From a bacterium (lineage in GTDB: Bacteria; Desulfobacterota; Deferrimicrobia; Deferrimicrobiales; Deferrimicrobiaceae): a stretch of 24,000 nucleotides of DNA. Position numbers and translations under genes: made by a program. Positions 1-24,000 of this stretch are shown here, piece after piece (the stretch's first letter is position 1; every line of letters starts with the position of its first letter). Under the pieces are notes generated by a model that saw nothing but the letters and a program-made list of their open reading frames with translations, was not told the origin of the DNA and made no database searches. The stretch is taken from positions 1 through 24,000 of the forward strand of contig JBBAAD010000001.1 of NCBI GenBank assembly GCA_041658505.1, written 5' to 3'.

Positions 1-210
1 CCGGCGGTCGTCGCCGTCGTAAAAGCGGAAGGCGAACGTCCCGCCCGGCAGTTCGTGCAGGTCGATGGCCATCACGTCCTCGCCCGTCAGGTCGAGCGCG
101 CGTTTTACGTCGCGGAGCGTTCGCACCCCGCCCCGGAAGGCGATCTCGGTCTTCCCGGACCACAGCGGGCCAAAACGCGTTTCAATCCGTTCCTTGTCCT
201 CGATGCTCAC
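1..210 (-). CDS. hypothetical protein, N-terminal part only (gene runs off the left edge)
   Basis: An uninterrupted minus-strand frame runs from the GTG at 210-208 to position 1. GAAAGGGG lies about 9 nt upstream of the GTG. Third codon positions are strongly G/C. The translation is VSIEDKERIETRFGPLWSGKTEIAFRGGVRTLRDVKRALDLTGEDVMAIDLHELPGGTFAFRFYDGDDRR. No family was recognised. Confidence 0.4.
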   Translation of the reverse strand, partial: MSIEDKERIETRFGPLWSGKTEIAFRGGVRTLRDVKRALDLTGEDVMAIDLHELPGGTFAFRFYDGDDRR

Positions 211-378
211 ACGGATACCCCTTTCACCCCTCCCCTTGGGACGATACCGAATAAAACGAAAAACGCCGGTGGCGGGGGGAAAGGTACCTTTGTACCCCTT
301 GGGCGCCCGCCGTGTCAAGCGGTTCTATAATGACGTTTTGAGAATTCGGTAAATCCTGCGGAAATCCCGCTATTTACC

Positions 379-407
379 TTGACACTCCGATCCCGGGGGG
401 CTAAAAT
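379..407 (+). promoter_or_regulatory. sigma70-like promoter upstream of hemL
   Basis: TTGACA (379-384), a 17-nt spacer, then TAAAAT (402-407). AAGGAGG at 438-444 lies 11 nt before the hemL GTG at 456. Confidence 0.5.
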
Positions 408-455
408 TCCACCTCTTGTCATGAATCCCATCCCGCGAAGGAGGCCAATGCTCCC

Positions 456-1748
456 GTGGCCCGCCTGACGACGAAAACCTCGAGCAAGCTGTTCGCCCTT
501 GCGAAAACGATGATCCCGGGCGGTGTCAACTCCCCCGTCCGCGCGTTCGGGTCCGTCGGGGGAACCCCCCTGTTCATCGAGAGCGCGAAGGGCTCCGCCG
601 TCCGCGACGTGGACGGGAACACCTTCATCGACTACGTCGGGTCGTGGGGGCCGATGATCCTCGGGCACGCTCCCCCCGCGGTCGTCTCCGCCATCAAGGC
701 GGCCGCCGGGCGGGGAACGAGCTACGGGGCTCCCACGCCGGGCGAGGTCGGGCTGGCGCACCTGATCCGCAAGGCGTTCCCCTCCGTCGAGAAGGTCCGC
801 CTCGTCTCCTCCGGGACCGAGGCGGCGATGAGCGCGGTGCGGCTGGCGCGGGGATACACGGGGCGGGACAAGATCATCAAGTTCGAAGGCGGGTACCACG
901 GCCACGCCGATTCGATGCTGGTGAAAGCCGGCTCGGGGGTCCTCACCTTCGGCCAACCCGACTCCCCCGGCGTCCCGGCGGAGCTGGCGAAGCTCACCTT
1001 GACCGCCGCCTTCAACGACATCGCCTCCGTGCGGGCGCTCTTCGCGAAGAACAAGGGGCAGGTCGCGGCGATCTTCGTGGAGCCGATTCCCGGCAACATG
1101 GGAGTGGTCCCCCCCGAACCCGGCTTCCTCGAGGAGCTGCGGGCGCTTGCGAAGAAGCACGGGGCCCTCCTCGTCTTCGACGAGGTGATCTCCGGGTTCC
1201 GCGTCGCGTTCGGCGGCGCGCAGGAACTGTTCGGCGTCGTCCCCGACCTCACGATCCTCGGCAAGATCATCGGCGGCGGCCTCCCGGTGGGGGCCTTCGG
1301 CGGGCGGAAGGAGATCATGGACGCCCTCTCGCCGGTCGGCCCGGTCTACCAGGCGGGGACCCTTTCCGGGAACCCGCTCGCCGTGGCGGCGGGGATCGCC
1401 GCGCTCACGGAACTTTCCCGCAGGGGGGCCTACAAGGAACTGAACGCCAAGGCGGATTACCTCGCGGAGGGAATGGCGAAGGCGTTCGCCGCCTCCGGCG
1501 TCCCGACCTGGACGAACCGCGTGGGCTCGATGGGGACGACCTTCTTTCAAAAGGGCCCGGTGACGGACTACGTCTCGGCGAAGCGGAGCGACACGAAACG
1601 GTACGCGACCTGGTTCCACGGGATGCTCTCCCGCGGGGTCTACATCGCGCCGTCCCAGTTCGAGGCGGGGTTCGTCTCCCTGGCGCACACGAAGCGGGAC
1701 CTCGACCGGACGATCGCCGCCGCCAAGGCAGTCCTCGCAACCCTGTGA
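456..1748 (+). CDS. hemL: glutamate-1-semialdehyde 2,1-aminomutase
   Basis: The 430-aa product shows hallmark HemL class-III aminotransferase sequence: [89 protein letters not shown] and [12 protein letters not shown]. It has a GTG start with a good SD. Confidence 0.97.
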
Positions 1749-1769
1749 TACCCAACACCAGCCACAGAA

Positions 1770-1874
1770 GGATTTTTACAGCGTATGGTACGGCAGGAAA
1801 AAGTCACTGCGAGGTGCAGGCGCTTTCGGGGGACATTCCTGGGGTAACCCCGGGATCAAGGGGAGGAGTGTCCC
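1770..1874 (+). repeat. intergenic structured repeat, copy A (the second copy is on the minus strand at 20590-20717)
   Basis: The blocks GGATTTT, ATG(g)TACGGCAG, AGGTGCAGGCGCTTTC (16-mer, 1812-1827), GGGGGACATTCCT (1828-1840) and GGAGGAGTGTCC (1862-1873) recur in the same order in copy B. The 15-nt gap between blocks 2 and 3 is identical in both copies. Positions 1830-1840 pair with 1864-1874 (11 bp, one G.U). Confidence 0.7.
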
Positions 1875-1887
1875 ATGCCCCCTTTTT
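1828..1887 (+). terminator. possible hemL terminator (compound hairpin plus T5)
   Basis: GGGGGaCAT (1828-1836) can pair with ATGCCCCC (1875-1882), followed directly by TTTTT (1883-1887). The enclosed loop is long and itself structured, with an inner GGGG-TAA-CCCC hairpin at 1841-1851. This is not a textbook terminator. Confidence 0.3.
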
Positions 1888-1889
1888 CG

Positions 1890-1918
1890 TTGACGCGTTC
1901 CCATATCCTGTGATAAAT
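1890..1918 (+). promoter_or_regulatory. sigma70-like promoter for the atpZIBE cluster
   Basis: TTGACG (1890-1895), a 17-nt spacer, then ATAAAT (1913-1918). It ends 18 nt upstream of the atpZ ATG at 1936, which would leave a very short leader. Confidence 0.4.
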
Positions 1919-1935
1919 ATTCGACGTTTGCCCTC

Positions 1936-2202
1936 ATGACCGATCGACAGGACCAAAAGGCGTTCTTCCGGGAACTGGGGAAGTACAGCGCCCTCGGGCT
2001 CGAGATGGCGCTGTCGGTCGTCATCGGGATGGGGATCGGGTACTACCTCGACCGGTGGCTCGGGACCGGGCCGTGGCTGATGATCGTCTGGATCGGCCTC
2101 GGGTTCGCCGCCGGAGTGCGCAGTCTCTATCGCGCCGCCGTTCGGTCCGGGAAGGACCTGGAGCGGGACGAGGAGGAGCGGAGGAAGCCCGGTGGGCCGT
2201 GA
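1936..2202 (+). CDS. atpZ: AtpZ/ATPase_gene1-family small membrane protein (putative F0F1 accessory subunit)
   Basis: The 88-aa product has two TM helices and the pattern YSALGLEMALSVVIGMGIGYYLDRWLGTGPWLMIVWIGLGFAAGVRSLYR, typical of the AtpZ family. It sits first in an atpZ-atpI-atpB-atpE order and overlaps atpI by 11 nt. Confidence 0.7.
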   Translation: MTDRQDQKAFFRELGKYSALGLEMALSVVIGMGIGYYLDRWLGTGPWLMIVWIGLGFAAGVRSLYRAAVRSGKDLERDEEERRKPGGP

Positions 2203-2587
2203 CGCCCCGGACCGGTTGTCGCTGCGGTCGCTGACGAACCGGATCTTCCTCTCCGCGGGGCTGATCCTCGGGGGAATCGGGGTCGCGGTCGCGGCGGGAG
2301 CGGCGAACGTCTCGATGCTTCCCGGAGCGGTGTGCGGCGCCGGCATCGCGTGCGGGAACTTCTTCCTTATAAGGAAGATCCTGGAGAAGGCGTTCTCGGG
2401 CGGCGGGGCGGTCAACAAGGCGTTCGTCGTCCAGTACACGCTGAAGTTCCTCGGGCTGATCGGGATGGTCTACCTCGTCGTCCGGTACGGCGGGTTCGAC
2501 CTGTTGGGGTTTCTGCTCGGGCTCTCCTCGCTCTTCCTCGGAGTCCTCCTCGAGGCGCTGGCGAGGTCGTTCGAACCAAACGCGTGA
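2192..2587 (+). CDS. atpI: ATP synthase protein I (AtpI)
   Basis: The 131-aa hydrophobic protein has about four TM segments and lies directly upstream of atpB, as expected for AtpI. It has a GTG start overlapping the atpZ stop. The start site is not certain. Confidence 0.7.
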   Translation: MGRDAPDRLSLRSLTNRIFLSAGLILGGIGVAVAAGAANVSMLPGAVCGAGIACGNFFLIRKILEKAFSGGGAVNKAFVVQYTLKFLGLIGMVYLVVRYGGFDLLGFLLGLSSLFLGVLLEALARSFEPNA

Positions 2588-2616
2588 TCGTTTCGCAATC
2601 GACGGGGGTAGGGACG

Positions 2617-3372
2617 ATGCGGAAAGGAATCCTCGGCCTTCTGGCCGTCGCGGCGCTGCCGACGACGGCGCTGGCGGCGGGAGGGCACGGGTTCTCCTGG
2701 TTCATGATGCTGCCCGGAGGGGAGCGGTACTACTACGTCTACGCGGCCCTCTTCATCGCCGTGTTCCTTCTCGTCGCGTCGGCCGTGGTCGTCGGGGGCA
2801 GGAAGACGGAAGAGATGGTGATCCCGGATCCCCGGTTCACGCTGCGCAACCTCTTCGAGCTGATCCTCGGGTTCCTCCAGCAACTGGCCGAGGACATCAT
2901 CGGGCACGATTACAGGAAGTACCTCCCCCTGCTCGGGAGCTGCTTCCTCTTCATCCTGTTCATGAACCTCATCGGGCTCATCCCCGGGTTCCTCCCGCCC
3001 ACGCAGAAGATGAACATCACGGTGGGGCTGGCGCTGGTCATCTTCCTGTCGACCCACTACTTCGGGGTGCGGGAGAACGGGATCGCCTACTTCAAGCATT
3101 TCCTCGGCCCCGTGTGGTGGATGGCGCCGATCATGCTGCCGATCGAGATCATCTCCCACCTGGCGCGGCCGATGTCGCTCTCCCTGCGTCTCTTCGGGAA
3201 CATCACGGGCGACCACGCGGTGGTGGCCGGGTTCATGGCGCTCATCCCCATCGTCGTCCCTTCGGTCTTCATGGGCCTCGGCGTCTTCGTTTCGTTCATG
3301 CAGGCGTTCATCTTCACCGTGCTCTCGATGATCTACATCTCGGGGGCCGTGACGCACGCGGAGGAGCATTGA
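2617..3372 (+). CDS. atpB: F0F1 ATP synthase subunit a
   Basis: The ATG at 2617 lies inside track ORF 2332..3372, and the upstream part of that ORF is an R/P-rich artefact. The product carries the subunit-a signature, including the essential Arg region ISHLARPMSLSLRLFGNITGDH and the C-terminal FMQAFIFTVLSMIYI. Confidence 0.94.
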   Translation: MRKGILGLLAVAALPTTALAAGGHGFSWFMMLPGGERYYYVYAALFIAVFLLVASAVVVGGRKTEEMVIPDPRFTLRNLFELILGFLQQLAEDIIGHDYRKYLPLLGSCFLFILFMNLIGLIPGFLPPTQKMNITVGLALVIFLSTHYFGVRENGIAYFKHFLGPVWWMAPIMLPIEIISHLARPMSLSLRLFGNITGDHAVVAGFMALIPIVVPSVFMGLGVFVSFMQAFIFTVLSMIYISGAVTHAEEH

Positions 3373-3373
3373 T

Positions 3374-3391
3374 CCGGGGTAAGCTCCCCGG
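3374..3391 (+). promoter_or_regulatory. intercistronic hairpin between atpB and atpE
   Basis: CCGGGG-TAAGCT-CCCCGG begins 2 nt after the atpB stop codon. It has no U-tract, so it is more likely an mRNA processing or stability element than a terminator. Confidence 0.3.
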
Positions 3392-3475
3392 TCGATGATA
3401 AAGGTCTTAAAGGCACCACCCCGGCGGGCGGGCGGAACCACCCGGCGGGAATCATCCTGAAAGGGGGAACACCCA

Positions 3476-3808
3476 ATGTTCCGCAGGTTCACTTTCTCTT
3501 TCCTCGTCGCTCTGCTCTTCGTGGCAGTGGCGTCGGTGGCTATGGCGGCGGAAGGCGCTCCCGCCGCGGGCGGCGACTCCAGCATGAAGGCCGTCATCGC
3601 TCTGGCCGCAGGGTTTGGCATAGCGATCGCATCCTTCGGGGGAGCGCTGGGCCAGGCGAAAGCCATCGCCGCCGGGCTGGAGGGGATTGCGCGCAATCCT
3701 TCCGCCCAGAACAAGATCTTCATCCCGATGATCGTCGGGCTCGCGCTGATCGAGTCCCTCGTCATCTACACCCTGGTCATCGCGTTCGTGCTCGTCGGGA
3801 AACTGTAA
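3476..3808 (+). CDS. atpE: F0F1 ATP synthase subunit c with N-terminal signal-peptide-like extension
   Basis: The core from M37 (MKAVIALAAGFGIAIASFGGALGQAKAIAAGLEGIARNP...MIVGLALIESLVIYTLVIAFVLV) is a canonical c-subunit hairpin with the GxGxGxG-like helix 1, the RNP loop and the ion-binding Glu. The first 36 aa look like a signal peptide ending AMA|AE. AAGGGGGA lies 7 nt upstream of the start. Confidence 0.94.
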   Translation: MFRRFTFSFLVALLFVAVASVAMAAEGAPAAGGDSSMKAVIALAAGFGIAIASFGGALGQAKAIAAGLEGIARNPSAQNKIFIPMIVGLALIESLVIYTLVIAFVLVGKL

Positions 3809-3839
3809 GCCGACACGCCGGGGGAAAACGGATCTTGCG

Positions 3840-3867
3840 AAAAAGGGCTCCTTCGGGAGCCCTTTTT
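3840..3867. terminator. bidirectional rho-independent terminator
   Basis: AAAAA-GGGCTCC-TTCG-GGAGCCC-TTTTT is a perfect 7-bp GC stem with a tetraloop. A-run and T-run flanks let it serve both the + strand atp cluster and the convergent - strand pilus operon. Confidence 0.85.
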
Positions 3868-3924
3868 CGTTCCGGAAACCATCGACTTGCGGGCGGTAGA
3901 GGAGGAGCGAGAACAGCAGGGGGA

Positions 3925-4386
3925 CTACGGAGTGATGGTCACCGTCACCGAGTCCGAGTACGCCCCCACGGAAACGTTCTGGCCGGGGGGGATCCGCCCG
4001 TAGATCGTCGTGGTCACCGGCCGGTTCCTGTTGACCTTCCTGAGCAGGACCGTCGACGTCCCCGCCGAACCGTCCCCCCAGACCGTCGTCATCGATGCCG
4101 TGGTGAAGAGGTTGTAGTTCATCCGGTCCGCCTGCGACGTGTGTCGCATCTGCCGCGGTTGGAACCCCCCGGACGTGGGGCTGGGCCCGATGGAGATGGT
4201 GACATCCGTCGGCGGGTTCCGGTCACACGCCACGGTCACCGTTCCCGCGGTGTCACGGGGCACCGCCGCGAACACGTCGTAGGCCCCGAAGTTGATGCCC
4301 GTGGTCGTCACCCCGCACGCGGCGTGCGCCGCATTCCCGAGGATCAGACAGAGCAGCCCCACGAGTCCCTTACCGAACGTCTTCAC
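3925..4386 (-). CDS. spore coat protein U (SCPU) domain pilus subunit lacking the N-terminal donor strand (candidate tip/cap subunit)
   Basis: The 153-aa product has a signal peptide ending AHA|AC. The SCPU pattern is present: C..INFGAYD, a second Cys in VTVACD, and the C-terminal GAYSDSVTVTITP. The GTG start overlaps the usher stop by 17 nt. Confidence 0.85.
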   Translation of the reverse strand: MKTFGKGLVGLLCLILGNAAHAACGVTTTGINFGAYDVFAAVPRDTAGTVTVACDRNPPTDVTISIGPSPTSGGFQPRQMRHTSQADRMNYNLFTTASMTTVWGDGSAGTSTVLLRKVNRNRPVTTTIYGRIPPGQNVSVGAYSDSVTVTITP

Positions 4387-6757
4387 AGGTCAGCCTCCCC
4401 AGATCGACGATCATGTCGTCCGTCGCGGGAACGGTCATCTCGAAGAGGCAACGTTTCCCTTCCTGTTCCACGTAGGCCGCATGGGTCCCGGGGCCGAGAT
4501 CCTCCACATAGAACTCCCCCCCTTTTCCCGTCGGGAATGCAATCTCCCTCCCTTCCGCCGGCACCCGGACCTCGACGTACTCCGCCGGTTTCCATTCGCC
4601 GTCCCGCCGCATCCCCAATGTGCCGGTAACGGCCTGGATCCGCTTCACCTCGAACGGAATCCGCGACCCGCTCCGGAGCGGGGGGGAGACCACCTTCAGG
4701 ACCTCCCGGAGAGAATAGTCGATGGGAACGTCCTTGTCGGCGATGGAGATCTGGTTCTCGTAGTACGAGCCGAGGGACGGCAGGAACAGTTTTCCCCGTC
4801 CGTCGGTGCGCCCCATCTCCTGGTTGTTATGGTACACCCGGATGCCATCGAGCCCTCCCACCGTGACGAGCCCGAAGCTGTCCGTGATCGGGCGGCTGAA
4901 CCCGAAGGTGTCCCCGACGAAGGCGACCCCCCCATACGCGGAGAGCCGGACGAGCCCGTTTCCTCCACCCCCGTCGATCCTCTCCCCCCGGTACTCCGCC
5001 GCATAGGAGCCGAACCGGGCGTTGTACTGCAAGGACGGGTTCACCGCGGTGGAGGAAAGCGCCGTGGAGTCCATCCGCTCGACCGAGACGTTGTACCCCC
5101 ATCCCTCCCCCGCGGGCAGGTTCTTCCGTGCCTGCACCGTCTCGTTGCGGACGCCGCCCGCCTCCCGGTAACTCGCTGCGAGCGACAAGTTGCCTCCCGG
5201 GTAGTAGTTCACCCCCAGCATGAGCTCGTTGACCGTCTCCCCCTCCCGCATGTTCCGGAACGAACCCAGCACGCTCACGTTCCATCCGATGTTCCGGGAC
5301 CAGGACGCCCCGATGGTCCGCCGGTCCGTCCCCGTGTGCCTCTTCAGGAAGTCCGCATCGACGGAGAACGTACCCATCCGCGGCGTCCCGTATCCCGCGC
5401 CGGCGGCCACCTCGTACCGTACGCCGTCCGTGGAATCCCGCCCCTCCTCCGCTGCGACCGCGTACGCGCGGCTCACCCCCTTGAGGAAGATCCTCGTGCT
5501 GACGGCCCCGCCCTGGAAGGAGTGCGTCGCCTCGCCGGCCGCGCCGAGGCGCCCGTCCCGCCGGGCGCTTCCAGCGAAAGAGAGGGCGACGATTCCCGCG
5601 TCGCCGACGCGGAAGGCCGCCTGCGGGCCCAGGTTCGCCCCGTCCCCGGTGCCTTCCCCCCGCCCTCCCAGCGTCACCCGGCCGCTTAACCCGTAATTGT
5701 GGAACGCGGAGAAGGCGATCGGGCCGTACCGGTCGCTCTCTTCGCCGAACTTCCTCCGGAGGAAGCCGACGTTGTAGCTGTATTCATGGAGTCCCTTCTC
5801 GAGAAGGGTCTCGGCGAAGTAGAACGGGTAACGGATCCTCTGCTCCCTCCCGAACGGGTCCTTGATCACGACGGTCACGTCGCTCCGGCCGCCGAGCGAG
5901 GAGATGTTCTTCAGCTCGAACTGCCCCGGGGAAAGTTTCTCCGTGCGGATCCGCGTGCCGCCGAGGTACACCTCCGCCTCGGACGGCAGGGACACCATCC
6001 CCCCGACATTGGCCAGCGGGTAGCGAAGAAAATAGGGGTCGATGCGGTAGACCTTGGAGAAGCCGACCCCGCCCAGGTTCACGCCGGTCCCGAGGCCGCC
6101 CGAGGAGGCGGTAATGTCTCCGAACACCAGCCGCTGCATCTTTTCCCGCCGGTCGCGGGTCACGTTCGTCGAAAGCCGGACCAGGCGTTGGTCCGCGCGG
6201 GTCTTTTCGAAGGCGGCGTCGGAAAGGAAGAGGAAGTCCCCGCGGCGGGCGCCCACCTGGCCGGTCACATCCAGGCTCTCCGCATCGCCCGGGTCCCCGC
6301 CCGTCCAGGTGATGCCGTAGTTGAAAAACCCGGAGGGGTCTTTCGGGTAGAGAACCCGGGGCTGACGCGGCGGACGGAAGTCGACGACCCGCATCGGCAG
6401 GACGGACGGGTGGGCCGCCAGCTCAAGAGAGAGGGTCTTTTCCCGGAACGCGAACGACATCTTCTCCAGCGATCGGAGCGATCGGTGCGGTTCTCCGTCG
6501 ACCTCCGTCGTCCGTCCCGGGGGCACGGAGAGGCCCATCGCCGCGAGGTCCGCCGTTCGGACGAGGAAATCCCCGTCCTCGAGGAGGCGGACGAGGAAAT
6601 CCCCCTTCTCTTCGCCGTTCAGGAAAACCTTCACGTAGAACAAGTCGGCGCACCGCGCCGCGGAGGGAAGGAAGAGGAGGCCCAGGAGCAGGGAGAGGAG
6701 GAGCGGAGCGCGGCGGCGGGCGGCCGGATGCGGTGTCCGTCCCCTCACGGACCGCAC
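4370..6757 (-). CDS. fimbrial outer-membrane usher (CsuD-like)
   Basis: The 795-aa product has a signal peptide and the N-terminal usher pattern FYVKVFLNGEEKGDFLVR...DLAAMGL. The long beta-rich body has many aromatic-x-aromatic strands. It lies between the chaperone and a pilin gene and overlaps both neighbours. Confidence 0.9.
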   Translation of the reverse strand: MRSVRGRTPHPAARRRAPLLLSLLLGLLFLPSAARCADLFYVKVFLNGEEKGDFLVRLLEDGDFLVRTADLAAMGLSVPPGRTTEVDGEPHRSLRSLEKMSFAFREKTLSLELAAHPSVLPMRVVDFRPPRQPRVLYPKDPSGFFNYGITWTGGDPGDAESLDVTGQVGARRGDFLFLSDAAFEKTRADQRLVRLSTNVTRDRREKMQRLVFGDITASSGGLGTGVNLGGVGFSKVYRIDPYFLRYPLANVGGMVSLPSEAEVYLGGTRIRTEKLSPGQFELKNISSLGGRSDVTVVIKDPFGREQRIRYPFYFAETLLEKGLHEYSYNVGFLRRKFGEESDRYGPIAFSAFHNYGLSGRVTLGGRGEGTGDGANLGPQAAFRVGDAGIVALSFAGSARRDGRLGAAGEATHSFQGGAVSTRIFLKGVSRAYAVAAEEGRDSTDGVRYEVAAGAGYGTPRMGTFSVDADFLKRHTGTDRRTIGASWSRNIGWNVSVLGSFRNMREGETVNELMLGVNYYPGGNLSLAASYREAGGVRNETVQARKNLPAGEGWGYNVSVERMDSTALSSTAVNPSLQYNARFGSYAAEYRGERIDGGGGNGLVRLSAYGGVAFVGDTFGFSRPITDSFGLVTVGGLDGIRVYHNNQEMGRTDGRGKLFLPSLGSYYENQISIADKDVPIDYSLREVLKVVSPPLRSGSRIPFEVKRIQAVTGTLGMRRDGEWKPAEYVEVRVPAEGREIAFPTGKGGEFYVEDLGPGTHAAYVEQEGKRCLFEMTVPATDDMIVDLGRLTCEDVR

Positions 6758-7527
6758 ATCGACCGGTCAACGACCATGCGTCCGCGTAGGGAGAGCTTGT
6801 CGGTTTTCACCTCCGCCTCGATGACCGCCATCGTTCCGCACGTCTCGGGGGGGGCGGTCGTCGTGTACCCTCTGGAGACGCCGGCAAGGAGGTACCACCC
6901 GCTCAACTCCCGGGAGAAGATCTCTTCGCCCGCCCCGTTTCTCCCCCGCACGAGGACGGACTGGACGACGAAGTGGACGTTCCCCGTGTTTTTCACGGGC
7001 ACGAGGAGCGCACCGGCGGACATCGTCATCGCGCCGACCTCCCCGCGGACCTCCTCCTTCAACGGCTTGACGAAGATCGGCACGCCGAACCGGATGGCGA
7101 CGGCGACGTTCACCCCCTCCGCCTTCCGGGGCCCGGGGATCTCCTCGATGAAGAGGCGGAACGTCTTCTCCTTCGACACCGCCGGGACCCGGATCCCCGC
7201 CCGCAGGATCTTCTCTTCCTTCCGCTCCAGGATCATCAGCCGGGGGAAGAAGAGGATCTCGCCGGTCTCCTCGTACCGGTCCTTCCCCTCCGCGTCCTGG
7301 GTCCACTCGTACGCCTTCATCTGGACCTGCAGCCGGTCGTCCGAATCGTTGGCGACTGTGACGGCCCCGCTCTTCGCGTCGCGCCCGAGGTCGAGCCGGA
7401 TGGGCGACACGCGCCAGTCGCCGGCCCGGGCGGCAACGGGAAGCAGGAGCAGGAAAAGGAAAACGGTCGCGGAAGACCGGCGCGCGATGCGCACGGCCCT
7501 CCCATCCTCGGGACGTTTCATAGGCAT
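6745..7527 (-). CDS. pilus periplasmic chaperone (PapD/CsuC-like)
   Basis: This is the internal part of track ORF 6745..8262. The product begins MPMKRPEDG...FLFLLLLPVAARA|GDWRVSPIRLDL...AVTVANDSDDRLQVQMKAYEW...FRLFIEEIP...AIRFGVPIFVKP, a two-domain PapD-like pattern. The start is ambiguous (ATG at 7527, 7521 or 7563) and no strong SD is present. Confidence 0.87.
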   Translation of the reverse strand: MPMKRPEDGRAVRIARRSSATVFLFLLLLPVAARAGDWRVSPIRLDLGRDAKSGAVTVANDSDDRLQVQMKAYEWTQDAEGKDRYEETGEILFFPRLMILERKEEKILRAGIRVPAVSKEKTFRLFIEEIPGPRKAEGVNVAVAIRFGVPIFVKPLKEEVRGEVGAMTMSAGALLVPVKNTGNVHFVVQSVLVRGRNGAGEEIFSRELSGWYLLAGVSRGYTTTAPPETCGTMAVIEAEVKTDKLSLRGRMVVDRSMCGP

Positions 7528-7577
7528 CACTATACAGAAGCGGTCCGGGGGACGGCAACCCATGCGAGGGTCGGAAG

Positions 7578-8678
7578 CTACATCGTCCGGACGGAAACCT
7601 GGAGGGGCCAGAGATACGTCCCGGGACGGGCGTCCCAAGCCAGGGAGAACCGGTAACTCAACTCCGCCGTGACCGGCGCGGGGGCGTACGGGTGCGGGAC
7701 GAAACCGCCTCCCGGCCCGATCTCCACGTCCCGTCCCAACCCCCGGACGGAGACCCTGCCGAACGGACCGTCGGGGCCTGCGACTCCCTCGAAGACGAGG
7801 AGGCATCCCTCCCGGCTGTTGTTCCGGACCTCGATGCGGGAGGCCGCGGGAGCGTCGACGTACCCGCGCGCGACGTCCTCCGGGGTCACGACCAGCGTCC
7901 GCTTCTGGTGAAGGACCCGCAGCGTGGCCCGCGACGGAACCGTGGCCGTCACCTGGATCCGCGCGGTTCCCGCCGCCGGCGGACCGCTCGCCCCTCCGAC
8001 CTCCTGCGCTCCGGCGACCTCCGCAAGCGAGAGCACGGCGACGAGGGCGGCGGTGACCAGCATCTCCTGGAGGCGGAGACCGCGGTCGAGGTGGTGGGGC
8101 TCGACCGCCCCGCTTTCCACCAGCAGTTCGCCGATGTTCTTCTTCGTCAGCTTCTGGCGAGAGAGGACATCTTCCAGCTGCTCCCGCGTGATCCGTCCGG
8201 TGGCGACCAGGATCTCCCCGAGGCGGAACCGGACCGACGAGGGGGCCTCCCCGGCCTGGCACTTCTGGAACGCGAGGACGGCGTCGAGCTGGCCCCGGGT
8301 CAGCACGCCGCGCCGGACGAGAATCTCCCCGAGCTTCTCGCCGGTCCGGCGCTGCTCCGAAAGCGCCTCTTCCAGCTGTGCCGGGGTGACTTTCCGAGCC
8401 TTCAGGAGCAGCTCCCCGAGGTACTGGCGGACCCCCGCCGCCGACCGGACGGCGTCTTCGAGGGAGGCGAGGTCGCTCTGGATGGAGACCACGGCGGCGA
8501 TCTCCGCCGGGTCCGCCGCCTTCATGCGGATCAGCACCTCGCCCAGCATCTCGTTGGTCCGGTTCTGCTCATCGAGCGCCCGAGCCAGATTCCCGGGGGA
8601 GACGAAACCCCCATCCACCAGCACCTGGCCGAGCAGCCGCTTCGCCGGGCGACCCGGCGGCACGTTGTCCCTTCGCAT
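7578..8678 (-). CDS. membrane protein with three tandem MshEN/T2SSE_N-like units, one TM helix and a periplasmic beta-rich (pilin-like) domain
   Basis: The 366-aa product starts at an ATG preceded by GAGGGGA (4-nt spacing). It has no signal peptide and no Walker A. Three 53-aa units lie at aa 15-67, 86-138 and 152-204. A hydrophobic segment spans about aa 206-224 and a C-terminal domain spans aa 225-366. It is on the same strand as the pilus genes and embedded among them. Confidence 0.8.
   Translation of the reverse strand: MRRDNVPPGRPAKRLLGQVLVDGGFVSPGNLARALDEQNRTNEMLGEVLIRMKAADPAEIAAVVSIQSDLASLEDAVRSAAGVRQYLGELLLKARKVTPAQLEEALSEQRRTGEKLGEILVRRGVLTRGQLDAVLAFQKCQAGEAPSSVRFRLGEILVATGRITREQLEDVLSRQKLTKKNIGELLVESGAVEPHHLDRGLRLQEMLVTAALVAVLSLAEVAGAQEVGGASGPPAAGTARIQVTATVPSRATLRVLHQKRTLVVTPEDVARGYVDAPAASRIEVRNNSREGCLLVFEGVAGPDGPFGRVSVRGLGRDVEIGPGGGFVPHPYAPAPVTAELSYRFSLAWDARPGTYLWPLQVSVRTM
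8067..8636 (-). repeat. three tandem 53-codon MshEN-like coding repeats within the 7578-8678 gene
   Basis: The units map to 8636-8478, 8423-8265 and 8225-8067. Each is a 24-aa half-motif, a 5-aa spacer (NRTNE, RRTGE, KLTKK), then a 24-aa half-motif ending in Q. The best match is RLGEILVATGRITREQLEDVLSRQ. Confidence 0.7.
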
Positions 8679-8770
8679 CCGTCCCCTCGCGCGAGCGGAA
8701 TCTTCCCGCCCTTGACGCTTCTATCGGCCGCGCAGGCGGAAATGTTCAGTAACCGTTTGGGAGAGGAGAG

Positions 8771-8787
8771 TCCCCCGGATCGGGGGA
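8771..8787 (-). promoter_or_regulatory. GC-rich intercistronic hairpin downstream of the pilin genes
   Basis: TCCCCCG-GAT-CGGGGGA is a 7-bp stem lying 15 nt 3' of the stop of pilin gene 8802-9356. No U-tract follows it on the minus strand. Confidence 0.4.
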
Positions 8788-8801
8788 AGGAGTCGCTTTG
8801 G

Positions 8802-9356
8802 TCACGGAAGGATCGAAACGATCACCGAATCCGTGTAGGCCCCGGCCATCGATCCGCGGAAATCCACCCAGCGGACGGTCCCCGAGATGGTGAGGGTGCC
8901 GGGGGCGTTTTTCGGGATGGTGCCGGAGGCGGGGCTCAGGAGAAGAGAGTACGGGAGGAACTCCGGCGCGGCGGCGTGGCGCATCCGGCGGGCGCCGGGG
9001 CCGGACGGGTTCTGTCCGTTATCGTCCGTGAAGAGGAACGCGGCGACCGGCGCGCTTCCCCGGCAGACGAAGTCGACGGAGGCCGTCGCGTTCACGTCGG
9101 CCGCGACGGCCGGGTCGAGGGCGCCGAAATTCAGCGTCGAGGTCTTCGTGTCGAACTTGCAATTGCTCTTCGAGAGCACCGTCGCGGTGACGGCAAGCGT
9201 ACCCGTATCTCCGAAAGCCGCCGTGCCGGCCCACGCAAGCAATGAAAGTACGACAAGCACAACGGCAAGAACCGGCGTCGATCCCTTGCCGGCGCCGGAA
9301 CGGCGCGGGGCGGCCGGTTGGCCGCCCCGCGTCGCAGATGATTCCCCGCGGGACAT
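8802..9356 (-). CDS. SCPU-domain pilus subunit (second pilin)
   Basis: The 184-aa product has a long charged N-region followed by a hydrophobic signal segment. The mature part is DTGTLAVTATVLSKSNCKFDTKTSTLNFGALD...FVCRGS...GAYTDSVIVSILP, which shows the SCPU pattern plus a donor strand. No clear SD precedes the ATG at 9356. Confidence 0.82.
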   Translation of the reverse strand: MSRGESSATRGGQPAAPRRSGAGKGSTPVLAVVLVVLSLLAWAGTAAFGDTGTLAVTATVLSKSNCKFDTKTSTLNFGALDPAVAADVNATASVDFVCRGSAPVAAFLFTDDNGQNPSGPGARRMRHAAAPEFLPYSLLLSPASGTIPKNAPGTLTISGTVRWVDFRGSMAGAYTDSVIVSILP

Positions 9357-9371
9357 CCAGGGCGTGCGTTG

Positions 9372-9836
9372 TTATGGAGTGATCGAAAGCGTGACGGTGT
9401 CCGAGTAACTTCCTGCGGCCTTCGAGGTGTAATCGGCCGCCAGGACGGAGCCCGCGATGTTCAGCGTGCGGGGCGAGGCAGGGCCTGCGTTGGCGCCAGC
9501 TACGGGCGTGAGGGTCAGCGAATAGGGGATAAGATCCGTACTGACGCTGTCCCTCATTTGCCGTATCGCCCCGGCGGGATTCAGACCCACGTTCGCGGTA
9601 ATGAGATCCGTGGTCACACCCTTCGTGCACCAGAACTGGGTGCTGGTGGAACCGTTGACGGCCACCGGATTCGAGGGATCCAGCGCGCCGAAGTCCAAGG
9701 TGGAAGTCGCGGTGGAGAACTTGCACGTCCCAAGCACGCTCGCCTGCACGGTCAAGGTGTTGGTGTCGCTGGCCCACGCCGCGCCGCCCGCGGCGAGCAC
9801 CGCGAGCGCGATGAAAACCGAAATGCTTTTCCTCAT
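9372..9836 (-). CDS. SCPU-domain major pilin candidate (CsuA/B-like)
   Basis: The ATG at 9836 lies inside track ORF 9372..10301 and is preceded by GGGGGAAG. The product begins MRKSISVFIALAVLAAGGAAWA|SDTNTLTVQASVLGTCKFSTATSTLDFGALD...FWCTKG...GSYSDTVTLSITP. It is the first gene of the operon. Confidence 0.88.
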   Translation of the reverse strand: MRKSISVFIALAVLAAGGAAWASDTNTLTVQASVLGTCKFSTATSTLDFGALDPSNPVAVNGSTSTQFWCTKGVTTDLITANVGLNPAGAIRQMRDSVSTDLIPYSLTLTPVAGANAGPASPRTLNIAGSVLAADYTSKAAGSYSDTVTLSITP

Positions 9837-9875
9837 GACTTCCCCCGTTTCTTTTCCCGGCCGATGCCGGATTTT

Positions 9876-9881
9876 ATTATA
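9876..9881 (-). promoter_or_regulatory. candidate -10 box (TATAAT) of the pilus operon promoter
   Basis: A perfect TATAAT on the minus strand lies about 40 nt upstream of the first pilin ATG. An A/T-rich tract (TTAAAGTTTTTTT) lies upstream, but there is no convincing -35 box. Confidence 0.3.
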
Positions 9882-10012
9882 TCCACCACCCGTTTCGGTC
9901 GGTTCCGAAAAAAACTTTAAGGAAAAATTCAGGCAAGAAACCGTTTGTCCGGCACACGCGGTTGTCATAGGCTGAAATCGCACGCGTCGGACCGCGACGC
10001 AGCGGGGACACC

Positions 10013-12555
10013 ATGGGCGACTGGCACCGGCGGGAGATCGCGGACGTCGTTCGGGAGCTTCGGACCGACCCCGGGTCCGGGCTGACCGGCGCCGAGGCCG
10101 CGTCCCGCCTTCGCGCGAGCGGCCCCAACGAACTCCCCGAAGGCCCCCCCTTCGCCCCGGACGCATCTTTCTCTCCCAGTTCGCTTCCACGATGGTGGCG
10201 GTCCTCCTTGCGGCGGCCGTCGTCTCCGCGCTGCTGGGCGACCTCTTGGACACCGTCGCGATCGTCGCCATCGTCCTCCTGAACGCGCTGCTCGGCTTCA
10301 CCCAGGAGTACCGCGCGGAAAAGGCGATGGCGGCGCTGTCGCGCCTTGCCGCCCCCGTGGAGAAATCCCCCGATCCGCTTCCCGATCCCGACCTGCCCGT
10401 CGGCGACCGGCGGAACTCCCTTTACCTCGGCACCACCGTCGTCCACGGGCGGGCCATGGCCGTGGCGACCGGCACCGGCCGGGACACCGAGCTGGGACGG
10501 ATCGCGCGGATGCTCTCCGAGGTGCGCCGCGAGGCGACGCCGCTCCAGCGCCGGATGGCCGATCTCGGCAGGAACCTGGCGCTGCTCGCGCTCGCGATCG
10601 TCGCCCTCATCTTCGGAATGGGGCTGTTGCGGGGAGAGGACCCCGTGCTGCTGTTTCTCACCGCCGTGAGCCTCGCGGTCGCCGCGATCCCGGAGGGGCT
10701 GCCGGCCGTGGTGACGGTCACCCTGGCCCTCGGTTCGCAGCGGATGCTGGCGCGCCGCGCCCTGATCCGGAAGCTCCCGGCCGTGGAGACGCTCGGCTCG
10801 GTCACCGTCATCTGCTCGGACAAGACGGGAACGCTCACCCGGAACCGGATGGACGTCTCGGAGATCCTCTCGGCGGGGAGGCGGATCGTCTTCACCGCGG
10901 ACGCCCCCGCGCCGGAATTGCCGTCCCCCCATGTCCTCCTCGCGGCGGCGTGCGCCCTCTGCAACGACGCGGTCCCCCCGGCGGCGGGCGGATCGACCCC
11001 GCTGGGGGATCCCACGGAGATCGCCCTCCTTGCCGCCGCCGCGGGGGCGGGGCTTTCGAAGGAAGCGCTGGAGCGGTCCTTCCCTCGCGTCGCGGAAGTT
11101 CCCTTCACCTCCGAGCGGAAACGGATGACCACCGCGCACGCCGTGTCCGCGGGCGGGATCCCCCTGGCCGACGTATCGGACCCGGGCCTCTCCGCCGTTT
11201 TCCCGAACGTCGCCGGCGCCGCCGGGTTCGTCGTGACGAAGGGGGCCGCGGACATGCTGCTCCCGCTATGCGTCGCGGAGTGGACGGAACGCGGCGTCCT
11301 GCCCCTCGCCCCTGCCGGCCGGGAGCGGATCCTCGCGGAGAACGCGGCGATGGCGGGGCGCGGCCTGCGGGTGCTCGGCGTCGCCTTCCGGACATTGGCG
11401 AACGCCCCCGCGGGAGTGCCCGCGGGCGAACTGGAGGAGGGCCTCGCCTTCCTCGGGCTGGTGGGGATGATCGACCCGCCGCGTCCCGAGGCGGAACAGG
11501 CGGTGCGGACGTGCCGCGCCTCCGGGATCCGCCCGATGATGATCACGGGGGACCACCCGCGGACCGCCCTCGCCGTGGCGCGATCGCTGGGGATCGGGGG
11601 AGACGACACGGTGGTCACCGGGGCGGAGCTCTCCCGGATGACCCCCGGCGAAATCGCGGCCGTCGTTCGGCAAACCGACGTCTACGCCCGCGTCTCCCCG
11701 GGGCACAAGCTCGCCATCGTGTCGGCGCTCCAGGAGGACGGGCACGTCGTCGCGATGACCGGGGACGGAGTGAACGACGCCCCCGCGCTGCGCAAGGCCG
11801 ACATCGGCGTCGCCATGGGAGACAGCGGGACCGACGTGGCGCGGGAGGCGGCGGACATGATCCTCACCGACGACAACTTCGCCACCATCGTCGCCGCCGT
11901 CGGGGAAGGCCGGGTCATCTACGACAACGTGCGCAAGTTCATCCTCTACATCCTCGCCAGCAACGTCGGGGAGATCCTCGTGATGTTGCTGGGCCCCCTT
12001 CTCGGGATGCCGCTGCCGCTTCTCCCGCTGCAGATCCTCTGGATCAACCTGCTCACCGACGGGTTGCCGGCGCTGGCGCTTGGGGTGGAGCCGGCGGAGG
12101 GCGACGCGATGCGCCGCCCGCCGCGCTCTCCGTCGGAGGGCGTGCTGACCCGTGGAGCGTGGGCGTACGTGCTCGGGGTCGGCGCGCTGCTCGGGATCTT
12201 GTGCCTCGCGGTGGCGCTCCCCCTGTACCGGGCGGGGGACCCGTCGTGGCGGACCGCCCTCTTCACCGCCCTCACGCTCGCCCAGATGGCGCATGTCCTC
12301 GCGATCCGCTCCAGGCGGGAGACGCTCTTCCGCCGCGGCATCTTCACGAACCTCCCGCTTCTCCTCGCCGTGGCCGGCACCGTGCTCCTGCAGCTGGCGG
12401 TGGTGTACGCCCCCCCGCTGCAGGGGATCTTCCGCACCGTCCCCCTTCTCCCGGGTACGCTTGCGCTGTGCGCCGCCGCGAGCACCGCGCTCTTCTTCGC
12501 GCTCGAGGGAGGAAAATATGTCGTCGGTCTTGCCCGCGGACGTTCGCGCGAATAG
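10013..12555 (+). pseudogene. P2-type cation-transporting P-type ATPase, frameshifted at a C7 run and lacking the TGES actuator segment
   Basis: A Cation_ATPase_N-like start (LTGAEAASRLRASGPNELPEG) reads in one frame from 10013, and the remainder reads in another frame to 12555. The motifs [41 protein letters not shown] and MTGDGVNDAPALRKADIGVAMG are all present. No TGES motif is present. Pseudogene status depends on the homopolymer length being correct. Confidence 0.6.
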
Positions 12556-12600
12556 AATGGGAGCTTCATCCGCCGTGCGCGCGGGCAACTTTTACGAACG

Positions 12601-13170
12601 ATGGAAAGGTGTTCCCCGATGAAGATCGACCCGCACGTGTTCCACGCGAAGTTCCCCCACCACTGTGCGCTCGACCGGTGCAAGAGCCGGTGCTGCCGGC
12701 ACGGCGTCTGGGCCGACATCGAGGAGCGGGAGGTGATCCTGCGGAACGCGGACCTGTTCCTCCCCTACGTCCGGCCGGAGGCGAGGAATCCTTCCCTCTG
12801 GTTCGGCGAGACGGCGGAGGATCCCGATTGCCCGAGCGGCACGGCGGTCGAAACCAACGTGATCGGCGATTCCTGCGCATTCTTCCACCCGGACCACGGC
12901 TGCTCCCTGCAGAAGGCGGCGATCGACCGGGGGCGGCACGAGTGGGAGTTCAAACCGCGCTTCTGCATCATGTTCCCGCTGGTGGTCTCGGAGGGGGTGC
13001 TGACGGTCGACGAGGAGATGGACGAGGTGTGGTGCCTGATGGACGAGAACCGGACCCACCCGATCCTCGAATCGGTGGAGAAGGAAGTGGACCACCTCTT
13101 CCCCGAAGAGGTCGCGCGAAAACTCAACAACGGGAACGGCGCCCGGGGAAAGAAATCTTCCGCGGCGTAA
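12601..13170 (+). CDS. Cys-rich DUF3109 / YkgJ-like putative metal-cluster protein
   Basis: The pattern FxCxLxxCKxxCC near the N-terminus (HHCALDRCKSRCCRHG), then CAFF..HGCSLQ and KPRFCIMFPL, matches my memory of DUF3109. The more likely start is the ATG at 12619 (MKIDPHVF), with GGAAAGG 9 nt upstream. Confidence 0.6.
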   Translation: MERCSPMKIDPHVFHAKFPHHCALDRCKSRCCRHGVWADIEEREVILRNADLFLPYVRPEARNPSLWFGETAEDPDCPSGTAVETNVIGDSCAFFHPDHGCSLQKAAIDRGRHEWEFKPRFCIMFPLVVSEGVLTVDEEMDEVWCLMDENRTHPILESVEKEVDHLFPEEVARKLNNGNGARGKKSSAA

Positions 13171-13223
13171 TCCTCCCCGGCTTCAACCCCCTCCAGTTCG
13201 CGATCACGGAAAACTCCCGGCCT

Positions 13224-13247
13224 GATCCGCGTTCCGATCCGCGTTCC
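13224..13247. repeat. tandem direct repeat GATCCGCGTTCC x2
   Basis: Two exact, directly adjacent 12-bp copies lie in the 220-bp intergenic region upstream of the AraC/MGMT gene. Confidence 0.8.
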
Positions 13248-13260
13248 TCACGGACGTTCG

Positions 13261-13276
13261 TGTCCCGAATGGGACA
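13261..13276. promoter_or_regulatory. perfect palindrome TGTCCC-GAAT-GGGACA (operator or hairpin candidate)
   Basis: The 6-bp arms and 4-nt centre lie 115 nt upstream of the ATG at 13391 and 91 nt downstream of the stop of the preceding gene. No U-tract is present. Confidence 0.35.
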
Positions 13277-13390
13277 GGATCGCCGGAGGGATCCGGACGA
13301 TTCCTGCGGTACAGCAAGAATCGGGTTGAGGACCCTTGCGGCCGGTGTCATCGTGTACATCGGGAGCGCGGAAAGGATTGGAGGGCGAGC

Positions 13391-14227
13391 ATGTATCCGA
13401 CGGATTACACGCGGATCGAAAAAGCGATCCTTTATATCGAAGGGAATTTTCGCGGGCAGCCCGGTCTCAAGGAAGTGGCCCGGAAAGCGGGTCTGAGCGA
13501 GTACCATTTCCATCGCCTTTTCACGAGGTGGGCGGGGATCAGCCCGAAACGGTTCCTCCAGTTCCTCACGGCGGAGTACGCCCGGGGATTGCTGAGGGAA
13601 TCGCGGAACGTGCTCGAAGCCGCCTATGAGGCCGGGCTGTCCGGGCCCGGACGCCTCCACGACCTCATCGTGAATGTCTACGCGGTCACTCCGGGGGAGC
13701 TGAAGGAGGAGGGGGCGGGGCTCACGATCCGGTACGGAGTGCACCCGAGCCCCTTCGGCGACTGCCTGTTGGCGATCACCGATAAGGGAATCTGCGCGCT
13801 GGCGTTCCTGCCCGGCCGGCGCGCCGGGGAAGCGGTGGAGGAACTTCGGACACGGTGGGGGAACGCGAATCTCGTCCTGAACCCCGGGGCCACAAAAGCC
13901 GTGGCGGAGCGGATCTTCGTCCCCTCGCGGTGGGGGGGCACCCCCCCGCTGAACGTGATCGTCAAGGGAACCAATTTCCAGGTCAAGGTGTGGGAGGCCC
14001 TCGTCCGCATCCCGCCGGGCTGCGCCGCCTCCTACGAGGAGATCGCCGGCCGGATCGACGCTCCCGGGGCCGTGCGCGCCGTCGGAAACGCTCTGGCCCG
14101 GAACCCCGTGGCGTTCCTCATCCCCTGCCATCGGGTCATCCGCAAGACGGGCGCCTTCGGGGAATATCGGTGGGGCCCGGCCCGGAAGAAAGCGATCCTG
14201 GCCTGGGAGGCGGCGACGTTCCGATGA
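13391..14227 (+). CDS. AraC-type HTH domain fused to methylated-DNA--protein-cysteine S-methyltransferase (Ada-like, without the N-terminal Zn domain)
   Basis: The N-terminal AraC HTH is recognisable (LKEVARKAGLSEYHFHRLFTRWAGISPKRFLQ). The C-terminal MGMT domain has the active site IPCHRVI, plus NFQVKVWEAL and YEEIA. GGAGGG lies 6 nt upstream of the start. Confidence 0.9.
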   Translation: MYPTDYTRIEKAILYIEGNFRGQPGLKEVARKAGLSEYHFHRLFTRWAGISPKRFLQFLTAEYARGLLRESRNVLEAAYEAGLSGPGRLHDLIVNVYAVTPGELKEEGAGLTIRYGVHPSPFGDCLLAITDKGICALAFLPGRRAGEAVEELRTRWGNANLVLNPGATKAVAERIFVPSRWGGTPPLNVIVKGTNFQVKVWEALVRIPPGCAASYEEIAGRIDAPGAVRAVGNALARNPVAFLIPCHRVIRKTGAFGEYRWGPARKKAILAWEAATFR

Positions 14228-14269
14228 TCCACGGATCGGCGCGTTTCCATGCGGCCATCCCGGACGCGG

Positions 14270-14560
14270 CTAATTGAAGCTTTGATCCTTCGGCTCGATC
14301 ACCCGCACGGGCCCGAACCGGTCCTCGTACTTGCGCAGGTTCTCGGTGAGGGCGTCGATGATGCGCCGGACGTGCCCCGGGCTCACGATGACCCGGGAAA
14401 CGAGATGGACGCCGTTCGGGGAATTCAGCAGCCAGTCGATGAGGAACTCTTCCGGGTTGTGCGTCACGAGCATGCTGTTGCTGTAGTTCCCCCGCGACAT
14501 CGCGTCGCCGGTGTTGATCGGGATCTGCTGCGGTTGTTCAAGCGGCTTCTCTTTCGACAT
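14270..14560 (-). CDS. DUF3467-like small protein
   Basis: The 96-aa product contains YSNSMLVTHNPEEFLIDW...VSRVIVSPGHVRRIIDALTENLRKYEDRFG, which matches my memory of the DUF3467 pattern. AAGGAGGG lies upstream. The gene starts 57 nt downstream of the uvrA stop. Confidence 0.6.
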   Translation of the reverse strand: MSKEKPLEQPQQIPINTGDAMSRGNYSNSMLVTHNPEEFLIDWLLNSPNGVHLVSRVIVSPGHVRRIIDALTENLRKYEDRFGPVRVIEPKDQSFN

Positions 14561-14617
14561 GGCGGCCGGAATCCCTCCTTTTCACGGCAGTCGTCCCCTT
14601 CCCATCGTCTGTCCGGT

Positions 14618-17452
14618 TCACCCCGCGGCAGCGGGGAGGTGGAGGACCCGCCGCAGGAACTGCCCGGTGAAGGAGCGCGGGTTCCCCGCCACCTCCTCGG
14701 GGGTGCCGCACGCGACGATCTCTCCGCCGGCGTCGCCCCCTTCCGGCCCCAGATCGATGATGTGGTCCGCCGACTTGATCACGTCCAGGTTGTGCTCGAT
14801 GATGATCACCGTGTTCCCCGCGTCCGCGAACAGGTGAAGGACGGAGAGGAGCTTCGAGATGTCGTCGAAGTGGAGCCCGGTCGTCGGCTCGTCGAGCAGG
14901 TAGACCGTCTTCCCCGTCGCCCGGCGCGACAGCTCCCGCGCGAGTTTCACCCGCTGCGCCTCGCCGCCCGACAGGGTGGTGGCCGACTGCCCCAGCCGGA
15001 TGTATCCGAGCCCCACGCGCGACAGCGTCTCCAGCTTGTGCCGGATCGGCGGGATGGGGGAAAGGAACACCAGCGCCTGGTCGACCGTCATCTCGAGGAC
15101 GTCGGCGACGCTCTTCCCCTTGTAGGCGACCTCGAGCGTCTCCCGGTTGTACCGCCGCCCCCGGCACTCCTCGCACGTGACGTAGACGTCCGGCATGAAG
15201 TGCATCTCGATCCTGATGATCCCGTCCCCCTCGCACGCCTCGCACCGCCCTCCCTTCACGTTGAAGGAGTAGCGGCCGGGCCGGTACCCGCGGGATTTGC
15301 TCTCGGGGAGCATCGCGAACAGGTCCCGGATCGGCGTGAAAACGCCGGAGTACGTCGCCGGGTTCGAGCGCGGGGTGCGCCCGATGGGGGACTGATCGAT
15401 GTGGATCACCTTGTCCACCTGTTCCATCCCCGACAGCGACCGGTGCTCCCCGGGCCGCTCCCGGCCGCCGGTGAGCTTCTGGGCGAGCGCCTTGTAGAGG
15501 GTGTCGAGGATCAGCGTCGACTTCCCGGAGCCCGAGACGCCGGTCACACACGTGATGACGCCCAGCGGGATCGTCACGCCGATCCCCTTCAGGTTGTTCG
15601 CCCGGCACCCCTCGAGTCGCAGCGCGTGCCCGTTGGAGCGCCGCCGCTCCCGCGGCACGGGGATCTCCTTCTTCCCCGCGAGGTACCGCCCGGTGAGCGA
15701 CGCCTCGCACCGGACGATCTCCTCCGGGGTCCCCGCCGCCACCACGTGCCCCCCGTGCTCCCCCGCCCCGGGTCCCATGTCGATCACGTGGTCCGCGCTC
15801 CGGATCGTTTCCTCGTCGTGCTCGACGACCAGTACCGTGTTCCCCATGTCGCGCAGCCGGGTCAGGGTGGACAGGAGCCGCCGGTTGTCCCGCTGGTGCA
15901 GCCCGATGGACGGCTCATCGAGGATGTAGAGGACGCCCATCAGCGACGCGCCGATCTGCGTGGCCAGCCGGATCCGCTGCCCCTCGCCGCCGGAAAGGGT
16001 CGCGGAAGGCCTGGACAGCGCGAGGTAGGAGAGCCCCACGTTCACGAGGAAGGTGAGGCGCGACCGGATCTCCTTCAGGATGCGCGAAGCGATCTCTTCT
16101 TCCCGCGCCAGGAGCGGCAGGTCGCGGAAGAAGGCGAGCGCCTCCCCCACCGGAAGGCCGGTCACGCCGTCGATCCCCTTTCCCCCGACGGTGACGCACA
16201 GCGCCTCTTTCTTCAGCCGCGCGCCCCCGCACGCCCGGCACGGCCGGTTGTTCATGTACCGGGAGAGCTCTTCCCGCACGTCCTCGGAGTCGGTCTCCCG
16301 GAAGCGCCGCTCGAGGTTGTTCACCACCCCCTCGAACGGCTTGGTGAAGGAGAATTGCCGGTCCCCTTCCTCGAGGGCGAACCGGACCGGCTCCCCGGCC
16401 GATCCGAAGAGGACGAGGCGTCGAACAAGCGAAGGGAGCTTTCCGAACGGCACGTCGAGGGAGAACCGGTAGTGGGACGCGAGGGAGGCGAGCGTCTGGC
16501 GGTAGAAGATCTGCGTGCGGCGGCTCCATGGGTCGATCGCCCCCTGCCGGATCGTCTTCCCGGGGTCGGGGACCACCAGGTCGGGGTCGAAGTAGATCGT
16601 CGACCCGAGCCCGTCGCACTCGGGGCACGCGCCGTGGGGGCTGTTGAAGGAGAACAGGCGCGGGGCGACCTCGGGGAGGCTCACGCCGCAGTCGGGGCAG
16701 GCGAACTTCTCGCTGCAGATCGTGCCGTTCCCCTGCCCGTCCACCACGCGCACCAGCCCCTCGGACAGTTTGAGACACAACGCCACGGAGTCGGCCAGCC
16801 GTCCGCGCGTCCCTTCCGAGACCTTCAGCCGGTCCACCACGACGTCGATGTCGTGCTTTCGCTGCTTGTCGAGGGCGATCGGCTCGGCGGGGTCCCTCGT
16901 CTCCCCGTCCACCACCACGCGGGAAAAACCGTCGCGGGATAGCTTCGCGAGCTCCTTGCGATACTCCCCCTTGCGCCCCCGGACGATCGGCGCCCACAGC
17001 TGGACTCGCGCGCCGTCCCCCATCGCCATCACGGCGTCGACGATCTGCGTCACCGTCTGCCGGCGGATCTCCTTCCAGCAGGAGGGGCAGTGGACCCGCC
17101 CGATGGAGGCGAACAGCAGCCGCAGGTAGTCGTAGATCTCCGTGACCGTCCCGACGGTGGAGCGGGGATTCTTTCCGACCGACTTCTGCTCGATGGAGAT
17201 GGCGGGGGAGAGCCCCTCGATCACGTCGACATCGGGCTTCTCCATCTGCTCGAGGAACTGGCGGGCGTAGGCGGAGAGCGACTCCACGTACCGCCGCTGC
17301 CCCTCGGCGTAGATCGTGTCGAAGGCGAGCGACGATTTCCCGGAGCCCGAGACCCCGGTGATCACGACGAGCCGGTCGCGGGGGATCTCGACGTCGATGT
17401 TCTTCAGGTTGTGCACGCGGGCGCCGCGCACGATGATCCGGTCGAGAGCCAC
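14618..17452 (-). CDS. uvrA: excinuclease ABC subunit A
   Basis: The 944-aa product has two ABC ATPase modules ([35 protein letters not shown] and [12 protein letters not shown]), LSGGE signatures, and zinc-finger Cys pairs ([21 protein letters not shown]). It has a GTG start preceded by GAGGAGAAG. Confidence 0.98.
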
Positions 17453-17609
17453 CGCTACTTCTCCTCAGTGGTTCAATTCATGAATACCGCAACGAATCCA
17501 ACAAGATCCAGGAAGCCGGGGCGCCTCCGGGACGCACCCTTCGGCTGCGTCGCCTCGGAGGGGGACTCCGTTCGTGGCTCGCCGTGCGGTGAACCTGCAC
17601 GGCTGCGCT

Positions 17610-18611
17610 TTACCTCACTGCGCCCCCCTCCTGCGGCGACTCCGCCATCTCCGCGGCCATCCGGGCGGCGGCCAGCAGGCTCGCGGGGTTCGCGGTCCCC
17701 TTCCCGGCGATGTCGTAGGCGGTGCCGTGGTCCACCGAGGTCCGGATGATCGGCAGACCCATCGTCACGTTCACCCCGTCGTCGAAGTGGACGAGCTTCA
17801 GGGGGATGAGGCCGTGGTCGTGCGTCATCGCGACGACGACGTCGAACTCCCCCCGGTACGCGCGGTAAAAGATCGTGTCGGGAGGGTACGGACCCGAGGC
17901 GTCGATCCCCGCCGCCCGGCAGGCGGCGATCGCCGGCGCGATGAGCGTCGTCTCCTCGTCCCCGAACATCCCCCCCTCGCCCGCGTGGGGGTTCAGCGCG
18001 GCCACGGCGATCCGCGGGGAGGGGGTCCCCATGTACCTTCGGAAGAAAGCGTCGGTGATGCGCACGGTCTTTTCGATGAGCGCGGGAGAGAGAAGTTCCA
18101 GGGCGCGGCGCAATCCGACGTGGATCGTGACCAGGGCGACGCGCAGCCGGTCGCCGGCCAGCATCATCACCACGTCGGCGCCGCCGCACAGGTGGGCGAG
18201 GAACTCGGTGTGGCCGGGGAACGGAACGCCCGCCGCCTTCAACCCTTCCTTCGTGATCGGGCAGGTGACGATCGCCGCGGCCTTGCCGGAGAGAACGTCT
18301 TCCGCCGCGGACCGGATATACCCGGCCATCGCCACGGAGCCGGGCAGGGAGGGGCGCCCGAAGGGGACCTCCTCCGGGTTGAGAGAAGATCGCGCCGCGA
18401 CGGCGATCCGCCCGGGTCCGGTCTCCTCGCCCTCGCCGACGATGGCGAGGGACGCGCCCGTCACCCGCACGGCACGCCGCAGGATCGCCGGGTCGCCGTA
18501 CACGACCGGGCGGCACCAGGAGAAGAGCTCCTCCCGCGCATGGACAAGGACGGCGACCTCCGGGCCGATCCCCGCGGGGTCCCCCATCGTGATGGCGATC
18601 TTCGGCGGCAT
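17610..18611 (-). CDS. pdxA: 4-hydroxythreonine-4-phosphate dehydrogenase
   Basis: The ATG at 18611 lies inside track ORF 17610..19220. The product contains MPPKIAITMGDPAGIGPEV, TCPITKE, PGHTEFLA, LNPHAGEGG, AMTHDHGLIPLK and IIRTSVDHGTAYDIAG. It shows the conserved surA-pdxA synteny. Confidence 0.95.
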   Translation of the reverse strand: MPPKIAITMGDPAGIGPEVAVLVHAREELFSWCRPVVYGDPAILRRAVRVTGASLAIVGEGEETGPGRIAVAARSSLNPEEVPFGRPSLPGSVAMAGYIRSAAEDVLSGKAAAIVTCPITKEGLKAAGVPFPGHTEFLAHLCGGADVVMMLAGDRLRVALVTIHVGLRRALELLSPALIEKTVRITDAFFRRYMGTPSPRIAVAALNPHAGEGGMFGDEETTLIAPAIAACRAAGIDASGPYPPDTIFYRAYRGEFDVVVAMTHDHGLIPLKLVHFDDGVNVTMGLPIIRTSVDHGTAYDIAGKGTANPASLLAAARMAAEMAESPQEGGAVR

Positions 18612-18658
18612 GGCATTACCCCTGCGCGGCGGCCGCGGCGAGGCGGGTGTGGGGCGGG

Positions 18659-19633
18659 TCAGAGGCGGACGTCGATCGAGGCCGACCGCTTCAGCTCCGA
18701 GAGGAGGTCGGAATACGCCTTTTCGCTGCGCCGGTCGGTGAGCTCCTCGGTCAAGCCGTCCTTCACCGCGGAGAAATCCCCGGGCGTCCCCCCCCGGCGC
18801 TCGACGACCCGAAGAAGATAAGCCCCCGCCTCCGCGAAGAACGGCGACGACGATTCCCCGGCCCGCAGACGGCGAACCTCCCGCTGCAGCTCCGGGAGCA
18901 GGTCCTCGGTCGTCACGAAGTCGGCGGCGTGGAGCTGGACCTTGGGAAACGTTCCGCGAACCAACGCCTGCGCCTCGGCGAAGGTGCGTCCCGCCCGAAC
19001 CGCCTCGCCCGCCTGCTGCACGGCGATCCGCGCCTGCGCGGCGTCTTCGCCCTGGGGCTGCGCGGAGGCGATCGGGAAGAAGAGCGTCTCGAGCCGGACC
19101 TGCGCCCCCACCAGGAACCGTTCCCCGCTCTCCCGGAAGTAGTCGCGCACCTCGCTTTCCGTCACCGTGACCTCCTTGAACTTGCGCGCCCGGACGATCG
19201 CACCGCGCTCCATCTGCCACCGGAGGCGGCGGCGGTACGCGGGAAGGGAGATCCCCTCCTTCCCGAGCAGCTCGGCGAACTGCGCCTCGCTCATCCCGTT
19301 CGCCTTCCGGACGGATTCGGCCGCCTTGTCGATCTCGCCCTCCGCGATCGGCTGGCCCAGCTTCTCCAGCTCCTTGCGCACCAGGACGGAATCGACGAGG
19401 GCCTCGATCCAGCGCAGCACCGCGCGGGGGTCGCGCTCCTCGCGCAGGAGCGCATCCGCGTCGCCCACGGGGATCCCCATCCCTTCCGACACCGACTCGC
19501 GCACCTCGGAAAAAGTGACCGGCTCCTCGTTCACCAGCGCGACGACGCCGTCGATCACGCGGGGGAACGCCGCCCCCGCGGAAAGAAGCAGCGCCGCGCC
19601 CGCCGCCGCGATGATCGCCCCCGTCCGCCTCAC
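18659..19633 (-). CDS. SurA-like periplasmic chaperone (SurA N-terminal domain plus degenerate parvulin-like domain)
   Basis: The GTG at 19633 overlaps the upstream stop (GTGA). The signal peptide is VRRTGAIIAAAGAALLLSAGAA. The SurA_N-like region is IDGVVALVNEEPVTFSEV...AYRRRLRWQMERGAIV. The C-terminal parvulin-like region lacks the two conserved His residues. Confidence 0.75.
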   Translation of the reverse strand: MRRTGAIIAAAGAALLLSAGAAFPRVIDGVVALVNEEPVTFSEVRESVSEGMGIPVGDADALLREERDPRAVLRWIEALVDSVLVRKELEKLGQPIAEGEIDKAAESVRKANGMSEAQFAELLGKEGISLPAYRRRLRWQMERGAIVRARKFKEVTVTESEVRDYFRESGERFLVGAQVRLETLFFPIASAQPQGEDAAQARIAVQQAGEAVRAGRTFAEAQALVRGTFPKVQLHAADFVTTEDLLPELQREVRRLRAGESSSPFFAEAGAYLLRVVERRGGTPGDFSAVKDGLTEELTDRRSEKAYSDLLSELKRSASIDVRL

Positions 19634-20574
19634 CGTTTCTCCTCGACCAGTTTTTGCAGCAGCTCCGCGTGCACCTTCACCCTGGCCCCCGCGGTCGCCT
19701 GCGCCAGCCACCGGCGGAACGCCTCCTCCCGCCGGGGCGCGAGGATCGACTCCCGGATCCGCGCCTCTTCGCTGCGCAGCGTCTGCGCCCGGGCCGCTTC
19801 CCGCCGCGTGACCTGGAACAGGCTCGTCACGCCCTCCCCGGGAACCGGCTCGCTGACGCCGCCCTCCGGAAGATCGAACACCCCGGCGGGAAGTTCCGGC
19901 GGGAGCTCGTCGCGGCGGAAGAAACCGAGGTCGACCCCCTCGACGGAAAGGTCTCCGGCGTCCCCGCCGACGGACCGCCCGGCCTGCAGCTTCTCGCGCG
20001 CGACGGCCGCGCGCTCCGCCGAATCGAAGAGGTATTGCCGCACGCGGATCCGCTCCGGCGCCGTCGCGGGATTCCGTTCCTTCCGGAACGCCGCCTCCAC
20101 CTCCTGCGGGGTCACCGTGGCCCCGGCCGCCGCGATGGCGTCGGCCGACCGCCGGTACAGGAGGGAACGCCGGAGCTGCTCCCGCCACGCGTCGGGTTCC
20201 ATCCCCGCCTGGAGGAGCGCCTTCTCGAGCCCCCCCGGCGGGAAGTCCGCCCGGAACCGCATCACCTCTTCCTCGAGGGCGCCCGCGGGGAGCGTCAGGC
20301 CCCGCCGCTCCCCCTCGCGCAGGACGACGGTTCGCTCGATCGCCCGCCGGACCGCCTCGGAAACCTCTCCGCGGGAGGGCCCCCGGGCCTCGAGGGACGG
20401 CGTGTAGCCGCGCATCGAGAGGATCTCGTTCTTGACGTCCTTCAGGACGACGGGGGCGCCGTCCACCTCGGCGACGACGACCTCGGCGTCGGACCGGTTC
20501 GACGGGGCGGGAGAGCACGCCCACAGCAACGCGGCGACCAGCGCGAGCCCGGCCGCGGCATGGGCAGGGGACAC
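19630..20574 (-). CDS. SurA/PpiC-family periplasmic chaperone, probable lipoprotein, degenerate parvulin domain
   Basis: The preferred start is the GTG at 20574 (VSPAHAAAGLALVAALLWAC, lipobox-like LWAC). The track start at 20703 would add 43 aa covering the intergenic repeat. The parvulin-like segment is IRVRQYLF...GVDLGFFRRDELPPELPAGVFDL...GVSEPV. Confidence 0.7.
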   Translation of the reverse strand: MSPAHAAAGLALVAALLWACSPAPSNRSDAEVVVAEVDGAPVVLKDVKNEILSMRGYTPSLEARGPSRGEVSEAVRRAIERTVVLREGERRGLTLPAGALEEEVMRFRADFPPGGLEKALLQAGMEPDAWREQLRRSLLYRRSADAIAAAGATVTPQEVEAAFRKERNPATAPERIRVRQYLFDSAERAAVAREKLQAGRSVGGDAGDLSVEGVDLGFFRRDELPPELPAGVFDLPEGGVSEPVPGEGVTSLFQVTRREAARAQTLRSEEARIRESILAPRREEAFRRWLAQATAGARVKVHAELLQKLVEEKR

Positions 20575-20589
20575 TCTACCCCTGGGGGA

Positions 20590-20717
20590 GGACACTCCTC
20601 CAACCGTACAACCGACAACCTCAAGGAATGTCCCCCTCGACAAGAATGTCCCCCTGAAACTGAAAGCGCCTGCACCTTGAAGGATCCTTCGTCTGCCGTA
20701 CATCTGCCGGAAAATCC
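20590..20717 (-). repeat. intergenic structured repeat, copy B
   Basis: Read on the minus strand the order is GGATTTT (20717-20711), ATGTACGGCAG, a 15-nt gap, AGGTGCAGGCGCTTTC (20677-20662), GGGGGACATTC twice (20654-20644 and 20636-20626), a 24-nt loop, then GGAGGAGTGTCC (20601-20590). It is collinear with copy A. Confidence 0.7.
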
Positions 20718-20727
20718 CTGCAGGTGA

Positions 20728-21648
20728 TTACTTCCCCTGGGATGGCTGGCCCGGATTCCCGGCCTTCGGCGCGGCCGGCGCCGTCCCCGGCGCCTGCGCC
20801 CCCGGGGAGGCCGGAGGGCCCTCCGGCTTGTAGAGGACACGCACCGTCGCCTGTTTCCTCAGGTCCGCGATCAGCCCCTCGAAGGCGTCCCGCTGCGCCT
20901 GCTCGCGCTGCTCGGCGAGGAGCTTCGGCTTCACCTCCTCGAACGAACGGGCGCCCGCGGGCAATTTCGCGTACACCTTGATCACGTGGTACCCATACGT
21001 GGTCTTGACGGGACCCGTCGCCACGCCGGGCGCGGCGGCGAAGGCGGCCGCCTCGAACTCCTTCACGAAGTTCCCGCGCTCGATCTCCCCGAGGTCCGCG
21101 GCGACCTCGCCGTTCCCGGACCCGACCTCCTTCATCAGCGCTTCGAACGGCTCCCCCGCCTTCGCGCGACCGAGCATCTCCAGGGCGCGGGCCTTCTCAC
21201 GGAAGAGGATGTGGCTCACCTTCACCCGCTCCCCCACCTGGTGCGACGCGGGGTTCGCGTCGTAGATCTTGCGCAGCGCCGCGTCGGAAAGCCCGGGCGC
21301 CTTCTCGGCTACGTCGCGCAGCAGCGCCTCGAGGACGATCGACTTGCGCGCCATGGCGATCCGGTCGGCCACCTCGGGGCGGCGGTCGATCCCGCGCCGC
21401 AGCGCCTCCCGCATCAGCAGGTCGCGGGTGATGACGCTCTCGAGAAACTGCGCCCTGCCCGCGGCGGTTTCGAGGATCGGCCGCACGTAGGGGGGAAGAT
21501 TCTCCACCTCTTTCAGAAGCGTCGCCTCCGTGAGGGGCTCCCCGTTCACCACGGCGAGGGCCTTCCCCTGCGGTCCGCTCCCGGGGGGGCTCCCGCATGC
21601 GGACGCGACGACCGCCAAAATCACACACAGAATCGGCATCTTACGCAT
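20728..21648 (-). CDS. peptidylprolyl isomerase, PpiC/parvulin type, probable lipoprotein (PrsA/SurA-like)
   Basis: The N-terminus MRKMPILCVILAVVASAC is lipobox-like. The parvulin domain is canonical, with both His residues (VKVSHILF and YGYHVIKV) and DLGEIERGNFVKEFEAAAF. The C-terminal tail is low-complexity and P/A/G-rich. AAGGAGAG lies upstream. Confidence 0.88.
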   Translation of the reverse strand: MRKMPILCVILAVVASACGSPPGSGPQGKALAVVNGEPLTEATLLKEVENLPPYVRPILETAAGRAQFLESVITRDLLMREALRRGIDRRPEVADRIAMARKSIVLEALLRDVAEKAPGLSDAALRKIYDANPASHQVGERVKVSHILFREKARALEMLGRAKAGEPFEALMKEVGSGNGEVAADLGEIERGNFVKEFEAAAFAAAPGVATGPVKTTYGYHVIKVYAKLPAGARSFEEVKPKLLAEQREQAQRDAFEGLIADLRKQATVRVLYKPEGPPASPGAQAPGTAPAAPKAGNPGQPSQGK

Positions 21649-21728
21649 GGAGCGACTCTCCTTGGCGAAAACGTGTCTAAGTGCTTCAATTCACAAATAC
21701 GGTGGCATTCGAGGGCTGCGATCCGCCA

Positions 21729-24000
21729 TCATATGCTACTGCCCGCACCGAACCGGTTCAACAGGTTTTTCGCCGCCGCCAGGATCTCCGCGGGATCCGG
21801 GCCGGGAAGGCGCATCGCGAGGATCTCCCCGCGAACGAAGGAGAAGGTCTTCCGCTCCCGCGTCACCCAGGAGACAAGTTTCGCCCGGTCGAACGGGGAG
21901 TGGGCGGAGAGGGTGAGGAACAGGGAGCCGTCCCCGCGCTTGAGCTCCGCCACTCCCGAGGAGCGCATCGCGGCGCGCATCCGCGCCAGGTCGCACAGCG
22001 CGCGGGCGGGGACGGGAAGCCGACCGAACCGGTCCAGCAGCGCCATCTCGATCTCGTCCGCGGCGTCCACGGTCTTCGCCGACGACAGCTTCCGGTAGAA
22101 CTCCAGGCGCTCCCCGGCCTCGTCGATGTAATCGTCCGGAAGGAACGCCGGGACGCGCAGCTCCAGTTCCGGCTCCTCCTCCTGCGAGGCGGCCTTCCCC
22201 GAGATCTCCGCCACCGCCTCGGAGAGGAGCTGCGTGTACAGCTCGTACCCCACCTGGTGGATCTGTCCCGACTGGTCCTTCCCGAGAAGGTTCCCCGCAC
22301 CCCGGATCTCGAGGTCGTGGGAGGCGATCCGGAACCCCGAGCCGAGCTCCGTGAGCTCCTCGAGCACGGCGAGCCGCCGGGTGGCGTCCCTGGTGAGGGC
22401 CACGTCCTTCGGGAGGATGAAGTACGCGTACGCCCGGTGGCGGTCGCGGCCCACGCGGCCCCGGAGCTGGTACAGCTGGGCCAGCCCGAACCGGTGCGCG
22501 TGGTTCACGAGGATCGTGTTCGCGTTGGGAAGGTCCAGCCCGGCCTCGATGATCGCGGTGCACAGGAGGATGTCGGCGCGACGCGCCGTGAAGTCGTCCA
22601 TGGCGACGGAAAGGGTCTCCTCGTCCATCTGCCCGTGCCCCACGGCGATCCGCGCGTCGGGGAGCAGCTCGCGCAGGTACCGCTCCATCGCGGGGAGGGT
22701 CTGCACCCGGTTGTGGACGAAGAAGACCTGCCCGCCCCGGCGGATCTCCCGATCCACCGCCTCGCGGATCGTCTCGCCCGAGAAGGGGACGACGAAGGTG
22801 CGGATCGAGAGCCGGTCCTCGGGGGGGGTGGCGATCAGGCTCACGTCCCGGATCCCGGAGAACGCCATGTGCAGCGTGCGCGGGATCGGCGTGGCCGACA
22901 GCGTCAGCACGTCGGCGGCGGCGCGCATTCTCTTCAACCGCTCCTTGTGCGCCACTCCGAACCGCTGCTCCTCGTCGATCACCACGAGCCCGAGGTTCCC
23001 GAACGTCACGTCCCTCTGCAGCAGCCGGTGCGTACCGATGACGACGTCCACCGTGCCGTTCGCCACCCCCTTCACCACCTCCGCCTGGTCCTTCCGGGTG
23101 CGGAACCGCGACAGGTTCGCCACCCGCACGGGGTACCCCGCGAGGCGGCGGGTGAACGTCTGGTAATGCTGCTCGGCCAGGATGGTCGTCGGAACCAGCA
23201 CCGCCGCCTGCTTCCCCGCCATCACCACCTGGAACGCCGCGCGGATCGCCACCTCGGTCTTGCCGTACCCCACGTCGCCGCAGACGAGCCGGTCCATCGG
23301 ACGGGGGGAGGAGAGGTCGGACAGCACCTCGCGGATCACCTGCTCCTGGTCCGGCGTCTCCTCGTGGGGGAACGCCGCCTCGAATTCCCGGAAGACCGCG
23401 TCGGGCGGCGAAACGGGAGCCTTCTCGGCCAGCTGGCGCTTCGCCTGCAGGTCCACCAGCTCCTGGGCCATCGCGAGCAGGTCGTCCCGCACCTTCCGCT
23501 TGGCGCGCTGCCACGCCGTCCCCCCCAGGCGCGACAGCTGCGCGCGCCCCTCCTCCGACGCCACGTACCGCTGCACCCGGGACATCTTCTCCACGGGGAT
23601 GAACAGCCGGTCGCCTCCCGCGTACTCGAGGACGAGGTAGTCCCCCTCCGTCCCGGCGGCCGTGCGCCGCAGGAGCCCGCGGTAGATCCCGATGCCGTGA
23701 TCCACGTGGACCGCGGGGTCGTTCACCCGCAGGTCCGCGAGCGAGAACTCCTCGGGGACGGCGATCCCCTCCTTCCGCGGGCGGCGCGCCCGGGCCTTCT
23801 CCCCGAAGATCTCGCTCTCGGTGACGATCGCCGCGCGAAGCTCCGGCGCGCGGAATCCCCGGGTGACCTCCGACCCGCACAGGAAGACCCCGCGGTCCCG
23901 GGACAGCGCCTCGCGCAGCGTGTCGACCCGGGAGAGCGGCACGGCGTACCGGGAGAGGAAATCCTCCATCCGGTCCACCTGCGACGGGGAGAGGGAGCTG
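21729..24000 (-). CDS. mfd: transcription-repair coupling factor, C-terminal ~755 aa (the frame stays open to the right edge)
   Basis: The CarD/TRCF RNAP-interaction region is VHVDHGIGIY...YLVLEYAGGDRLFIPVEKMSRVQRYV. The helicase motifs are GDVGYGKTEVA, VVIDEEQRFGV, LTLSATPIPRTL and QLRGRVGR. The frame has no stop upstream of the GTG at 23978, and about 400 N-terminal residues expected for Mfd are missing from the window. Confidence 0.97.
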   Translation of the reverse strand, partial: SSLSPSQVDRMEDFLSRYAVPLSRVDTLREALSRDRGVFLCGSEVTRGFRAPELRAAIVTESEIFGEKARARRPRKEGIAVPEEFSLADLRVNDPAVHVDHGIGIYRGLLRRTAAGTEGDYLVLEYAGGDRLFIPVEKMSRVQRYVASEEGRAQLSRLGGTAWQRAKRKVRDDLLAMAQELVDLQAKRQLAEKAPVSPPDAVFREFEAAFPHEETPDQEQVIREVLSDLSSPRPMDRLVCGDVGYGKTEVAIRAAFQVVMAGKQAAVLVPTTILAEQHYQTFTRRLAGYPVRVANLSRFRTRKDQAEVVKGVANGTVDVVIGTHRLLQRDVTFGNLGLVVIDEEQRFGVAHKERLKRMRAAADVLTLSATPIPRTLHMAFSGIRDVSLIATPPEDRLSIRTFVVPFSGETIREAVDREIRRGGQVFFVHNRVQTLPAMERYLRELLPDARIAVGHGQMDEETLSVAMDDFTARRADILLCTAIIEAGLDLPNANTILVNHAHRFGLAQLYQLRGRVGRDRHRAYAYFILPKDVALTRDATRRLAVLEELTELGSGFRIASHDLEIRGAGNLLGKDQSGQIHQVGYELYTQLLSEAVAEISGKAASQEEEPELELRVPAFLPDDYIDEAGERLEFYRKLSSAKTVDAADEIEMALLDRFGRLPVPARALCDLARMRAAMRSSGVAELKRGDGSLFLTLSAHSPFDRAKLVSWVTRERKTFSFVRGEILAMRLPGPDPAEILAAAKNLLNRFGAGSSI

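Follow-up and report, generated by a model that had tools for sequence, protein, structure and literature searches.

MshEN_N-type modules joined to a Sec-exported domain in an archaic chaperone-usher pilus operon: a possible protein-level c-di-GMP input

Main finding

In a 24,000-nucleotide stretch of Deferrimicrobiaceae DNA (contig JBBAAD010000001.1, positions 1 to 24,000; hereafter the window), a gene in a chaperone-usher (CU) pilus operon encodes three MshEN_N-type modules, a hydrophobic helix and a beta-sandwich domain. This architecture, taken together with the operon, suggests a direct protein-level link from a second messenger to archaic CU pili. We propose, with a probability of roughly 0.55, that archaic (SCPU-type, Csu/CupE-like) CU pili have a periplasmic accessory factor of which the focal protein is a form that responds to c-di-GMP, and from the sequence we infer that c-di-GMP may gate pilus assembly. 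To our knowledge, CU pili are textbook machines without a cytoplasmic or inner-membrane component or an energy input, and their known control by c-di-GMP is transcriptional. With up to three MshEN_N receptors across the membrane from a CU-linked periplasmic domain, a second messenger would act on this pathway directly at the protein level, and MshEN receptors would serve in a further setting besides type II secretion, type IV pili and polysaccharide synthesis. An initial annotation of this DNA knew of no description of post-translational second-messenger gating of CU pilus assembly, and our literature searches on MshEN proteins and on SCPU-type or archaic CU systems likewise found none.

Organization of the operon

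The genes of the operon are as follows.

3925..4386, minus strand: SCPU pilin gene 3, post-usher (Pfam SCPU, E=1.1e-29)
4370..6757, minus strand: outer-membrane usher (Pfam Usher, E=6e-21)
6745..7527, minus strand: PapD-like periplasmic chaperone (Pfam PapD_N, E=2.2e-14; start taken at MPMKRPEDG)
7578..8678, minus strand: focal gene, 366 aa (three MshEN_N units, hydrophobic helix, linker and beta-sandwich)
8802..9356, minus strand: SCPU pilin gene 2 (Pfam SCPU, E=1.7e-11)
9372..9869, minus strand: SCPU pilin gene 1 (Pfam SCPU, E=1.3e-13)

The Pfam examination revealed three SCPU genes, PapD_N and Usher on one strand (minus) between 3925 and 9869, which is the composition of an archaic (sigma-type) CU system. 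The focal gene is flanked by two SCPU pilin genes on one side and by the chaperone, the usher and the third pilin on the other, in agreement with the initial annotation, which had placed it between the pilin pair and the chaperone on a single strand. That annotation gave no strand for the focal ORF, which lies on the minus strand. The ORF starts with ATG and is preceded by a Shine-Dalgarno-like GAGGGGA (ORF list and translation). The focal protein has 417 homologues, and the best 120 of these 417 are mostly full-length (at least 95% of the query) with 52-100% identity, besides a few N-terminal fragments. A gene-fusion or frameshift artefact was excluded, because hundreds of independent contigs carry the full-length architecture.

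A scan of the major ORFs revealed no GGDEF or EAL gene in the window. Near the homologues, five real GGDEF genes were observed in 4 of about 80 loci, which is no commoner than chance. Genomes that carry tens of GGDEF genes would yield at least as many by chance, and we dropped neighbouring GGDEF genes as an argument for local c-di-GMP signalling. Scans of the operon for promoters and terminators gave no useful information.

The MshEN_N array

The N-terminal part of the protein comprises three units.

8478..8636, minus strand: MshEN_N unit 1 (aa 15-67; NF053729, 50.1 bits scanned alone)
8265..8423, minus strand: MshEN_N unit 2 (aa 86-138; NF053729, 71.5 bits scanned alone)
8067..8225, minus strand: MshEN_N unit 3, membrane-proximal (aa 152-204; NF053729, 56.0 bits scanned alone)

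When we scanned the whole focal protein against NCBIfam NF053729 ('c-di-GMP_motif, MshE-related'; 53 positions, cutoff 38 bits), the model matched three stretches (E=7.5e-47, 156.9 bits). Each of the three 53-residue units, which had first been delimited by reading the translation, also exceeded the cutoff alone, and every unit is built from a pair of half-motifs (24 + 5 + 24 residues; aa 15-38/44-67, 86-109/115-138 and 152-175/181-204). In the PDB, the best sequence match was T. thermophilus PilF with its three GSPII domains (6f8l, E=1.8e-11), and V. cholerae MshE-N was matched as well (5htl, E=1e-5); unit 2 aligns with MshE 5htl residues 6-61 and with PilF GSPII-B. In addition, models of NfrB and EpsG were secondary matches in NCBIfam scans of the protein and its units, and AF2 places four helices in each unit (pLDDT 83-93). 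By HMM, the identity of the repeats as true MshEN_N-type modules is firm.

The 53-residue N-subdomain alone is present, and the full MshEN/T2SSE_N domain of secretion ATPases is not. The Pfam scan contained no T2SSE_N (PF05157) or T2SSE ATPase match at E<=1, so that the reported lack of an ATPase domain holds, while the T2SSE_N search recommended in the initial annotation was negative. The TIGR02538 PilB model aligned over positions 2-50 only. The MshE-like structural match anticipated there did not appear either, since Foldseek against the PDB returned neither MshE nor PilF among the matches listed. Pfam calls aa 143-219 DUF4388/PatA_N (32.4 bits).

Each of the six half-motifs retains Leu2, Gly3, hydrophobic residues at 6/7, Leu/Ile/Val at 17 and 21, and Gln24; across 30 family members, Gly3 is conserved in 28-30. 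Arg1 is found only as R152 (unit 3 motif I; conserved in 28/30); elsewhere position 1 is K115 or N181, within the published relaxed motif, or L15, M44 or Y86, outside it. Gly10 is replaced by K53 (unit 1 motif II) and R95 (unit 2 motif I). Unit 1 lacks Arg1 in both halves and retains Leu2, Gly3 and Gln24 in both; in unit 2, half I lacks Arg1 and Gly10 and half II fits the relaxed motif with K115; unit 3 has N181 at position 1 of motif II. These degenerate positions, Gly10 as well as the leading Arg of units 1 and 2, are those already pointed out from the letters. The accompanying statement that unit 3 fits best is correct only at the Arg position, and by HMM score unit 2 is the best. Among 55 representative fused clusters, the membrane-proximal unit is the best keeper of Arg/Lys1, Gly3, Gly10 and Gln24 (R/K1 in 40/55 and 45/55, Gly3 in 53/55 and 55/55, Gln24 in 52/55 and 53/55), and it is orthologous across 1-, 2- and 3-module proteins.

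For a c-di-GMP-responsive protein, Gly3, which varies little or not at all in any of the six half-motifs, counts in favour, and the loss of Arg1 from units 1-2 and N181 in unit 3 motif II count against. The latter residues bring up the alternative that the repeats are degenerate and non-binding, and serve as a cytoplasmic scaffold, in oligomerisation or in contacts with another partner, for example like the PATAN/DUF4388 protein-interaction modules. Arg1 missing in 4/6 half-motifs, Gly10 replaced in 2/6 and the DUF4388/PatA_N call would agree with this alternative. PilF GSPII-A is near-consensus and yet fails to bind, while domains B and C bind, and GSPII-A needed Arg1 for binding (PMC12002112); XpsE is likewise a non-binder (PMC5013675). 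On the contrary, Gly3, Leu2, the Leu17/Leu21 cluster and Gln24 in 6/6 half-motifs are conserved family-wide, purifying selection has clearly acted on the full motif in the membrane-proximal unit, and 3/3 units pass the cutoff of a curated c-di-GMP-motif model. In MshE, mutation of Gly3 abolishes c-di-GMP binding, mutations of Arg9 and Gln32 shift the affinity less than fivefold, and the 53-residue MshEN_N binds c-di-GMP in isolation (PMC5013675). Based on these observations, we consider a non-binding array unlikely.

Hydrophobic segment and topology

The remainder of the protein consists of three parts.

8007..8063, minus strand: hydrophobic helix MLVTAALVAVLSLAEVAGA (aa 206-224), a signal anchor or an internal cleavable signal peptide
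7947..8006, minus strand: low-complexity linker (aa 225-244; AF2 pLDDT <50 at 226-244)
7581..7946, minus strand: periplasmic beta-sandwich domain (aa 245-366, 122 aa; AF2 pLDDT ~90)

When we modelled the protein by AF2 with a 30-sequence alignment (mean pLDDT 83), a single unbroken helix (194-226) ran across the end of unit 3 and led into a disordered stretch (226-244); this model replaced a single-sequence model with a pLDDT of 42.6. In the model, the helix continues from the array into the membrane segment, as the initial annotation had it for Q204, except that the segment begins at M206 and E205 lies between. Translation from an internal start at M206 was ruled out, because most relatives have K there. 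The distance from the motif-II Gln to the hydrophobic stretch is 1-2 residues in 75/90 fused proteins.

An N-in/C-out topology is supported. First, K/R counts flanking the helix are 2.4 on the N-side versus 0.8 on the C-side, a positive-inside bias. Second, unfused homologues carry ordinary Sec signal peptides at the equivalent position. Third, in a Desulfuromonadales relative (L048) a multihaem cytochrome c segment lies downstream of the same MshEN_N-helix cassette. These observations bear out the earlier prediction that the last domain is periplasmic. That the protein is TM-anchored, as was also claimed, is not established, because, by its length and its -3/-1 residues, the segment cannot be distinguished from the cleavable signal peptides that unfused relatives carry. 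Judged by a positive n-region, an h-region of 7-15 residues and small residues at -3/-1, the focal protein has a signal-peptide-like segment composed of DRGLRLQE, MLVTAALVAVLSLA and EVAGA|QE, with an uncharged stretch of 14 residues and AGA at -3..-1. Between fused and unfused relatives, the median hydrophobic length is 16-18 versus 17, the small-x-small frequency 94-98% versus 94%, and the AxA frequency 43-75% versus 68%, the 43% being that of 3-module forms. The linker, which is weakly conserved in the homologue alignment, measures 15-21 residues in fused and 12 in unfused proteins.

These values bear on a different fate of the protein, namely a precursor whose internal signal peptide is cut by signal peptidase I, so that the beta-sandwich is released and the array acts before or during export. 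In such a precursor, c-di-GMP-dependent folding by the n-region would govern how the precursor is targeted, inserted or cleaved, or how stable it is. The uncharged stretch of merely 14 residues with its E-V-A-G-A|Q-E ending, the equality of fused and unfused forms in hydrophobic length and small-x-small frequency, and the plain Sec secretion of unfused relatives speak for it, as do the cytochrome fusion in L048 and locus L006, where fused and free copies lie side by side. So does the constant 1-2-residue spacing, by which the putative ligand site abuts the n-region. The longer linker of fused proteins is rather what a tether would be, AxA falls to 43% in 3-module forms, and the long continuous AF2 helix is typical of an anchor; moreover, no earlier case of a signal peptide gated by a ligand is known to us. 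Taken together, we regard this precursor as possible but doubtful.

More generally, the cassette of n MshEN_N modules and a hydrophobic helix might be a portable, second-messenger-gated export leader, an idea that we offer tentatively and think rather unlikely. Here c-di-GMP beside the n-region would decide the insertion, cleavage and release of the downstream periplasmic domain, and the cargo would be a CU pilus accessory factor in the focal protein and a multihaem cytochrome in the Desulfuromonadales relative. The signal-peptide-like segment and the cytochrome fusion do raise the possibility of ligand-gated protein export; if true, the leader would represent a signal sequence under ligand control, and CU pilus biogenesis would have its first known cytoplasmic checkpoint.

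The periplasmic domain and its family

In the AF2 model, the C-terminal domain is a beta-sandwich spanning 251-365 (pLDDT ~90), in line with the beta-rich domain expected from the letters. It contains the conserved motifs D-[IV]-x-R-G-Y-V-[DE] and P-G-x-Y-x-W-P, and the polar residues D268, R271, N287, R343 and W357 are strongly conserved. The domain had no match in Pfam, NCBIfam or PDB sequences (the PDB being searched by profile), and no detectable homology to usher or chaperone domains. A word-indexed search with the C-terminal half gave mostly fragments; the exhaustive search with the C-terminal-domain profile was informative and collected 1,423 clusters at 50% identity. Among the top 150 representatives, 90 (60%), including Ralstonia and Burkholderia, are unfused and consist of a signal peptide and the domain only, and the remainder carry 1-3 MshEN_N modules that stop 1-2 residues short of the hydrophobic segment. 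Members were found in Ralstonia solanacearum, Burkholderia and Paraburkholderia; Ralstonia pseudosolanacearum has an unfused gene and Massilia glaciei B448-2 one with two modules. As judged by profile searches, the C-terminal domain defines an unannotated periplasmic family. Apart from c-di-GMP, this family represents a sixth gene of archaic CU operons that has so far been missed and that is accessible in cultured organisms.

The domain could also be a pilus subunit (terminator, anchor or adaptor), inner-membrane-tethered or released, that is incorporated by donor-strand exchange. By gene order, the focal gene occupies the slot of the third minor pilin of Csu/CupE-type operons. Foldseek gave weak matches to FlhE and to the CU pilins Caf1 (prob 0.98) and CfaB (0.94), all at E>1e-3, and by eye the V-T-A-T-V N-terminal strand and the G-x-Y...V-S-V C-terminal motif look SCPU-like. 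When we examined this resemblance, however, Pfam SCPU gave nothing even at E<=10, and an hhalign comparison with a profile of 118 SCPU pilins returned a probability of 0.6% and picked up only a 15-column C-terminal motif, so a divergent SCPU pilin was rejected. There was no solved Csu pilin among the 50 Foldseek matches listed, the AF2 sandwich is confident and complete without a partner strand, and in Betaproteobacteria the gene usually lies on the strand opposite the operon. The conservation of D268, R271, N287, R343 and W357 further suggests a binding site rather than a fibre subunit. We thus find a pilus subunit quite improbable. The weak structural matches of the domain, and its lack of detectable homology to pilins, chaperone and usher, count against a c-di-GMP-responsive accessory factor as well.

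Linkage to chaperone-usher loci

We then examined the neighbourhoods of the C-terminal-domain family. Among the 68 loci with enough flanking sequence to be judged, usher or chaperone genes adjoin the family gene in 61, and the nearest CU gene lies a median of 26 bp away. The CU-linked loci span Deferrimicrobia, Syntrophorhabdia, Nitrospirota, Acidobacteriota and Betaproteobacteria with several gene orders, such as SCPU-SCPU-chaperone-usher-SCPU-X in Ralstonia. The genes with three fused modules lie on the usher strand in 19/23 cases, compared with 7/38 for forms with 0-2 modules. Seven fully flanked loci, mainly of Nitrospirota, contain no usher or chaperone gene within 6-10 kb; in one of these seven, L034, SCPU pilin genes are 33 bp away. 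The initial annotation had asked whether homologues are tied to CU loci, and the association is indeed there, with the C-terminal domain and not the MshEN array as the linked element; the domain is commoner without MshEN.

This distribution also bears on signalling from the outside in, where the periplasmic domain senses pilus assembly or the state of the envelope, alters binding of c-di-GMP or of a partner by the array, and feeds pilus information into the c-di-GMP network. The architecture is symmetrical as to direction, and MshEN_N arrays could conceivably buffer or hand over c-di-GMP. However, Pfam and NCBIfam revealed no cytoplasmic output domain, and most family members have no cytoplasmic part, indicating that the ancestral function is periplasmic, without signalling to the cytoplasm. 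We consider this direction very improbable.

Proposed mechanism

For a c-di-GMP-responsive accessory factor, we envisage the following steps. The family core is the beta-sandwich of about 120 aa, Sec-exported and encoded beside the SCPU pilin, chaperone and usher. In the focal lineage, one to three MshEN_N four-helix bundles would have been gained stepwise on the cytoplasmic side of the signal sequence. In the bundle nearest the membrane, the last helix, predicted to bear the LxxxLxxQ half of the ligand site, runs nearly directly into the membrane helix. c-di-GMP would bind the array, most probably at the membrane-proximal unit, and thereby alter how much of the periplasmic domain a partner in the pilus pathway can reach, either because a tethered protein changes its conformation or oligomerisation or because the domain is inserted or released. 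The outcome would be a direct protein-level second-messenger input to the pilus in a LapD-type, inside-out manner. The analysis shows the identities of the domains, the topology, the fusion pattern across the family and the synteny; that the array binds c-di-GMP, whether the protein stays tethered or is cleaved, which periplasmic partner it meets and in which direction the effect goes are what we infer. Here, we need to consider that a single-pass helix relays conformational signals poorly unless the protein oligomerises, which weighs against the proposed reading, and that constitutive cleavage by signal peptidase would uncouple the two halves once the domain is exported.

Comparison with known systems

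The focal protein shares the 53-residue four-helix-bundle module with V. cholerae MshE (5HTL; E=1e-5; MshEN_N of Wang et al. 2016, PMC5013675). It differs from MshE in having no MshEN_C/T2SSE_N1 subdomain and no ATPase, and its module occurs three times, with a membrane helix and an exported domain after the array. T. thermophilus PilF (6F8L) also contains a triple array, of unequal binding competence; PilF, a type IV pilus ATPase, is soluble and its GSPII domains are full-length, whereas the focal protein has N-subdomains only, is Sec-inserted and belongs to a CU system.

E. coli NfrB and Methylobacillus EpsG carry MshEN or MshEN_N on envelope polysaccharide machinery and, like the focal protein, join such modules to membrane or envelope functions. 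The list of MshEN architectures in Supplementary Table 4 of PMC5013675 includes an MshEN_N-Peptidase_M23 protein of Acaryochloris and does not include the focal architecture; domains of the Peptidase_M23/NlpD type work outside the cytoplasm. The output domains of these proteins are a glycosyltransferase, a tyrosine kinase and a peptidase, and none is tied to CU pili.

In LapD of Pseudomonas fluorescens, cytoplasmic c-di-GMP binding controls the action of a periplasmic domain on an adhesion system. The focal protein may work alike, from the inside out, and this resemblance is functional only, without homology: LapD is a dimer with a degenerate EAL domain, HAMP and two TM helices, while the focal protein has MshEN_N bundles and a single signal-peptide-like helix, and Pfam and NCBIfam scans of it revealed no EAL/GGDEF, HAMP or LapD periplasmic domain. 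Control of CU fimbriae by c-di-GMP occurs through MrkH, a PilZ-domain activator of the mrk type 3 fimbriae in Klebsiella pneumoniae. MrkH is a soluble DNA-binding transcription factor; the focal protein has no DNA-binding domain and is membrane-inserted.

The Csu operon of Acinetobacter and the CupE operon of P. aeruginosa share with the focal operon the SCPU pilins, a PapD-like chaperone, an usher and a post-usher SCPU gene. We know of no gene in them with the focal beta-sandwich domain and of no cytoplasmic or inner-membrane component. Finally, FlhE (4QXL) was the best Foldseek match to the C-terminal domain (prob 1.0, TM 0.50 normalised to FlhE), which at E=4.9e-3, an rmsd of 5.8 Å and 16% identity, with no sequence relationship, serves as a lead only. 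FlhE is a small Sec-exported periplasmic accessory of flagellar export, a surface-appendage machine (PMC11247099).

Operon context of the focal gene

The focal gene lies in a minus-strand cluster of six genes, in the order SCPU, SCPU, focal gene, chaperone, usher and SCPU:

9372-9869, minus, SCPU pilin gene (Pfam)
8802-9356, minus, SCPU pilin gene (Pfam)
7578-8678, minus, focal gene, 366 aa (ORF translation)
6745-7527, minus, PapD-like chaperone gene (Pfam)
4370-6757, minus, usher gene (Pfam)
3925-4386, minus, SCPU pilin gene (Pfam)

All five neighbours are supported by Pfam, confirming the position between two pilin genes and the chaperone on one strand that the initial annotation had described. 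The cluster encodes an archaic (sigma-type) chaperone-usher (CU) system comparable to Csu and CupE. The remaining genes of the window are chromosomal housekeeping genes (aminotransferase, atpB/atpE, P-type ATPase, Ada-like, uvrA, pdxA, SurA-like PPIases and mfd), and a scan of the window's major ORFs detected neither GGDEF nor EAL genes. A Cation_ATPase_N domain (E=2.8e-9) at 10013-10282 (+) is in a different frame from the main P-type ATPase ORF at 10192-12555 (+), and its ORF overlaps the start of that ORF; this apparent frameshift in the gene (10013-12555) may reflect a pseudogene or an error in the MAG assembly. An identical copy of the focal protein is recorded as a hypothetical protein in a Deferrimicrobiota-type MAG.

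MshEN_N modules and predicted c-di-GMP binding

The 53-position NCBIfam model NF053729 (c-di-GMP_motif, MshE-related; cutoff 38 bits) matched the focal protein three times (E=7.5e-47, 156.9 bits), and each unit alone exceeded the cutoff: unit 1 at residues 16-67 with 50.1 bits, unit 2 at residues 87-138 with 71.5 bits and unit 3, the membrane-proximal one, at residues 151-201 with 56.0 bits. The proposed MshEN_N-type repeats are thus upheld by profile, spacing and core residues, while the protein as a whole is not a full ATPase-type MshEN/T2SSE_N protein. The Pfam T2SSE_N match suggested as a check was not obtained with the focal protein, which fits the presence of only the N-subdomain. The top solved relative by sequence is T. 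thermophilus PilF, with three GSPII domains (E=1.8e-11), and V. cholerae MshE-N (5HTL) is also among the best (E=1e-5). Pfam DUF4388/PatA_N matches aa 143-219 (window 8022-8252, minus; 32.4 bits, cutoff 25), covering unit 3 and running into the hydrophobic helix, and part of that Pfam model may resemble MshEN_N.

Wang et al. found that MshEN_N, a unit of 53 residues, binds c-di-GMP even in isolation; in MshE, loss of Gly3 abolishes binding, mutation of hydrophobic positions lowers the affinity more than 10-fold, and mutation of Arg9 or Gln32 lowers it less than 5-fold (PMC5013675). In PilF GSPII-A, binding needed the motif-II Arg and both Gln residues to be restored (PMC12002112). When the unit motifs are set against these data, homology of the units to MshEN_N is firm, and c-di-GMP binding, a prediction for each of them, is most likely for unit 3, possible for unit 2 and doubtful for unit 1. 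It is unlikely that the repeats are degenerate and non-binding. Such decay would agree with the missing Gly10 in two of the six half-motifs and with R152 as the sole surviving Arg1 (K115 and N181 fall within the published relaxed motif), but Leu2, Gly3, the hydrophobic core, Leu17/Leu21 (or I/V) and Gln24 are kept in all six.

The C-terminal domain and its linkage to chaperone-usher loci

No relative of the C-terminal domain was found in Pfam, NCBIfam or the PDB sequences. When we searched 1.84 billion representatives with its profile (E<=1e-3, clusters at 50% identity), 1,423 clusters were found. Among the best 150, MshEN_N is the only N-terminal domain type.

MshEN_N modules in the best 150 family members
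0 modules (signal peptide and domain): 90, about 160 aa
1 module: 25, about 250 aa
2 modules: 16, about 325 aa
3 modules: 19, about 365 aa

We then examined 80 genome loci, searched with the window's own CU proteins. Among the judgeable cases, usher or chaperone genes adjoin the domain gene in 61 and are absent from 7 with flanks of 6 kb or more on each side (13 domain genes were left out of this count), so the proposed association of homologues with CU loci was borne out. In one of the 7 (L034), SCPU pilin genes are nonetheless present at a distance of 33 bp. A median of 26 bp separates the domain gene from the closest CU gene, and domain-only genes are linked in 16/17 judgeable cases; the C-terminal domain is the pilus-linked element of the focal protein. 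The linkage spans Deferrimicrobia, Syntrophorhabdia, Geobacteraceae, Nitrospirota, Acidobacteriota and many Betaproteobacteria, with several gene orders.

Cultured strains of the Ralstonia solanacearum complex hold an unfused member (X) in the order SCPU-SCPU-chaperone-usher-SCPU-X, as on the megaplasmid NZ_CP051172.1 of R. pseudosolanacearum, a cultured plant pathogen, where it is the sixth gene (L084 2986-8420, +). Unfused members also occur in Trinickia, Paraburkholderia and Burkholderia, all annotated "hypothetical protein", and Massilia glaciei has a 2-module form (L045). In the close orthologous operon of Ca. Deferrimicrobium sp. (L006), the 3-module gene (9962-11098, +) is directly followed by an unfused paralogue (11282-11869, +) and then the chaperone gene. 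Polaromonas and Ramlibacter loci have two or three unfused paralogues beside the CU operon; two copies stand in tandem on a single strand in L077 (9863-11496) and L081 (9863-11486), and L083 (2688-4592) has three, the middle one on the opposite strand.

Nitrospirota copies are often orphans amid housekeeping genes. Three 3-module orphans (L016 9962-11224, L033 9956-11053, L001 2690-3805) neighbour DUF72, PGK, lipoate ligase and aminotransferase genes, with no CU gene within 6-10 kb. In L001 and L003, a multihaem cytochrome gene and a PAS histidine kinase gene lie near the 3-module gene. Four loci (L013 10255-12069; L047 12228-14084; L055 5597-8451; L058 11200-12132) have true GGDEF diguanylate cyclase genes (Pfam E<=1e-38) at a distance of 0.2-4 kb from the family gene, a frequency not above chance by a rough estimate. 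Members on contigs binned as a Methanomicrobiales archaeon (L079) and as Actinomycetota (L049, split over three frames inside a normal SCPU-chaperone-usher cluster) are likely mis-binning or frameshift errors.

It is quite improbable that the domain is itself a pilus subunit. Foldseek gave weak matches to Caf1 and CfaB, together with FlhE and carbohydrate-binding modules and nothing stronger; profile-profile comparison found no homology to SCPU pilins, chaperone or usher, and the domain carries, in its D-[IV]-x-R-G-Y-V-[DE] and P-G-x-Y-x-W-P motifs, highly conserved polar residues that resemble a binding site more than part of a fibre.

Topology and the hydrophobic segment

The AF2 model, built on a 30-sequence alignment (mean pLDDT 83), shows three four-helix units, a helix (194-226) in which the last helix of unit 3 is continuous with the hydrophobic segment, a disordered linker (226-244) and a beta-sandwich (251-365, pLDDT about 90). 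Three lines support the N-in/C-out topology and agree with the periplasmic C-terminal domain of the initial annotation. First, K/R residues flanking the hydrophobic segment number 2.4 on the N-side versus 0.8 on the C-side, in fused and unfused members alike. Second, the corresponding position in domain-only homologues is taken by ordinary Sec signal peptides. Finally, in L048 (Desulfuromonadales MAG JAENWA010000102.1, 3423-4628, +), the cassette of three MshEN_N modules and helix precedes, in place of the pilus-linked domain, a multihaem cytochrome c segment with three CxxCH motifs (Paired_CXXCH_1 30.4 bits, Cytochrome_C7 26 bits, both over their Pfam cutoffs), and c-type haem is attached in the periplasm. 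This shows the cassette to be portable and to stand in front of exported domains.

The uncharged stretch of the segment is just 14 residues (MLVTAALVAVLSLA), followed by EVAGA|QE. Fused and unfused segments are alike in median hydrophobic length (16-18 versus 17), small-x-small frequency (94-98% versus 94%) and AxA frequency (43-75% versus 68%), and the linker to the domain (15-21 versus 12 residues) is the sole difference. The earlier description "TM-anchored" therefore cannot be endorsed; it is just as possible that the segment serves as an internal signal peptide, whose cleavage would free the domain in exactly the manner of the unfused relatives. Gated export involving cleavage by signal peptidase is accordingly a possible, tentative alternative, favoured by the likeness in length and small-x-small frequency, although the longer linker of fused proteins argues against it.

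Proposed function and comparison with known systems

Based on these observations, we suggest, with a probability of about 0.55, that the beta-sandwich acts in the periplasm as an accessory factor of archaic CU pili, which the MshEN_N array would put under direct c-di-GMP control. Domain identity, topology, fusion pattern and synteny are shown by the analysis, and ligand binding, what becomes of the hydrophobic segment, the partner in the periplasm and the direction of the effect on piliation are inferred. This control could act through inside-out signalling of a tethered protein towards a putative periplasmic partner, or on insertion or release, and c-di-GMP might either promote or block piliation. 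Signalling from outside to inside has only a slight chance. The protein would function like LapD, an inside-out c-di-GMP system to which it is unrelated, and differs from MrkH, which regulates CU fimbriae transcriptionally.

Full-text searches found no paper tying MshEN to CU or SCPU systems, in line with the earlier view that second-messenger gating of CU pilus assembly after translation is not known to be described. The architecture is also absent from the MshEN_N catalogue of Wang et al., which lists (MshEN_N)2, CheX, AAA_31, Peptidase_M23, REC and others (PMC5013675). We rate as new, judging from sequence, both this MshEN_N architecture and the C-terminal domain as a candidate unannotated accessory family of archaic CU operons. 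The proposal, so far based on sequence inference, is unexpected for research on c-di-GMP and on pili alike, and cultured relatives allow it to be tested directly.

Assembly of the fusion

Membrane-proximal units of 1-, 2- and 3-module proteins share 45-48% identity, versus 33-37% to other units, and are orthologous. In 3-module proteins, the middle unit corresponds to the second unit of 2-module proteins and is also the one to which the outermost unit is closest. This pattern indicates that the array grew stepwise towards the N-terminus. The membrane-proximal unit is the most canonical, with R/K1 in 40/55 and 45/55, Gly3 in 53/55 and 55/55, Gly10 in 47/55 and 53/55, and Gln24 in 52/55 and 53/55 of motifs I and II, respectively. 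The motif-II Gln is 1-2 residues from the hydrophobic stretch in 75/90 fused proteins, so that the predicted ligand site would be held rigidly against the membrane helix.

3-module genes are mostly in-operon (19/23 on the usher strand) and 0-2-module genes are mostly opposite the usher strand, convergent or divergent, a pattern confounded by phylogeny. It would fit an accessory factor that was at first regulated separately and joined the operon's transcript after gaining post-translational control of its own. Two further genes encode three MshEN_N modules: L038 (9917-10648) stops just past the hydrophobic helix, and L060 (8835-9482) stops before any helix and is overlapped by a 595-aa ORF in a different frame; they may be truncations, frameshifts or other architectures.
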